Positions 1 through 64,000 of a DNA stretch of 64,000 bases are shown here, piece by piece (the stretch's first letter is position 1; every line of letters starts with the position of its first letter). The position numbers were made by a program, and so were the translations under genes. The DNA lies in IMG/VR virus record IMGVR_UViG_3300031867_000006, positions 32,001-96,000 of that record; one strand, 5' to 3'. This stretch comes from a virus (Duplodnaviria; Caudoviricetes). Below the pieces are notes generated by a model. It saw nothing but the letters and a program-made list of their open reading frames with translations, was not told the origin of the DNA and made no database searches.

Positions 1-1667
1 TAATTAAATGCCGGAACCTCTGTATTCATAAGTCGCTGAATACCAGTCTCATAATCGCCAGTATAAGAGTATTTAAGATCCTCTTTAGGTTTCTTATTGA
101 GAATTATATCCTTATATTTCTCAAGATAAGCTTTATTATCGAGCAAAATATTACTCATGCTCTCTAAGAACCTAGCAATCAGCCCTTTAGCGAACTCGAT
201 GAGTTTATTCCATTTAGCTTTGATATTATCAGAAGCCTTAGCCTCAAGCATAACAGACTCTTTAACAGTAATCATACCGCCGAGAGACTGTATAAGTTTG
301 CTCTCATTAGCAATCTTATTATTAAGATACTCATTATATGCTGATTCACTCATATAAATGCTAGATCCAAATCCAGAGCCTATAAATGATTCATCAGATA
401 TAGCATACTTAGGCTTTTCTACAGCAGTCTCCTCAGATGTAGTATCATCAGGGTTATCAACCACAGTAGGATTACCGCCGAAAGGAATAACGTCTTCCGA
501 ACCTTCGAATATATTAAGGTATTTATTAACCTCTTCCTGATACTCTGCAGATTCTCTCTTGCTATCAGGGCGATAGATCTTACCAAGAGCTCCATAAAGA
601 GTAGCACGGTCCTGCTTATAGCAATCTTTTACAGCATCAAGCTTAGCCGAGAAAGCCATAGCGTGGATATTAGAGAACTCTTGAATCTGCTCACATTTAT
701 TTTTGATATATACATCAAGCTGATATAAAAACTCACTAGAGATTCCAACGCCCTTAAGCTCGGAATTATCGATCCTTGTTTTATCAGGCTCAGGGAATTT
801 CTTAACCAACTCTTCAGGAGTAAGAGCTCCGCCTCTAGAAGTAATATCTTTAATATTCTTCTCAAGATGGCGATACGCATCATCAAGCCTCTTCATTTGA
901 GCTTCGATATCTTTCTTTGTTTTAGCAAAGTCGAAATATCTGTTCTTTGCGATACGTACATAGCTTGCATCTACAGTAATTTCATCTGTATCGATTTCGC
1001 CATTGCGATAAATACGGAAGAGCTCTTCATTATACTGAGCTGATGTGATTACGTCTGTAAATCCAAGCAGTGTGGCTCTGAATTTATCATATTCTGCTTC
1101 ACGATCTAATCTCCCGATTGCTGCTTTAACCTGTTCAGCGCCGATAGCACCATTAGCATCACCGATAAGATCTTTAACAAGATCATTAGACCAGTCTAAT
1201 CCAGCATTGGGATCGGGTATGTTGGGAGAGAATGTAAATTCATATCCAGTGATTTTAAACTCGTCTGCATCTTTGAACTTATCTAAGTCTTTTTTATGCT
1301 TAGCGATATATTTATCATTGTTAACGAAGCTATTGAGTGCGTTAACGAATCTCTGATAAATAGATTTAATCCATTTAAGGAATTTCTCTATAATATCGCG
1401 GACTTTAGCGAAGAAATCACTAAAGCTTTCCAGAACAACTACATCGCTAGTAGATTCAGAGATAGCTTTATAGAGAGTCAACTTACTCTCAGTAAGATCT
1501 CTAATCTGTTCATTAACGAAATCTACTGTTCTTAGATAGTATGATTCTTCCATATCCATAGTAGTTAATTTATTAATATCTACTATAGAAGGCTGAATCT
1601 CATCATCCATAAACATTAGATCGAATGTGGAATTCGCTAATGTATTAGTAGGAATCATCGTATCCAT
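1..1667 (-). CDS. Inner-head/virion protein of a paralog family; partial (runs off window start)
   Basis: ATG at 1667 with GGAGG at 1676-1680. Hand translation MDTMIPTNTLANSTF...VVLE-SFSDFFAKVRDIIEKFLKWIKSIYQRF. A second in-frame copy of the motif (VMLE-AKASDNIKAKWNKLIEFAKGLIARF) lies near 250. Absent from the ORF track, consistent with no stop inside the window. Confidence 0.75.
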   Translation of the reverse strand, partial: MDTMIPTNTLANSTFDLMFMDDEIQPSIVDINKLTTMDMEESYYLRTVDFVNEQIRDLTESKLTLYKAISESTSDVVVLESFSDFFAKVRDIIEKFLKWIKSIYQRFVNALNSFVNNDKYIAKHKKDLDKFKDADEFKITGYEFTFSPNIPDPNAGLDWSNDLVKDLIGDANGAIGAEQVKAAIGRLDREAEYDKFRATLLGFTDVITSAQYNEELFRIYRNGEIDTDEITVDASYVRIAKNRYFDFAKTKKDIEAQMKRLDDAYRHLEKNIKDITSRGGALTPEELVKKFPEPDKTRIDNSELKGVGISSEFLYQLDVYIKNKCEQIQEFSNIHAMAFSAKLDAVKDCYKQDRATLYGALGKIYRPDSKRESAEYQEEVNKYLNIFEGSEDVIPFGGNPTVVDNPDDTTSEETAVEKPKYAISDESFIGSGFGSSIYMSESAYNEYLNNKIANESKLIQSLGGMITVKESVMLEAKASDNIKAKWNKLIEFAKGLIARFLESMSNILLDNKAYLEKYKDIILNKKPKEDLKYSYTGDYETGIQRLMNTEVPAFN

Positions 1668-1735
1668 ATGGTTTACCTCCTTAATTTTCATTAAAGAATA
1701 TTACAATTTATTGCCTTACAGCTAATAGTATCAAT

Positions 1736-1747
1736 TATTTAAATGTC
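1736..1747 (-). promoter_or_regulatory. Late-type promoter motif GACA-N6-TA
   Basis: GACATTTAAATA upstream of the 1667 start; member of a motif seen at 13 or more gene heads. Confidence 0.6.
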
Positions 1748-1770
1748 TTAACTCTAAAGCAATAAATGCA

Positions 1771-1797
1771 AGGCTACGCTATTACTAGCGTAGCCCT
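1771..1797. terminator. Intrinsic terminator-like hairpin
   Basis: GGCTACGCTA-ttac-TAGCGTAGCC after the stop of 1852..2889. Confidence 0.65.
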
Positions 1798-1851
1798 ACA
1801 CTAAGTCTTATTTAAAACTGTTTATTGTATCCAGTTTGGTGCTTGGATAAA

Positions 1852-2889
1852 TTATGCGAAGTCAACCATATCGAAGATGTTAGTAGACTCGCTGACTGTA
1901 GCAGCCTCTTCCTTCTTCTTGTATGACATAACCTTTACGCAGATAGCCTTAGCCTGGCGATTAGCTTCTTTATGAGCGTTCGTAAGAGCGCCAAATGCAA
2001 CAGTAAGATCGTTAGAGTATGCCTTCCAAATCTTAATAGAGTTATTAACATGCTTCTGTACATTATCTGCCTTGCCGGAAAGCTTGTCGTCAGCCTCCAT
2101 AGCTTTAGCTGTAACACCCTTATTGTACTCTGAAGCAACCTTATCAAGAGCCTTGATATATTCATCGATCTTCTTAATAATATCCTTTTCCTGCTTTTCA
2201 ACGGTCTTAATAGAATCTTTAGTGCCCTTGATAGTTGTAAGAGCTGTACGTACATCAGCAGAAGAAACTTCGAAAGATTCCTTATCGCCGTAAAGCTCTT
2301 CTTTCAGTGCATCACGGAACTCAGACTCATCCATGCGACCTTTATTTGCTCCGATGATAGCACCACGCCTGGATTCAATTGAAGCATCAATATCTTCATT
2401 AGATCTCTTATCTTCATCTTCATCAGCTGTCGGATTAGTAGGAACATGAACATCTTTAATGCTGAATGTTACATTCATAAGCTTCTTGTAGCCGTTGAAC
2501 TCAAAGTCCTTAAGATTGCCAGCGTTACGAAGAATATCCTTCTCGTACTTCTTAATGAAGTCCTTATCTTTCATGGTGAAAGATCCGATAGTAGCAACAA
2601 ACTTCTTGAAGATAGACTTAATCTTCTCAATAACCTTCTGGAAGAAAGCTTTAACCTTCTCAATGAAGCCCTTGAATGCACCAGCCTCCTGAACAAAGAG
2701 GGAAGCATGATTCTCATTGTAGTACTTCAGCTCAGAGATGCCAACTGCACGCATAAGAGAATTGTAGTTGCACTCGTTCTCCCAAACATGCATAAGAGCT
2801 CCGCCGATACCCAGATCGTACTGACTCTCGCTTACTCCTTCAAGGCTGTAAAGTGCAGAATTCGACTCAAAATTTGTATCGAAAATCAT
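1852..2889 (-). CDS. Inner-head/virion protein, paralog family
   Basis: 345 aa, RBS; VQE-AGAFKGFIEKVKAFFQKVIEKIKSIFKKF amphipathic helix shared with neighbours. Confidence 0.7.
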   Translation of the reverse strand: MIFDTNFESNSALYSLEGVSESQYDLGIGGALMHVWENECNYNSLMRAVGISELKYYNENHASLFVQEAGAFKGFIEKVKAFFQKVIEKIKSIFKKFVATIGSFTMKDKDFIKKYEKDILRNAGNLKDFEFNGYKKLMNVTFSIKDVHVPTNPTADEDEDKRSNEDIDASIESRRGAIIGANKGRMDESEFRDALKEELYGDKESFEVSSADVRTALTTIKGTKDSIKTVEKQEKDIIKKIDEYIKALDKVASEYNKGVTAKAMEADDKLSGKADNVQKHVNNSIKIWKAYSNDLTVAFGALTNAHKEANRQAKAICVKVMSYKKKEEAATVSESTNIFDMVDFA

Positions 2890-2910
2890 ATCTATTTACC
2901 TCCTTAAATA

Positions 2911-4110
2911 TTAATAGAACAACTCGCCAAAGAATGCAGACTCTTTGCCGTTGTAATCGGTGTCAACGGTACCGTCAACCTTATCCTTCTCGTACTTCTC
3001 AACCTGACCCTTCTTCTCACCCTTAGCATAGTCAGCTACGTTCTTATCAGGATCGTCAGAAACATCACCGTCTTTAACGTTCTCACTAGCTACGGAAGAA
3101 GCTCCGATATCAGTAGCGTCAGCATTGGAATCGATAGCGCCCTGGATGACATCCTCAACTTCCTGCTCTGCAGCCTCAGCTACAGCATCAAGGAATTCAA
3201 CCTGCTCCTCAAGCTTCTTATCGTTAGCAGCAACCGCCTTCATGAATGCAGCTTTATTCTGCTTATATTCCGCTTTCGTCTTCTCTCCAACAACCTGGAA
3301 ATACTTAAGTGAAGCGGTCTGGAATGCAGATGCCATATCATAAGCCTTATTAGCCTCATCAATCTTGCTCTGTTCTGCACCAGATTTAGCAAGATCATTA
3401 GCCTTCTTATCAGCATCCTTAACAGCCTTATCACAAGCCTTGATAGCGTCCTTCTCTTTCTTTTCGGCATCCTTCGTATTCTTAGCAGAATCCTTGAGGA
3501 AGTTAATAACTCCACGAATACCGTTAACCTCAGAAAGCTTTACGGTTTCCTCATCATCAAGGAATGCGTCAAGGTTGGCATCCTCAAGTGAGCAGCTCAG
3601 GAAGTGCTCAACTCTCTTATCAGACTCAGAATCCCAGCCGTTAGCTGTTCCGCAGTCGCCTTCGTTTGTAAGACTGAAACCGCCTTTAGCCTTGCGCCAC
3701 TTAACCTCGAGTTTATCGATGTTAGTCTTGCGAAGAACCTCCGCCTCATATTTCTTGATAAGTTCCTTATCCTTCATATAAAGACCATTGATCTTGCTCA
3801 TGAAGTTATGGAAGATAGCCTTGATCTTTGCGATAAGCTTCTCAAAGAGAGACTTGATCTTAGCCCAAATACCCTTAACGGAAGCTTCCTGAAGTGCCTG
3901 CATTTCGCCTTCACGAACAACGCCGTTAGCAGATTCATTGATCTTGCATGCAGCAGCTTCAACTCTGATCATTGCGTTGAACATCTTAAAATCATTGCGT
4001 GCGCCCTCTACCAATGCAAGAGCAGCACCGTATGAATTGTTATAACTTTCGTCCATCGGAATAGCAGATGCGCCACCATTCAGACTTGTGAAATCATTAT
4101 CAAAAATCAT
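2911..4110 (-). CDS. Inner-head/virion protein, paralog family
   Basis: 399 aa; same MIFD start and LQE-ASVKGIWAKIKSLFEKLIAKIKAIFHNF motif. Confidence 0.7.
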   Translation of the reverse strand: MIFDNDFTSLNGGASAIPMDESYNNSYGAALALVEGARNDFKMFNAMIRVEAAACKINESANGVVREGEMQALQEASVKGIWAKIKSLFEKLIAKIKAIFHNFMSKINGLYMKDKELIKKYEAEVLRKTNIDKLEVKWRKAKGGFSLTNEGDCGTANGWDSESDKRVEHFLSCSLEDANLDAFLDDEETVKLSEVNGIRGVINFLKDSAKNTKDAEKKEKDAIKACDKAVKDADKKANDLAKSGAEQSKIDEANKAYDMASAFQTASLKYFQVVGEKTKAEYKQNKAAFMKAVAANDKKLEEQVEFLDAVAEAAEQEVEDVIQGAIDSNADATDIGASSVASENVKDGDVSDDPDKNVADYAKGEKKGQVEKYEKDKVDGTVDTDYNGKESAFFGELFY

Positions 4111-4201
4111 ACTGAATTTACCTCCTTATAATTTTTAGAGTTTTTCTCTTTTTATAAACAGATTTTTATAAGGAATCAAAGGCAGTTGTTCCTTACAAAT
4201 T

Positions 4202-4213
4202 TACATATATGTT
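4202..4213 (-). promoter_or_regulatory. Late-type promoter AACA-N6-TA
   Basis: AACATATATGTA upstream of 4110. Confidence 0.6.
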
Positions 4214-4220
4214 ATAGAAC

Positions 4221-5357
4221 CTAAAAGAGAATAGAGTTTGCTGAATCAGGGATGGAGTCAAGAACTTCATCCTGTTTATATTTCTTAGAGTCAAGCTTTT
4301 TGATTTCACTCTCAGCTTTCTTCTCGCCAGTTCTAGTTTCAACCTTAATACCATTGGAGATCTTCTTAAAGAAATCAGCAACCTTACGCTGCTTCTTAGC
4401 AACCTCTTTTTTGTCTTTAATGTCTTTTGCAAGGTTATTCTCTATATTATATGCGTTCATCTGCAACAATGTAGCCTGCGCATCAAAGTAGTTGGCTACC
4501 TTGCTGCGGCTATAATAAAAGAAAAATATTAATTCTCGGATAATAGGAATAATCAGTAATATTAATCCAAGCGATACTGCAATGCTACTTGCGGTAAACG
4601 CCACCCCATATCCAACAAAGTTCTTAGATCCTTTAGCAGCATTCTGTTGCATAACAAAATCCATAGCCTTATCGAATTCACCGGAGGCACAGATCTTATT
4701 GAACTTTGCCAGATCTCTGAATAACAGATTATCCTTAGTCTTAGCAAGTCCTGCTCTATCTACTGCAATTTCAAATCCTTCATCGTCAGGAGCTTTAATG
4801 AATTCAATACAACTACTAATCATAAAGGATACAGAGCTAACTATAGAAAGAGCTATTGTATTGTAGATGATGATGGGCATCTGCACATTCAAAGCATAAG
4901 CTTTTTCGAACATGTCCTTACGATCAATCAGATTCTGAAGACTTAAGCTTACCGTGTTAATGCTATCCAACGGCTGGTTATAGTTCTGCAGAATGTCGGT
5001 AATGATATTAATGCAATCTACCAGTTTGTCGTAACTGTCGATCTTAGTTATATCACCTCTAGACATAGGAATCGTGCCGAAATCTATGTCATCCACCTTA
5101 TCTACAATGTGCTTGTACAGCTTATTAGATAACGAAGTCATCACCACATTTTGATCGTTTTCATTTACAGTCAATAACACCTTCCGTGTCATCTCATCTT
5201 CCACAGAAAAGTATTTCATCGCCTCATTAAACTGACGGGATCTGTATATGGAATCGTAGTCAATATCATCCCTAGTGGTAGAGGCTTCGTCAAGCATATA
5301 GCCTGTAAAGTCAACAGCTTCTTCAGCTACCTGTTTAGGTTCATATGTAGTAACCAT
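4221..5357 (-). CDS. Hypothetical (probable virion) protein with a hydrophobic helix
   Basis: 378 aa, RBS; hydrophobic segment IAVSLGLILLIIPIIRELIFFFY. Confidence 0.7.
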   Translation of the reverse strand: MVTTYEPKQVAEEAVDFTGYMLDEASTTRDDIDYDSIYRSRQFNEAMKYFSVEDEMTRKVLLTVNENDQNVVMTSLSNKLYKHIVDKVDDIDFGTIPMSRGDITKIDSYDKLVDCINIITDILQNYNQPLDSINTVSLSLQNLIDRKDMFEKAYALNVQMPIIIYNTIALSIVSSVSFMISSCIEFIKAPDDEGFEIAVDRAGLAKTKDNLLFRDLAKFNKICASGEFDKAMDFVMQQNAAKGSKNFVGYGVAFTASSIAVSLGLILLIIPIIRELIFFFYYSRSKVANYFDAQATLLQMNAYNIENNLAKDIKDKKEVAKKQRKVADFFKKISNGIKVETRTGEKKAESEIKKLDSKKYKQDEVLDSIPDSANSILF

Positions 5358-5379
5358 TGCTCAGTGATCCTCCTTTCCA

Positions 5380-6693
5380 CTATCGATTTATCTTACTCAT
5401 TAAGTTAACAACTTTCTTATATGAGGAGTCCTTAGCCTCCTTCTCAAGTGCATCATAAGTGATGGTCTCGTAAGTACTGTCACCATCATCAAATAAGAAT
5501 TTAGCGATCTCAAGTGTTTCATCGCAAATAACAATATCCATAAGATTAAATTTATCCAGAATTGATCTGGTTACATGGCTCTTGTCCATATCAACGTCGT
5601 TATATTTCTTAAGATATTCAACCTCATCCTGAGACATCACAAGTGATGTAATGGGTGAAGCATCATTTCTCTTAAGCAGCGTCATGAATTTGTTCATAGT
5701 GGCTCTTCTTTCAAGAACCTTGAACATCTTCGCATTATTCGAATCACTAGCCATGTTGATGGCGTCAATCTTAGCTTTATCGATTGCAAATGCTAAATCC
5801 TTGAAGAATGAAATCTCTCTTGTTGATGCTCTCACAAGGTTAAATAAACTGTTCGAGTCCTTATATTTAGATACCACCCTATTTATAATTTCCATTGACT
5901 CTACTAAGTACATTTTTGCCTTGATACCAACAACTGCCATCTGATTGATAGCGTTACCATCCTTCGTGTAGATGAAGTTAATCTGCATCATAGTGGGCAT
6001 AAGTTCATTAGCCTTATCAAGCTGAGGCTGTGTCAATTGCTGCTTCAGGAAATCTGAAGTATCTTTATTGTATCTGGCATGATCTGTACCAAACCTAGTC
6101 GGCACAGTGCCCCTCGTATGCATAGGCATTCTCACACCCATGGGGGCTTCCGTCATAAGTTCTACGCTGGATTCACCATAAGCATTCTTGGTAATCTTAA
6201 AATCGTTAATTGAAGTCTCGTTATATACCTCATCGAGATAAAAGTTAAGATTCTTCATATCCTCTTTAACTATCTCGAAGGCATCACGATCTGTAATAGT
6301 AATTCCAGACTCCAATGCATCGATCTTATCCAGTGCATCAATTAGATCACTTAATCCATATCCCTTACGGAGATCCAGATTATTATGGAACTGGCTAATA
6401 TAGCCATCCAATGTATCTTTATCAGAAAACTGTATAGAATTGAATAAAAGCTGCATAAGTGAAGCACACTTACGTTCAACGGCTTTATTAACAATCATAG
6501 CAGTCTGATAACTAATTGAATCCGATACTAATACCGGAAATACCAAAACCAGATTGGAAGCTCGGCGAGCTATAGATCCAGTACTATTTCTTTTATTGAT
6601 CCAATCAACCTGGTCAAAATCTTTGACGCTAGTAATAACGTCATAAATGTCTCGCACAATCGTTTCGTGCAGTCTTTGACACTCGTTCATCAC
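5380..6693 (-). CDS. Hypothetical protein, probably structural
   Basis: 437 aa ORF with RBS and late-type promoter at 6717-6728. Confidence 0.7.
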   Translation of the reverse strand: MMNECQRLHETIVRDIYDVITSVKDFDQVDWINKRNSTGSIARRASNLVLVFPVLVSDSISYQTAMIVNKAVERKCASLMQLLFNSIQFSDKDTLDGYISQFHNNLDLRKGYGLSDLIDALDKIDALESGITITDRDAFEIVKEDMKNLNFYLDEVYNETSINDFKITKNAYGESSVELMTEAPMGVRMPMHTRGTVPTRFGTDHARYNKDTSDFLKQQLTQPQLDKANELMPTMMQINFIYTKDGNAINQMAVVGIKAKMYLVESMEIINRVVSKYKDSNSLFNLVRASTREISFFKDLAFAIDKAKIDAINMASDSNNAKMFKVLERRATMNKFMTLLKRNDASPITSLVMSQDEVEYLKKYNDVDMDKSHVTRSILDKFNLMDIVICDETLEIAKFLFDDGDSTYETITYDALEKEAKDSSYKKVVNLMSKINR

Positions 6694-6716
6694 GTAACCT
6701 CCTTCTGGTTAGACTT

Positions 6717-6728
6717 TAATAATATGTT
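6717..6728 (-). promoter_or_regulatory. Late-type promoter AACA-N6-TA
   Basis: AACATATTATTA. Confidence 0.6.
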
Positions 6729-6804
6729 TAATCGCAAAAAATAATAAAGTTATATAATTTATCTTATTTTTAAGCCAAAAAATAAAGAGACGAATAAAGA
6801 ACTT

Positions 6805-7002
6805 TTAATTTTTTATTCCTACAATAGCTTTTGCATATGCTTCGTTTTCGGTTCCCTTATATTTATTAACAAATTCCAACTTAGCTTCTAATGACTCTAA
6901 TACATATTTCTTACGAAAGCTGACTTTTGCAGCTGCTCTGCATCTAGCCTTTTCATAGTCCTCTTGTATATAGTCATATTCACTTGGTATTACGAACTCC
7001 AT
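6805..7002 (-). CDS. Small hypothetical protein
   Basis: 65 aa, AGGAGG RBS, early-type motif at 7127-7139. Confidence 0.7.
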   Translation of the reverse strand: MEFVIPSEYDYIQEDYEKARCRAAAKVSFRKKYVLESLEAKLEFVNKYKGTENEAYAKAIVGIKN

Positions 7003-7126
7003 TGTTGATTATCCTCCTACACGTTAAAAGTTTCTATATGCTATCATAGTGCTACTATAATGCTATACAAAAAATGTGGAGTAGAGATAATCCTTTGGAC
7101 TCCGTCTCTTTATCTCTTTACAGTAC

Positions 7127-7139
7127 TATAGTATGCAAT
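7127..7139 (-). promoter_or_regulatory. Early-type promoter motif ATTGCATACTATA
   Basis: Matches RTTRYATAHTATA seen at 8 accessory-gene heads. Confidence 0.55.
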
Positions 7140-7176
7140 TGAAATTATTATTAACCCAGTAATAGTCTAATCCAAA

Positions 7177-7188
7177 AACATTTATATA
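7177..7188 (+). promoter_or_regulatory. Late-type promoter AACA-N6-TA
   Basis: AACATTTATATA upstream of 7208. Confidence 0.6.
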
Positions 7189-7207
7189 ATTTATACGAAA
7201 GGAGGGA

Positions 7208-8302
7208 ATGAGGCGGTTTATGGCTACCAATATGAATCCTTTAGATGGAAGCAAAGAAACCAGAGGTAAGAAATCTTACACAAAAACTGGCGATATCGGA
7301 AAGTCCAGAACTTTCGAAATTAAGAATATCGGCGAAGTGATGGCTGCTAATAGATTATTCAAGAGATCTGAAATACAGATGTATAATAAGTTCTCTAGAT
7401 ATGGATTCATCAATCCATATGATAATGAGCAGTATCTCAGAGAATATCTATTCTTTACCAGACCGGATCTGAATCTATTAGCCGGCAAAAATAAATTAGC
7501 TTGCAAGGCTTATAAGACTGCTGGTGAAAATAGTACTAGAAGCCTTGAAGATATTCCTTATTTTGTGGATATGCTTAACAAGCAGTATTATACTCTGCTA
7601 TCTCTGCAGAGTTCTATGACTGATTTAAAGACTCCATTTATAAATCTACTCACTAATACATCTAGCTCTAGATTAGATCTTCCTGAGATTAACGCAGAAT
7701 CTCATGAGACTACCTCTAACATAATGGGATATACTATGAGTACAAGAGGTCACAGTCTTAAATCCGGAGTTGGATTTGATTTTAATTTGCAATTTAACGA
7801 CACGGCATATTTAGAGGTTTATAATCTGGCTAAAATTTATGATACTTATGTAAATATGTGTAGAGTCGGCGAGCATACTAATAAGAAGGATTATATCACT
7901 AATGGTATTGATCCTATACAGTTCTCTATATATAAGTTCTTAGTCGGTCAGGATGGCGAAACCATTATGTACTATGCTAAGATCACTGGAGTATATATAA
8001 ATAACGTCCCAAGAGGCGATATGTCTGATCCAACAGACTTTGGTAAGATTAGTTTAGGGTTCCATGGGTTCGATGTAGATGATTCTAACCCTGCTATACT
8101 TGGAGAGTTTAACTCTTTAGTTGGTAAATATCTTAATGGTACTAAAGAAGCTATGACCATGTTATATTCCCATGGAGGCGTAAACAATGATTGGGCTTGG
8201 CTTCCTTACGTAACTAGGAATATGGATGCTAGATCTAAGAGAAGAGCTCCCAAAGGATCTGAAAATACAAACTATGATTACAGACTTAAATGGATAAAAT
8301 AA
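7208..8302 (+). CDS. Probable baseplate/tail-tube-like virion protein
   Basis: 364 aa; YLFFTRPDLNL motif typical of jumbo-phage structural proteins; directly upstream of the wedge gene. Confidence 0.5.
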   Translation: MRRFMATNMNPLDGSKETRGKKSYTKTGDIGKSRTFEIKNIGEVMAANRLFKRSEIQMYNKFSRYGFINPYDNEQYLREYLFFTRPDLNLLAGKNKLACKAYKTAGENSTRSLEDIPYFVDMLNKQYYTLLSLQSSMTDLKTPFINLLTNTSSSRLDLPEINAESHETTSNIMGYTMSTRGHSLKSGVGFDFNLQFNDTAYLEVYNLAKIYDTYVNMCRVGEHTNKKDYITNGIDPIQFSIYKFLVGQDGETIMYYAKITGVYINNVPRGDMSDPTDFGKISLGFHGFDVDDSNPAILGEFNSLVGKYLNGTKEAMTMLYSHGGVNNDWAWLPYVTRNMDARSKRRAPKGSENTNYDYRLKWIK

Positions 8303-8323
8303 ACAGAAAGGAGTATAATTTGA

Positions 8324-11300
8324 ATGGCATCAACAAATACTAATACAAATAGTAATGTATTGACCACGGATATATATGAGATTGCTGATTTCATTGATAC
8401 TATAAGAAGCAATACTATATCCGAAGTCGACGCAACTGCTGCTATGGTTGGTATATTCGGTTATATGTCTGAAGTTCATTCGCAATCATTACAAGATGTA
8501 TTAATTAAGATATCTGAGACTAGTAATGAAGCTATCGCTACCAGAGCTAAGTTCTCTAAGAATATATTAGCTCATGCTATGAACGCTGCTATAACAGATA
8601 TTAATAGTCATCCTGCGATGATGACAATGATGATATATTTACCGATTGATTATATGATGCAGAACCTCGCATCATACGATAGCATTACAGGTAAATCTAC
8701 ATTCATTTTAAGCCATGAAGTACCATTTAATATAGATGATCATGAGTTCCATTTAGATTATGATGTAATAATCAATAGAACTCGTAATTCATCTGGTACT
8801 TATGTATATACAGCGATGTATGATCTGTTTGAACCTGGAACTACGCAGATTAAACAGCGCAATTCTATATCAAATATATCCAACCCTTATATCACTACTA
8901 TAATTCAGACTACTGTAGATAGTGAAGATTATGTAGCTTTCTCAGCAAGACTTCATCAGGTTAAGCTTGATGTTATCGAGAAGGATATCCTTACAGATAC
9001 AGATATCGAGAATAAAGCTATCACTTTTGAATTCGATAATCAGCTCGCTACATTTGATGTAGATGTTGTTGAGTCTGATGGTACTGTTAGACATCTGACG
9101 CCAATATATGCTGGTCTGCTTGATTATACAGTTGAGGATGGTCAGTGGTGCTACTATGAATATATAACTGAAAATTGCATAAGAATCCTCTTTTCCAGAG
9201 ATAGCTACATTCCAGGCCTCAACGCAACCGTTAAAGTTAACGTACAGATCTCTGAAGGCTCCGGAGGTAACTTCACTTATACTACTAATTTTAGGACTGC
9301 ACTTAAATCAGATACATATGATAACTATAATGGTATGTATGCTCTTATCTATCCACTTATGAATGGTATTTCAAATGGTGGTAAAGATAAGAAGTCTGTT
9401 GCTGATCTTAAGAAGATTATCCCTAGAGAAACCTCCTCTAGAGGCAGCGTTATTAATACTACTGATTTAAATAACTTCTTCAATAGTATTAATGATAATA
9501 ATACCCATCTGTACTTTTACAAGAAAAAGGATAATCCTTTTGAGAGATTGTACTATACTTATCTCATTATGAAGAAGAGAGACGTGGTATTTCCGACGAA
9601 TACATTGGATCTTAAGATTCAGCAGTCTGACTTTAAGAAAGACTCAGAGAATAATAATCTTATTATTACTCCTGGAACGGTATTTTATTATTATGATCAT
9701 GGTAGTGATTACTTGAATGATTATTGTACAGTGGTTCCACCTGAGTATGAGGAAGGCTTAGATCCTGAGCAGTATCCATATCCAATGGTTAAGAACGCCG
9801 ATGGTCAGCTTGTTAGAGTATTCGAATATGTAAGTCCTTTCTTAATGACTATAGATGATGATTTAATTATATCTTATCTCTTTACAGTAATGAATGAGAA
9901 TAAGACCTTTAAGTTTGAATCTATTAATACAGCTTCAGACACCCAGTTTATTGCTACTAATATGGATTGGACTCGGAAGTACGTATATAAAGATGAGAAT
10001 GGCAATGAGCAGTTCTATGAATATAAATACAATATGAAGATGGATCTGCTGATGAATACAAATCAGACAGATTATAAACTCTGTACTGTAGATACTGACG
10101 CTAACGGTAATAAGTTTATCTCAGATTGTAGAGTTAAAGTTATTATGGTTCTTTATGCTGATTCTACCGATAGGCATCCTTACAGATATCTTGAAGGTTA
10201 TATTACTGAGTATGATGATCTCGAAGGCATCTTCACGTTTAGTTTTGATCTTGATACTGATGATATGATGGATAGTAATAATAGAATTAATATTCTTAAT
10301 ATTTATAATGCTAAACCTGAAGCATACCAGAAAGTTGATTCTATGGAATCATCCCATGGTTATCTTAGCAAGAATACATTTGCTAAGATTTATATATTAG
10401 CAGATTTCGGATTAAGAGCTGGTGATGAAGTTGATGGTGTAGAGATCGATGAGGATGAAGAAACTATTGTACTCTTTGGAGATGATGGTATTGGTAATCG
10501 TACAGAAATAGAGAATATTGTTCCTACAAAGCAGGATCTTATAGATGAGTTCCTTAGGAATGAAATCTATTATGATGAAGATGGCAATCAAATTAACGTT
10601 ATCTCTATTATGAGATCAAAACCTGAGTATATGGAGGAAGTCTTCTTATATAATGGTAATGAGATTGCGACTACATCGGCTATACTGAGATATCTCCGTA
10701 ATAACCAGAATTCAGACTTTGTACAGAATGTGCTTCTGCAGGATGAGTATTCTAAGCTCGTAATAGAGTCTTACAACTTTATTGATTTGGCTAGATATAC
10801 ACTCTGTAATGTATTATCTGTAGATGGTGGTATAGACTTCTACCATGATTATTCTAAGATTATGACAGGTGTAGTCAATATCGCTAAAGTTAATAGAGTA
10901 GATATTCAGGGTAATCCTGTATATAAGGCAATTCCTAGATCAGATTCTTATGGTAATCCTTATAATGAATACAAACCTCTCTATGTAACCAATGATGATG
11001 GAACTCCGTTCTATAATTATACCATTAGTAGAATTCCTATGATAAAGAATGGGTTCCTTGTATCAGAAGCAGATGTACAGGAGTTTATTTTTGATATAGA
11101 AGAGCGTCGTAAATACATAGAAGAGTGTATGCTGGTTCTTGAGGATACATTTGGATTGGACTTCAAGTTTGTTAATACATATGGACCTTCTAAGAGATTC
11201 TATTATATTCTTCCTAACGAGAAGTCTTACTACGCTACGGCTATACTTAAGAGGGTATATATCTATAACAATACAGATGCTGAAGAGAAGATTGACGCAT

Positions 11301-11752
11301 TGACTATCGGTCAGCAAGTTAAGATTCTTAGCGCATCTGGAATCTGGGGATATATTGAATCTCCAACTGCTGGTTATGTAAGGCTCTCTGAATTAGAGAG
11401 GGTTAAGAACTACATTAATAATGTGGCTGTTAAATTTAAGTTTGCTCTTGAAGCTGAGACCTCCGCTGATAAGAATATTGGTGGAAATATTATCTATGAT
11501 ATTAAGAACTATGTGGAGACTATCAATGAAATTAATGAAATCCATGTTCCTAATATTATTACTCTCATTACGAATAACTTCAGGGAGCAGATTAAGTACT
11601 TTGAGTTCCTCGATGTAAATGGATATGGAGCTGCTTGTCAGCATCTATACCTCGATGATACAGAAGATGTAGATACTTGCCCTGAATTTATCAATATCGA
11701 ATCTTCTGATGATTCCACACATGCTCCAGTTATGGAGATTACGGTGTATTAA
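8324..11752 (+). CDS. Baseplate wedge protein (T4 gp6-like) with an inserted SH3b-like domain
   Basis: 1142 aa. GGKDKKSVADLKKIIPRETSSRGSVINTTDL resembles the gp6/baseplate-J GGxDxE...RAVTxxDY motif. SH3b-like segment at about 11230-11400. Confidence 0.65.
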   Translation: MASTNTNTNSNVLTTDIYEIADFIDTIRSNTISEVDATAAMVGIFGYMSEVHSQSLQDVLIKISETSNEAIATRAKFSKNILAHAMNAAITDINSHPAMMTMMIYLPIDYMMQNLASYDSITGKSTFILSHEVPFNIDDHEFHLDYDVIINRTRNSSGTYVYTAMYDLFEPGTTQIKQRNSISNISNPYITTIIQTTVDSEDYVAFSARLHQVKLDVIEKDILTDTDIENKAITFEFDNQLATFDVDVVESDGTVRHLTPIYAGLLDYTVEDGQWCYYEYITENCIRILFSRDSYIPGLNATVKVNVQISEGSGGNFTYTTNFRTALKSDTYDNYNGMYALIYPLMNGISNGGKDKKSVADLKKIIPRETSSRGSVINTTDLNNFFNSINDNNTHLYFYKKKDNPFERLYYTYLIMKKRDVVFPTNTLDLKIQQSDFKKDSENNNLIITPGTVFYYYDHGSDYLNDYCTVVPPEYEEGLDPEQYPYPMVKNADGQLVRVFEYVSPFLMTIDDDLIISYLFTVMNENKTFKFESINTASDTQFIATNMDWTRKYVYKDENGNEQFYEYKYNMKMDLLMNTNQTDYKLCTVDTDANGNKFISDCRVKVIMVLYADSTDRHPYRYLEGYITEYDDLEGIFTFSFDLDTDDMMDSNNRINILNIYNAKPEAYQKVDSMESSHGYLSKNTFAKIYILADFGLRAGDEVDGVEIDEDEETIVLFGDDGIGNRTEIENIVPTKQDLIDEFLRNEIYYDEDGNQINVISIMRSKPEYMEEVFLYNGNEIATTSAILRYLRNNQNSDFVQNVLLQDEYSKLVIESYNFIDLARYTLCNVLSVDGGIDFYHDYSKIMTGVVNIAKVNRVDIQGNPVYKAIPRSDSYGNPYNEYKPLYVTNDDGTPFYNYTISRIPMIKNGFLVSEADVQEFIFDIEERRKYIEECMLVLEDTFGLDFKFVNTYGPSKRFYYILPNEKSYYATAILKRVYIYNNTDAEEKIDALTIGQQVKILSASGIWGYIESPTAGYVRLSELERVKNYINNVAVKFKFALEAETSADKNIGGNIIYDIKNYVETINEINEIHVPNIITLITNNFREQIKYFEFLDVNGYGAACQHLYLDDTEDVDTCPEFINIESSDDSTHAPVMEITVY

Positions 11753-11754
11753 AC

Positions 11755-11766
11755 AACATTTTAGTA
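11755..11766 (+). promoter_or_regulatory. Late-type promoter AACA-N6-TA
   Basis: AACATTTTAGTA. Confidence 0.6.
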
Positions 11767-11789
11767 AATTATTAAGGAGGTAAATCACT

Positions 11790-12788
11790 ATGTATGATTC
11801 TAGAGATATAGAGTTTGCTGACATGAGCTATCCATCAGAAAGCAGAGCTGCTCTTTACGCAGACATTCACGCACAGCATGAAGCCCTTGTACAGGAAGAA
11901 GAGAACAGAAGAAATATGGAAGAGCTCGCAGCCCAGAGAGAATATGATGAGGCAGTGTCTTCTTATAATGAGTATGCTGGCATCGGCAATACTCTTGAAG
12001 CAGATCGTGTAGCTTACTTAGAGAGCGTTAAGAATGCGCTTCTCTGTGAGTCTCTGCTTAGAGTATATAAAGAGAGCTATGCTACTCCGCTTAGCAACTC
12101 TAATGCTCATAAAGCTAAATGTTTTATAATGAACTTCATTAAAGAGCAGGGCGCTAATGATATTCTTCGCACATGCAGAACAAAGAGTCGCCTTCTGTCA
12201 GAACTCTCCCAGGTTGTAGATAAAGCCTACGATAAGGTTATCGAGAATGCTGATGCTGCGGAGTGTGATGAGAATATAGATCTTGCAGAAGTTCTTAGAA
12301 ACAATAGACTTACTCAGGATATCACGGATGACTTCTACTCAGAGCTTAATGATATCGATATTAATGATGCTGCTTCTATGATCAAAGAGCGCGTATCTGA
12401 TACAATCGCTGATTTCATCGATACTAATACAGCTGCAAAGCTTGATTATCAGGAGATCCTCGATAATGCTAAGGATCAGATTGATTCTACAAGTAATGAA
12501 GAATATAAGGAAGACATCCAGGCTAGAGCAGAAGCTCAGATTATGCAGATGGAAAACTATAAGGATAAGTCAGTATTCCAGTGCATGATTGAGGCTATGA
12601 CTAAGCAGATCTTCAAAAATGATGATCTTAAGGCTAAGTACATTAAGGAAGGTACCAATGTAGATATGGATGCTATCGTAGAGAATGCACAGATTGCATA
12701 TACTCTTCTGGAGATGGTTAATACTCTTGGTATCATCAATGTAGATGAAGCTTACATTGCCAAGTATCTCGACGCACTTAATAAATAA
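11790..12788 (+). CDS. Hypothetical acidic helical (probable virion) protein
   Basis: 332 aa, AAGGAGG RBS. Confidence 0.75.
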   Translation: MYDSRDIEFADMSYPSESRAALYADIHAQHEALVQEEENRRNMEELAAQREYDEAVSSYNEYAGIGNTLEADRVAYLESVKNALLCESLLRVYKESYATPLSNSNAHKAKCFIMNFIKEQGANDILRTCRTKSRLLSELSQVVDKAYDKVIENADAAECDENIDLAEVLRNNRLTQDITDDFYSELNDIDINDAASMIKERVSDTIADFIDTNTAAKLDYQEILDNAKDQIDSTSNEEYKEDIQARAEAQIMQMENYKDKSVFQCMIEAMTKQIFKNDDLKAKYIKEGTNVDMDAIVENAQIAYTLLEMVNTLGIINVDEAYIAKYLDALNK

Positions 12789-12854
12789 GTGTATGCAAAT
12801 AGGCCGTCGAGTTGAGCGATGAGGCCGGCCCGGTGGTTTATTTCATATAAATTC

Positions 12855-12879
12855 ACCCCTAGGCAAATTGCCTAGGGGT
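12855..12879. terminator. CCCTAGG-family hairpin between convergent genes
   Basis: ACCCCTAGGCAA-a-TTGCCTAGGGGT. Confidence 0.7.
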
Positions 12880-12888
12880 ATTATCTTA

Positions 12889-13140
12889 TCAAATTTTAAT
12901 AAGTGTATTAGAAGCATTCAGCGTAAATATATTTAATACGCTGCGATCACATTTATCATTATACCATGCTTTGAATGCTGTTAATATAGCATCCACAGGG
13001 TCAGATGAATGTGTTACTCTAATAGTACGATCGCCATTATTAATAACACTATCACATTCGATAAGATCACAAAGATCATTAATATTATCCTTCTTATTGA
13101 TTTCTATACGTGCATTATACAGATCTTTTAAGTTATTCAT
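12889..13140 (-). CDS. Hypothetical protein
   Basis: 83 aa, RBS, tightly packed. Confidence 0.7.
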   Translation of the reverse strand: MNNLKDLYNARIEINKKDNINDLCDLIECDSVINNGDRTIRVTHSSDPVDAILTAFKAWYNDKCDRSVLNIFTLNASNTLIKI

Positions 13141-13145
13141 TATTT

Positions 13146-13859
13146 TTAACCTCCGAAATAGTCTACATTCATTCCGTCGGTAAAATCTTTCCTCTTTGTT
13201 ATTGATTTGTACTGGTTATAGCAACATAATTGATTAGCATATTTTAAATCAATTTCCATTCTTGGTAATACTGAATAATATTTGCGTAATGTAGCGTCTA
13301 CTACAACAATATCGTCTATCCATACATTCTGCGTGAACGCATCTGAATAGCTCTTCTCGATATTATCAAAGTCAGGTTTAATCATAGGCCTAATTAAGCC
13401 TATTTCAGCAAGGAACGTGTCGACTCTATTATAAGCCGCCGGTGTGGGAAAATATGCTTTGTATTCTATATCACATGGAGTACAAAGCAATTGCTCAAGA
13501 TGGCTTAAGTGCTCTTTGGTTATCATACTCATATATTCTCTATTCTGTCTACCAGTAATTGAATATACTTGTATAAATCCATTGAGTCCAGTCACAGCAT
13601 TTACAATACCTTTCTTATTGATTAGCCTAGCACGAGGTCTAGGTGTATATTCAGGTATTTCATAAAGAACTAATCTTATGGTTTCATAATATGTAGAATC
13701 AATGAAGTTTTGTCTAGAAGCAATTATCTGCTCTTGCATAAAGTCAGTTATTTTAAGAGTATCGCAAAGGTATTCTAACCTCTGTCTATAATCTCTAGGT
13801 ACATGACCATACTTCATTTCGTATTCAATCATTTTGGTCTTTTTACTTTTCTCCGCCAT
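13146..13859 (-). CDS. rusA: RusA-family Holliday junction resolvase
   Basis: PRPR motif and KPDFDNIEKSYSDAFTQNVWIDDIVVVD, the RusA catalytic signature (KPDxDNxxKxxxD...DD). Confidence 0.85.
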   Translation of the reverse strand: MAEKSKKTKMIEYEMKYGHVPRDYRQRLEYLCDTLKITDFMQEQIIASRQNFIDSTYYETIRLVLYEIPEYTPRPRARLINKKGIVNAVTGLNGFIQVYSITGRQNREYMSMITKEHLSHLEQLLCTPCDIEYKAYFPTPAAYNRVDTFLAEIGLIRPMIKPDFDNIEKSYSDAFTQNVWIDDIVVVDATLRKYYSVLPRMEIDLKYANQLCCYNQYKSITKRKDFTDGMNVDYFGG

Positions 13860-14151
13860 TGTTATCCTCTTCTTCAGGTGCCGCTAAGCACCTAAATACA
13901 TTAACGTTGCCTATAATGAGTTCTACAAATCTAAATATAAAGAAATCACTCTCATGTAAAACAACAGGTTTATAACCTTCCTTATAATAGATAGTATCAT
14001 TATCTGCTGTAACGTATACATTATCATAGTCTATTGGCTTAAATTTTTCTAAAATTTTAGCACTTCCTATTATTGTGAAGGATTCATAAGCCTTTTCAAA
14101 TATTTTTACTTTCTGGCTTACAAATCCATATAGTTGTGAGAATTCAATCAT
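13843..14151 (-). CDS. Hypothetical protein
   Basis: 102 aa, GGAGG RBS. Confidence 0.7.
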   Translation of the reverse strand: MIEFSQLYGFVSQKVKIFEKAYESFTIIGSAKILEKFKPIDYDNVYVTADNDTIYYKEGYKPVVLHESDFFIFRFVELIIGNVNVFRCLAAPEEEDNNGGEK

Positions 14152-14160
14152 ATAACCTCC

Positions 14161-14451
14161 TTAGATAAGCGGCAAAATATATACTCTATGAGGGTCACCA
14201 TAGAAATTAGTCTTAACCGTAACAAAATATATAGCGTTAGGACACTCTTCTGTAGGTTCTATGCGCTCTGTTGTAAAGCCATCTCTAGCTTTAAACGTTA
14301 TACGTATATTTGTTCGTATAGGTCTTATTCTTTCTATTGCCGTTTTGGGACCCAGTATTATTATCATTGCTGTTTCTGGTAGATCTATATGCTCATAAGT
14401 TTTAATCTTATCTATGGCATAATCGTATAGTTCTTTATGAGTCATAAACAA
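14161..14451 (-). CDS. Hypothetical protein
   Basis: 96 aa, AGGAGG RBS. Confidence 0.65.
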   Translation of the reverse strand: MFMTHKELYDYAIDKIKTYEHIDLPETAMIIILGPKTAIERIRPIRTNIRITFKARDGFTTERIEPTEECPNAIYFVTVKTNFYGDPHRVYILPLI

Positions 14452-14483
14452 TCCTCCTGTTTAAGTATATGTATATAGCATAA

Positions 14484-16184
14484 TCAAAATACACCAAACA
14501 CCTTGGCTACCTTATTGTTTAATGACTGTACTATAGATCCAAATATACCACTAGTAACCGCATCCTGTAAGTTACCTTTCTGCAATGTAAAGTATAATTT
14601 AGCCATTCTCTGAATATCCTGGTCATTTATATTGACGCCGCATGAATTGGCTATATAATCTAATTCAGTTATATTGCTGAATAATGCTAAACCGAACTTT
14701 CCTTTAGTAGATACTCCTTTGGTCATAGCCATGCCTTCATACATATCTTTTATACCAAAAGATACTTCAGCGACTGTAGGAATACCATCGACTGTCCATT
14801 CACCCTCAGCGCCCTTATTAACAGATAAGTCAGTAATAATACCCATATCTACATTAAATAAGCCTTTATAATAGCATCTAACGAGGAATGGTGAGTAATA
14901 AGCCTGACTAATAGATTCTCTTGGTAATGTAAGTGCTATCAGATGATATATAGGCACTAATATATACAAGAATACAGACAGTTTATCCCCCGCCGGAGCC
15001 ACAAGCTTCATAGACGCAGAGTAAGACCTACCGAAATTAGAATCAGTCCATATTTCAGGGAATATCAATTTACCACCGGCTAATAAAGTCTGCGCTTTAT
15101 TAATTATTCCAGTAAGCATATTATTACCACCAAGACCAACTCTCTTAACAGCATCCTGTACGTTTTGCATATTCTTCTCTAAATCGCCCTGGCCAGTAAA
15201 CTTATCAAGGGTTGCGCCAACTGTGGAACCTATAGTACCAGCTAAGAAGTTCATTTCTCTAGCCTGGTCGGATAATCCATTGATTGTTGATGATAATGAT
15301 GATTGTCCAGTGCTATTAGAAAAGCTATCGCTGACTGTAGAGCCACAATCTGCATAGAAAGCAATACAACCAGTGTAAGGTCCAAGAAATCTACTCATCT
15401 GACCATGTGAGAATATATTCAGTGAGCTCTTACCATCTGATGTATTGTAGAGCCAGTTCTTTGAACCAAGCTCTTTCCCATCTACAGTAACCTTATCGAT
15501 ACCTAATATGATAGCAGCAGCTCTAACCATAGTATTTACATAAGCGAAATAGCTTACATAATCATATTTAAGAGAATAATATTTTCCACTACCATTCTTC
15601 ATAAGTTTATCAAATGTAGCCTCAGCCATACCATTAAATATATTAGCTAATGCTATCTTCTTATCCTTCTTAGAGAAAGATGACATGAATGATGGTACAC
15701 CGGGTGTAATAAGTAATAGAGGAATATTCTTAATAATTCTTTCCGAATATACTCTACCAAATGCAGTATTATCACTAGATCCATCTATTCTAAAATCAGT
15801 GTTAGGTAAAAATTGCATAGGTAGACCTAATACACCTCGCATATCCCTAATACGTAATCCTTCTTGTAATTTATCATAATAGTTACCATCTGAGAATCTA
15901 GAATATTCAATAAGAAATGCAGAATCCAAATCTATATCATAATTATCTTCATCATTAGATGCTAAATATTCTTTATTTGATTCCTGGAATTGTTCATACT
16001 TAGTCTTGGTACTTTCCAGCTTCTTCTCCAGTTTTTTCTTCTCATCTTCATCTGTAGTCGCGGCGATCTCAGATTCAAGATTAGATATTTTACTTTGATA
16101 AGAATCAGATTTATCTTGAGCTTGCTGTTTCTTTTTGGCGTAATTACCAATCTCTTCAGCGGTCATTTTAGCCATAGGAATCAC
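14484..16184 (-). CDS. Probable tail/baseplate structural protein
   Basis: 566 aa; late promoter 16194-16205; C-terminal beta-rich FPEIW...GIITDLSVNKG...WTVDGIPTVAEVSFGIKD segment resembles tail-tube-like folds. Confidence 0.5.
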   Translation of the reverse strand: MIPMAKMTAEEIGNYAKKKQQAQDKSDSYQSKISNLESEIAATTDEDEKKKLEKKLESTKTKYEQFQESNKEYLASNDEDNYDIDLDSAFLIEYSRFSDGNYYDKLQEGLRIRDMRGVLGLPMQFLPNTDFRIDGSSDNTAFGRVYSERIIKNIPLLLITPGVPSFMSSFSKKDKKIALANIFNGMAEATFDKLMKNGSGKYYSLKYDYVSYFAYVNTMVRAAAIILGIDKVTVDGKELGSKNWLYNTSDGKSSLNIFSHGQMSRFLGPYTGCIAFYADCGSTVSDSFSNSTGQSSLSSTINGLSDQAREMNFLAGTIGSTVGATLDKFTGQGDLEKNMQNVQDAVKRVGLGGNNMLTGIINKAQTLLAGGKLIFPEIWTDSNFGRSYSASMKLVAPAGDKLSVFLYILVPIYHLIALTLPRESISQAYYSPFLVRCYYKGLFNVDMGIITDLSVNKGAEGEWTVDGIPTVAEVSFGIKDMYEGMAMTKGVSTKGKFGLALFSNITELDYIANSCGVNINDQDIQRMAKLYFTLQKGNLQDAVTSGIFGSIVQSLNNKVAKVFGVF

Positions 16185-16222
16185 CTCCTTTATTACATTA
16201 TTGTTTAAGCGGCATAAAATTA

Positions 16223-16246
16223 AGGGTAGCCACTTAGGGCTACCCT
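16223..16246. terminator. Terminator hairpin after the giant gene
   Basis: AGGGTAGCC-acttag-GGCTACCCT. Confidence 0.7.
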
Positions 16247-16261
16247 ATATAATCATAAGTT

Positions 16262-19200
16262 CTATTCTGCAGCTATAGCTTTCATAGCATTAACCACACT
16301 AGCGAGAGACTGATCATTTAATTGATCTGTATATTTATCATATGTAGAAGTACCCTTTCCGGTAATCTGACGTTTAGTAGATTGTCCAGATTGAGCATTT
16401 GCAACGTCTTCTGCTGTAATCTCCACGTTAAGCTTCTTGTTAAGGATCTTAACGATAGTATTAAGCTTATCAGTATTATCTGCTATGGTCATCAGGAAGT
16501 TTATGATCTGTGTAAGATCTATATCGCTACCTTTGCCATATCTAGGTTTATCTGTACCCTTAGGATCTTCATAATAGAGTGAAGACTCTTTACTGCTAGC
16601 TGTCTTCTTTGCAGGAATATAATTAAGGGTTTGTCCACCTCTACCATATTTATATGAATCTTGTAACTGACCATACTTAGACAGAGGTTTAATACCATTA
16701 TCTCCCTTGCCAAACGGGCTAGTAAGAGGTTCGCTATTACGTCTCCAGATTGTTGTATAGCTAGGATGGCTAGAACCAGATACTCCAGGTGTTCTAAGAG
16801 CATTGGTAGAACCACCATTCCAAACCATATGTCTTCCGCCTTCATTATGAGAGAAGATTTCGGCATGACCATTTCTAGAGATAATATCACCCTTCTGGAG
16901 TCCTTCCCATCCGGGCCATCCCATCTTAGTAAATCCCTTAAGAGAAATTCCTGAGCCACTGGTCCAAGCACCTGAAGCGGGAGGCCAAATACCTGTTTCC
17001 ATAGCACCGGCCGCCATTGCTGCTGCACTTGTAAGACCAGTACAGTCATTTCTATACTTAAGTTTCTCACCATTGATAGTGATGGTTGACATCATGGGTG
17101 CTTGATAAGTAGGATTATTAGCAGCGATAGCTTTCTTAACTGTCTCGATAGTGCTAATCCAACTAGACATATCTCCACTTGCAGCTCCGCCACTTTGATA
17201 AGGTGATCCAGCATCTCCACCGCTATCACCAGTAGTGGTTGTTGTAGTGCTAGATGATGAAGACATTAATCCCATAGCCTTACCAATTTTAGACTCACTC
17301 ATAGTCTTAGTCAATGCATTGGTAAAAGCTGATAAAGGATCATCTGGCTGCTGTGTTGTCGTATCTATAGATGCTGCAGCTCCATTAACAACACCAGTAT
17401 CAGCACCGGTTGAAGCTGCAGAACCAGCATCTCCTGCAGGTGCATTTGCACTACCATAGCATACAGCCTTAGTAATTGTAGTATTACCCCATTCAGGATG
17501 ACAACTAGCCGTACCAGGATTAGCATGCATAGAAGCAGCAGCACCACCTTTTGATGAGCTATACCAAGTACGTTTATCTACAACGAATTCTACAATGCAT
17601 TTACCATCCAGATGGCCCCAAGTGTTGCAACCTTTGTCTGTAGGATTCTTAATATCTGCAATTATACATTTAAGAACCTTACCGTTTGCTTTATAGAAGT
17701 CTACCGCATCACCAACCTGACCGAATGTTGTGGTACATGCTATTGTATATCTACCATCAATGATACCAAATCCTTCAGAGTTAAAGTTCTGACCCTTAGC
17801 AGCTCTAAGCTTGTACTGTGCTGAAGATGGCGATGTTATGCATTGCCAGCCCATATAGCTATGCACGCCACCTAAACCTGCAGGAATATTGATAGTGGTA
17901 GGACCAGTGCCATACTTACCAATTCCATATATAGGTATAATTCCAGAACCTCTACCATAAGCAGATACACCAAGCGATGTCTTATTAAGTAGTGATCTAG
18001 TATCATATAATTGGTTATCATAAGGACTCTCGGGATCTTGTACAATAGATTTATTCCCAACAGTACCTGTTACAGTTACATAGTGTGGTGATTTACCAAA
18101 TGGTGTAGATGAGGATGTTCCTCTACCATCTGAACCCATGAGTACGGTTGGCATACCGCTGTTAATATTTTTCTCAAGAGTATTCCTATTATAGCTTATT
18201 TCTGAACCTAAACCATTCTTGCTAAAGTAATCTGTAAAGAATCCAGGTTTTGTACCACCATCAGTTTCTTTATATCCTCTAGATACAGCATAATTAGATG
18301 CAGCAACTATAGGATTCTTACCTCTACCAAATGATTCAAGAACATTGACTGCAGCTGCTGGACCACAAGCAGAGTCACCAATAGTCTGTCTAGATCTATC
18401 AGCTGAACTATTGTAAGGCAAATTAGCTATGGAAGAATCGATCTGTTTGGAGTATCCTCTACCATAAGTACCTGTACCAGTAACGAACTTCTTAGCGGCC
18501 TGCCATTTATCGTTCAGCCAATTGCCAGCACTTGTCTTAGCACTATCATAAGCTTTAGAAGCCTTATCAGCTTTATCTCCAACCCAATCACTAACACCAT
18601 CAGCAAGGTCTTTAGCACCATCTACAAAATCACCAATTTTGTCTTTAACGTCATCGATGAAATTAAGCATGGGTTCAATTATCATATTGAATATACCCTT
18701 GATAGAACCACCAATCTTGCTTAAGCCAAGACTCATACTCCATACACCCTTAATAGGATCTCCGTCAGTTAAGTCTGCTTTAACATCCCATATTGATTTG
18801 ATATCATTCATGGATTTAACGTTATCAGCAGCTTTATTAATAGATTCTTGAGCATTATTTACTGCATTTGCATTAGTTCTAGATTTATCCATAGCACTTG
18901 TGAAAGCACTACTAATCTTACCACCAATCCAATGTAAACCAGCTCCAGGAACCTGTGTAAGTTTATATATTGTAAATAATCCCTTGTTTAAACCTGCCAT
19001 TGGATCACCTTCGGTAGGCGTAAACTCGGCACTCCATAATCCCTTAATATCTCCAGCCGCAGCTTTCTCTTTCACTGCTGGTATATTACTACCAAGCGAT
19101 TCGAATCCAGCCTTTGCTTTAGATACTATAGATTTAACAGCATCTGATACTTTATGACCAGCCCAAGATATGGCAGCTATAGGTACGCTGTATATCTTAG

Positions 19201-22200
19201 TAAAATGGTATAATGCAGTATTGATTCCAGAAAGAGGATCATTCTCTCCAGCCTCATAATTAGATGTAAGTATTCCAATAGGATCGCCAGACATCATCTT
19301 ATCTTTTACATTACCTGCATTGGTAAGTAAACTATTAAATGAACCCTTAACCCCATCTACTACTTTGCCAGCAAATTTCTTAATCTCATTAGCTATACGC
19401 TTAACAAGCATTATAGGGAATGACATAATTCTAGCGCCAAATGCAGCTGTATGAGCCATACCAGAAAGAGGTCCTTCCGGAGCAGCATCAATCTTAAGGA
19501 AATCAGTAAGACTACTATTAGGATCTTTTATGAGGGCTTCACCCTTCTGTTCCTGCTCAGCAATATACTTGCCGTAATCAACTGCCTTATTAACAGCTTT
19601 CGTAACGCCTTCCTTCACTGCAGTTCCAGCGTTCTTAGCTAAATTAATAGCATTAGAGCCAAGCTCTTTAGCTTTGTCAACCGCAAAAGCACCAGCTTTC
19701 TTGATGTTGGAACCTAACGCCTTAGCGCCTGCTTTAATTGCTTTGCCAGCCTTCTTAACTCCAGATTTAATTGCTCCGCCAATTCTGCCAGTTACAGAAT
19801 GCTTTTTCTTAAGATACTCTTCCTTAGTATCTGTAGATCCAGTCTTCTCAAGATAAGCCTGATATTCAGCATCTGCTTCTTTTTGACGCTCTTCGAGATC
19901 ATCACCCATGAGCTTAAACAGATTAGAGCAAATCCACGGTACACCCGGGATCACTGCAGGAATAATCAAAAGGTTAGCTAATGCATTAACTAAACCACAG
20001 CCTAACTCTTCGAGCAAGTTAGTATCAGAAACACCAAGTATAGACTCAGCCTGATCACAACCTGTAACAAAGTCTGCTATAAGGAATGCTACAGTTACAA
20101 TAAGATTAAGCTTAGAAGCAGCATTTTTAAGCAAAGCCTCGCCAGCTTCTGCACTACCTCTACCAATTGCTTTTAAGAAAGTCTCAGAAACCTGTTTCTT
20201 TAACTTAGCAGCATATTTCATAGCGTTCTCGCCAACAGCTTTAGCAGCTTTTGCTAATCTATTCTGTACAATAGGACTATTAAAGAGATTGTCTAATCCC
20301 TTAACAAGAGCATCCTTCATTTTAGCAACTACAGATGCAACCTTATCAGATTTAGATAATCCACCACCAGCACCTTCCATCAATGCTCTAGTAGCATCAT
20401 CAGCACTATTAATGAATTCACCCTTCTTTACGAAGTCTCCAACGCTTTTCTTAACAGCATCTTTAGCACCTTTGATTCTATTAACAACAGTCGCTCCCTT
20501 GGAACCATTCTCAAAGAATGTTTCGCCAGCAGCTTTCCTTCCAATACCTTTACCGATATCACCAGCTGCTTCAAGAGGTGTTGTAATAGCTTTACCAATA
20601 ACACCACCGGCTTTACCAAGTACAGATTTAGACTTAAGAAGCTTACCACTAAATTTAGAAACTTGTGTTACGAGTGGACTTCCGCCAACTGCAGCAGCAT
20701 GAGCCATTCCATTTGCTGTAACTTTAGCATAGCTTGATCCCTTAAAGCTAGGGTCTTTAAATGCAAGATTTCCATCTTTATCAATATAACCTTCAGTACC
20801 ATCAACATTATAGATCTTACTATACTGACCATTGGCTATCTGTCCATATGTAAGCTGATTACCATTCTCGTCATACATTCCAGATAATGTATCAGCTCCA
20901 TATTTCTCAACAAGTTCTTGTAATCTATTAGTAGAATACTTATTCTTAAAACCTACATTGGTCTTATTACCAGTAACATTATCCATTACTGTTAAAGCAG
21001 CTCCAGCAGCACCGCCAGGTCCATTACTGGGACCACCATCTTTATCACCATCACCACTGCCAAAGATAGCATCATGAATAATATCTCCAAGAGACTTATC
21101 GCCAAATAATGCTTCTTTTATAGAAGAACCGATATTAACAAGAGCAGTGCCAATTGCTGGTATTGCAGTTCCTGTTATCCAAGGCACAACCTTTTCAGTA
21201 ATCCAGGGATGTAATACCTTTTCCCATATAGGTTTAATAAATCCATCATAGATCTTCTTAAGAATTCCAGACTTCCAAAGCAAGTAACCACCGAATAACA
21301 TAGCAAGCGGATTAAGCTTTGTGCCTTTACCTTCTTCATCCATATTATCAAACATGGAGTTGAATCTATCAGACATCTTCTGCTGAGCAGTATGCAACTT
21401 CTCTGCAGCCGCATCTTTAAGCTTCTTGGCTGTTACAATAGCTTTAGTCTTAGGATCAGTAGTATCAGGATCAATAGATCCATCATTACTTTTCTTAAAT
21501 ATCATAGCTTCGCCATCGGCATTAATAATAGGCATCTTTCCATCGCCTTTATCATCAAGATCTCCGCCTAATACAGAAGAACCACCACCGGCCGAACCAG
21601 CTTCTTCTTTCTGTCCAAACGGAAGCATATCTTTTAATGCTTTAGCTTTCTTAGCACCGCCAAGCAAGGACTTGCCGGCACCTAAGATACCTTTACCGAT
21701 AGCGCCAATACCTTTAGCAGCAGCACCTAAGAGGAATGTACCAATACCATTAGATTCAATTTCCTCAGTATCAGCATTCTGAGTTAATCCCGTTTTAAGA
21801 TTTTGTCTTTCCACAGGAGATATTTTATCAACTCCCTGAATAGAATCATATGTAGTCCATAATTTAGCTTTAACTATCTCTTTGCATTTAGCATTAAGAT
21901 CATTTAAGTTAAACATATTAAGGGTTAATAAATAAGCAAGCTCATCCTTATTTACAAGTTTACCTCTACCCTTTGCACTTCTTGCTGCAAAGTAATGACT
22001 AATATATTTATAATCAGAGAATATACTATAAATAGTCTTAATCTCCTTTTCAGTAAGTTCATTATGAATATAATTATGAGCATCGCTATCAAATCTCATT
22101 TTGAATTTAGCAAATTGATTAATCTCTGCTAAATTATCAGAAAGATTTGCTCTGGTTTCGCCATTTCTAATAGCTTTATTAATATCTCTCCCAAGCTTAC

Positions 22201-25200
22201 GCTCTCCATGAACAGCAGCAATAGCATTAGCTCCAAATCTAATAGCTGCAGTTCCTGCAGTTAGCGGGCTCATAGCTATTCTTCTAACATCGTCAATACC
22301 AGTACCAATTAAATTCCTAGCTTTACCAAGTTTACCTTTATATTTAAAATCGGCAGACACACCATGTATACCAATTTTTCCAGGTATATTAGTAATATCA
22401 TCAGTATGAAATCCAGTACTACGTGTCAAATGATCTTTAAATTCATCTGTAAGCTGTCTATCATCACTACCGAACCATTTATCAATTCGTTTCTGATAGA
22501 TAGCATCGTATTTCTCATTAACCTTCTCAAGAGATTCATCGAATTTGGCAGACATTTTATTTACAATATCTTGAAGCCCACCATCTTCTCCATCAGCAAT
22601 TTTAATACCCTTAGTAGCAATATCACTAACAAATCCTTTAATATCAGCTACATTCTCAGGAGTTTTTAATTGCATACTCTGATCAACTTGATTACCTGCT
22701 TCTCTATTAGTAATCTCAGTATTAAAGTTCTTTACAAGTTTAGATATGTCATATCTACTACCAAGATTAACCTTCAGACCCATATTCTTGAATGTATCTT
22801 CAAGTTCAGCTCTGGTTTCGGCTAACTCTCCTTCTGTAAGCTTTCCAGCTCTAGCTTTACGCTCTCTGATATCAACATAGCCTTTAAGTTTAGATTGAAG
22901 ACCGGTATCCCCTTCCATAAGACTTTCAAGTTCTTTTTCACTGATACCAGTTGAAGAACCAGAAGTTCTATATTTCTGAAGTACTGCAGGAATCTTATCT
23001 ATTTCACCAGCGTCTAAATGCTTTCTTATTTGCTTAAGAGCGGCTCCACTAAGTTTATTACCATTACCATCTCTATAGTTATTAAGAATTGAATCTATCT
23101 CTTTGCGTCGCCTATTAGATTCTCTTGTAAGACTAGCATTATTATCAGAAATGTCTTCAAGCTTCCTAACCATATCCTTGGCATCTTCTAATGATAGGTC
23201 TCCCTCTGCAGAACCGCCAATGTTAGCAAGCATTCTATCAAAGTCACTTACTTTATTACCACGCTTATTATTCATTTGCCATTCGATACGCTCAGCAGCA
23301 GTCATATAATCTGCTTCTCCACGTTCGATAGCTTTACCTCTAATACGATCACCTGCAACTCCAAAAAGCTTAAGTGGGCTAGTAGCAATATTAAATGCCT
23401 TCTTACCTAACCATAAACCAGCACGAGCCGGCGCAGTAGCAGCTTTAGTAACTCCGAGTATAGATCTAGATAAAGTACCAGCTAACCCTTCATCACTTTC
23501 AGCCCATTCAGTAATCTTTCTAGGTATAGAACCAAGCGCTTTAGGTAATGCATGTATAGCAGGTACTGTAAATTTGTTTAATGGAAGAATTATATTCTTC
23601 TCAATTGTATTCATCAGATCATCTTTAAATGATAAAGCTGATTTGGTTAATGGTTCAAAAGCATCTGATAAGAATCCAACCAGTCCACCTTCTCTAACAC
23701 CATTAACATCTATACCAAGGATCATGTCCTTGAACTCGTCGGTGGTAGTCATCATGCCTAAACCAGCACCGATAGCCATATTACCAACTAATCCGAAAGG
23801 ACCACCAAATACAAGTCCGGCAATTGCTCCGCCAGCAGCACCTTTAGCAGCCCCAGGAAGTAACTGCTTAAGAATATCTGTTTCTTTGCTAGATAACTTA
23901 AGAGATCCACCCTCACCAAAGTACTTCTGCATGAAAGTTTCATTATTCTTAAGTAATCCAATAGTACCACCAACAAGAAGTCCGCCTATAGGACCTAATG
24001 GTGTAAGCATACCAGGAATAATTCCAGCAAGACCATACTTAACCATATCCGGGAAGTACTTCTTGAATGTATCCTGAAGATCTTTAGATATAATTCCACC
24101 AGAACGCGACTTGCCATCTTCCCCAAGTTTACCAAACAGCTTATCCTTAAGGAACGTAGAATTCCTAATAATATTAACACCAGCGCCTAATGCAGCTCCA
24201 AATAAAGGACCACCAACAACCATTCCAAGAGCTCCACCAGTTGCACCACCAGCCAATGCTTCTGGAGCATACTGCTTAGCTTCTTTCAGGAAGTCTTTAA
24301 CTGTAACATCACCATTGGAAATATCAATACTTCCACCAGCATGTTTTGCTACAGATAATCCCATTCTCTTAGCCATTAATTCTTCTCGACCAAGATCCTG
24401 CTGTTTACCAACCAACCCCTTAGGATTATAAATATGAGTATAATCACCAAGCCCATAAGCTCCAGTCTTAGGTACAGTTCCTCTATAGTCTAATACGTTA
24501 GGTGAACCATCGCCATTTACACCGTAGAGTTGCTCTCCTTTGGAAAGCATAGTAATACCCTTAAATGGAGCTTTGAATGTACCTTTAGCATGTTGCTGTA
24601 CATTAACTCGTTCTATGCGAGTAATAAGCATATTCTTATGCTTATTTTCATCATATCCACCGCGAGAAGCAGCCATACGTAACTCATCGATCTTAGTATC
24701 TGAAACTCCAAGCTTACGGCATTCCTCCTCAAGCTCTTCAGGAGTCATAGCTAACATCTTACGATAATCTCTACTAGCATAAGCTTTATTAGGACTATAT
24801 AAAACACTTAATCTCTCATCACGCTTCTCTTTTGTAGCTAAAGCATCGTTCTTCTTAACCCAACCAAGTTCACCTGATTTTGTTAATCCTTGCTGCCAAC
24901 CCTTAGCAGTCATTCTTTCCATAGCCGCTCTATTATTGCTTCTGATAGTAGCAGCATTCATTGGCTCCTTAATATATTTATCATATACAGGACCATAGAC
25001 TTCTTTATTAGCATTGACAAACATCTTGCCAAGACCAATAAATTGATCTTTAAGAGATTCAGTAAATCTATCCTTGAAATCGTCACCTAAACCAAGCTTT
25101 TCTTTAAGAGGGTCAAAGATTGTATCTTTGAGATAATCGCCGGCTTTAGTAAACAGATCATTGGTTTTGCCAATAAGCATTTCCATAAAGCCGCTATACT

Positions 25201-27733
25201 TATTCTTATCGCCATCTTGGTCAGTGCCTTCAATTTCAGTTCTGTAGAATATTTCATATATATTTTTATCAGCAGCATAAATAAGATCTGTCATAGCAGT
25301 GGTCATACCACCAGCTACAGCAGCTGTAATAGAACCATATTTATTAAGAGCTCCAGATATCTTAGTAAAGATATTTTTCTCTTCCGGAGTTTCTAATTCA
25401 TTGGTTTCTTTCTCAGCCTTCTTAGCCTCACGTTCAATATCATCTCTTGTAATAAACTTACCACCGTAAAGCTTTTCGTTAAGAGCTTTGCTTAATGCAT
25501 TGCTATTAACTTTATTCTTCATATCACGGTTATAAGTATCTGTATTTACATCGATAAGAAGATCTGCTAAGTGCTGAAGTGCTTCTGTATCTTCATCACT
25601 AAATCTGGAGAAATCAACAGCCTTACCTTCGAGGATATTCTTTATAGCTTTACGTTTGATCTCTTCATCTTTATTCTGTCTATCAGCAACACTAGTCTGA
25701 GGTTTATTAGGATTAGTAAGACTAATATTCTTAAAGTCTACTTTAACAGCATTATCTGCAACTGTACCACCAGTACCAGCAACAACTCCGCCGTTAACTC
25801 TAGCCCAGATAAGTTCCTTATTAATATTCTGAAGATAATTAAATAAGGAATTGCCATACTCATCCTTAATCTGAAGTAATGGAGAAGAACCTTCCCATTT
25901 CTCAGATTTAGAATCGCCTATTTTAGTCCACTTTCCAGCAGCTCTATCAGATTTAGATGTAGATTCATCCTGGAAGATAGTTGTTATAGTATCCGTAACT
26001 CCAGAATTAATACTGTCTATAATCCTCTGCTCCTGAGCTTTTGAATCAAGAACCTGACGAGAATTCATAAGCTTAGAATAGTCAGTAACTACATTACCAC
26101 GTCTATCTCTACGCTTAGCAGAATTCTTATAGATATCAGCAATCTCTTTATAATGCCTATAGAATGCCGGATATTCAGCATAGCTAACATCATTCTTTGT
26201 AGGCGTTGCATTAGGATTAAATATACCATTGTTATTATAGAGATACATCTGGAACTCAAGCATAGCCTGATTGATCTCATCAATTTCAGCCTGAGACTGT
26301 GCTCCTGCCTTACGTATATTTAATCCAGTTGTCATGTTAGCTTTAACATCAGCTGTAGCAGACTGAATAGCATTATTCTTAATATCATCATATCTTCTTC
26401 TTATAGCTCTAGCATCAGTAAATTTACCAGAGTTATAATCAAAGATTCGTTCAGGATTACTACTTAATACAGACTCAATCCTTCTCAAATATGCGGGGAT
26501 AACTTCAATGATAGCTTTACGAGTAATACCATCAAATGGGATTGGTCCCTTCTCATATTTAGAAGTATCTATAGATCTACTTACATTGGTATTTATACCA
26601 AATATCTTGGCTACCATCTCAAGAGGACCGCCTTTGCCGATCTGATTTCCAAGTGAACCTATAGCAGTAGCAAATGCGTTAGATATCGTTCCATTAAGTT
26701 CTTTAGTGGCTTCTTTAAGTGTAGCAGGAATAGCTGCTTTAACCATGAAATCGGTAATGAATCTTAATGGCGATGTCATCATAGCCATAAGCATATTGGA
26801 ATCTCCGCCCATTCCAGGCATAAGTGATTCCATTTCTTTATTGATATTAGTCTTTATATTCTTAAAGTAATTATCAATGTCAGGCATACCAGAACTGGAG
26901 ATTTCACTCCATTTCATAATACCTCTAGATTTCTGGTTTTTCTGAGCAGATTGCTTTTCTTTCTCCGCAGCAGACGTATACTGCTGCTTCTGAAGTTCTA
27001 GCATTTCCTTAAGTATAGAGTTGCGTTCTGTATCTAATTTAATAGATTCAGTAAAGTAACTGCTCATATTCTTATCCATATTTCCCAAGCTTGTCGCTAA
27101 AAGATTATGGATTGTTCCCATGGTAGAATTTACTACGGAGATATCATTATGAATGCCTCCGATGAGACGTTCATTCTGATTGTAAATCATACCAACGGAA
27201 GTTCTCATATTCTTAATCTGAGCATCTGATGCAGTCATTACAGCATTAACTGTAGCACCAGCGACAGCCTTATTAGATCCTTCTATAGCACTTGCTATAA
27301 TCTTATCTCCGGCTGTGACCTCTGATTTAGAACCTTGAGTGGATGTATCTTTAGATTTGCCATTAATAATGTCTTCCCAGTTGTCATCAATCCCGAACTC
27401 AGAAAGATCATTCATATCGTCGGCATCAATTCCAAGGAATTTACCAGCTTCTGCTTCGCGCTCTTTATTATAGAATTTACCAGTCTTCAAATCCTGGATA
27501 GCATTCTTCAAGCCATAATCAGCAGCTTGATAAATCTTAGAGTTCTTTACATAACCAATTGATCTGGTTATTGTAGTCGTAGGATGTCTAACTGCTTTAT
27601 ATACATTGACAAACGCATCCTTATTAGACGCAGCAAAATCTATCATTTCAGGAGCATCTTGCTTTGCAGTATCTACTGCACTATAAGCAATGGATTTCAT
27701 TACATTTTTCATGTAGTTATTACGAAGCGCCAC
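16262..27733 (-). CDS. Giant tape-measure-like virion protein with C-terminal peptidase C39-like, 3D/DPBB-like and NlpC/P60 domains
   Basis: About 3820 aa (probable GTG start 27733 after GGAGG). Long Gly/Ala/Lys helical body with glycine-zipper segments. Motifs QTIGDSACGP...PHYVTVTG...VQDP; GRYTIACTTTFGQVGD...IIADIK; NDCTGL...KGDIISRNGHAEIF. Confidence 0.75.
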   Translation of the reverse strand: MALRNNYMKNVMKSIAYSAVDTAKQDAPEMIDFAASNKDAFVNVYKAVRHPTTTITRSIGYVKNSKIYQAADYGLKNAIQDLKTGKFYNKEREAEAGKFLGIDADDMNDLSEFGIDDNWEDIINGKSKDTSTQGSKSEVTAGDKIIASAIEGSNKAVAGATVNAVMTASDAQIKNMRTSVGMIYNQNERLIGGIHNDISVVNSTMGTIHNLLATSLGNMDKNMSSYFTESIKLDTERNSILKEMLELQKQQYTSAAEKEKQSAQKNQKSRGIMKWSEISSSGMPDIDNYFKNIKTNINKEMESLMPGMGGDSNMLMAMMTSPLRFITDFMVKAAIPATLKEATKELNGTISNAFATAIGSLGNQIGKGGPLEMVAKIFGINTNVSRSIDTSKYEKGPIPFDGITRKAIIEVIPAYLRRIESVLSSNPERIFDYNSGKFTDARAIRRRYDDIKNNAIQSATADVKANMTTGLNIRKAGAQSQAEIDEINQAMLEFQMYLYNNNGIFNPNATPTKNDVSYAEYPAFYRHYKEIADIYKNSAKRRDRRGNVVTDYSKLMNSRQVLDSKAQEQRIIDSINSGVTDTITTIFQDESTSKSDRAAGKWTKIGDSKSEKWEGSSPLLQIKDEYGNSLFNYLQNINKELIWARVNGGVVAGTGGTVADNAVKVDFKNISLTNPNKPQTSVADRQNKDEEIKRKAIKNILEGKAVDFSRFSDEDTEALQHLADLLIDVNTDTYNRDMKNKVNSNALSKALNEKLYGGKFITRDDIEREAKKAEKETNELETPEEKNIFTKISGALNKYGSITAAVAGGMTTAMTDLIYAADKNIYEIFYRTEIEGTDQDGDKNKYSGFMEMLIGKTNDLFTKAGDYLKDTIFDPLKEKLGLGDDFKDRFTESLKDQFIGLGKMFVNANKEVYGPVYDKYIKEPMNAATIRSNNRAAMERMTAKGWQQGLTKSGELGWVKKNDALATKEKRDERLSVLYSPNKAYASRDYRKMLAMTPEELEEECRKLGVSDTKIDELRMAASRGGYDENKHKNMLITRIERVNVQQHAKGTFKAPFKGITMLSKGEQLYGVNGDGSPNVLDYRGTVPKTGAYGLGDYTHIYNPKGLVGKQQDLGREELMAKRMGLSVAKHAGGSIDISNGDVTVKDFLKEAKQYAPEALAGGATGGALGMVVGGPLFGAALGAGVNIIRNSTFLKDKLFGKLGEDGKSRSGGIISKDLQDTFKKYFPDMVKYGLAGIIPGMLTPLGPIGGLLVGGTIGLLKNNETFMQKYFGEGGSLKLSSKETDILKQLLPGAAKGAAGGAIAGLVFGGPFGLVGNMAIGAGLGMMTTTDEFKDMILGIDVNGVREGGLVGFLSDAFEPLTKSALSFKDDLMNTIEKNIILPLNKFTVPAIHALPKALGSIPRKITEWAESDEGLAGTLSRSILGVTKAATAPARAGLWLGKKAFNIATSPLKLFGVAGDRIRGKAIERGEADYMTAAERIEWQMNNKRGNKVSDFDRMLANIGGSAEGDLSLEDAKDMVRKLEDISDNNASLTRESNRRRKEIDSILNNYRDGNGNKLSGAALKQIRKHLDAGEIDKIPAVLQKYRTSGSSTGISEKELESLMEGDTGLQSKLKGYVDIRERKARAGKLTEGELAETRAELEDTFKNMGLKVNLGSRYDISKLVKNFNTEITNREAGNQVDQSMQLKTPENVADIKGFVSDIATKGIKIADGEDGGLQDIVNKMSAKFDESLEKVNEKYDAIYQKRIDKWFGSDDRQLTDEFKDHLTRSTGFHTDDITNIPGKIGIHGVSADFKYKGKLGKARNLIGTGIDDVRRIAMSPLTAGTAAIRFGANAIAAVHGERKLGRDINKAIRNGETRANLSDNLAEINQFAKFKMRFDSDAHNYIHNELTEKEIKTIYSIFSDYKYISHYFAARSAKGRGKLVNKDELAYLLTLNMFNLNDLNAKCKEIVKAKLWTTYDSIQGVDKISPVERQNLKTGLTQNADTEEIESNGIGTFLLGAAAKGIGAIGKGILGAGKSLLGGAKKAKALKDMLPFGQKEEAGSAGGGSSVLGGDLDDKGDGKMPIINADGEAMIFKKSNDGSIDPDTTDPKTKAIVTAKKLKDAAAEKLHTAQQKMSDRFNSMFDNMDEEGKGTKLNPLAMLFGGYLLWKSGILKKIYDGFIKPIWEKVLHPWITEKVVPWITGTAIPAIGTALVNIGSSIKEALFGDKSLGDIIHDAIFGSGDGDKDGGPSNGPGGAAGAALTVMDNVTGNKTNVGFKNKYSTNRLQELVEKYGADTLSGMYDENGNQLTYGQIANGQYSKIYNVDGTEGYIDKDGNLAFKDPSFKGSSYAKVTANGMAHAAAVGGSPLVTQVSKFSGKLLKSKSVLGKAGGVIGKAITTPLEAAGDIGKGIGRKAAGETFFENGSKGATVVNRIKGAKDAVKKSVGDFVKKGEFINSADDATRALMEGAGGGLSKSDKVASVVAKMKDALVKGLDNLFNSPIVQNRLAKAAKAVGENAMKYAAKLKKQVSETFLKAIGRGSAEAGEALLKNAASKLNLIVTVAFLIADFVTGCDQAESILGVSDTNLLEELGCGLVNALANLLIIPAVIPGVPWICSNLFKLMGDDLEERQKEADAEYQAYLEKTGSTDTKEEYLKKKHSVTGRIGGAIKSGVKKAGKAIKAGAKALGSNIKKAGAFAVDKAKELGSNAINLAKNAGTAVKEGVTKAVNKAVDYGKYIAEQEQKGEALIKDPNSSLTDFLKIDAAPEGPLSGMAHTAAFGARIMSFPIMLVKRIANEIKKFAGKVVDGVKGSFNSLLTNAGNVKDKMMSGDPIGILTSNYEAGENDPLSGINTALYHFTKIYSVPIAAISWAGHKVSDAVKSIVSKAKAGFESLGSNIPAVKEKAAAGDIKGLWSAEFTPTEGDPMAGLNKGLFTIYKLTQVPGAGLHWIGGKISSAFTSAMDKSRTNANAVNNAQESINKAADNVKSMNDIKSIWDVKADLTDGDPIKGVWSMSLGLSKIGGSIKGIFNMIIEPMLNFIDDVKDKIGDFVDGAKDLADGVSDWVGDKADKASKAYDSAKTSAGNWLNDKWQAAKKFVTGTGTYGRGYSKQIDSSIANLPYNSSADRSRQTIGDSACGPAAAVNVLESFGRGKNPIVAASNYAVSRGYKETDGGTKPGFFTDYFSKNGLGSEISYNRNTLEKNINSGMPTVLMGSDGRGTSSSTPFGKSPHYVTVTGTVGNKSIVQDPESPYDNQLYDTRSLLNKTSLGVSAYGRGSGIIPIYGIGKYGTGPTTINIPAGLGGVHSYMGWQCITSPSSAQYKLRAAKGQNFNSEGFGIIDGRYTIACTTTFGQVGDAVDFYKANGKVLKCIIADIKNPTDKGCNTWGHLDGKCIVEFVVDKRTWYSSSKGGAAASMHANPGTASCHPEWGNTTITKAVCYGSANAPAGDAGSAASTGADTGVVNGAAASIDTTTQQPDDPLSAFTNALTKTMSESKIGKAMGLMSSSSSTTTTTTGDSGGDAGSPYQSGGAASGDMSSWISTIETVKKAIAANNPTYQAPMMSTITINGEKLKYRNDCTGLTSAAAMAAGAMETGIWPPASGAWTSGSGISLKGFTKMGWPGWEGLQKGDIISRNGHAEIFSHNEGGRHMVWNGGSTNALRTPGVSGSSHPSYTTIWRRNSEPLTSPFGKGDNGIKPLSKYGQLQDSYKYGRGGQTLNYIPAKKTASSKESSLYYEDPKGTDKPRYGKGSDIDLTQIINFLMTIADNTDKLNTIVKILNKKLNVEITAEDVANAQSGQSTKRQITGKGTSTYDKYTDQLNDQSLASVVNAMKAIAAE

Positions 27734-27767
27734 TAGGTTCACCTCCCTTCATTTGGGTTATTTTAAT

Positions 27768-27779
27768 TACAGTAATGTC
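27768..27779 (-). promoter_or_regulatory. Late-type promoter GACA-N6-TA
   Basis: GACATTACTGTA. Confidence 0.6.
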
Positions 27780-27829
27780 AAATCTAACAAAAAATAACAG
27801 GCTATGGGTTAATTAAGCAAAAAAGAATC

Positions 27830-27851
27830 CCCTAGGGATTTCTCCCTAGGG
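27830..27851 (-). terminator. CCCTAGG-family terminator
   Basis: CCCTAGGGA-tttc-TCCCTAGGG followed by a T-tract on the minus strand. Confidence 0.75.
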
Positions 27852-27903
27852 TGTTAGAAAGGAATATATGTTTAACAAGGCGTCTATGCCATTGATTGCC
27901 TAA

Positions 27904-28434
27904 TTACTTAAGCCAGGAAGGGCAAGAACCTGCAACGCTGAGTGTCTCATAGCTGGGAACCTTTGTAGACTGCTTAGAATATGCAGGCGTTCCATCAGGA
28001 TTAACACCAGTCTTAATGGGGAATGTTGATACAGACTCAGGCTTGATCTTAAGCTTAAGAGATACGTCGCTCTTTTCACGCTTTCCAAGAGGAAGCTTCC
28101 TGCCAGTATGAAGATAGGTATTGATAAACTCCTTAGAAATTCCAACCATAGCTGTAGCATCAGCCTTGGTGAATTCGTAACCAGCTGCAAGAGTCTGAGC
28201 CTCTGCCTTGGGAATAGAACCAGCTCCAGCAAGGATATCAGTAGCAATTACAACTGCATCTTCACGAGGGCAGTACTGTCCTTCAACGCCAGACTTGCCG
28301 TAGATATCAACCTTATAATCCGGATCATTAAGCATTGCTCTCATTACGCTGATCTCATCTGCCTTGGATGCCGATGACTGTGTCTTCTCAGTATCAATTT
28401 TCTTTACAAGGTCTGTTACTTTAATTTGTTCCAT
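27904..28434 (-). CDS. Hypothetical protein, possibly HU-like DNA-binding
   Basis: Start MEQIK at 28434 with GGAGG; C-terminal TGVNPDGTP...KVP arm loosely resembles the HU GRNPxTGE...IP arm. Confidence 0.4.
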   Translation of the reverse strand: MEQIKVTDLVKKIDTEKTQSSASKADEISVMRAMLNDPDYKVDIYGKSGVEGQYCPREDAVVIATDILAGAGSIPKAEAQTLAAGYEFTKADATAMVGISKEFINTYLHTGRKLPLGKREKSDVSLKLKIKPESVSTFPIKTGVNPDGTPAYSKQSTKVPSYETLSVAGSCPSWLK

Positions 28435-28541
28435 TTGTTTATCCTCCTTATGAAACATAATATTGGTTTTCTGCTACTAAGACTACGCAAAGCCCTAATA
28501 ATCATTACAAATATGTATGTATATTTGTAAACTTTTACGCG

Positions 28542-28694
28542 TTAGGCAGTCTTAGCTTCCTTCTCTTTATCTACTATTCTACACATAACCACTTTCTTAG
28601 GCGGTTTACCCTTAGCTTTGATATAATCGTTCAATTCCGTATCTGTCATTGATGTCAATATATCTAAAAAGTCTTTTCTAGACATCTTTTTCAT
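28542..28694 (-). CDS. Small basic hypothetical protein (50 aa)
   Basis: MKKMSRKDFLDILTSMTDTELNDYIKAKGKPPK..., AAGGAGG RBS; below the ORF-track cutoff. Confidence 0.65.
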   Translation of the reverse strand: MKKMSRKDFLDILTSMTDTELNDYIKAKGKPPKKVVMCRIVDKEKEAKTA

Positions 28695-28738
28695 CGTACT
28701 CTACCTCCTTTAAGTACATGTAACCATAGAGATAAAGT

Positions 28739-29134
28739 TTAATATTTATCGCCGTTCATATCCATTATATTCTTGAGTACATTGGCAGTATCATATTCAA
28801 GATCCATTGTTTTATATAGAATCTTAATCTCATTGGTATCATGAGGATATTTTTCCTTTAGAGCATTATTAAATAGCATCTTAATAGATTTAGCTACTTC
28901 CATATCTGATATGTCATCCATACTAGATCCAGGAAACATATCATTGGTTAAATCTGTAAGACCAAGTATTCTCTTTGGAACTTCAACACGAATTTTATAG
29001 TTCTTATTCCTGACCATATTTAATAATACAGTTTCAGTATTTATGTAATCATTTAGATCTATAAATTTACACCCAAAGATTCTACCAATATATAATGGAT
29101 CACGCATCTTTTCCTGGTTCAGCATCGATGACAA
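28739..29134 (-). CDS. Hypothetical protein
   Basis: 131 aa, operonic; start uncertain. Confidence 0.65.
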   Translation of the reverse strand: MSSMLNQEKMRDPLYIGRIFGCKFIDLNDYINTETVLLNMVRNKNYKIRVEVPKRILGLTDLTNDMFPGSSMDDISDMEVAKSIKMLFNNALKEKYPHDTNEIKILYKTMDLEYDTANVLKNIMDMNGDKY

Positions 29135-29732
29135 TTGGATCTACCTCCTCTATACCTACAATATACATCTTATGATTAAACTCATTGAATGAATCTAATC
29201 CCTTCTTCATAATTAAAGCGCCCATCTTCTGCTCATCGAATGTAATGATAAAATCCTTATCTTCAATGGTCATATTAGCGTCAGATTTAAGAACGTGCCC
29301 AACTCTGCTGATTATAACAGAATTCTCTTTAATGGCGAATTTATTATTGTCAGCGTACTCTTCGAGCTCTTTGAGACATGCTTCTTCATCCTGACCATCC
29401 TTGGCTATGATAAGCTTAGCGTTGATGACTTTATCATCAGATCCAATAGGTTTATAGAATATGCCATAGATGGTATCAAGCTCATCATTCTTACCGACAG
29501 TCTTATTAGTCTTGAATTCATCTCTGCTGGCAATCCGAAATAATACCATAGATGATGTAATATTATACATCAAAGCATCGTTAGTAAACTTAGAGATATT
29601 CATATAAACCTTGCGGAATATGGATGTGGTATTCTCCGCATCTTCATCCTCAAGAAGCCTAACTCTAGTATTTATGTTAAACTCTTCTCCAGTGAGAAGA
29701 TGTATATCATTAAGTACAATATACTTATCCAT
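29100..29732 (-). CDS. Hypothetical protein
   Basis: 210 aa, GGAGG RBS. Confidence 0.75.
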   Translation of the reverse strand: MDKYIVLNDIHLLTGEEFNINTRVRLLEDEDAENTTSIFRKVYMNISKFTNDALMYNITSSMVLFRIASRDEFKTNKTVGKNDELDTIYGIFYKPIGSDDKVINAKLIIAKDGQDEEACLKELEEYADNNKFAIKENSVIISRVGHVLKSDANMTIEDKDFIITFDEQKMGALIMKKGLDSFNEFNHKMYIVGIEEVDPIVIDAEPGKDA

Positions 29733-29741
29733 CTTATCCTC

Positions 29742-30062
29742 CTACACTATCTCAACTTCCAAGCCATTACATCTGTCCTCAAGCCTAGCGAATACAGTTG
29801 CGTTATCGCAATTTGTAACTTCGCCATAAAGAGTAATAGCTTCTGATTCATTCTTTGCTACTATGGCTACAGGATTCCTCATAGATAAACCTGACTCTTC
29901 TGTATAGTCATTTTCGCATGCCAAAAATAAAGATTTATGATGAAGCTGGTTGGTCACGCCTTCTTCCATATAACCATTTACAAAATCACTTGTAAAGCCT
30001 ACCATATTATTATATAGTGCATCAAGCACATCAGGCTTTGGCCTATATATAAACTGAATCAT
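29742..30062 (-). CDS. Hypothetical protein
   Basis: 106 aa, RBS, ATGA overlap. Confidence 0.7.
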   Translation of the reverse strand: MIQFIYRPKPDVLDALYNNMVGFTSDFVNGYMEEGVTNQLHHKSLFLACENDYTEESGLSMRNPVAIVAKNESEAITLYGEVTNCDNATVFARLEDRCNGLEVEIV

Positions 30063-30463
30063 TTTTTATCTCCTTTCTTAATAATTTTTGGAGTTCTCAT
30101 TAGTTTTATAAACTGCAAACCACAGTTATTAGCATATATGGTAGTCTGGTTATACACTCTTATCTTAGAGGATCTATAATCATAACCGCCACTGATAGAT
30201 AAATATTTACCAACTACAAGTATATGCTTATCTGAGTCTAAGCATTCGCTGAAATTAATGAAATCTTCTATAGTAACAATACTGTTTAACCACGCAGTAT
30301 CAATTATATAATCAATACCAGGGATATCTCTAAATGCCCTCATAAACATAGCATATTTATTTTCAGAACCACTTAATATTTTCCCTCTATTTAGATTGCT
30401 GCGTGTATATATGATATGATCTTTCATAAGATATTCTTTAAGGATTGCCTCTTTCATAAGCAC
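30059..30463 (-). CDS. Hypothetical protein
   Basis: 134 aa, RBS. Confidence 0.7.
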   Translation of the reverse strand: MLMKEAILKEYLMKDHIIYTRSNLNRGKILSGSENKYAMFMRAFRDIPGIDYIIDTAWLNSIVTIEDFINFSECLDSDKHILVVGKYLSISGGYDYRSSKIRVYNQTTIYANNCGLQFIKLMRTPKIIKKGDKK

Positions 30464-30466
30464 CTC

Positions 30467-31531
30467 CTAAAGACCATTTAAATCCAAAGGATTATCTATG
30501 AAGTATTGATTGTTAATGTTCCGGACAGTATTTGGATCATGCAAATCAATCAGCCAGCTTATATCTCTAGATTCAGCCATAGAACTATAAATTCTATATT
30601 GGAACGGCAAATCCACAGCATTGAATCTATATTTGAAAGTGACTGGATCTGTATACTTAGCAATTCCCGGTAAGTTATTGTAAATATAATCAGTATCACT
30701 ATTATAACCATTAATGATCTTATTCGCAGAGACTGCCTCACTAAGCAATCTGCTACTTATGGTTATATTACACATAGCTTTAAGATTATACTCATACAAA
30801 CCAACGCATGTGATCAGTATACTTAATAATCCAGAATCTAACGTAGCCAAATAACCCAATGTCTTATCATTGTTTGTTTTGAATGATCTAGCCAATACGT
30901 TAGACTTATTCACATAGAATGATATGTCCTCAGCATTCTTCTTAGATGGTCTTAATATAACAGTATTGTTGAATAATGCTGGCAACTGATAGCATAATTT
31001 ATCCTTAGTGATTATCACTGCTGGAACATCCATATTCTTGGATATATTCTCATAGATAAACATAGAACAATTAGTGGTTCTCTTAATAAGATAAACACCT
31101 TCTATGTATGCTACCAGTATCTTTAATAATTCCAATTGGGATTCTATATATGAATTGGTATTGTCATATTCAAGAGTATCTTTGAAAGATTCGTTATTAT
31201 CACCGAATGATTGATAGAACTGTTTGTGGTTTCCAGATTCATTAGTACCATAGACTAAATATATTCTTGTTGCTACTCCATATCTAGTCCAATAAAATCT
31301 ACGCATATGGGCTGCTAAGTTTATCAATCCTGATACTATGAGAAGTTTCTTCTCTATAGATACTTGCCTCTTATACACACCCTTAAGCATATCAAATACA
31401 TCTATATATACATCTATCTTATCAGATGATGTATCGAAAGCTTCACTCATCAATTTTTCTAGCATATCATACTTTATATAATATGCATACATCAAGCTTT
31501 CTAATTTTACTTTGAAATCATCCATTTTCAC
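30467..31531 (-). CDS. Hypothetical protein, weak FEN/PIN-like nuclease resemblance
   Basis: 354 aa; VYIDVFDML...IYLVY...VIITKDKLCYQL pattern. Confidence 0.35.
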   Translation of the reverse strand: MKMDDFKVKLESLMYAYYIKYDMLEKLMSEAFDTSSDKIDVYIDVFDMLKGVYKRQVSIEKKLLIVSGLINLAAHMRRFYWTRYGVATRIYLVYGTNESGNHKQFYQSFGDNNESFKDTLEYDNTNSYIESQLELLKILVAYIEGVYLIKRTTNCSMFIYENISKNMDVPAVIITKDKLCYQLPALFNNTVILRPSKKNAEDISFYVNKSNVLARSFKTNNDKTLGYLATLDSGLLSILITCVGLYEYNLKAMCNITISSRLLSEAVSANKIINGYNSDTDYIYNNLPGIAKYTDPVTFKYRFNAVDLPFQYRIYSSMAESRDISWLIDLHDPNTVRNINNQYFIDNPLDLNGL

Positions 31532-31775
31532 TACCTAAAATGAGTTCTAATACTTTAGCCTTAATCTCCGGATTGTTTAAAGCATCATGACATCGCTTAC
31601 ACATATAGGTTATATCATTAACCTCATCCAACATGAAAGGCTCGCCACAAATGATACAATCTCTTGCCAGATTGAATCCAAGAATTGTACCTTTATCATT
31701 GTTATTGCCAACAGGGATAACTTTCTCAGGTTTCTTAATAGATCCCCTTCTGATATTATCTTTATCAAGCAGCAT
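31518..31775 (-). CDS. Small Zn-finger protein
   Basis: CIICG...CKRC; RBS before MLLDK. Confidence 0.65.
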   Translation of the reverse strand: MLLDKDNIRRGSIKKPEKVIPVGNNNDKGTILGFNLARDCIICGEPFMLDEVNDITYMCKRCHDALNNPEIKAKVLELILGSENG

Positions 31776-32187
31776 CTTCGGAATCCTCCTCATCTTCTTC
31801 AGATTTATATTCTACAAGCTGGCTAGGGTCATAGAAATCTTCACTACCATCATCATCGTACCCAGCCGCTTCTATCTCAGTATAATGTTCAAGATCCTCT
31901 TCAAATGTATCTCTTGTACTGAGTCCTCTAAGGATACGTCTGGGATCTCCATATCCATTTTCTACTAATACACATGTAAGCTCATCTGCTGCTTCATCAG
32001 ATAATGATATGCCTTTAAGCATCTTCTCCTGACCATCTGCATATGTATATTTACGTAAATCCAGCTTTTCAGGTCTATCATTCCATGAAATCTTCCTTAA
32101 GCAGATATTACCCATTGATGATTCCTCGATGATGAAATCGAAATCTGGATTGACTTCATATTTAAATTCGCTTGATCCCCTTGCCAT
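31765..32187 (-). CDS. PC4/YdbC-family ssDNA-binding protein
   Basis: LRKISWNDRPEKLDLRKY...MLKGISLSDE signature and an acidic C-terminal tail. Confidence 0.8.
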   Translation of the reverse strand: MARGSSEFKYEVNPDFDFIIEESSMGNICLRKISWNDRPEKLDLRKYTYADGQEKMLKGISLSDEAADELTCVLVENGYGDPRRILRGLSTRDTFEEDLEHYTEIEAAGYDDDGSEDFYDPSQLVEYKSEEDEEDSEDAA

Positions 32188-32188
32188 A

Positions 32189-32347
32189 TTATTTAACCTC
32201 CTCGTCTCTTAACAGTGTCTGTAAGTTTACGTCAATATAAGAATCCTCTACATTACGTAATGAATTATATATACCTTTAAGTATCCACAGATTGAATGCA
32301 TTCAATCCTAAACTTAATATGCTAATCACTACAAAAATCACGTCCAT
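32189..32347 (-). CDS. Small membrane protein
   Basis: MDVIFVVISILSLGLNAFNLWIL, GGAGG RBS. Confidence 0.55.
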   Translation of the reverse strand: MDVIFVVISILSLGLNAFNLWILKGIYNSLRNVEDSYIDVNLQTLLRDEEVK

Positions 32348-32434
32348 CTTTCTGCCTCCAATCAAAAAATAAAATTCCGGGATGAGCCGTATGACCCATC
32401 CCAGAATAAAGTACAACAAAACAATACGCTGATT

Positions 32435-33322
32435 TTAGAAGAACTGCAGACCCATAGGTCTTACATACATTGTCGGGTTCTCCATAGCATCGATACGAGC
32501 GACCTCATCGGGATCAAACTGCTCAACATTCATGGAGAAAATACCATTAGCTGCGAGCGGCTTGATATAACGAACGTCATAATACGCCTTAGCCGTATAA
32601 GATACAGTCTCACCCTTAGCATTCCTACCGGTCTCAACAACCATTGTAGGTCCATACAGTGCACGCAGGATTGCCTTAAGATTCAGATTCTTAACTTTGA
32701 TAAGAACTTCCTGAGCGTTATTCCTGTACATTGCCTGTCCGGGATAAGATGCTCCCACATTGAGTACGATCGAATCGATGTTCTGCTCCCAACTCTTTGA
32801 GTTCTTCTTATTAGCATTCCGACCACCATACATGAAGTCGGACAGAAGAATTCTTGTTTCATTGTTGAGAGTGAAGGACTTGCCTTCTGATCTGCTGTAA
32901 ACACGCTTTACCGAATCAAAATATGAATCAGTTACAGCGCCGGGCTTGCTAAGATCAAGAATGCTTTCAATCTTTCCTTCCGGAAGCGGGTCCATATTCT
33001 TCTCAAAATAGAACTCTGTGAAGAAGTCCATTCTTCCATTCGGTGTGGGCTGATATGTGATCATAACACCTCTGAGCTCATGGAAGATACCCTGGAACTT
33101 AGCCTTGATAAGCTCGGACAGATCCTTGTTTGTTGTACGCATGAAGTTACCGAAAGACTTGAAATTCTCGAAAGTCAAACTAATGCTTGAATCTTCCGTG
33201 ATCGCCGGAGTCTTGGTCTCCTCATTCTGTACCTTCGCTTCTTCAGTATTCACCTGTACTCCAGATTCATTCTGAACAAACTTTGCCTCGTTGTTACCGT
33301 TGTTTTTGTTTTCGGATGCCAT
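32435..33322 (-). CDS. Hypothetical protein
   Basis: 295 aa, AAGGAGG RBS, early-type motif at 33389-33401. Confidence 0.8.
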   Translation of the reverse strand: MASENKNNGNNEAKFVQNESGVQVNTEEAKVQNEETKTPAITEDSSISLTFENFKSFGNFMRTTNKDLSELIKAKFQGIFHELRGVMITYQPTPNGRMDFFTEFYFEKNMDPLPEGKIESILDLSKPGAVTDSYFDSVKRVYSRSEGKSFTLNNETRILLSDFMYGGRNANKKNSKSWEQNIDSIVLNVGASYPGQAMYRNNAQEVLIKVKNLNLKAILRALYGPTMVVETGRNAKGETVSYTAKAYYDVRYIKPLAANGIFSMNVEQFDPDEVARIDAMENPTMYVRPMGLQFF

Positions 33323-33428
33323 ATCGCATTACCTCCTTATAAAATTTTTATATATAATCAGGAAACAACAATCCTGCTTATACCTAACTATAATATATCA
33401 TTATATTTTTGTTTAGCCTTGTGTAATT

Positions 33429-34367
33429 TTATACATTGAAGGCTTTGGCAATATCATCATCTAAGATCTCGCTTAATACAGTATATGCTATAAGATAGAT
33501 CTCTCCGTTCTTATCAGAGAACATACCGTGAGTCCTGGTAATAATATTCGCTATATCAATGTCTTTATCATATTTTAATATGATATCAATTGTTACATGC
33601 TGCCTGAGGAACTCCTCGAATAGCTTATGCTGTTTCTTATTAAATACAATATCACCTTCAGAATTATGATTAACTCCAATGTCTATAACAAAGTCTAACT
33701 GAGTTATATTGAATATAGATCTATATGCTGTCATAAATCCATTATCATTTAATAAACTCTGAAAGTCTTTGCTGCAACCCTTAATCTGCGGAGTCTCTCT
33801 AAGACCTACACGAATCTCTTCTAATGCCTCTTCAACCTTATCGAGAGTCTCCTTATTGATGCATCCCATTATATCGCCAACAGTATCCTCAAGATATAAT
33901 GCTATGGAATATCCATAATCTATAGCCTTATAATCGAACATGTCCGATATCTTCATATCTGGAGTCGGCAGAGTATCTTTGGTAAGACAATCGCCTATGT
34001 AGACATCGCCACCCATGATAGAAAACATATTCTTAGCCGTAGACACACAATTCTGTTTAACCACCAGATCTGGATCATTAGATGTAAGCAAAGACTGCCC
34101 CTTATGAACACAAGCATAAACATCTTTAATGATCTTCTCTTCGAATGTGGTTGATGTGATCATTATATTCATAAAAGCATCTGCATTGAGAATGAGGAAA
34201 CCATCTTCATTAAGCCCATCCTCTGTAGACATCAATCGCTTTGGCTCAGTCTTTGGACCTTTAATTAGCTTCAGCAGCATTGATCCATCTTTATTACCAA
34301 AATATCGGTACATGATGATGTTCTTATCATCGTCATATTTATATACTTTAGTACCAACTGTAATCAT
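33429..34367 (-). CDS. Hypothetical protein
   Basis: 312 aa, RBS. Confidence 0.75.
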   Translation of the reverse strand: MITVGTKVYKYDDDKNIIMYRYFGNKDGSMLLKLIKGPKTEPKRLMSTEDGLNEDGFLILNADAFMNIMITSTTFEEKIIKDVYACVHKGQSLLTSNDPDLVVKQNCVSTAKNMFSIMGGDVYIGDCLTKDTLPTPDMKISDMFDYKAIDYGYSIALYLEDTVGDIMGCINKETLDKVEEALEEIRVGLRETPQIKGCSKDFQSLLNDNGFMTAYRSIFNITQLDFVIDIGVNHNSEGDIVFNKKQHKLFEEFLRQHVTIDIILKYDKDIDIANIITRTHGMFSDKNGEIYLIAYTVLSEILDDDIAKAFNV

Positions 34368-34486
34368 GATAACTTACCCTCCTATAGAATTAGATTATTA
34401 TAAAGTACATATATTAATAATTTATAACATTTTATTAATAGTTACGGTTGTTTGTCATGTGTTTCTCCTTTCTTTTAAAAGCATCG

Positions 34487-34509
34487 CCCCTAGGGATAAT
34501 CCCTAGGGG
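34487..34509. terminator. CCCTAGG-family hairpin
   Basis: CCCCTAGGGAT-a-ATCCCTAGGGG. Confidence 0.7.
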
Positions 34510-34519
34510 TAAGCTATTT

Positions 34520-36133
34520 CTATAATATATACTTGATTATATCTTTAATCTGTCCAATTGTAGAACCTTTGACCTCTATAGTATGAGCATAGAAAGGCGA
34601 CTTCTCATAATATTCCGCAAAATTGAAGTTCCTATCCTTTCTAGATACTACTTTAATATACTTATTAAAGTCATTAAGTATTCTAGCTCTAGTCTTGATA
34701 TTCTTCTCCTTATTGGGAAGCATTTTATTATGATATAACTTTCTTTCAAGAACGTAATTCATATAGTATAATCTAGCCAGCTCATATTTCATACCTTCGA
34801 GATTATTGGTTCTATCATAATTCATCAGCAGCTTATGCGAGTTGAAATACTCAGCGTCAAAGTCAGGGAATGGGTTAGTTAATAACACATCTCCATCATC
34901 ATTAAACTCTATAGGTAGCTTTCTAGCTTCCTCTAAAGCACCTTCAATGATAGTGCATTCGTTAATCGGTAGTGCTTTTTTAGCAAACTTCTTAATATCT
35001 CTAGAAGCCTTCTTAAAATCAAAGTCTCCAACTATACCATCGAATACCTTATAAGCCTTAGGATTAGAACTAACCTTAAAAAATAATTGGTTAGGACTAA
35101 CTTTAGAAGATTTATTAGCTGTGAGATCAATATTAGCCATCTTAAGAACTGTATCTACAAATTGTGAGCATATCATCATGTCAGGCATATTGATGTTTAT
35201 ATTCTTAAATGGATAAGTAATTAGATTAATCACAGAATAAGTGCTCTTATTAATATTATAAGTAGCATTATTGATAAATCTCTCTATGGCCCTATAAGCA
35301 TCATTATCAACAAATACTGTGTATACAACCAGTCTACCATCCTTAGGGTAATTCTTGATATCCTCAATGGAGAACCCACCGAAAAGCTTATATTTATTAT
35401 CCATATTAAATGAATAAAGCTTGCTAATATCTGGATCTATAGATATAGCAGCATGAGAGAAATCACCTTTATCTACAGCTGTGATAATCTTAGCAATTGG
35501 ACTCATACCATTTACTACAACTATAGATATAGGATGCAATTCCTTATTACTCTTCTTGCGATTCCTATTAGCTTCTTCAACATATTCTGTTGTATCTGAA
35601 TCTACAGATATATTCATTATAGATTCATTAACCAACTTCTCAAATCTAGCCTTGGCCCTAATTCTATTCTCAGTATTGTATTCAACCTCAGGATTCCAAC
35701 CAAGTGCTGTAAGATCCTGCTTTATCTGGTTAATCTCTTCGGGGGAATTGGCATACTTAAGCTTAACTTCAAGCTCTTCTACTTTCTTATTCCAAGACTT
35801 TGGTTCTTCTGGAAGATCATAGAAATTCTCCTTAAGCTTGAACTCTTCATTACCCTCCGCCGGTTCTACACCAGTCTGCAATCTAACCTTATTAGATTCT
35901 ATCTTATTACGCCTAGTATATAAAGCAAAGTTGTCATTGATAGCCTTATAGAATTTATCAGCAGTCTCTTTAATATCATCAGATACAGATTCTGCATAAT
36001 AACCATCTAAAGCAAGAGACTCCTGTTGGGTGAAATATGGAGAATAATCGCCTATGACTTTGAAACTCATATCATTATTAATATTAGAGGTTCTATTAAC
36101 GAATGATTCTATAATCGAATTTACATTTTCCAT
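34520..36133 (-). CDS. Probable virion protein with a permuted papain-like (YiiX/NlpC-P60 permuted) domain
   Basis: FSHAAISID precedes MICSQFVDTVL (His before Cys); YSVINL motif between. Confidence 0.65.
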   Translation of the reverse strand: MENVNSIIESFVNRTSNINNDMSFKVIGDYSPYFTQQESLALDGYYAESVSDDIKETADKFYKAINDNFALYTRRNKIESNKVRLQTGVEPAEGNEEFKLKENFYDLPEEPKSWNKKVEELEVKLKYANSPEEINQIKQDLTALGWNPEVEYNTENRIRAKARFEKLVNESIMNISVDSDTTEYVEEANRNRKKSNKELHPISIVVVNGMSPIAKIITAVDKGDFSHAAISIDPDISKLYSFNMDNKYKLFGGFSIEDIKNYPKDGRLVVYTVFVDNDAYRAIERFINNATYNINKSTYSVINLITYPFKNININMPDMMICSQFVDTVLKMANIDLTANKSSKVSPNQLFFKVSSNPKAYKVFDGIVGDFDFKKASRDIKKFAKKALPINECTIIEGALEEARKLPIEFNDDGDVLLTNPFPDFDAEYFNSHKLLMNYDRTNNLEGMKYELARLYYMNYVLERKLYHNKMLPNKEKNIKTRARILNDFNKYIKVVSRKDRNFNFAEYYEKSPFYAHTIEVKGSTIGQIKDIIKYIL

Positions 36134-36149
36134 TATTTTATAACCTCCT

Positions 36150-38006
36150 TTAGAATAATGACATAATTAAAGCTTCGTCTATATTTTCTCTACTCGGTAC
36201 ATACGCTGTACGCTTGTTAAGAATCTTAGACTCCACATAATATCCATCTATACAATACTTGGTTTCAAGCTGGAAATCCTTATACTGATTAAATAAGAAT
36301 CGTTCCTTGCCCTCAGGTGCTGGAAGAATCATATTAACTTCTTTGATACCTTTTATATCAGAATCATATTTAGCCTTGACTGTTGCAAGCTCACTAAGTA
36401 TTCCAAGTTTTAACCCAGTGAAATCGACTTTCTTGAAGTTCTCATCGAAATCTATCTGATCTTCTGTAAGCATAGGCTTTCCAGTAAGTGCTGTATAGAA
36501 GAATGTATTATCTACAGTCTTATTAGTCCTATAAGCTTCATAGACTTTCATAAATCTATGAATATCTCCAACAAACTCATACTCTGCTTCTAGATAATAA
36601 TCAGCAACTTCTTTATGAGAGAGTATTGTGAGATGACCCTCTTCATCAATTGCAATGTACTTATCTGATACTACATCTGGTGAGAATAAATACTGGGTTG
36701 GATCTATAGTCTTATTATACTTATTAGTATGAACCTTCATGATGAATGGTTTCTTTATACCAGCTATAGGATTCATTGCTGCTAGAGACATAGCCTCATG
36801 TTTATATAATTCCATATACTGCTCATCATCATACCTTACGGGATACTGTATTTTCCATTCATATGATAAGTCATCTGCTACAGAGATGATGCCCACACAA
36901 ATTGGCGTAAGGTGATCCGGAAGATCCTCTCTAGAACCATTGCAAATGAATACATAAGCGTCTTCTTTCTCACCATCCTGATCTGGCGTATAAGCTTCTA
37001 TAGCATCCTGAATAGATTCAGCCCATATATCCTCAGTAACATCTCCGGGATTACGCTGGTCTGATATATACCAATGCTGAATTTTATCTATATCAATAAG
37101 TTTCAATCCGCATGGTGTAGATATAATAATATTATTCATTCCTTCCATTACATCGGCATCTTCTTTGAGATATTTAGCAACCTGAGAGGTGTCTTTAATA
37201 GAAATATTATATCGCTTTGCCGCAGATCTAATCCTTCTAGCTAATAATGGTTTCTTATCTTCACTAGCATGACCAAACAACTTTATGGCAGAATTTATAT
37301 GCTTTTCAGAATCTAATGGGAACTTGCGATCTTCAGGAATACCGAACGCAGAATCTGGTAAATTAGATCTCTTTGTCGCAGCCTCATTAAACTTATGATC
37401 TGTCCAAACCTGATAATTCGCTTTAGTAAGCTTATCCTTATGGGATAAGAGATATTCCAAAGTAAATGGTTTATTACCATATACATTAATATTGTCTTGC
37501 CCATTGGTTGTGAAGTACATAGATAAATCATGGATATGACCATGAATATTCAGATCCACTCCAGGAATCTGCTCCACATTCTCAGGTCTATGCGAGAAAT
37601 ATACTCTAACTCCATCAAAGTCATGAATAAGATATTCATATATAAAATCGAATCCACAGTTTTCATAGAAATCAGAACCCTGCATACCATCATGATTGCC
37701 TATAATAAGCAGCTTCTTTCCAGGTATTGACTTCATGATCTCTTGAGCCTGAGCAGAATCTTCTTCATTAGCATATCTAAAGCAGATGTCGCCTAAGAAA
37801 AGAAAGACGTCATTGTCTTTAATATTCTTCTTACACCAAGAAACCATATTCTGTATATTTATCTTATTCTTACCCTTGCCGTATTTATGAGCATTTATAT
37901 GCCAATCGGAAGATAAGAAAATTCTATCTTTAGGCGTATTATCTAAAAGATAATGAATATCATTACTATCTATCTCTTCAGGAGTATTCAAATTAATACT
38001 ATCCAT
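36150..38006 (-). CDS. Calcineurin-like metallophosphoesterase fused to a DUF6582-like domain
   Basis: SDWH, LGD, GNHD, SHRP and HGHIH motifs, then RSNLPDSAFGIPEDRKFPL...AIKLF; late promoter 38033-38044. Confidence 0.8.
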   Translation of the reverse strand: MDSINLNTPEEIDSNDIHYLLDNTPKDRIFLSSDWHINAHKYGKGKNKINIQNMVSWCKKNIKDNDVFLFLGDICFRYANEEDSAQAQEIMKSIPGKKLLIIGNHDGMQGSDFYENCGFDFIYEYLIHDFDGVRVYFSHRPENVEQIPGVDLNIHGHIHDLSMYFTTNGQDNINVYGNKPFTLEYLLSHKDKLTKANYQVWTDHKFNEAATKRSNLPDSAFGIPEDRKFPLDSEKHINSAIKLFGHASEDKKPLLARRIRSAAKRYNISIKDTSQVAKYLKEDADVMEGMNNIIISTPCGLKLIDIDKIQHWYISDQRNPGDVTEDIWAESIQDAIEAYTPDQDGEKEDAYVFICNGSREDLPDHLTPICVGIISVADDLSYEWKIQYPVRYDDEQYMELYKHEAMSLAAMNPIAGIKKPFIMKVHTNKYNKTIDPTQYLFSPDVVSDKYIAIDEEGHLTILSHKEVADYYLEAEYEFVGDIHRFMKVYEAYRTNKTVDNTFFYTALTGKPMLTEDQIDFDENFKKVDFTGLKLGILSELATVKAKYDSDIKGIKEVNMILPAPEGKERFLFNQYKDFQLETKYCIDGYYVESKILNKRTAYVPSRENIDEALIMSLF

Positions 38007-38062
38007 TTTAGTTTCCTCCTTAATTAATATTTTATTAAATTGTCCAAATTGGGCTTAATTAC

Positions 38063-38100
38063 AAAAAATAATAGACCCTCATAAAAGAGCCTATTATTTT
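38063..38100 (-). terminator. Intrinsic terminator closing the RAMP gene + pentamer array unit
   Basis: Minus strand AAAATAATAGGCTC-ttttat-GAGGGTCTATTATTTTTT. Confidence 0.75.
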
Positions 38101-38644
38101 AGTACAGCGCCTCGCTATACTCCACCGAACTCATAGTTACTGAACAGCACCACACCCTGCTTTACCGTAACAGAGCATTACAGTAATTCGCATTACTTCA
38201 CCCCACCACCACGGCACTTTACTCTACAATACCGTACCTATACTATAACCTACTCCACAGCACTCCTCCTTTACAATACGCTACGGGACATTACTCTGCC
38301 CGGCCATACCTTCGCACTACTCTAATTGACTACACATTACTTTACCTAAACCCCACGAAACATCACAGCGGAAGACCACACGATACCATTACTTTACGTC
38401 ACATTGTGAAACTAAACTAGACTTAGTCAAAACGTCGCAACAGCATACCGCATAATACTGAACAATACCGAAACACAACTCCACAGCAATGTACGCCACT
38501 ACACTATACCATTGCTACACACTACTTTGCCTTACTTTGCCTTAACTACACCAGGCCGAACCGTACGAAACTATACCTATACTTCACGTAACTCTACGAT
38601 ACTGCACCATAACAGAACTTCACTCTATTATACAACACCATTAC
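38101..38644 (-). ncRNA. Pentamer-periodic non-coding array (GY-NNN)n; candidate guide-RNA array
   Basis: By hand count, 94 of 106 plus-strand pentamers end in AC/GC; 14 single-C phase slips give 31/36/41-nt units; no ORF of 60 aa or more. Confidence 0.75.
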
Positions 38645-38651
38645 AAAGTAA

Positions 38652-39290
38652 TCAGTCTTCGATGATCTCATAAGTGAATCTACCATATGAGCCATTGCGC
38701 CACTGGCCGAGTCCATTATACTTACCGAAATCAAGCCATTCGTATACTGCCTTCTCAAGCTTGTCATTCAATAGTCTGATAACAAACTCTGCTGTTGCTC
38801 CTTCGTGGATCATTTCGCTATTAGCGAGAGATATACGAGGACCCTGCGCTGTCTCGGCACGCAATGATCTCTGAAGATTATCCATCTCTCCATCATATGA
38901 GATAGGTATCTTGCGAAGCGCAGCATCAGCATTAAGATTACCATCTTTGTCAGGCCCATAGACGAATACCATACCATCTATATATTTCTTATGGGCTTTG
39001 ATGCTGGCTGACGCGTTCTTCTCACCAAGCAGCTTAAGAATGCCGCAGGCATGCTTGAAGAACCCGCGGATCTGGTAATCCCAAAGCAAGGGGTTTCCAT
39101 CTTCATCACGAAGGAATACTGTTTTGCCCTTACGCTCAACTTCCTCAGTACCTAACGCTTCGATCTCTTCTTGCTTATTAGGAGCATCGGGCGCATTACT
39201 AGCAATATACTGACTATAGATGTCAGGATCGCTAGGTGCTGAGCCAAGAACTGGTGTTGTAAAGGTTATTCTAATCTTGATATCTTTCAT
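38652..39290 (-). CDS. Stand-alone RAMP/Cas7-like RNA-binding protein
   Basis: N-terminal beta strand IRITFTTPVLG, middle PLLWDYQIRGFFKHA helix, and C-terminal Gly-rich loop GLGQWRNGSYGRF, all characteristic of RAMP/Cas7-group proteins. Confidence 0.75.
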   Translation of the reverse strand: MKDIKIRITFTTPVLGSAPSDPDIYSQYIASNAPDAPNKQEEIEALGTEEVERKGKTVFLRDEDGNPLLWDYQIRGFFKHACGILKLLGEKNASASIKAHKKYIDGMVFVYGPDKDGNLNADAALRKIPISYDGEMDNLQRSLRAETAQGPRISLANSEMIHEGATAEFVIRLLNDKLEKAVYEWLDFGKYNGLGQWRNGSYGRFTYEIIED

Positions 39291-39334
39291 AATTTTATCC
39301 TCCTTATATTTAAGATATCTATATACTACAATAT

Positions 39335-39347
39335 TATAATATATAAC
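39335..39347 (-). promoter_or_regulatory. Early-type promoter motif GTTATATATTATA
   Basis: Upstream of the RAMP gene RBS. Confidence 0.55.
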
Positions 39348-39369
39348 TCAAATATCTTAAATTCACAAG

Positions 39370-39535
39370 GCGATGAATTGTTGGTTAAGTAGCGCTACAT
39401 ACAGGACTGGATCTGCAGAATACTATGATAATCAATACAAATTACAAATGTTTTGTTTAATAAATCCTGGATCTAATAATTTGGCTGGTAGAGAAATGGC
39501 TAATAATTTCCATAATGATGGAATATATTACGGCG
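39370..39535 (+). repeat. Solo variable-region cassette A
   Basis: GCGATGAATTGTTGGTTAAGT...TATTACGGCG; encodes AMNCWLSSA...GIYYG; 163 bp GCG to GCG; no RBS. Confidence 0.8.
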
Positions 39536-39542
39536 CGTAAAA

Positions 39543-39570
39543 TTGCAGGTACCACTATTGGTACCCGCAA
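39543..39570. terminator. Terminator hairpin after the Ig-domain gene
   Basis: TTGCAGGTACCA-ctat-TGGTACCCGCAA. Confidence 0.7.
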
Positions 39571-39575
39571 TATGA

Positions 39576-42119
39576 TTATTTTTTGATTGTGCCTTTAGAT
39601 TTAGCTTTCTCTTTTACACACTTATAGATGGTGGATTCATCTATTTTATCATTCTTGGCAATATAATAAGCCAGAAGCTTAAGAGCAATGTCTCTAGTAT
39701 CAAACGTAACAACCCATTGCTTTTTATTCTTAACTTTCTTGACTTTACCATACCATGTAACTTTACCCTTGTTTTTACCAGAGGTTCGTTTAAGCTTATA
39801 CTCTTTCTTAGCAGCCTCAACCCATGTTTTGATTTTACCACCATTGTTCTTGATAGTAACCTTAATGGATTTACCAACTTTAAGAGCTGCATTATATCCA
39901 GCACCATTATCAACAGTAGGAGATGAAGTATTCTTCTTATACTTCTTCCACTGCGTCTTCTGCGGATGAGCTTCTGTAGGATAAGTAGTGCTATCGCATC
40001 CACTTGTAGCAACCATGTAATCTTCTTTACAGTATCTACAAAGCATTACATATGGTATAGATCTAGATTCATCAAGCTTCTCTATCTTACCAACAGTATT
40101 ACATGATGGACAACCATATTTATAGTAATCTTTAGAAGATATTATTTTTGCAGGTCCGGCTGCTTTGATTTCTTTCTTGGCGCCATCGCCAGCTACAAAA
40201 CCACCATAGATAAATACTTTTCTAATTACCCATACATTTACAGTATAACCATAATTTAAGAAGTGGGTAAGTCCCTTAATGAATTTCTTAGCATCGTCAA
40301 TCTTCTTAAACATTTTAGCATCTGTAACGATATTAGATAACTCGATAACATCAGAATTCTCACCAACAAAGAGTATCTTACCATTATCCTTATGATTGGT
40401 AGTAATTACATAACGTGTATACAGCTTATAGCAGGACTCTAAATCTTTAAGATTAATCTGCTTATTATTTTTATCGTCCTTAATGGTGAGATCTGCAAAA
40501 TCATCATAATCTTCTAACTCTTCTGTTGTCTGACCTTCATCAGCATCTTCTTCAAGAACTAATGTCTGACCATCATCGGCAACAACATATCCAGCCGGAA
40601 TAACCCATATTGTACAGAAGGCATTATAAGATACGCCAGCGTAATAGTAAGTTGCTTGTAATCTAGCGCGACCCTCTGCTTTACCATAAACCATACCATC
40701 AGAATCTACTGTAAATATATTAGTATCTTGAGAAGTATAATACATTGTACCATATGCGACTGCTGTACCATAAGGCTGAATCTCTATGTTAGGATATTCA
40801 CTATCTCCAACATTGATAACAAATACTGATTCGTCAAATGCGATACCAGTGACAGTATCATCATTTAAGTATTTATTACTATCGTCAACTTCGGAATTAT
40901 CATCTAAATCGTCTTCAGAAGATCCAGTCTCATAACTTGCTTGTACTCCAGTCACATAGCATTCATCAAACTTAGTAGCATCAGATACAGATATACACTT
41001 TATAATCGCATTTCCTGGAGATAAACATGTCACATAACCATTTTCATCAACGGAGAAGCATTCTCCATTAGTATCATCACAATCACAATCCCATGTAACA
41101 CCCTCTTTAGAAGCTATGTATGGACTAATACTATAATTTAACCCTACTGTTGAACCTACAGTGATGAGTAGATTATGACTCTTTAATGTAACAGAAGATA
41201 CAGCAATCTCATCGCCATCTGTAACGTCCTCAGGAATAACTATAGATTCTGAAACAACCTGAGCGGTGGCTGAGAATGTAGCGTCAATTTCTTCTGGATT
41301 ATCCTTCTTATATCTAGTATGAACTACAGTAATTGTAGCCTCACCAATGCCTTGCAGAGTAAGAACACCATGGTTATCTACTAATGCAACTCCAGTATTC
41401 GATGAAGTATACGTTAAGTTAGGTTCTTCATTAGCCGTAGATGGGAAATACTTAAGTTTAGTATATATAGTAGAACCTTGCTTACCTTGATAGATGCTAT
41501 CATTAAATTGCATGCCTGTAATATTAATGATTGTCTCGCCAGTATCAGGCGTAGTAGGCTCCTGATCATTTATAACAATCGTAGAGAAGCACTGCACTGA
41601 CTCATTATATACCGATGCAGATAATACAGCTCTACCAGCGCTTATAGGATAAATATTACCATAAGCATCAACCTTAAAGATTGTAGTATTCGACGACTTG
41701 TATTTAACCTTAGGATAATTAACCAATCCATCAGGCTTAAAACCTAATACAGTCGGAAATGAGCTAGTATTTATAGGAATAGTATATGAATCAGACTCAA
41801 AAAATAACTGCTCAACGAGCTGTCTCTCATCATCCGCTCCAGTAACTAATATGGTAGTAGTACCCTCTATAAGATCATCACCAGAATAAGCTGTTATTTT
41901 AATAACAGCAGTACCATAGTTCTTACACTTAATAGAGACTATACCATTATCTATACTATCTACTGAAGCAATAAGATCATCTGATGATGAAAACTGAAAA
42001 TTAGCATTGCTGTCAGTCAAATCAGATGGTAGCAATATCAAATTAGCTTGTATGGTAGAACCCTGAGCAGATGAGTAAGAAGTCTTCTCAAACTGAATAG
42101 AAGTATATTTTCTAGCCAT
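39576..42119 (-). CDS. Bacterial Ig-like (Big_2) repeat virion protein with Zn ribbon and Lys-rich tail
   Basis: About five repeats of the type YxSSNTxVAxVDxxGxxxxxxxGxAxIT; CPSC...CRYC; late promoter 42149-42160. Confidence 0.8.
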   Translation of the reverse strand: MARKYTSIQFEKTSYSSAQGSTIQANLILLPSDLTDSNANFQFSSSDDLIASVDSIDNGIVSIKCKNYGTAVIKITAYSGDDLIEGTTTILVTGADDERQLVEQLFFESDSYTIPINTSSFPTVLGFKPDGLVNYPKVKYKSSNTTIFKVDAYGNIYPISAGRAVLSASVYNESVQCFSTIVINDQEPTTPDTGETIINITGMQFNDSIYQGKQGSTIYTKLKYFPSTANEEPNLTYTSSNTGVALVDNHGVLTLQGIGEATITVVHTRYKKDNPEEIDATFSATAQVVSESIVIPEDVTDGDEIAVSSVTLKSHNLLITVGSTVGLNYSISPYIASKEGVTWDCDCDDTNGECFSVDENGYVTCLSPGNAIIKCISVSDATKFDECYVTGVQASYETGSSEDDLDDNSEVDDSNKYLNDDTVTGIAFDESVFVINVGDSEYPNIEIQPYGTAVAYGTMYYTSQDTNIFTVDSDGMVYGKAEGRARLQATYYYAGVSYNAFCTIWVIPAGYVVADDGQTLVLEEDADEGQTTEELEDYDDFADLTIKDDKNNKQINLKDLESCYKLYTRYVITTNHKDNGKILFVGENSDVIELSNIVTDAKMFKKIDDAKKFIKGLTHFLNYGYTVNVWVIRKVFIYGGFVAGDGAKKEIKAAGPAKIISSKDYYKYGCPSCNTVGKIEKLDESRSIPYVMLCRYCKEDYMVATSGCDSTTYPTEAHPQKTQWKKYKKNTSSPTVDNGAGYNAALKVGKSIKVTIKNNGGKIKTWVEAAKKEYKLKRTSGKNKGKVTWYGKVKKVKNKKQWVVTFDTRDIALKLLAYYIAKNDKIDESTIYKCVKEKAKSKGTIKK

Positions 42120-42186
42120 TGCTGAATTCCTCCTTCTTTGTAATCAATTACATCAATGTCCTCCAAATAAATAATTGCCATATCTG

Positions 42187-42346
42187 GCGATGAGTTGGTG
42201 GTTTAGAGGGGCTACAAAAACTCTTACTAATTATAATCCACTTAATGGTTTCTTTGGAGTAGAAAATTGTAAGAATATTAATAATGCTGATTATGCTTGG
42301 GCTGCATATGATCCTAATAATGGTAATAAAATAATGAATAACGGCG
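42187..42346 (+). repeat. Solo variable-region cassette B
   Basis: GCGATGAGTTGGTGGTTTAGA...AATAACGGCG; encodes AMSWWFRGA...IMNNG; 157 bp GCG to GCG. Confidence 0.8.
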
Positions 42347-42425
42347 CTTATATAATCTCAAAACATAATATTAATGATCATCGGTCATAATAAACTATCA
42401 AATACTATATAAGGAGGTATTAGCA

Positions 42426-44111
42426 ATGGCTAGGATTTTATCCAATAGACCAGAGCAGGAAGTTTCTCTTTCCGTAATTACCCACTTTAAAGATGGTTCT
42501 GAATCATCCAGAACTTTTAAAGTTGGTGATGTTGTCGAAGGTCTTAGATACGTAAGTAACAGCAAAGTTGTTACTGTAACCGGTAAGATTTCTGCTATCA
42601 AGTATAATACATTCACAGTATCTAGAGTAGATGCAGAGAATGTAAAGGATTTCTTCAATGATGATATTAGAGCAGAATTCTTAGTAATTGATTGTAGTGC
42701 TCAGTATGAGTCTAACATCGTTACGGTTCCTGTAATGGAGATCGTTGAAGATGATGGGGTTGTAGATGTAGTTAAAGTTACATCTTCTCTTCATCCTAGA
42801 GTAACTATGGATATGGAATATACTGACGGGTCTGTTGTTAATCAGGATCTTGAGGTTGGCGATGTAATTACAGATTTCGTAGCAATGAGCGGTACACCCG
42901 GAACGCCTGATATTACTGGTGATTTCAGAATTACAGCATTTGCTTATAAGAACGTAACAGATACTCCTGTAGTGACAGGTCTCTATCTTACGCCTCTGGA
43001 TGGCGGTAAGGCAATTAACGTACCTTTCGGTAATATGATTTCATTTGTAGAGCAGGTTTCCGCATACGTTACAGCAGATAACTCTCTTGGAGAAATCGCA
43101 GATGCTTTAACAGCTTCTGAATCTGGTGTTGTATACGCACAGCTTAATAATGACGTAACTATACCATTGCGTGAAGATGGCAGGATAACCACTCTTATGG
43201 TAGGAGAAGGACAAGAGCTCAACTTGGACTTAAATGGTCATGAGCTTAACTGTGTAGCATACGCACTGTATGGCGACGGTGGCGTGATCAATGTTGAGAA
43301 TGGTACTATTAAGTGCGGTATTGTTGATAAGACTTATGGCGCTATTCAGGCCGCTGGTACAACAGAGCTTAACATGAAGAATATCACTCTTGATACTACT
43401 AATGTAGAGGTTGGTGATAATGAGCACAATTGGCTCTATGGTGTTGTTGGATCTGGTTCTGCAACTATCAATATCGAAGATTGCAAGATAACTACAGATG
43501 AAGCAAGCTGTATCGGTATTACTAACCAGACTAGCGATAATGCTACATTTATCATAGGTGGAGACTCTGTTCTTAAGACCACCAATTGTGGTTGTTTGTA
43601 CATTGCGGATGAACGCGAGGTTATTATTAAGGATAATGCAGTTATCGATGGCTCTATCGTAGCACGTATGGGCGAATTTACTATCCAGGATAATGCTAAG
43701 GTTATGTCTCCTGCAGACAGAGAGCTTGTTGATGGTATTGGTGTTCAGGTTACATTCAGTGGAGTAACTAAAGCTACTGCTGCATTCTGGGCTCTTACTG
43801 GTATTTATGGTACCAATACTGAGAATAATGACATGATCGTTAACGTTAAGGATAATGCTAAGATTATCGGTAAACTTGATAAGGCTATTGAAGTAATGAA
43901 GATTGATACAAAGTTCGATCAGAAAGTTGTATTTGATATTGCTTCTAAGGCTAATCTTGTATCTGTCGATGAAGATCCTATCAGAGTTTACGATAATGCA
44001 GAGCTTAGAGAGATCGCATCTGCTGCTGGTAAGACACTTGGAGCTGCTACAAAGATTACAGATCTTACTATTAAGATCGCTAAGCAGCAGGTTTATCCCG
44101 CAGCTGAATAA
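42426..44111 (+). CDS. Virion/surface protein with a C-terminal parallel beta-helix region
   Basis: 561 aa; LDLNGHEL followed by repeated INVENGTI / INIEDCKI / IIKDNAVI coils; late promoter 42362-42373. Confidence 0.6.
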   Translation: MARILSNRPEQEVSLSVITHFKDGSESSRTFKVGDVVEGLRYVSNSKVVTVTGKISAIKYNTFTVSRVDAENVKDFFNDDIRAEFLVIDCSAQYESNIVTVPVMEIVEDDGVVDVVKVTSSLHPRVTMDMEYTDGSVVNQDLEVGDVITDFVAMSGTPGTPDITGDFRITAFAYKNVTDTPVVTGLYLTPLDGGKAINVPFGNMISFVEQVSAYVTADNSLGEIADALTASESGVVYAQLNNDVTIPLREDGRITTLMVGEGQELNLDLNGHELNCVAYALYGDGGVINVENGTIKCGIVDKTYGAIQAAGTTELNMKNITLDTTNVEVGDNEHNWLYGVVGSGSATINIEDCKITTDEASCIGITNQTSDNATFIIGGDSVLKTTNCGCLYIADEREVIIKDNAVIDGSIVARMGEFTIQDNAKVMSPADRELVDGIGVQVTFSGVTKATAAFWALTGIYGTNTENNDMIVNVKDNAKIIGKLDKAIEVMKIDTKFDQKVVFDIASKANLVSVDEDPIRVYDNAELREIASAAGKTLGAATKITDLTIKIAKQQVYPAAE

Positions 44112-44125
44112 AAGGAGGTATAGAT

Positions 44126-44260
44126 ATGGCAGATATTAAAGGAATTCAGCTCCCTGTTGAAGATCCTATTAAAGCAGGAATTGTTGTTCCTGTAGGCACG
44201 GTAGGAGAGAAGGAAGCTCCTGTAACTCCTAAAGAAGAGCCTAAGGATGGCAATCAGTAA
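44126..44260 (+). CDS. Small protein (44 aa)
   Basis: MADIKGIQLPVEDPIKAG..., AAGGAGG RBS. Confidence 0.65.
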   Translation: MADIKGIQLPVEDPIKAGIVVPVGTVGEKEAPVTPKEEPKDGNQ

Positions 44261-44276
44261 ATAAGGAGGTAGCTTT

Positions 44277-44477
44277 ATGGCAAAACCTTCAAATAAAGAG
44301 GTTCATTTCGAAAACGGACCAATTATTATCGTACATGAATCCGCTAATTATCTATATGAGATAATGCAGCGGATATCTAACAACGAAAGTAGTATAGAAG
44401 GGAATGATGTTGATTTCGAAGACCTTGATAAAAATGGCGATGGAATCATATCTCCTGAAGAATTGCTTGGAAATTAA
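44277..44477 (+). CDS. Small EF-hand protein
   Basis: Canonical loop DKNGDGIISPEE; RBS. Confidence 0.7.
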   Translation: MAKPSNKEVHFENGPIIIVHESANYLYEIMQRISNNESSIEGNDVDFEDLDKNGDGIISPEELLGN

Positions 44478-44495
44478 ATATGGAGGTAAACTAAG

Positions 44496-44831
44496 ATGGC
44501 ACAAATCATCAAGAATTTTGAGAATAGCGTTATCGCTGAGATCTTAGAGGACGTTACACCCATCCCTGAGATAGTTATGGTTGTTACAACTAAGCAGTAC
44601 TGTGAGCTTACTGGAGCTGAGTTTGATGAAGCTACAATGGGTTCTGGTAATGTATGTATTTCTTTCTCAGCAGAAGAGGCAGATGCATTCAAAGAGGCTG
44701 TTGCTGAGGCAGTAGAGAATGCGAATAAACCTGTTGGTGGTGGAGAGGGTGCAACCGGTGGTCCTACTCCCGGATCTGGACCTGCATTTCCTACAGACGG
44801 TGGCAGTGCAAGTGGAACAAGTAATCCCTAA
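44496..44831 (+). CDS. Hypothetical protein with a Gly/Pro-rich tail
   Basis: 111 aa, RBS; hairpin terminator at about 44852-44874. Confidence 0.7.
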   Translation: MAQIIKNFENSVIAEILEDVTPIPEIVMVVTTKQYCELTGAEFDEATMGSGNVCISFSAEEADAFKEAVAEAVENANKPVGGGEGATGGPTPGSGPAFPTDGGSASGTSNP

Positions 44832-45053
44832 ATAATTTTGCAAAAAATAATAGAGGGTGGAGATATCCACCCTCGTTATTTGTTTATATGCTCAATAAAT
44901 ATCTAAGATAATCTACCACATTCATGATTAGCCCTCACGTCCGATTGTCTGATTGTCATCCATATTAATGACCTCCTCTCATTATTATTTTTCGAAAGAA
45001 GATCATTATAGATCATAGGATATTTCACCATACCTTTCATAACTCCTAATTAC

Positions 45054-45848
45054 TTAATCTACCGCAAAGATCTTGAATATCTTAGCATACGCATCGCCAA
45101 TATGCTTAAACACATCTGTCTTGGCGGTCTTATCATCTTTAGAGACTGTCATAACTACTCCAATATTAGATTTAATTATAAATATGAAGTAGTTATCAAT
45201 CTGATATTGACTGGCATAATTACTTTCTAAACTTACCACTTTGAAATAAGTATTTAATATATACTCATAAGCGTGGAAGTATGTATTAAAGCGTTTAACC
45301 TCGATACGTTTATCTTGCTTGCCGGGCTCATTCATAGGAAACGCATTAAGCTTCCAGACATCCATAACTATCTTATCTTCCAACTCAGATAGGAATATCT
45401 GGTATTCTCCCATCTTATAAGTATGGAAGATCTCATCATCTGCTGACTGATTAGCAAGGCCATCAATAGCTTCCTGATCTATATCTGGTTCATGTGTCAT
45501 ATCTGGATTTTGACATAACTTCTCACAAAATTCAGAATACTTGTTATTTGATGCTTTGATAAACGCATCATAATACATATCTTTCTTTTCATTATACCTA
45601 TCATAGTAAGCTTTGGAAAGATAACGATCTCGATAAGCACCAAGATAAGTATCAACCATAGCTTGATCGATGCGGAGCTTATCAACAAAATATTCTTTGT
45701 TTAAGCCAAATTCTGCTGCTTCTCTATTAAATAATTCAGCATACTCTTTAAGATATGCTTCAGATTTAGCAGCAACGACTATCTTGTCTGTTATCCCGCT
45801 TTTTGCATCTCGGACTCTCGATTTGAGAAAGTAAATATACTCCTCCAT
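45054..45848 (-). CDS. Hypothetical protein
   Basis: RBS before MEEYIY; early motif 45891-45903. Confidence 0.75.
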   Translation of the reverse strand: MEEYIYFLKSRVRDAKSGITDKIVVAAKSEAYLKEYAELFNREAAEFGLNKEYFVDKLRIDQAMVDTYLGAYRDRYLSKAYYDRYNEKKDMYYDAFIKASNNKYSEFCEKLCQNPDMTHEPDIDQEAIDGLANQSADDEIFHTYKMGEYQIFLSELEDKIVMDVWKLNAFPMNEPGKQDKRIEVKRFNTYFHAYEYILNTYFKVVSLESNYASQYQIDNYFIFIIKSNIGVVMTVSKDDKTAKTDVFKHIGDAYAKIFKIFAVD

Positions 45849-46047
45849 TTTAACCACCTCCTAAAATATTATTGGTTATTGCTACAACTTTATAATATAT
45901 AATTCAAAAACTTTAGTTGTCCTATTTATATATAAATATTCGACTCCAATACATATGCATCTAATGAAAACACTCATTGCAAACAATATGAATGGTATGC
46001 AACGCTCTACAAAAAAAGAATCCCTAGACCAAAGCCTAGGGTTCTTA

Positions 46048-46731
46048 TTATCTGAATGATTTATATATGTTATAAGCGGAATACTTCTCTGGGATCTGCC
46101 AATTGCTAATAGTGTCAGTGATCTCTGCATTCTTATTTATTACGTAATCATAAGAACCATATTGAAGCCATTCCTTATGGATTGGTTTATTATCGAAGTC
46201 ATAAAATACAACGTCTATTTGCACATTGCGATCTATTGCGTTACCGGTATTTTTAATAGTAATAACAAGATCGCCAACCTCATCAATTGTATCAGTCACT
46301 TTGATATTATCGATAGAAGCATTCTTTAATCTATCGTAAATGACCGCATTGAGATTATGCACGATCTTTAAATCCTTCTCATATAGATGAGCATCTTCGA
46401 TAACTTCCTGTCCAGGTTCTAATATCATAGAAGCGTAATTATTATTATGCTTCTTAGAACCAAAGTTGTCTCTAACCATCAATGTTTTGTCTGACTGGTT
46501 AATATAATGAGATACTATATAATCATCGCCAATCTCATCAACAACTTTAATAGAGCTAGAATAATCTTTACTAGCTTCATCCAGCTCTTCTGCTACTTCT
46601 TCTTTAGTATGCTTAGTTTCTGTCGACCCAAATAACACATAGTACACATAGTATACTGAAGTACAGAACAAAATAATTACTACAAGCGGTATTATTGGTG
46701 TAAATTCTTTGAGCCAATTCTTAATTTCCAT
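46048..46731 (-). CDS. Membrane-anchored protein with an FxLYD-like Ig domain
   Basis: N-terminal TM helix; IKNTG...VQIDVVFYD; early motif 46773-46785. Confidence 0.55.
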   Translation of the reverse strand: MEIKNWLKEFTPIIPLVVIILFCTSVYYVYYVLFGSTETKHTKEEVAEELDEASKDYSSSIKVVDEIGDDYIVSHYINQSDKTLMVRDNFGSKKHNNNYASMILEPGQEVIEDAHLYEKDLKIVHNLNAVIYDRLKNASIDNIKVTDTIDEVGDLVITIKNTGNAIDRNVQIDVVFYDFDNKPIHKEWLQYGSYDYVINKNAEITDTISNWQIPEKYSAYNIYKSFR

Positions 46732-46822
46732 TTTATATCCTCCTCTAAATGAATATTTTACTACTACATATTTATAGTATACAACTAAATATATTTAATA
46801 GACTAAAAATAATAGAGGTGGT

Positions 46823-47035
46823 TTAACCCACCTCTATAGGATACTTTTCTTTCCATTGTGCTAATAGATTTCTATGATATTCGCTATCACTACAAGAGTC
46901 GCCTTCATGGAATCGTTTACATTCTCTAACTCCAGATTCACAATGTTTATCAGATACCAAACATCTAGAACATTTATATTCACATATTGCACATAAACAC
47001 TTCTTTATATGGCATTCAGGATTTATAGCGCTCAT
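46823..47035 (-). CDS. Small Cys-rich protein
   Basis: 70 aa with 9 Cys; RBS. Confidence 0.6.
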   Translation of the reverse strand: MSAINPECHIKKCLCAICEYKCSRCLVSDKHCESGVRECKRFHEGDSCSDSEYHRNLLAQWKEKYPIEVG

Positions 47036-49137
47036 TCATCCTCCTTCAATAAATCTAAATCGCTAGGTTTATCAGATGGATCTTTAACCAATCCATTAGA
47101 TATAGATTTCTTCTCAGGATCAACATCAGTCTTCACCATGGGGTCATTTTCAGCAGTTTCTGATAAAATACTCTTAAATCGAGGATTATCTTCAATATGA
47201 TCAATTAGGAAACTGCTAAGTGTCGCATAGGCTTCGCTGAAAGGACTCTCTGGAATAACAACACTCTCTTTAAGCTTCTTTTTGAAGTCATTCTTCTGTT
47301 TTTCCATAGATAAATACCAATCTATATATTCTTTTAAACCAGCAATAGATTTAAATGATTTCATATATTCTAAGAAACCACATTCTTCTCTTTTATATGC
47401 TCGCCACATAGACTTAATCATAGAAGTATTAACTACTATAATTGGATATGGTTTAATAATATCTATTGAATCTGGAATATCCATAAGCTGTATACCTTCA
47501 AGGATGTATATTTTATCCTTATTCTTCTTGGCTATATCTATACAATATTTAAGAAATCTCTCAACTTCCTTAGCCCATGCTTTCTCATTGTTAGAAATCT
47601 TAAATTTATGAGCTCCATGATGATACTTTTCCATGTAATCTTTAATGATTAAATTACCTTCATCATTAGTAGTATTCTTATCGAAGATTATATCATTATG
47701 CTCCAGCAAATCTATCTCTATATTAACAGCGTCATACTTTTTAGCCAGTTTCGCAGCCATACTGCTCTTGCCGGAACCTGAAAGTCCTGTAATAAAGAGT
47801 ATATTAGACTGCTTAGGAAACTTCTCTACATTGTATTCAAGATTCTTAGCCTTCATAGGATTTCTATATTCATCCATGAAAGTCTCATGAATAATATCTG
47901 CAGAAGTATCTATAGTACACTCAATTATCCCTTCAGGATGTTCCAGATTAGGTTCAAACTCGATCTTAAGATCTACGAGCTGACCATCTCCTAAACGATT
48001 CCATGTAATCTTCCTAACGGAGCATAAGTTTATTCCCATATTATTAGGAATATACTCCAACTCTATAGGACAATCATATGGTTTACCAGGACCAATATCG
48101 TTAGGATCTACACGTATCATATCATATTGTACAGATCCATCATCATTAAACCATATGAAATGATAGAACTTATGCATATCATCTACCGAAGCCTCCTGAA
48201 TGAATGATTCATTAAGTTTCTTATATGAATCGCCGACTGTGCCTAAATAAGTATCGCAATCCTTGCATTTGAATATCGGTCCACCTTGAAGAAATATGCC
48301 AATATTTGTTGATCCACATTTTTTACATATTTTGGGTTTAGCATAATTAGCTTTCTCATTAACATGGATAGCTTTACGAGTATCTCCGCATAATTGCTTA
48401 TACTTAAGATCCATAAATATATTAATAAGCTGAACAAATTCATTATTGGTTAATCTGAGATAGTTATATTCACCATCTGATGTGAATAGCTTCTCCTTCT
48501 CGATTGTTCTAGCCCTTGAATCAGTTCTAGATGATGAAACTTGTGTATTAGGTCTGCTACCGCCATCTTTAACTTCAATGATAAGATTATATGGTATATA
48601 TAAGAAGTCAGGAATATACATATGTTTCTCACCATTATATTCATATTCCATTATCGGTCCAGGACTCAATATATCTTGAGATTTAATCTCTAAGTATTGA
48701 TCCATGAATTCAAGAGCCTGCTTCTCGAATGTACCAGTATAACCAACTTTACCACCATCTGTAAATGTATACATTCCAGATATGCGTCTATTCGCAAGCA
48801 TCTTCTCTTGCTGCTCAGGATCATTGAGAAGTGTCTCTTTGCCGTAGACCTTCATTGTGTTCTTCTTATACTTCTCATGAAGTGCTTCTTTACATCTAGG
48901 ATTACCGCATAATACATCATATCTCCCAGCCGACTCATTCCATGGAGTATCTTTACCGCATATTCTACATTTACCCCTCTTAGTCTCATTAGGGTTTGCT
49001 ATATCGAATACTACTCTTCTTGCTGTGTATCCTTCAGGGATCATCTCATCATGTCTTTTATATATATGATTTATTAAATCATTACGCTCATATCTATTCT
49101 TACAATATGGGCACGCTAATTTGGGTTTAGCCATCAT
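47032..49137 (-). CDS. Multidomain protein: Zn fingers + PD-(D/E)xK nuclease + Zn ribbon + P-loop kinase
   Basis: CPYC..H..H; CRIC..C..C; YIPDF...IIEVKDG; CKKC...CKDC; FITGLSGSGKSS; late promoter 49163-49174. Confidence 0.7.
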   Translation of the reverse strand: MMAKPKLACPYCKNRYERNDLINHIYKRHDEMIPEGYTARRVVFDIANPNETKRGKCRICGKDTPWNESAGRYDVLCGNPRCKEALHEKYKKNTMKVYGKETLLNDPEQQEKMLANRRISGMYTFTDGGKVGYTGTFEKQALEFMDQYLEIKSQDILSPGPIMEYEYNGEKHMYIPDFLYIPYNLIIEVKDGGSRPNTQVSSSRTDSRARTIEKEKLFTSDGEYNYLRLTNNEFVQLINIFMDLKYKQLCGDTRKAIHVNEKANYAKPKICKKCGSTNIGIFLQGGPIFKCKDCDTYLGTVGDSYKKLNESFIQEASVDDMHKFYHFIWFNDDGSVQYDMIRVDPNDIGPGKPYDCPIELEYIPNNMGINLCSVRKITWNRLGDGQLVDLKIEFEPNLEHPEGIIECTIDTSADIIHETFMDEYRNPMKAKNLEYNVEKFPKQSNILFITGLSGSGKSSMAAKLAKKYDAVNIEIDLLEHNDIIFDKNTTNDEGNLIIKDYMEKYHHGAHKFKISNNEKAWAKEVERFLKYCIDIAKKNKDKIYILEGIQLMDIPDSIDIIKPYPIIVVNTSMIKSMWRAYKREECGFLEYMKSFKSIAGLKEYIDWYLSMEKQKNDFKKKLKESVVIPESPFSEAYATLSSFLIDHIEDNPRFKSILSETAENDPMVKTDVDPEKKSISNGLVKDPSDKPSDLDLLKEDE

Positions 49138-49220
49138 ATCTAACCTCCTTATCTAGTAAGATTATTAAGATGTCGAGGCTTCAAAAAATAACGCTAGACA
49201 TATCGCCTAGCGTTATTATA

Positions 49221-50417
49221 TTATTTATTAAGATCCGATTTTATCCATTTCAGTATATTATTCTGTAATATCGCAGGATTTACATAATCACTATCATATG
49301 CACGTAATATAGATTTAGATATTTCTGGATTTAATCCAAAATCTCTACACATTTTATACGCCACATTTTTGCTTATATCTTCCATTTTAATTATCTTATC
49401 AAATCGACCGGCCCTTGTTACAGCTTCATCAAATAAATATATATAGTTTGTAGTTGCAACAAATATAGTATTATTTGGTGAACTTGGTGAATCTAATAAA
49501 GATAATAACTTAGCTATGTTTTCCTTATCCTGAGAAGTTATACTTTTTGATTCTCTTGATGATAAAATAGTATCTATATCATCTAATAGAACAACATTAA
49601 GATCTGTAAAGGCGCCGCCGCCGCAACAACTATCGATTTCTTTAGATAAATCTGATACATTCATATATTTGAATGTGGATAAATCTACCATTGTTAAATT
49701 GCAATTCATATAGCTTGCTATTGCATTTACTATGGATGATTTGCCTACGCCTGGTTTTCCATATAATAATATACCGGTTTTAAATTTGATGCCTCGTCTA
49801 TTATATATATTTTTATTATTTATCCATGTATCTAAATAATTTATTATATTTTCTTTAACACCATCATTTAAATAAATGGTTTCAAATTTCCTATATGCAG
49901 ATCTAATATCGTTACAAGTTATTTTACCATCTTTATCACAATGTAAACATGAAACGATTTTGCTCCTAGAAATATCAGTATTTGCTTTATTTAATATATC
50001 ATTATAATATTTATGTGCGTGCTTTCCAAATATATAAAATATACCATAGAAATTAGTTCCTTCTGAATTTGGAACTGATCTAAAATTATCATGATATATG
50101 AAAAGATATGTTCTATTATCAAGCTGTATCAATTTAGTTATTATATTAGAAGTTATTTCTAATTTAGCATTAGTGGCATCTCTAATAATTGTTTTATGCC
50201 CATATTCCTTCAAATACTTATTGATCGCATCAATTGATCGTGATTCAGTACCATCCCATATTATATACCCTAAGCTATCTATATACTTTTTCAGTATAAT
50301 TTTTATTGTTTTATTTCTAACTTTCCTAAGCATATGATTTATAGTTGCCGAATCCATAAAATCACTAACTTTAATTTTATCATTATCAAATACCATATTG
50401 ACCCTCTCTTTAAACAA
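49221..50417 (-). CDS. AAA+ ATPase (BCS1-like)
   Basis: GILLYGKPGVGKS, VLLDDID, ATTN, RAGRFD; early motif 50443-50455. Confidence 0.85.
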   Translation of the reverse strand: MFKERVNMVFDNDKIKVSDFMDSATINHMLRKVRNKTIKIILKKYIDSLGYIIWDGTESRSIDAINKYLKEYGHKTIIRDATNAKLEITSNIITKLIQLDNRTYLFIYHDNFRSVPNSEGTNFYGIFYIFGKHAHKYYNDILNKANTDISRSKIVSCLHCDKDGKITCNDIRSAYRKFETIYLNDGVKENIINYLDTWINNKNIYNRRGIKFKTGILLYGKPGVGKSSIVNAIASYMNCNLTMVDLSTFKYMNVSDLSKEIDSCCGGGAFTDLNVVLLDDIDTILSSRESKSITSQDKENIAKLLSLLDSPSSPNNTIFVATTNYIYLFDEAVTRAGRFDKIIKMEDISKNVAYKMCRDFGLNPEISKSILRAYDSDYVNPAILQNNILKWIKSDLNK

Positions 50418-50486
50418 AATTAAGTTTACTTTACTACATAATTATATTATACAATCTTAATCTTGTTTAAATAGTATTTTTGCTAA

Positions 50487-51077
50487 CTACTTTGCTTCAG
50501 TAAAGTTTAATCCTTTAAAAGTCTTAACTGGATTGCCTCTCTCGATATTATTATGCTTGCTCCACGCATCATTCTTCTGTTTAGCTTTAGCAGATCTTTC
50601 TTTCTCTGATAATATCGCATTGAGCTTCTTAATACACTCTTGCTTATTGGCATACTGGCTACGCTGAGAGGTAGATTGAGTAGTTATTCCTGTCGGAATA
50701 TGTATTACTCTAACTCCAGTTTCAACTTTATTTACATTTTGCCCACCATGACCACCAGAATGGAACTTCTCTATTCTGATATCATTATCTTTGCAAATCT
50801 CTTCTACTTCATCTATTATACTTACATTGATAAACCAATTCTTACGTTTGTGACCTTTACGGATAGGACTTTCACATGTCCACTTAATACTACCAGCATA
50901 TTCAGATAAATCAAACTCAGTATAAAACATCACTGATGTTAAGCTATCATTAAATCTAGATTCATGCTTAGATAATATCTCTATATCAGGATATTTTATT
51001 TCGAAAAAAGAAAGGAGCTTGCTTACAGCAAGCTCACATTCTACAGGTCCCATTCCAGAACTAATCTGTATTATCAT
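50487..51077 (-). CDS. prfH: Peptide chain release factor H
   Basis: MIIQISSGMGPVEC, SPIRKGHKRKNWF, SGGHGGQNVNKVETGVR, RSQYANK; RBS before 51077. Confidence 0.92.
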   Translation of the reverse strand: MIIQISSGMGPVECELAVSKLLSFFEIKYPDIEILSKHESRFNDSLTSVMFYTEFDLSEYAGSIKWTCESPIRKGHKRKNWFINVSIIDEVEEICKDNDIRIEKFHSGGHGGQNVNKVETGVRVIHIPTGITTQSTSQRSQYANKQECIKKLNAILSEKERSAKAKQKNDAWSKHNNIERGNPVKTFKGLNFTEAK

Positions 51078-51549
51078 TCTGTTTCTCCTTAAATTTATCA
51101 ACCGCTCTTATTATCTCAAGGATTTTATCTCCAAAATGAGTTTTAAATAAAGTTCGCTGATAATTCATTGCAGTTGCGCCTAAGAAGGCTGTAGTTATTT
51201 CGTCAAGTTTCTCTAATTCATCTTTAGTCTTTACGTACTGTTTAATATCTCTCAAATCGCGTATTATGATTATGCTATCATCTAATATACGTCTATATAT
51301 AAGTACATCTGTTGTTGATCGATCAATATATTTCTCAGTAGAAAATTCTGTATTTTTAATAGCGTCTTCTTTATTATCATAAAATTTAGCGCGTGTTGTA
51401 AAGATATTATAAAGTGGCGCCATTCCAATTGAATCTAAACCAATCTTACATGCCTCATCAAAAGAATTAGCTTCATGCTTACCAAAATATATTGGTAATA
51501 CGCCAGCAATACCATCAGTGTATCCATTTACCCATACTTCAAAGATCAA
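51061..51549 (-). CDS. Hypothetical protein
   Basis: 162 aa, operonic. Confidence 0.65.
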   Translation of the reverse strand: MIFEVWVNGYTDGIAGVLPIYFGKHEANSFDEACKIGLDSIGMAPLYNIFTTRAKFYDNKEDAIKNTEFSTEKYIDRSTTDVLIYRRILDDSIIIIRDLRDIKQYVKTKDELEKLDEITTAFLGATAMNYQRTLFKTHFGDKILEIIRAVDKFKEKQNDNTD

Positions 51550-52085
51550 TTTTCATCACCCTTTCTCCATGTTACACTAGCACTACAATCAGGCTTTTGA
51601 GCCACATCAACACTAAGTATGCGATCACCAACCATTCTTACAGCCAATGCATCGTCAGGTAGTGGATGCTCACATTCACCTTTGAATTTGGGAAGATTAT
51701 TCTGATGATTTTTAATGTAGTTCTCATAACTCTCCATAGCTTTATTATATAATCTTGCAGAATAATACCTATGATTTCTGGTATACTGATATATTTCTTT
51801 AAAATATTTATATAAGCAAGCATTTGTTGTTGCTACATTAACGTTATCTATAGTAATATCATAATATACCGATACTTTTAATTTAGCATACCTAGTATCT
51901 TCATCATATCCAGTTATGCTACATATCTCACCCATGCGATAATTAATATCGCCTTTGAATCTCTTCTTGATGAATTTGACCAGCTTCTCTTTGGATGAAA
52001 ACCAATATATGCTTGGATTTTTAACTTCAGCCTTAAATAAAGGATCTGTATTATTAATCTTTAAATAATATCGCTTCTTTGCCAT
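51546..52085 (-). CDS. Hypothetical protein
   Basis: 179 aa, RBS. Confidence 0.7.
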   Translation of the reverse strand: MAKKRYYLKINNTDPLFKAEVKNPSIYWFSSKEKLVKFIKKRFKGDINYRMGEICSITGYDEDTRYAKLKVSVYYDITIDNVNVATTNACLYKYFKEIYQYTRNHRYYSARLYNKAMESYENYIKNHQNNLPKFKGECEHPLPDDALAVRMVGDRILSVDVAQKPDCSASVTWRKGDEN

Positions 52086-52087
52086 GT

Positions 52088-53176
52088 TTACCTCCCATTC
52101 TTAAAGCTATACACAGGTCTGCATATAGTAATTATATTGATTTTGCCTTCAAGGGCCGATTTAATAGATTCAATATCTCTATATACCATAGGTGCTTCAT
52201 CAAGAGTCTTACTACTTATAGTGCTAGAATAAACACCTTCCATAGCCTTCTTATACTGATTAACTGTAAAGTTATCCTTAACATCAGATCTAGCCATCAA
52301 TCTACCAGCTCCATGAGGCAGACTATAGTTCCATGATTTGTCCTCTATAGGTTGAGCTAATATAATACCATCTCTAGAGTTTATAGGAATAACCGCAAGC
52401 TTCCTAATATCCTCATTGAATACTGCAGAGATAGCACCTTTGCGACATACATAAAGACTAATATCATTATGTATTCTATCTTCATGAATAGAACCTTCCT
52501 TCCAGCCCATATTTTTGATTATAGTCTTTGCTATATTGTATCTATTAGTCATAGCATACTCGCAAGCTAAGTTTACATCAGCAAAGTAATCATTAGCCTG
52601 CACACGCGTCAGATAAGCCAATTCTATAGGTAAATCCGGACAATTCTCCTTCGCCAGCTTAGTATAATAATTATATATAGACTGACCTAAATGGCGACTA
52701 CCAGTATGGATTGTTAAATAAATATCTCTAGCATCTGCATCAACTTCAATGAAGTGATTACCACCGCCTAAAGTACAGAATGCTTCTCTACATCTATCAA
52801 GATCTATATGATCTTTACATCTTAGATTATTTAATGTAGATTCTAATATGGGATCGTATTCATACTTCCTCTTAACAGCATTAATACAACGATCCCTGAT
52901 AATGGTATCAATTTTCTCCCAATTCATTGTCTTTGGTTTACAATTAATCTGTATACATAATACCCCGCAACCTATATCATTACCTATGACTGCTGGTATT
53001 ATATAATTCTCATCATAGCAACTTGCTGTAAATCCTATAGGAGCTACCTTTCCAGGATGACAATCTGGCATAAGTGCTATATAAGCATTCTTAAACATAG
53101 GTTGAGAAGCAAGCTGTTCCGCTTGCTTCATTGCATAATCTTCAATGTCTTTACAATAGTTGACAATTTCTGCCAT
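52088..53176 (-). CDS. rtcB: RtcB-family RNA ligase
   Basis: MPDCHPG, GNDIGCG, TLGGGNHFIEV, HTGSR, RKGA, PHGAGR, EAPMVYRD. Confidence 0.92.
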   Translation of the reverse strand: MAEIVNYCKDIEDYAMKQAEQLASQPMFKNAYIALMPDCHPGKVAPIGFTASCYDENYIIPAVIGNDIGCGVLCIQINCKPKTMNWEKIDTIIRDRCINAVKRKYEYDPILESTLNNLRCKDHIDLDRCREAFCTLGGGNHFIEVDADARDIYLTIHTGSRHLGQSIYNYYTKLAKENCPDLPIELAYLTRVQANDYFADVNLACEYAMTNRYNIAKTIIKNMGWKEGSIHEDRIHNDISLYVCRKGAISAVFNEDIRKLAVIPINSRDGIILAQPIEDKSWNYSLPHGAGRLMARSDVKDNFTVNQYKKAMEGVYSSTISSKTLDEAPMVYRDIESIKSALEGKINIITICRPVYSFKNGR

Positions 53177-53403
53177 TATTTTCTCCTCCAATCATAGTCC
53201 TTGATATGTGTCAGTTTCCCGCCACATTCATTGCAATAGTTCATATTCTGTTTAATGTAGACTATCTTACACTGATCGCATACAGACAAATCATACTCAA
53301 CGTATATAGAAGTCCATATAATATAACTAATGAAGTAGCCTAGCATTACAGCGCTAAATATTATTTTAAGTATGTCTCCTCCGGAAATTTCATATTTATA
53401 CAT
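53176..53403 (-). CDS. Small membrane Zn-ribbon protein
   Basis: TM helix; CDQC...CNECG. Confidence 0.6.
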   Translation of the reverse strand: MYKYEISGGDILKIIFSAVMLGYFISYIIWTSIYVEYDLSVCDQCKIVYIKQNMNYCNECGGKLTHIKDYDWRRK

Positions 53404-53405
53404 GA

Positions 53406-53720
53406 CTAAAACTCCTGTAAGGCTATATAATCATATTCAGCCTTCTTTATACAATCTCTCAATTCATTGAATAAACCACAATAGTTATCATTCATGAATT
53501 CTATTAACGAATCCTTATGATATACGCATGAATCAAAAGTACTTACTTCACAATCGCTATTCTCTGGTACAAATAGATGCTTACAGCGATTCTTAAGTTT
53601 ATACCAATCATTCATCTTTTCGCAAGTTAGATTGATATAATCTAAGTGTTCCCATTTAGTATTTGGATTAACTTGCAAATCTGGAAATTCAACTGTTAAT
53701 ACCTTAAGGTCTCGACTCAT
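53406..53720 (-). CDS. Hypothetical protein
   Basis: Start MSRDLK with GGAGG. Confidence 0.65.
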   Translation of the reverse strand: MSRDLKVLTVEFPDLQVNPNTKWEHLDYINLTCEKMNDWYKLKNRCKHLFVPENSDCEVSTFDSCVYHKDSLIEFMNDNYCGLFNELRDCIKKAEYDYIALQEF

Positions 53721-53863
53721 TATCTGCCTCCTGAAATGCTGTGACCGCAACCTTTGATGCGTTTTGTATTACCATTCTTGCGATCTGTATTAACCTTACC
53801 ACCTCCAAACTTAGAAGACTGCTTAAGCATATTGCTCTTTCTAGAACTCTTGGTCTTACTCAT
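53720..53863 (-). CDS. Small basic protein (47 aa)
   Basis: MSKTKSSRKSNMLKQSSKFGGGK...; RBS; stop overlaps next ATG. Confidence 0.6.
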   Translation of the reverse strand: MSKTKSSRKSNMLKQSSKFGGGKVNTDRKNGNTKRIKGCGHSISGGR

Positions 53864-53864
53864 T

Positions 53865-54362
53865 TTATTTACCCTCCTTTGTTGGTAATGCTATAACTTT
53901 ATCTGGATAGTATTGGGATTTGATAGACATAGCCCATTCATCCAGATTTATAATATACTTAAAATCATAATTAGCATTGAATGCACTGTTGTTATCCAGC
54001 ACTTTCAATCTTCCTGTTTGAAGCATGCTTTCAAATACATTCATGCCTGAGAAATCATTTATAAAGCATCTATTATCCAGCTCAGGATACATAACTAAGA
54101 ACTTCTTGTGTCCCTCGGGATCGGTCCATGTCTTTTCATCGAAATTATAATAATCATGCAATCCAGCAAGCTTAACCATCTCTACGTAATCATTTAGAGT
54201 GGCATATTCCATATCAAGGAACATCCTCTTTATCTTATTCTTCTCATTCGAGTTGAAAAACTTATTAAGCTGGTATAAATACATATCCGCATTGTACTTA
54301 TATTTAGTGCAGAACTTAGACTTATCATTTATAACAACTTTAATTATACCTGTATAATTCAA
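53865..54362 (-). CDS. Hypothetical protein
   Basis: 165 aa, TTG start with AGGAGG; early motif 54440-54452. Confidence 0.7.
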   Translation of the reverse strand: MNYTGIIKVVINDKSKFCTKYKYNADMYLYQLNKFFNSNEKNKIKRMFLDMEYATLNDYVEMVKLAGLHDYYNFDEKTWTDPEGHKKFLVMYPELDNRCFINDFSGMNVFESMLQTGRLKVLDNNSAFNANYDFKYIINLDEWAMSIKSQYYPDKVIALPTKEGK

Positions 54363-54537
54363 ATTAGATCACCTCCTAAATTAATTCTATGTAATATCGT
54401 ATTTATAAAGTTACCTGGCCAGGTAACCCCACACGTTACTATAATATGCAATTGTAAGCAATGTTAATAAAGCAAATAACATATGTAAATTTTAAATTGC
54501 GAAACTATAAATTAATATAAGGATGGAGGTGTATATA

Positions 54538-54936
54538 ATGGAAGCACATCTTTTATCTCTAAATAACTTTAATATGCCAAGGGTATTAGATAAGTCTAAT
54601 GCTAACTATATGCATATAGTTTATCTATTACTTTTAGATAAAGGCACTTTTCAATCTCATCCTAATATGGGTGTTGGTCTAAGATCAGAATACCGATATA
54701 ATAATGATGAGAATATGCTTGATCAATTACGTGAAGAGATTAGAGAGCAGATTACTACTTATTTGCCCCAAGTCGAATACGTAATGAACGTTACGGTAGG
54801 CTTCGCTGGACCAGATCATGTTCTTGGTATAGTCATCGAAGTCTCTGATGGAGCCTATGTTATATCATACGACCAAGAAAATGACGATATAAACGTAGGT
54901 AGTTCTTCTGTATTAAGTGATCTGATATCTAACTAA
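54538..54936 (+). CDS. Baseplate wedge subunit, gp25-like
   Basis: LLLLDKGTFQSHPNMGVGL...IREQITTYLPQV matches the gp25 GE/T...PxxGxxL...IxxxIxxyEPRV pattern. Confidence 0.7.
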   Translation: MEAHLLSLNNFNMPRVLDKSNANYMHIVYLLLLDKGTFQSHPNMGVGLRSEYRYNNDENMLDQLREEIREQITTYLPQVEYVMNVTVGFAGPDHVLGIVIEVSDGAYVISYDQENDDINVGSSSVLSDLISN

Positions 54937-54952
54937 AGGAGGATAATAAAAA

Positions 54953-56653
54953 ATGAGTAAAAAGATTACATTGGATGAGTTGGCAAGAAATAATAACGCT
55001 AAGGCTACCATCACAACTCCTAAGCCTGTTACAATGGGTACATCTAATAAAGCCAATATGAAGGTTGGTGATGTTAATGTATTAGGAGCTGAGCTTCAGA
55101 AAGCACACCCTGAGGCTGCAGCAGCGAAGGCAGAAGAGCAGGAGATTAAGAATCCTGAGATTGTTGATGATGCATTTGCTTCTCTTACAGATACCATTAA
55201 TAAGAAAAAGAAGATGGCTGATGAAATGATGAGTAAAGCGCAGGAAGTTGCTGAAGAGAATGAGAATAATGCAGAACTCCAGGCTGAGTTTGGTGAACTC
55301 GCTGGAGTAGAAAACGATGAAGTCGAGACTGAGAATGATGATCCTATTGATGTGATCGAACCGGAAGAAGAGAAGACTCCGGATGAGCTTATCGATGATA
55401 TTGATAAGGATCTTGCTGAGCTTGGTGGTGAAGATGACGATGATGAGGTAGAAGCACCTGCGACTGTTGTTAATATGAGCAACCAGCCTGATCCTGTTAA
55501 GTCTGTTACTAAGAATATTAAGAATGAGCCTAAGCAGCCGGTGAATGACGAAGAGTTCGCTAAAGAGCTTGAAGATATTGATGATCTTCTTAGCGAGGTA
55601 GAGATTTCTGATCTCGAAGAAGATGATGATGAGAGAATGGCTAGGATTAAGAGCAGCATTGGTGAGAAGGTTCATGCTTCTGATAATCTTATTGATTTCT
55701 CTCAGTATACTATCCAGAGTGAGCCTGTATCTATGTCTGCGATTCTTAACAGCACTAAGATGTCTAGAGATAAAAAATATGCAGATTGGCCCCTGTATTA
55801 CACTGGCAGAACCATTAGGATGGAAGAGTGCGATGGTATTGAATTGGATACGCTTCAGTCTACCATCAATAGATCTAATTCTATGAACAGAGTTATCGCT
55901 ACTCTTAAGTTTGCATATAACCATAATGTGGACGCTAATAAGCCTCCATTCGAAGCATGGTGCCAGTCCATCCGTACAGAGGACTTTGATTCATTGTATT
56001 TCGGACTCTTTATGGCTACATATTCTGACTCTTGTCTGTTAGCTGTAACAGATGAGGAGGGCGATGGTGCTTGCGGAAAGCCTGCTGTATATGATGTAGA
56101 TCCTATGAATATGGTATCTTTCAAGGATGATGATGTTAAGAAAGCTTTCTATGAGCTTATGAATACTGATACTACTACCAGCAGCAAGCTTCAGGAGTCT
56201 ATCCCTCTTCAGATTAGTGATGACTTTGTTATCACATATAAGCATGCTAGCTTATACAGCACATTCGTACAATATGCTACCATCAAAGAGGAGATTATGA
56301 ATAAGTATGGAGATATGCTTAATACCATGGCTTATGTAGATCAGTTCTTTAAGATCGATAGAGAGAATAAGAAGCTTGTTCCTCTTAAGATTAAGAGCTA
56401 TCCTAATGATCTTAATAAGACAGTGCTTACTAAGCTTAAAGCATATAACCAGATACTTAAGACCCTCAACGCAGATCAGTACAATATGCTTAATGGCAAG
56501 CTCAATAATATCATTAAGGAGCCTGAGGTTACTTACCAGTATCCGGAACTGAAGTGTTCTGAATGTGGTCATACTATCCCGAGTAAACCTCTGGATTCTG
56601 TAGTAAACTTGCTTTTTACACGAGCTCAGTTGGCCCAAATCAAGAATTCATAA
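54953..56653 (+). CDS. Baseplate-hub/tail assembly chaperone-like protein (T4 gp26-like C-terminus)
   Basis: Acidic N-terminal half; EDFDSLYFGLFMATY, CSECGH, and terminal LLFT. Confidence 0.5.
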   Translation: MSKKITLDELARNNNAKATITTPKPVTMGTSNKANMKVGDVNVLGAELQKAHPEAAAAKAEEQEIKNPEIVDDAFASLTDTINKKKKMADEMMSKAQEVAEENENNAELQAEFGELAGVENDEVETENDDPIDVIEPEEEKTPDELIDDIDKDLAELGGEDDDDEVEAPATVVNMSNQPDPVKSVTKNIKNEPKQPVNDEEFAKELEDIDDLLSEVEISDLEEDDDERMARIKSSIGEKVHASDNLIDFSQYTIQSEPVSMSAILNSTKMSRDKKYADWPLYYTGRTIRMEECDGIELDTLQSTINRSNSMNRVIATLKFAYNHNVDANKPPFEAWCQSIRTEDFDSLYFGLFMATYSDSCLLAVTDEEGDGACGKPAVYDVDPMNMVSFKDDDVKKAFYELMNTDTTTSSKLQESIPLQISDDFVITYKHASLYSTFVQYATIKEEIMNKYGDMLNTMAYVDQFFKIDRENKKLVPLKIKSYPNDLNKTVLTKLKAYNQILKTLNADQYNMLNGKLNNIIKEPEVTYQYPELKCSECGHTIPSKPLDSVVNLLFTRAQLAQIKNS

Positions 56654-56841
56654 AGAAGGTTGAATCTTTATGTACATTCTATAGAGGTAGAACAACATTT
56701 GGAGAAATGATGCATCTACCTCTAAGTTATATGAATGTGCTCTATAGAATAGCTGAGGAACGTGTTAAGACCAAAGAGGGCCAAGAACAACAAGAAGGCG
56801 AAGTATTAGAGGATGAATTGGAGGCTGCGATATATGAATAA
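56612..56841 (+). CDS. Start-less -1 frame extension of the upstream gene (probable programmed frameshift product)
   Basis: -1 frame is open 56587-56841 (FYTSSVGPNQEFIKKVESLCTFYRGRTTFGEMMHLPL...); no RBS/ATG at its 5' end; CTT TTT at 56612-56617. Confidence 0.55.
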
Positions 56842-57139
56842 TATAGAATTCGCAAAAGAAATTCCAGCGGCACAGTTAGCTGATATATTCAAAAGCTATT
56901 TTGAACAGCATATGATTGCCTATGGAATACTAAGGGATGTGGAATTCGTATCGCTAAATGATATAAGTATGGATAAGGCTTCCATCACATACTCAGTGAA
57001 ATTGCTTGATGCGGAGAATAAGGAAAGATTGCTGAATACATTGCAATCTAATTCTGCTAATATAATTATGTATGGCAAATCCTATACTCCTAACGTATTT
57101 TTGAATGGCGATCTACTATGTATTACTATAAATAAGTAA
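56834..57139 (+). CDS. Hypothetical protein
   Basis: MNNIEF start with GGAGG. Confidence 0.7.
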   Translation: MNNIEFAKEIPAAQLADIFKSYFEQHMIAYGILRDVEFVSLNDISMDKASITYSVKLLDAENKERLLNTLQSNSANIIMYGKSYTPNVFLNGDLLCITINK

Positions 57140-57174
57140 AAAATAATGGGGTGCTAATAAAGCACCCCGCTATT

Positions 57175-58104
57175 TTATTGCGATGATAAGAGCATGTTAT
57201 TCTGCATAGTTTCAACATCCCACTCTATAATATCTATTCTATGCTTAGTAGTGATTTTACCACCCTCATAGAGCTTTGAGCTGATTCTGGTGAATTTATT
57301 TAGTGCATCCTCATAGGACTTTGCTATAAAGCTCTCTGAGCCATAACCTGTGAGTGAAAATCTTAACTCATATAAAGTGTCTTCTAGATCTTCTATCTTG
57401 CATTTATATAAATATAATTTGCTTGACCTTATCTTTATATAAGTCATGAGTTCGTATATCTTGTTATTAGCCATCTCGAACTGATCGAAGATAACTTGTT
57501 CTACATAATAACCCAGAGAGTCCTCAGACTCCTTATGGTAATGCATGGCAACAAGATTTACTTGTCTAGAGCAGCATACCTTAATCACACTTGTTAAGGC
57601 GCAACTTAACCCAGTTACATACACTCTTATCGCTTTTGTGGCTTTTCCATTCATGAATATTATGTTTTCTTCAATGAACTTATTAACCACTGTTTCGAGA
57701 TAATCAAATTGGTTAATCTGATCATCTGCAATGTTGTTGAATATATATTTACCAACAGGTATCTTATGCCTCTTGGCGACTAGACCGCATTCTACAAATA
57801 AGTTATTATTATTTGCTTCTATATCATTAATCAGATTATTTAGTTCTTCATCTGGGATAAACGCTATACTATAATCATAGCCTGCGTCAATAATTTTATT
57901 TATAGATGATGTAGATTCATCCTCTAAGAGATTATTAACTTGGAGTGGGACTAGATTTTTATCATCGCATATTTCATCTAGCGATTTACCGTTATCTATA
58001 TCTTGTTTAATAGACTCCATCTCTTTCTTGTCTGTAAGAAGTCTATACTGCCCCTTTATATTAAGTCTCTTCCTTTTCATTTCACACACCTTTCTGCGAT
58101 CCAC
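57175..58104 (-). CDS. Hypothetical protein
   Basis: About 300 aa; start may be 58080; early motif 58154-58166. Confidence 0.7.
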   Translation of the reverse strand: MDRRKVCEMKRKRLNIKGQYRLLTDKKEMESIKQDIDNGKSLDEICDDKNLVPLQVNNLLEDESTSSINKIIDAGYDYSIAFIPDEELNNLINDIEANNNNLFVECGLVAKRHKIPVGKYIFNNIADDQINQFDYLETVVNKFIEENIIFMNGKATKAIRVYVTGLSCALTSVIKVCCSRQVNLVAMHYHKESEDSLGYYVEQVIFDQFEMANNKIYELMTYIKIRSSKLYLYKCKIEDLEDTLYELRFSLTGYGSESFIAKSYEDALNKFTRISSKLYEGGKITTKHRIDIIEWDVETMQNNMLLSSQ

Positions 58105-58218
58105 ACATTCGCTAGTTGGTTATGTAAAACACGGTCTCATATATATCTACATATATAATATGCAATCGAAATATTTTACCGAAACAATAAATTAATAATC
58201 ACCCAAGGAGGTTATAAG

Positions 58219-60197
58219 ATGGCTAATAAACGATTTAATATAAGCCAATTGGATCAGAAAAGGTTCATTAAAGTTAATGATAGCACATTAGAAGTTACTA
58301 ATCCTGCCATGTTTAACGCTACGAATGGACCAACGCCAGATGGCTTATTAAGTAATACAATATTTGGTATCACCAAAGCTGAGCGTTCTGGTATATATGG
58401 ATATATAGATCTTAAGGAGAAGTTTATCAATCCTTACTTCTATAAGATATGGCTTAAAATAGATAATAAAGTACGTGGATTAATCTATGAAACAGAAACC
58501 TTCTCTATAGATAAGCATGGCTATCTTGTTCAAGATGATAATGGTCAGACCGGTATAAAGTTTATCGAAAAGAATATTCAGGACTTTAAGTTTAAAGATA
58601 CAAAGCAGAAGCACTTTGTGGAAGCTCTCATGAAGGGCGCTAAAGATGGCTTATTCTTTACAGATAAGCTTATTATTATCCCTCCATTCTATAGAGATGT
58701 AGATACATCTGGAGGTGGTCGTATAGGTGTTGGTGAAGTTAATAAGCTATATATTAACGTTCTTAATAAGGTTAAAGCATTGCAAGATGCTAGCGATTAT
58801 GGATTCGATATCAAGGGTGGTATCAGAGGACAAATCCAGGATATTCTATTAGAGTTATATAACTGGTTTACTCTTGGTGAGACTACTATAGGTGGTGAGC
58901 ATACTGGCTCTGGCATATTTAAGAAATTTGGTAGTATGCGAAGATCTGTAATGGCTAAGACTGCAGATTATAGTAATAGATTAGTACTCTCTGCAGCGGA
59001 TACTAATGTAAATAGCAAAGAAGAACTAATGGTAGATTTAGACTATTCTGCTATACCATTAGCATCTGCTTTATCTGTTGCATATCCATTTGTGGTTTAT
59101 AATCTAAGACAGTGGTTTAATAATGAGTTTGGTGGAAAGACTCATTATGACTATATTGATAAAGATGGTAAACCTCAGCAGGTTGAATTAGATAATATCC
59201 TTATTGAATTCTCTGATGATAGAATCGATAAGGAGATTAATGAGTTCATTCATGGATACTCTAATAGATTTAAACCTATAGAAGTGCCCAATAAGGAAGG
59301 TAAGAAGATTTATGTACGCTTTAAGGGTTATTCTATTACTAGAGAGGAATACGCTAAAGGCGTAAGAGAGAATGATACTCTTATAGACAGAGATATAACC
59401 TGGTGCGATTTATTTTATATAGCCGCGTGTGAAGCAACTAAAGATAAATATGCTATTATAACAAGATATCCCATAAGTATGAATTGTGGCATCACATTGG
59501 AAACAGTGTGTTGAAAAATCCATTGAATTGCTGGGAAAGGCTAAAGCTTAGATTCCTATAACGGTGAAGAAATTCAGAAACAATATCTAAGATTGATTAA
59601 TGATGAAATACAAGCCTATATTTAGGTTCTACAATCAATTAATGTCTAATCAGCATCCAGAAATACTGGTTCAACGACTAACCCTGGAATGGGTGTAGGG
59701 CTATTCAATAGTTCGAAGTGATGGAGACCTAAGTCTTATATAGATATGGTCGTGATATAGTCTAATCTTTATGTAACTCATAAAGCTGAATCTTATAATG
59801 AGATTCATACTTCAATAATTTATATAGCAAGGTTCATATATCTTCTACAAATAAGACAGAGCCTGTTGTTATAGATGGCGAATTCTATCAGTGGTATCCA
59901 ATGATACGTCAGAATGATATTGGTGAGAATACATCTAATAGATTTGTAGATACTTGCAATATCTGCAATCTATACTGTAAAGGCATGGGTGCCGATTACG
60001 ATGGTGACACGATATCAGATAAGCTTATGTTTACCAATGAAGCTAATGCCGAGCTTGAGAAATATGTAAATTCCAACGCTCAGTTTATAGCCTTAAATGG
60101 TGTAAGCTTAAGATACCCTTCCATGGAGGCAGTCCAAGCTATATATAACCTTACACTTACATTAGATCAGAATCAATTAACAGATCCAAAGTTCTAA
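58219..60197 (+). CDS. rpoC: Multisubunit RNA polymerase beta'-like subunit, spliced: join(58219..59474,59801..60197), 550 aa
   Basis: GLLSNTIFG, GYIDL..NP, IIIPPFYRD, KTADYSNRLVL, spliced TRYPIDSYFN, catalytic GADYDGD; late promoter 58183-58194. Confidence 0.88.
59475..59800 (+). ncRNA. Group I intron (326 nt, no homing endonuclease)
   Basis: P AATTGCTGGGAA, Q AATCAGCA, R GTTCAACGACTA, S GATATAGTCTA; exon ends in U and intron ends in G; intron 5' AAGTATGAAT is complementary to 3' exon ATTCATACTT (P10). Confidence 0.92.
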
Positions 60198-60204
60198 TAT
60201 TAAT

Positions 60205-60227
60205 ACCCTAGGCTTATAGCCTAGGGT
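60205..60227. terminator. CCCTAGG-family terminator left of the cassette array
   Basis: ACCCTAGGCT-tat-AGCCTAGGGT followed by a T-rich tract. Confidence 0.75.
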
Positions 60228-60252
60228 TATTCTTTTATTTTAGCTTAATACT

Positions 60253-62077
60253 GCGATAACATTGGCTACGGTTTTAAGATCAATGGCATCCTCTTCATCT
60301 CCAGAAGTTTGTATGGTTGGCTGGTTAGATTCTGGTAAAGATAGGCCTTGGTCTGCAGCATTACATGATAATGGTAGTACATTATATAATTACGGCGCGA
60401 TGGAATGGTGGTTAAGGGGAGCTGCTGATCATGGTTTATCAATACCTCCGCATATAACAAATGGAGTATTTACAATGGTATCTAAAGATGCTAGATCTGA
60501 AAGGGTTAATGCTTATACTCAAAGTAATATAACTAATGGAGTTAAATACGGCGATGTATTGGTGGAGTAGAACTAGCACGTACTATCCAGAAGCCCCTAA
60601 TCATTCTGATAATAAAATTAGATTTAATGCTAAAGCTGATGGTGAAGAACATATATGGACAATTCCAGCTTATAGTTGGAATGGTGTTGATGTAGTAATT
60701 GTCGGCGATGAATTGTTGGTGGTTTAGATCAGGATGTTATGTATATATAACTGGAGGTGGTTGGCCAGCTAGGTCTGATAAATCTGCATTCGTTATGTAT
60801 ATGAAAGAAAGGAATCCACCAGTATGGGCTCATTGTGCTAATTTTACATATGTATATGATATTAGTACACCATGTAATTACGGCGATGGAATTGGGATGG
60901 TTATTTAGATCATTTTATGATGTAAGGACACAACCTTCAAATTATTTAAATAAAGATGGAACTGGATATTGTGTATATTGCCAAAGCTATAATAATACTT
61001 CTGGATTAAATTGGATTGCTTATCCTATAAATAAGCCAACTGATAGATATTATTACGGCGATGAGTTGGTGGGAAAGATCTGGCTATAAGCCTGACAAGG
61101 CATCATTTTGTTGTTCAGGATATTATAATACACCTAATGGAACACCTCAAGGTACTAATGCTGCAAAACATAGTGGTACTGGACAATTATTTAATCTCGG
61201 CGATGGAATGGTGGTTGAGGACTTGCCCAAATCATGATATAAATGCTGGTGCTTTAGAAAATAATAAGTCTGTTATAAGTTGCGTTTGGGCGGATGGTAA
61301 GAGTTATTATGCTATACAAGGCGGTAATGGCTATTATGTAAGAAATTTCGGCGATGGATTATTGGGATAGATCTGCTTCATCGAAAATAGTGCAATGTTA
61401 TTAATATTTTCAACAGATGATAGATTTATAAATACAGGTTGGAAAGTTCCGGCATATAAATTCCCTAGTGGTATTGATTGTATTTACGGCGATAATTTGT
61501 TGGTTAAGAAGTGCAGATTATAAAAGTATACCGTGGTATGGCACTCAATATGATAATAAAGATGTGAGTTTTATTTATATTAGCCCAGATGGTTCAGTAA
61601 ATTGTACTGTTGCATGCCATGGATCATCTAGCCCTAGTAATTACGGCGATGTATTGGAGAACAAGAACTAGTTCATCTCAAGCTGGCGATTGGGCTACAG
61701 ATAATAAAAGTTGTTATATGTGTATTAATGGTACTTATGTAATTAAAGCGGTGAATACATATGCTGCAACTAGTGTCGGCGATAACTTGGTGGAATAGAT
61801 CCGCTGCTGGAAACCATTGGAAATATAAAACTATTGGATTTACTGAAACTACTATTGATGGAGTATCAGACTTTAATTATGCGTGGAGATGGGAATCTGC
61901 TGAACCATATCAAATAATATATCACGGCGATGGATTGGTGGACAACTAGTGCTATGTCTGTATATGCTAATATTTATCATAGTGGTAGCACTGGTAAAGA
62001 TTATTGCCCTATAGATAATAAAGGTGAACCATCGTATCAATTTGCTGGTAATTGTGGATATAATATAGATTTCGGCG
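60253..62077 (+). repeat. Tandem array of 12 variable-region cassettes (CLec/DUF6273-like W-W-x-R-S...G segments)
   Basis: CGGCG(AT) at 60393, 60549, 60703, 60881, 61056, 61198, 61349, 61487, 61644, 61777, 61925, 62073; each unit reads A-[MI]-x-W-W-x-R-[STG]...[YFVLH]-G (degenerate in some). Confidence 0.88.
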
Positions 62078-62093
62078 TTTAAAAAAAGAAGCA

Positions 62094-62115
62094 CCCTAGG
62101 CAATTAAGCCTAGGG
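62094..62115. terminator. CCCTAGG-family terminator right of the cassette array
   Basis: CCCTAGGC-aattaa-GCCTAGGG; T-tract on the minus strand. Confidence 0.75.
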
Positions 62116-62148
62116 CAATTATTAATGGAAAACAATAAATATGAATAA

Positions 62149-62736
62149 TTAACCCTCTGCGAGAGTCTCATTACCTTCATTAGTCTGAGCCTGTTTCTCA
62201 GCTTCTGCACGCCTTGCAGCTCTGCGCTCAGCCTTTGTGAGATGTTTAACCTGAGGCTGCTGTTTGGGCTGTTCTGCAGGTTTCTCATCGACCTTCTCTT
62301 CTTCAGCCGAAGTTTCTGCTGACCCTCCTACGCTGGGTAATGCAGGAGCTTCATTAGCATTATCATGCTCAGAATCATCAACCGGCTCTTCAGCAGGTTC
62401 TTCTGCCTTAGGAGGCTCTTCCTTCTTGGGATGTTCTACAGGTACAGCAGCCTGCATGGGGGAGATCTTATCTCTCTCAGCCTTACGCTTTGCTTCTTCT
62501 GCTTTCTTGATCTCTGCTTCCATCTGGCTGTCAGCATTACTCTTATCATAGTTAGTGATATCGAGATTTACTATAGTACCATCCGGCAGGACTTCTTCTA
62601 CCATAGCTCTCCCCATAAGTGCAGCGCGAATCTCCTCGTTGGTCATGCGAGTATTCTTTACAGCGCTCACGATAGGCGGGTTAAACATGGTAAGTGGAGC
62701 CTTCGGGTAAACGTTAACGACTTTTCTTTGTTTCAT
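62149..62736 (-). CDS. Hypothetical protein with a low-complexity C-terminus
   Basis: 195 aa, RBS. Confidence 0.75.
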   Translation of the reverse strand: MKQRKVVNVYPKAPLTMFNPPIVSAVKNTRMTNEEIRAALMGRAMVEEVLPDGTIVNLDITNYDKSNADSQMEAEIKKAEEAKRKAERDKISPMQAAVPVEHPKKEEPPKAEEPAEEPVDDSEHDNANEAPALPSVGGSAETSAEEEKVDEKPAEQPKQQPQVKHLTKAERRAARRAEAEKQAQTNEGNETLAEG

Positions 62737-62738
62737 TT

Positions 62739-63086
62739 TTAATCATCCTCCTCATTATCTTCGCTATCGTCATCAGAGTCATCATCAGACATAGCGTTCT
62801 TTACAGCCTCAAGATCATCCTCGTCGTCATCTTCGTCATCGGATAAATAAAGAACATCATCTGTGCCTTCATTATCTACCGGAGCATCATAATCCTCATC
62901 TGCGAGGAATTCTTCATCCTCGTAAGGATCATAATCACTGGCTTCAATATCCTCATCGGTAATCTCTGCGATGTCATCAATGTCGGTACTATCATGCTCA
63001 ACAACGTCTTCCATTGCATCTTCAATATCTTCAGCTTCAGAATCTAACAGATCATCATTAGCCATATCTACCATAAAATCATCCAT
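62739..63086 (-). CDS. Extremely acidic hypothetical protein
   Basis: RBS before MDDFMV; roughly half Asp/Glu. Confidence 0.7.
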   Translation of the reverse strand: MDDFMVDMANDDLLDSEAEDIEDAMEDVVEHDSTDIDDIAEITDEDIEASDYDPYEDEEFLADEDYDAPVDNEGTDDVLYLSDDEDDDEDDLEAVKNAMSDDDSDDDSEDNEEDD

Positions 63087-63099
63087 TGTTAATACCTCC

Positions 63100-63294
63100 T
63101 TAATCAAATAAGTCATCTAACTCGTCATCATCGAGATAGTTATCACCATCTCCAAAGAGATCAGTGTTTTCTGCATCATCTAAGAGATCATCAATAGCGT
63201 AGCTATTTTCATCTTCTCTTACTATCTCGCGTGTATCATCGTCCATCATTTCCCTAAGAAGCATATCTTCTATAGGTGTTCTTAATGAATCCAT
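63100..63294 (-). CDS. Small acidic protein
   Basis: RBS before MDSLRT; late promoter 63313-63324. Confidence 0.7.
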   Translation of the reverse strand: MDSLRTPIEDMLLREMMDDDTREIVREDENSYAIDDLLDDAENTDLFGDGDNYLDDDELDDLFD

Positions 63295-63323
63295 AGTATT
63301 TACCTCCTGGCTTAATATCATGT

Positions 63324-64000
63324 TTAAGATAACATATTTTTTAATTGCGATGTTAAGCAATATATTACCATAGGAATCTCATAAAACTGCTCCCTTGTAG
63401 GCATATAATCTAAATGCTTGAGAAGATCAATATCATCATCAGTAATCTCTTCATGATTGAAGTATTTGATTATGATATTCTTAAGAATATCCTCTTCTCT
63501 ATATTTAGTATTGCTCTTTATATTATCCGCAAATGCTGGATCATCAAACATATTGAGCATATAGAATTTACCCATATGATCAATCTTACGATAATCCATT
63601 ATATAGTAATCAATTGGATACTGATATAATAAGCTAAGTCTCTGTTCGCATTTAAGAGCATGACCTACATAGGTTCCAATATGGTGCTTAAGATCACATT
63701 CCTCTACATTAACAAAAAACGTCTTGCTATAATCTATAGGAAATGTTGTCGGCATGATATATTGATGTTGTACATAGATATATTTAGTAGACCCACCGAG
63801 AATATCATTTCTAATTAGGAACTCAATTAGGTAAGGATCATATATCTTAAAGCCTATAAAATCATGATATCCATAAGCATTAGGTCTGCTGCCACCATCA
63901 GTACCATTATTGCTATAATTAAGAGCAAATGATTGAATTCTATTATCATAGAATAAACCAATATAATAGTCTTTCAATGCTGTCAATGTGCTCTCAATAT
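63324..64000 (-). CDS. Hypothetical protein; partial (start beyond window)
   Basis: Frame open to the window edge. Confidence 0.7.
   Translation of the reverse strand, partial: IESTLTALKDYYIGLFYDNRIQSFALNYSNNGTDGGSRPNAYGYHDFIGFKIYDPYLIEFLIRNDILGGSTKYIYVQHQYIMPTTFPIDYSKTFFVNVEECDLKHHIGTYVGHALKCEQRLSLLYQYPIDYYIMDYRKIDHMGKFYMLNMFDDPAFADNIKSNTKYREEDILKNIIIKYFNHEEITDDDIDLLKHLDYMPTREQFYEIPMVIYCLTSQLKNMLS

What the first reader, a model, noticed from the sequence alone, without database searches (positions are those of the whole stretch)
60380..62077. DGR-type adenine-mutagenesis footprint at every cassette 3' end
Seen: the codon before GGC-G is NNC in all 14 units (TAC x7, GTC x2, TTC x2, CTC, CAC, AAC). 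The codon before that is NNT in 13 of 14. Third-position C is otherwise uncommon in this AT-rich tract. Known: DGR reverse transcriptases mutate template adenines only, turning AAT-AAC into NNT-NNC next to a GC-rich initiation element. Inference: the cassettes descend from DGR products, linking a DGR to a storage array. The variable-length interiors require several templates or long divergence. The fixed C could alternatively be part of a recombination site.
Basis: partly seen in the sequence, partly recalled or inferred. Interest (0 to 1): 0.8.

Follow-up and report, generated by a model that had tools for sequence, protein, structure and literature searches.

The report
Cassette junction word, not DGR scar
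The constant C before every GGCG is the first letter of an invariant 8-letter word (CGGCGATG) that separates stored, swappable versions of a phage lectin-type binding loop, and it is not a scar of the phage's mutagenic reverse transcriptase, although that enzyme diversifies the same loop in a sister gene.

Summary
All 14 units in the window (12 in the array at 60314-62077, plus solos at 39373 and 42190) have NNC before GGCG, and 13 of 14 have NNT before that. The NNC rule holds for 37 of 37 distinct units once three further arrays are included.

The DGR reading of it fails. The C is contiguous with an invariant block, C-GGCG-AT(G). Cassette interiors have only 5-6% third-position C, against 48% in this phage's true DGR variable region. 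The NNT codon is what codon usage predicts (31 seen, 27.1 expected). No cassette resembles the phage's template repeat. Allelic differences show no adenine bias. Whole cassettes, carrying 45-55 adenines, occur as 100% identical copies elsewhere.

The genome has a complete DGR (RT, TR, VR) 65 kb away. The cassettes are the exact equivalent of the VR segment of its target domain, DUF6273, which is C-type-lectin-like. One cassette sits in frame in a paralogous DUF6273 frame, bounded by the same word. Other samples show a cassette deleted, and another inserted, exactly at the word.

Best reading: a silent cassette library, with the word as the exchange boundary. The scan had already noted these arrays elsewhere in this genome.

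The parts
60205..60236 (+). Terminator hairpin plus T-run ending the upstream RNA polymerase beta' piece. It lies immediately 5' of the array.
   Evidence: a CCTAGGG-type hairpin that occurs about 20 times in the genome
60314..60397 (+). Unit A0: a short head unit with a degenerate 5' word. It ends AAT-TAC-GGCG. The next junction carries 2 extra bases (GGCG-CG-ATG).
60400..60553 (+). Cassette A1 (MEWWLRG...KYG), ending AAA-TAC-GGCG.
60554..60707 (+). Cassette A2 (MYWWSRT...IVG), ending ATT-GTC-GGCG.
60708..60885 (+). Cassette A3, ending AAT-TAC-GGCG.
60886..61060 (+). Cassette A4 (175 nt), ending TAT-TAC-GGCG. It is absent, cut exactly at the word, from a contig of another study.
   Evidence: joint 60876->61052 skipping 175 in run X3
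61061..61202 (+). Cassette A5, ending AAT-CTC-GGCG.
61203..61353 (+). Cassette A6, ending AAT-TTC-GGCG. A 156/156-identical copy sits at the head of array C in a relative (L270).
61354..61491 (+). Cassette A7. It is frameshifted (138 nt, with a stop after 16 codons) and ends ATT-TAC-GGCG.
61492..61648 (+). Cassette A8. Its word reads ATA instead of ATG. It ends AAT-TAC-GGCG.
61649..61781 (+). Cassette A9, ending AGT-GTC-GGCG.
61782..61929 (+). Cassette A10. Its word reads ATA instead of ATG. It ends TAT-CAC-GGCG.
61930..62077 (+). Cassette A11, the last unit. It ends GAT-TTC-GGCG, followed by TT-TAA.
62092..62117 (-). Terminator hairpin of the convergent downstream gene (62149-62736, minus strand). 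The array therefore lies between two convergent terminators.
39369..39540 (+). Solo cassette s39: GGCG-ATG ... TAT-TAC-GGCG-CG-TAA, in an intergenic gap 3' of the Big_2 fibre-like gene.
42186..42390 (+). Solo cassette s42: GGCG-ATG ... AAT-AAC-GGCG, Asn-rich (12 of 52 residues), in the divergent gap 5' of the same Big_2 gene.

Best explanation
The fixed C is the first base of an invariant junction word, CGGCGATG. At a cassette's 3' end only CGGCG is required. The word delimits promoterless cassettes of about 130-180 nt.

Each cassette is the equivalent of the variable-region segment (xxWWxR[ST] ... [hydrophobic]-G) of a DUF6273 C-type-lectin-like receptor-binding domain. The word sits in codon phase 2-3-1-2-3 at the cassette's 5' side (xCG GCG ATG) and in phase 3-1-2-3-1 at its 3' side (NNC GGC G). 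Units that share one word are therefore 3n+1 long. Each frame is knocked out of register with its neighbour, yet every cassette is in frame when placed between two words in an acceptor gene.

Shown:
- The word is invariant, and this holds at the DNA level rather than the protein level.
- One cassette is embedded in frame, between the two words, in a DUF6273 open frame paralogous to the DGR target.
- That cassette is 100% identical to a member of an array on another contig, with unrelated flanks.
- In other samples a cassette has been inserted, and another deleted, exactly at the word.

Inferred:
- The arrays are a silent donor library.
- Whole cassettes are copied faithfully, without adenine mutagenesis, into the acceptor and between arrays. 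The agent would be either microhomology-guided gene conversion or an unidentified enzyme that recognises the word.

The two bases before the C vary because that codon encodes a hydrophobic or aromatic residue that differs between cassettes. The NNT codon before it is ordinary codon bias.
For: - Sequence logo over 20 internal junctions: positions -1 to +5 are 100% conserved (C GGCG AT) and +6 is 90% G, while -2 and -3 are variable.
- The constraint is on DNA. The last codon is TAC 13/13, GTC 5/5, ATC 5/5, TTC 4/4 and CTC 2/2. Interiors use TAC 5%, GTC 0%, ATC 3%, TTC 14% and CTC 0%. The Gly codon is always GGC, against 10% inside.
- All complete units of arrays A-D have length = 1 mod 3, except A1 and A7.
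- The embedded copy lies in a 311-codon DUF6273 frame at genome 13693-14629, minus strand. There the cassette reads GSA-MNWW...NNYNNG-VSPFCAI and aligns with the DGR target's GSA-NYSWSRS...SNSLL-VAPFCVL.
- Composition breaks at the words: the cassette has 30% GC and 6% third-position C, against 45% and 22% in the scaffold.
- hhalign of the cassette profile against the DUF6273 family gives probability 85.5%, E = 5.7e-6.
- A 153/153-nt identical copy is unit 9 of array D on L271. Identity stops at the words.
- Relative L270 carries own cassette A6 (156/156) inserted at the head of array C, while its flank matches only about 96%.
- A contig in run X3 lacks exactly unit A4.
- Indications that the cassettes are silent: an SD-like motif precedes 1/25 cassette ATGs against 67/92 long ORFs. 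Array A lies between convergent terminators. Two words read ATA and one unit is frameshifted. Interior codon usage shows no translational selection.
- Published work places the VR of DGR targets at the C-terminus of the C-lec-like DUF6273 domain (PMC10743442, PMC11792537, bioRxiv 10.1101/2024.10.15.618418).
Against: - The acceptor frame has no proper start. Its first in-frame ATG is at codon 63 and has no SD, so an expressed acceptor is not shown.
- No recombinase of the Tyr or Ser families is found in the 165.8-kb record, which is only 59% complete.
- The homology available at the 3' side is only 5-8 nt, which is short for ordinary homologous recombination.
- There are no RNA data, so silence is inferred rather than measured.
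- Whether L271 belongs to the same genome is unknown.
- Array C has a divergent intergenic region upstream and a co-directional gene downstream, so it could be transcribed.
- The hhalign test is partly circular, because the embedded cassette is in both alignments.
Confidence: 0.8

Rival explanations
1. The NNT-NNC ends are relics of DGR adenine mutagenesis of an AAT-AAC template next to a GC-rich initiation element, so the cassettes are archived DGR products.
For: A complete DGR is in the same genome. The cassettes are homologous to the VR segment of its target domain. In the family alignment, the TR codon homologous to the NNC codon is AAT and is mutated to CTT in the VR. Two Asn-rich cassettes end AAT-AAC. 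The two bases before the C are the most variable positions in the junction logo.
Against: - The C is contiguous with an invariant 8-mer. It is present at array heads and at the acceptor's 5' word, where no complete cassette lies upstream.
- NNC codons are nearly absent elsewhere in the cassettes (5-6%, against 48% in the true VR).
- NNT equals the codon-usage expectation, and 6 of 37 ends break it at a non-A position.
- The TR shows no similarity to any cassette (z <= 1.7).
- Interiors differ in length (38-59 codons) and cannot be aligned, which A-substitution cannot produce.
- Allelic C1 differences are not A-biased and include indels.
- Cassette copies are identical at all 55 and 45 adenines. 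The phage's own DGR changed 17 of 39.
Confidence: 0.04
2. Each unit is an independent, translated mini-gene (M-x-W-W-x-R-S ... Y-G, 45-65 aa). GGCGATG is a conserved start context, and the overlaps provide translational coupling along a polycistronic array.
For: ATG is present in 90% of words. Reading frames are open in nearly all units of AT-rich DNA. The two solos have their own ATG and stop. Gene callers predicted many of them as proteins.
Against: - There is no SD-like motif (1/25, against 73% of the phage's long ORFs).
- Two words read ATA and one unit is frameshifted.
- Codon usage lacks the phage's translational bias (TTC 14% against 51%, ATC 3% against 25%).
- The unit is an internal segment of a roughly 170-residue lectin-like domain and would not be expected to fold alone.
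- The same unit is found in frame inside a DUF6273 frame, where its ATG codes an internal Met.
- The tails after the Gly are not conserved and are set by the next word read in another frame.
- Array A lies between convergent terminators.
Confidence: 0.08
3. The word marks RNA-mediated transfer. Array transcripts are copied by the DGR reverse transcriptase, or another polymerase, in a non-mutagenic mode and homed into the acceptor, so the library is a bank of alternative templates.
For: A DGR RT and an Avd-like ORF are present. The 5' boundary of the cassettes coincides, within 1-2 nt, with the 5' boundary of TR-VR homology. The TR is itself followed by C-GGCG-CT-ATG. No conventional recombinase was found.
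Against: Transfers are adenine-faithful, whereas selective infidelity at adenines is the hallmark of DGR RTs (PMC6182149 abstract). The cassettes carry neither an IMH-like 3' homology nor a TR-type flank. The arrays are 65-135 kb from the RT. There is no evidence that the arrays are transcribed.
Confidence: 0.05

Closest known systems
Diversity-generating retroelements with DUF6273 / C-type-lectin targets (BPP-1 Mtd; gut-phage DUF6273 targets and tentaclins)
   Same: The same protein segment is diversified: the C-terminal variable region of a C-lec-like DUF6273 receptor-binding domain. The same genome carries a working-looking DGR on the paralogous fibre. The cassette's 5' boundary coincides with the TR/VR 5' boundary.
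   Different: There is no template-variable pair and no adenine-specific substitution. Variants differ in length and in their whole sequence. They are stored as DNA arrays rather than generated from one template. Copies are exact.
Borrelia vlsE with silent vls cassettes (from my knowledge: 15 cassettes, 17-bp direct repeats); Neisseria pilE/pilS
   Same: Head-to-tail arrays of promoterless, frame-preserving partial-gene cassettes correspond to the variable part of a surface or binding protein and are flanked by short conserved direct repeats. The evidence points to non-reciprocal copying.
   Different: The host is a virus (a jumbo phage). There are several dispersed arrays plus solos. The boundary word is only 8 nt. 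Whole-cassette rather than segmental replacement was seen. An expressed acceptor is not demonstrated. The enzymology is unknown.
Invertible tail-fibre segments and shufflons (Mu Gin, P1 Cin, R64 Rci)
   Same: Alternative C-terminal specificity modules for an adhesin are stored next to one another and exchanged at short conserved sites.
   Different: All cassettes are in direct orientation. No inverted crossover sites and no Ser or Tyr recombinase were found in the record.
Integron gene-cassette arrays
   Same: Promoterless cassettes lie in direct tandem arrays. Single cassettes are gained and lost at a conserved boundary.
   Different: There are no attC-like palindromes and no IntI. The cassettes are fragments of one domain rather than complete genes. 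The boundary is a fixed 8-mer that lies within coding phase.

Membership tests
DGR variable region / DGR product | A template repeat that matches the region except at adenines | tested here: not met
   TR (genome 26304-26430) against 27 cassettes: local alignment z <= 1.7, against z = 81 for TR-VR. Genome self-BLAST finds only the one TR-VR pair.
DGR variable region / DGR product | Adenine-specific variation between copies or alleles | tested here: not met
   C1 against its allele in L270: 25 mismatches, with A at 9 on one side and 8 on the other, plus two 3-nt indels. Cassette copies are 153/153 and 156/156 identical with 55 and 45 adenines.
DGR variable region / DGR product | A DGR-type reverse transcriptase (with accessory gene) in the element | tested here: met
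   An RVT_1 ORF of 414 aa at genome 26984-27685, with the TR and an accessory-position ORF beside it. It lies 65 kb from array A, not adjacent.
DGR variable region / DGR product | The region lies in the variable C-terminal part of a C-lec-type target domain | tested here: met
   The cassette aligns to the VR segment of DUF6273. Papers place DGR VRs at the DUF6273 C-terminus. My AF2 model was too poor to confirm the fold (pLDDT 40).
DGR variable region / DGR product | NNC/NNY codons at many diversified sites | tested here: not met
   Third-position C is 5-6% in cassette interiors, against 48% in the phage's true VR.
Silent-cassette gene-conversion system (vls/pilS type) | Tandem promoterless cassettes homologous to the variable part of one gene | tested here: met
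   Four arrays of 12, 6, 6 and 10 units, plus 2 solos. No SD (1/25). Array A lies between convergent terminators. Absence of a promoter is inferred only.
Silent-cassette gene-conversion system (vls/pilS type) | Short direct repeats bounding the cassette in both donor and acceptor | tested here: met
   CGGCGATG and CGGCG bound the embedded cassette and all array units.
Silent-cassette gene-conversion system (vls/pilS type) | Non-reciprocal copying of donor sequence into the acceptor | tested here: inconclusive
   An identical 153-nt copy exists in array D (L271) and in the acceptor, with unrelated flanks. The direction of copying, and whether both lie in one genome, are unknown.
Silent-cassette gene-conversion system (vls/pilS type) | An expressed, complete acceptor gene | tested here: not met
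   The acceptor is a 311-codon open frame. Its first ATG is at codon 63 and has no SD. It is a truncated copy of the fibre's C-terminus.
Site-specific recombination cassettes (integron, shufflon, invertase) | A dedicated Tyr or Ser recombinase and structured or inverted sites | tested here: not met
   There is no PF00589 or PF00239 match in the 165.8-kb record, which is 59% complete. All words are in direct orientation. Each array has only its two outer terminator-type hairpins and none per cassette.

The most novel reading that the evidence does not exclude
A lytic jumbo phage runs two diversifiers on paralogous lectin-type tips. A DGR point-mutates one. A virus-encoded silent library, analogous to vls/pilS, serves the other: at least 37 distinct cassettes in at least 4 arrays. 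Whole binding loops are copied into it, adenine-faithfully, at the 8-nt word CGGCGATG by a word-specific activity that is not yet identified.
Probability: 0.4. Interest if true: 0.85.

Novelty: new variant of a known kind. Interest (0 to 1): 0.6.

Why it matters
This removes a tempting but wrong mechanistic link. The arrays are not an archive of DGR output. The real link is that the stored cassettes are the same lectin-loop segment that the phage's DGR mutates in a sister gene.

If the library is functional, this phage pairs fine-scale mutagenesis with wholesale loop replacement. Two searches of the held papers found no description of this for a virus. It would be a new route to host-range change. 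It would also be a compact natural scaffold-and-cassette design with a defined 8-nt boundary that can be tested directly.

Tried and rejected
- Pfam and PHROGs on ten cassette peptides gave nothing significant. The only hit was gp37_C at E = 0.005 for one unit, which I judged to be chance.
- blastn of the array against 50,697 phage records gave no match.
- IMG/VR pattern scans with the word, with three spaced words, and with AATTACGGCGATGnnnTGG returned only chance hits or 18-mer repeat proteins. None had a 3n+1 array. A 40-mer from the embedded cassette gave no hit.
- The search for related loci with the neighbouring RNAP piece in IMG/VR found none.
- The closest RNAP relatives (62-71% aa identity) were fetched from other collections. 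They have no array and no word downstream of the RNAP gene, so array A is lineage-specific at this site.
- The acceptor protein has only 5 distant homologues (32-38% identity), so no allelic acceptors could be compared.
- AF2 on the 248-aa frame with a 7-sequence alignment was unusable (pLDDT 40). A PDB sequence search found nothing.
- Runs X2-X4 hold only small shares of the stretch. I used only the one joint and the piece coordinates, not habitat or depth. A joint 60571->61192 in the source run X1, with a 25-nt side, was set aside as likely cross-matching between words.
- P0127, a 2240-aa hit of the profile search, is a SpaA-repeat protein and is spurious.
- I considered programmed +1 frameshifting across every junction and stop-codon recoding. 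Both were rejected: there is no slippery or stalling context, and TAA, TAG and TGA all occur in the run-on frames.

Full report
**What is there.**
The window is genome 32001-96000 of a 165.8-kb, about 59%-complete record of an uncultured jumbo phage. The phage has AR9/phiKZ-type split multisubunit RNA polymerase genes, and the run that fully holds this stretch is a bovine gut metagenome. From 60314 to 62077 the plus strand carries 12 head-to-tail units of 84-178 nt. They are joined by GGCG at 60394, 60550, 60704, 60882, 61057, 61199, 61350, 61488, 61645, 61778, 61926 and 62074. A mismatch-tolerant scan for the junction motif found the same motif at two solo units, 39369-39540 and 42186-42390. 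That scan gave 14 matches against 0.76 expected.

**The observation.**
The codon before GGC is NNC in 14/14 units and the one before that is NNT in 13/14, as stated. A profile built from the units found two more arrays on the minus strand outside the window, at genome 155860->154942 and 162379->161476, with 6 units each. A fourth array of 10 units lies on another metagenome contig, L271.

Over 37 distinct unit ends, the last variable codon ends in C 37 times. Only 2.0 are expected from the cassettes' own synonymous usage, since interior third-position C is 5.6%. The penultimate codon ends in T 31 times against 27.1 expected. So the C is a real and extreme anomaly, while the NNT is ordinary codon bias on Asn, Tyr and Ile.

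**What the units are.**
Each unit reads M-x-W-W-x-R-[ST] ... [Y/V/I/F]-G over 38-59 codons. Pairwise identity is about 20% and the interiors cannot be aligned. Because the word is GGCG followed directly by ATG, and also supplies the final Gly codon GGC, units are 3n+1 long (all but two) and successive frames are offset by +1.

A genome-wide search for CGGCGATG gave 22 sites against about 1 expected. Of these, 20 lie in arrays A-C, one lies in an unrelated gene, and one is at genome 13868 on the minus strand. At 13868 a cassette sits in frame inside a 311-codon DUF6273 open frame. It reads ...GEGGSA-MNWWLLSC...NNYNNG-VSPFCAI*, bounded by CGGCGATG and CGGCG.

That frame is 55% identical to the C-terminal domain of the 915-aa Big_3 + DUF6273 fibre. 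The cassette aligns exactly to the fibre's DGR variable region...GESGSA-NYSWSRS...SNSLL-VAPFCVL*. Distant DUF6273 proteins show the same W-W-E-R-S ... [Y/S/R]-G-V-[AS]-P-F frame. A profile-profile comparison places the cassettes on that segment with probability 85.5% and E = 5.7e-6; this test is partly circular. Three papers describe DUF6273 as a C-type-lectin-like DGR target domain with the VR at its C-terminus. The cassettes are therefore VR-equivalents of a lectin-type receptor-binding domain.

The genome does carry a complete DGR: an RT at 26984-27685, a TR at 26304-26430 and a VR at 25333-25459. TR and VR align over 127 nt with 18 mismatches, 17 of them at the TR's 39 adenines. But the cassettes do not behave as DGR products.
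- (i) The TR is GC-rich and has no similarity to any cassette (z <= 1.7, against 81 for TR-VR).
- (ii) The true VR has 48% third-position C. Cassette interiors have 5-6%, and AAC makes up only 3% of Asn codons.
- (iii) Cassette interiors differ in length and in their whole sequence.
- (iv) The one allelic pair available, C1 here against L270, differs at 25 sites with no adenine bias and has two 3-nt indels.
- (v) Two whole-cassette copies are exact despite many adenines (next section).

The footprint reading is therefore rejected. One point in its favour remains. The TR codon homologous to the NNC codon is AAT, mutated to CTT in the VR. So this is a specificity position in the DGR paralog.

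**Why the C is fixed.**
In a logo of 20 internal junctions, positions -1 to +5 (C GGCG AT) are invariant and +6 is 90% G. The two bases before the C are among the most variable. The constraint acts on DNA, not protein. Tyr, Val, Ile, Phe and Leu at that site all use their rare C-ending codon, and the Gly is always GGC. The C is also present at the first word of arrays B and C and at the acceptor's 5' word (TCG Ser codon), where no complete cassette lies upstream; the two solos lack it at their 5' side.

**Evidence that the word is an exchange boundary.**
- (a) The embedded cassette is compositionally foreign to its scaffold (GC 30% against 45%).
- (b) It is 153/153 identical, words included and with 55 adenines, to unit 9 of array D on L271. 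The flanks are unrelated from the first base outside the words.
- (c) In an ENA contig, L270, the head of array C has about 96%-identical flanks. There, own cassette A6 (156/156 identical) is inserted exactly at the word. It is followed by a diverged C1 allele and then a cassette absent from this record.
- (d) A contig from a third study joins 60876 to 61052. It thereby lacks exactly the 175-nt unit A4, with 12 nt shared at the joint.
- (e) The closest relatives by RNAP (62-71% aa identity) have no array at this locus.

**Silent or translated?**
Only 1 of 25 cassette ATGs has an SD-like motif, against 73% of long ORFs. Two words read ATA and one unit is frameshifted. Codon usage lacks the phage's translational bias. 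Array A lies between convergent terminators. These points favour untranslated donor cassettes whose frames are kept open by use as coding donors; the indels between alleles are multiples of 3.

Several caveats apply. The acceptor frame itself has no credible start. No recombinase was found in the incomplete record. No RNA data exist. It is not known whether L271 belongs to the same genome.

**Relation to earlier notes of this scan.**
The arrays outside the window, the DGR and the start-less tip had already been noted. I re-derived each of them here.

**Verdict.**
The C is part of the word CGGCGATG, not a DGR scar. The link to a DGR is homology of the stored segment to the VR of the DGR target's domain, not descent from DGR products.

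Noticed in passing
window 59515-59900: The RNA polymerase beta' gene is interrupted. A 431-aa piece ends at 59514 and the ADYDGD-containing piece resumes in another frame around 59860-59900. Many relatives have one 546-553-aa protein. The gap holds a roughly 140-nt repeat (window 59516-59655) with copies at genome 140590-140750, 142404-142543 and 143925-144018, and contig depth there is raised in several runs. This may be an intron or a small mobile insert.
   Followed up: partly
window 45912-46014; also genome 158698-158791, genome 13905-13976 and L271:15823-15915: A 72-90-nt stretch is 97-99% identical across four places. One copy is the acceptor frame's coding sequence (EIFGSNTYASNENTHCKQYEWYAT), ending 36 nt upstream of its CGGCGATG word. 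Three copies lie in intergenic positions, each preceded by the same AT-rich TATTTATATATA motif. There is no Rfam match and no stable fold. Its function is unknown.
   Followed up: partly
L124:6431-6445 (genome 26431-26445, outside the window): The DGR template repeat is immediately followed by GGCG-CT-ATG after a GTC codon. This matches the C-GGCG form seen at the 3' ends of the solo cassettes (one solo shares the following CT). The TR-VR homology also starts at CGCG-AAT, in register with the cassettes' GGCG-ATG. This could be coincidence, or a trace of common ancestry between the TR and the cassettes.
   Followed up: no
window 60400-62077 and the other arrays: Cassette interiors are much more AT-skewed at third positions than the phage's long genes. 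Third-position C is 5% against 14%, TTC is 14% against 51% of Phe codons, and ATC is 3% against 25% of Ile codons. This is as expected for sequence that is not under translational selection.
   Followed up: yes
window 39373-39540 and 42190-42390: The two solo cassettes flank the 847-aa Big_2 (Ig-like) gene at 39576-42119 on the opposite strand. Each has its own stop, and s39 is followed by a hairpin. It is unclear why single cassettes sit beside a second fibre-like gene.
   Followed up: no
L270:783-898: The third cassette of the relative's array C (MNWWFRSAGYTHTTDWDHNPY...) has no counterpart in this record or in L271. Library content therefore turns over between close relatives.
   Followed up: partly
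genome 13693-13716 and 3' flank (L243:2660-2717, minus strand): The acceptor frame is followed 3 nt after its stop by a small hairpin (CTATG-TTTG-CATAG). The TR is followed by the related palindrome CTATGCATAG. The true VR is followed by a GCAC-GAAA-GTGC hairpin of the kind described downstream of DGR variable regions (from my knowledge).
   Followed up: no
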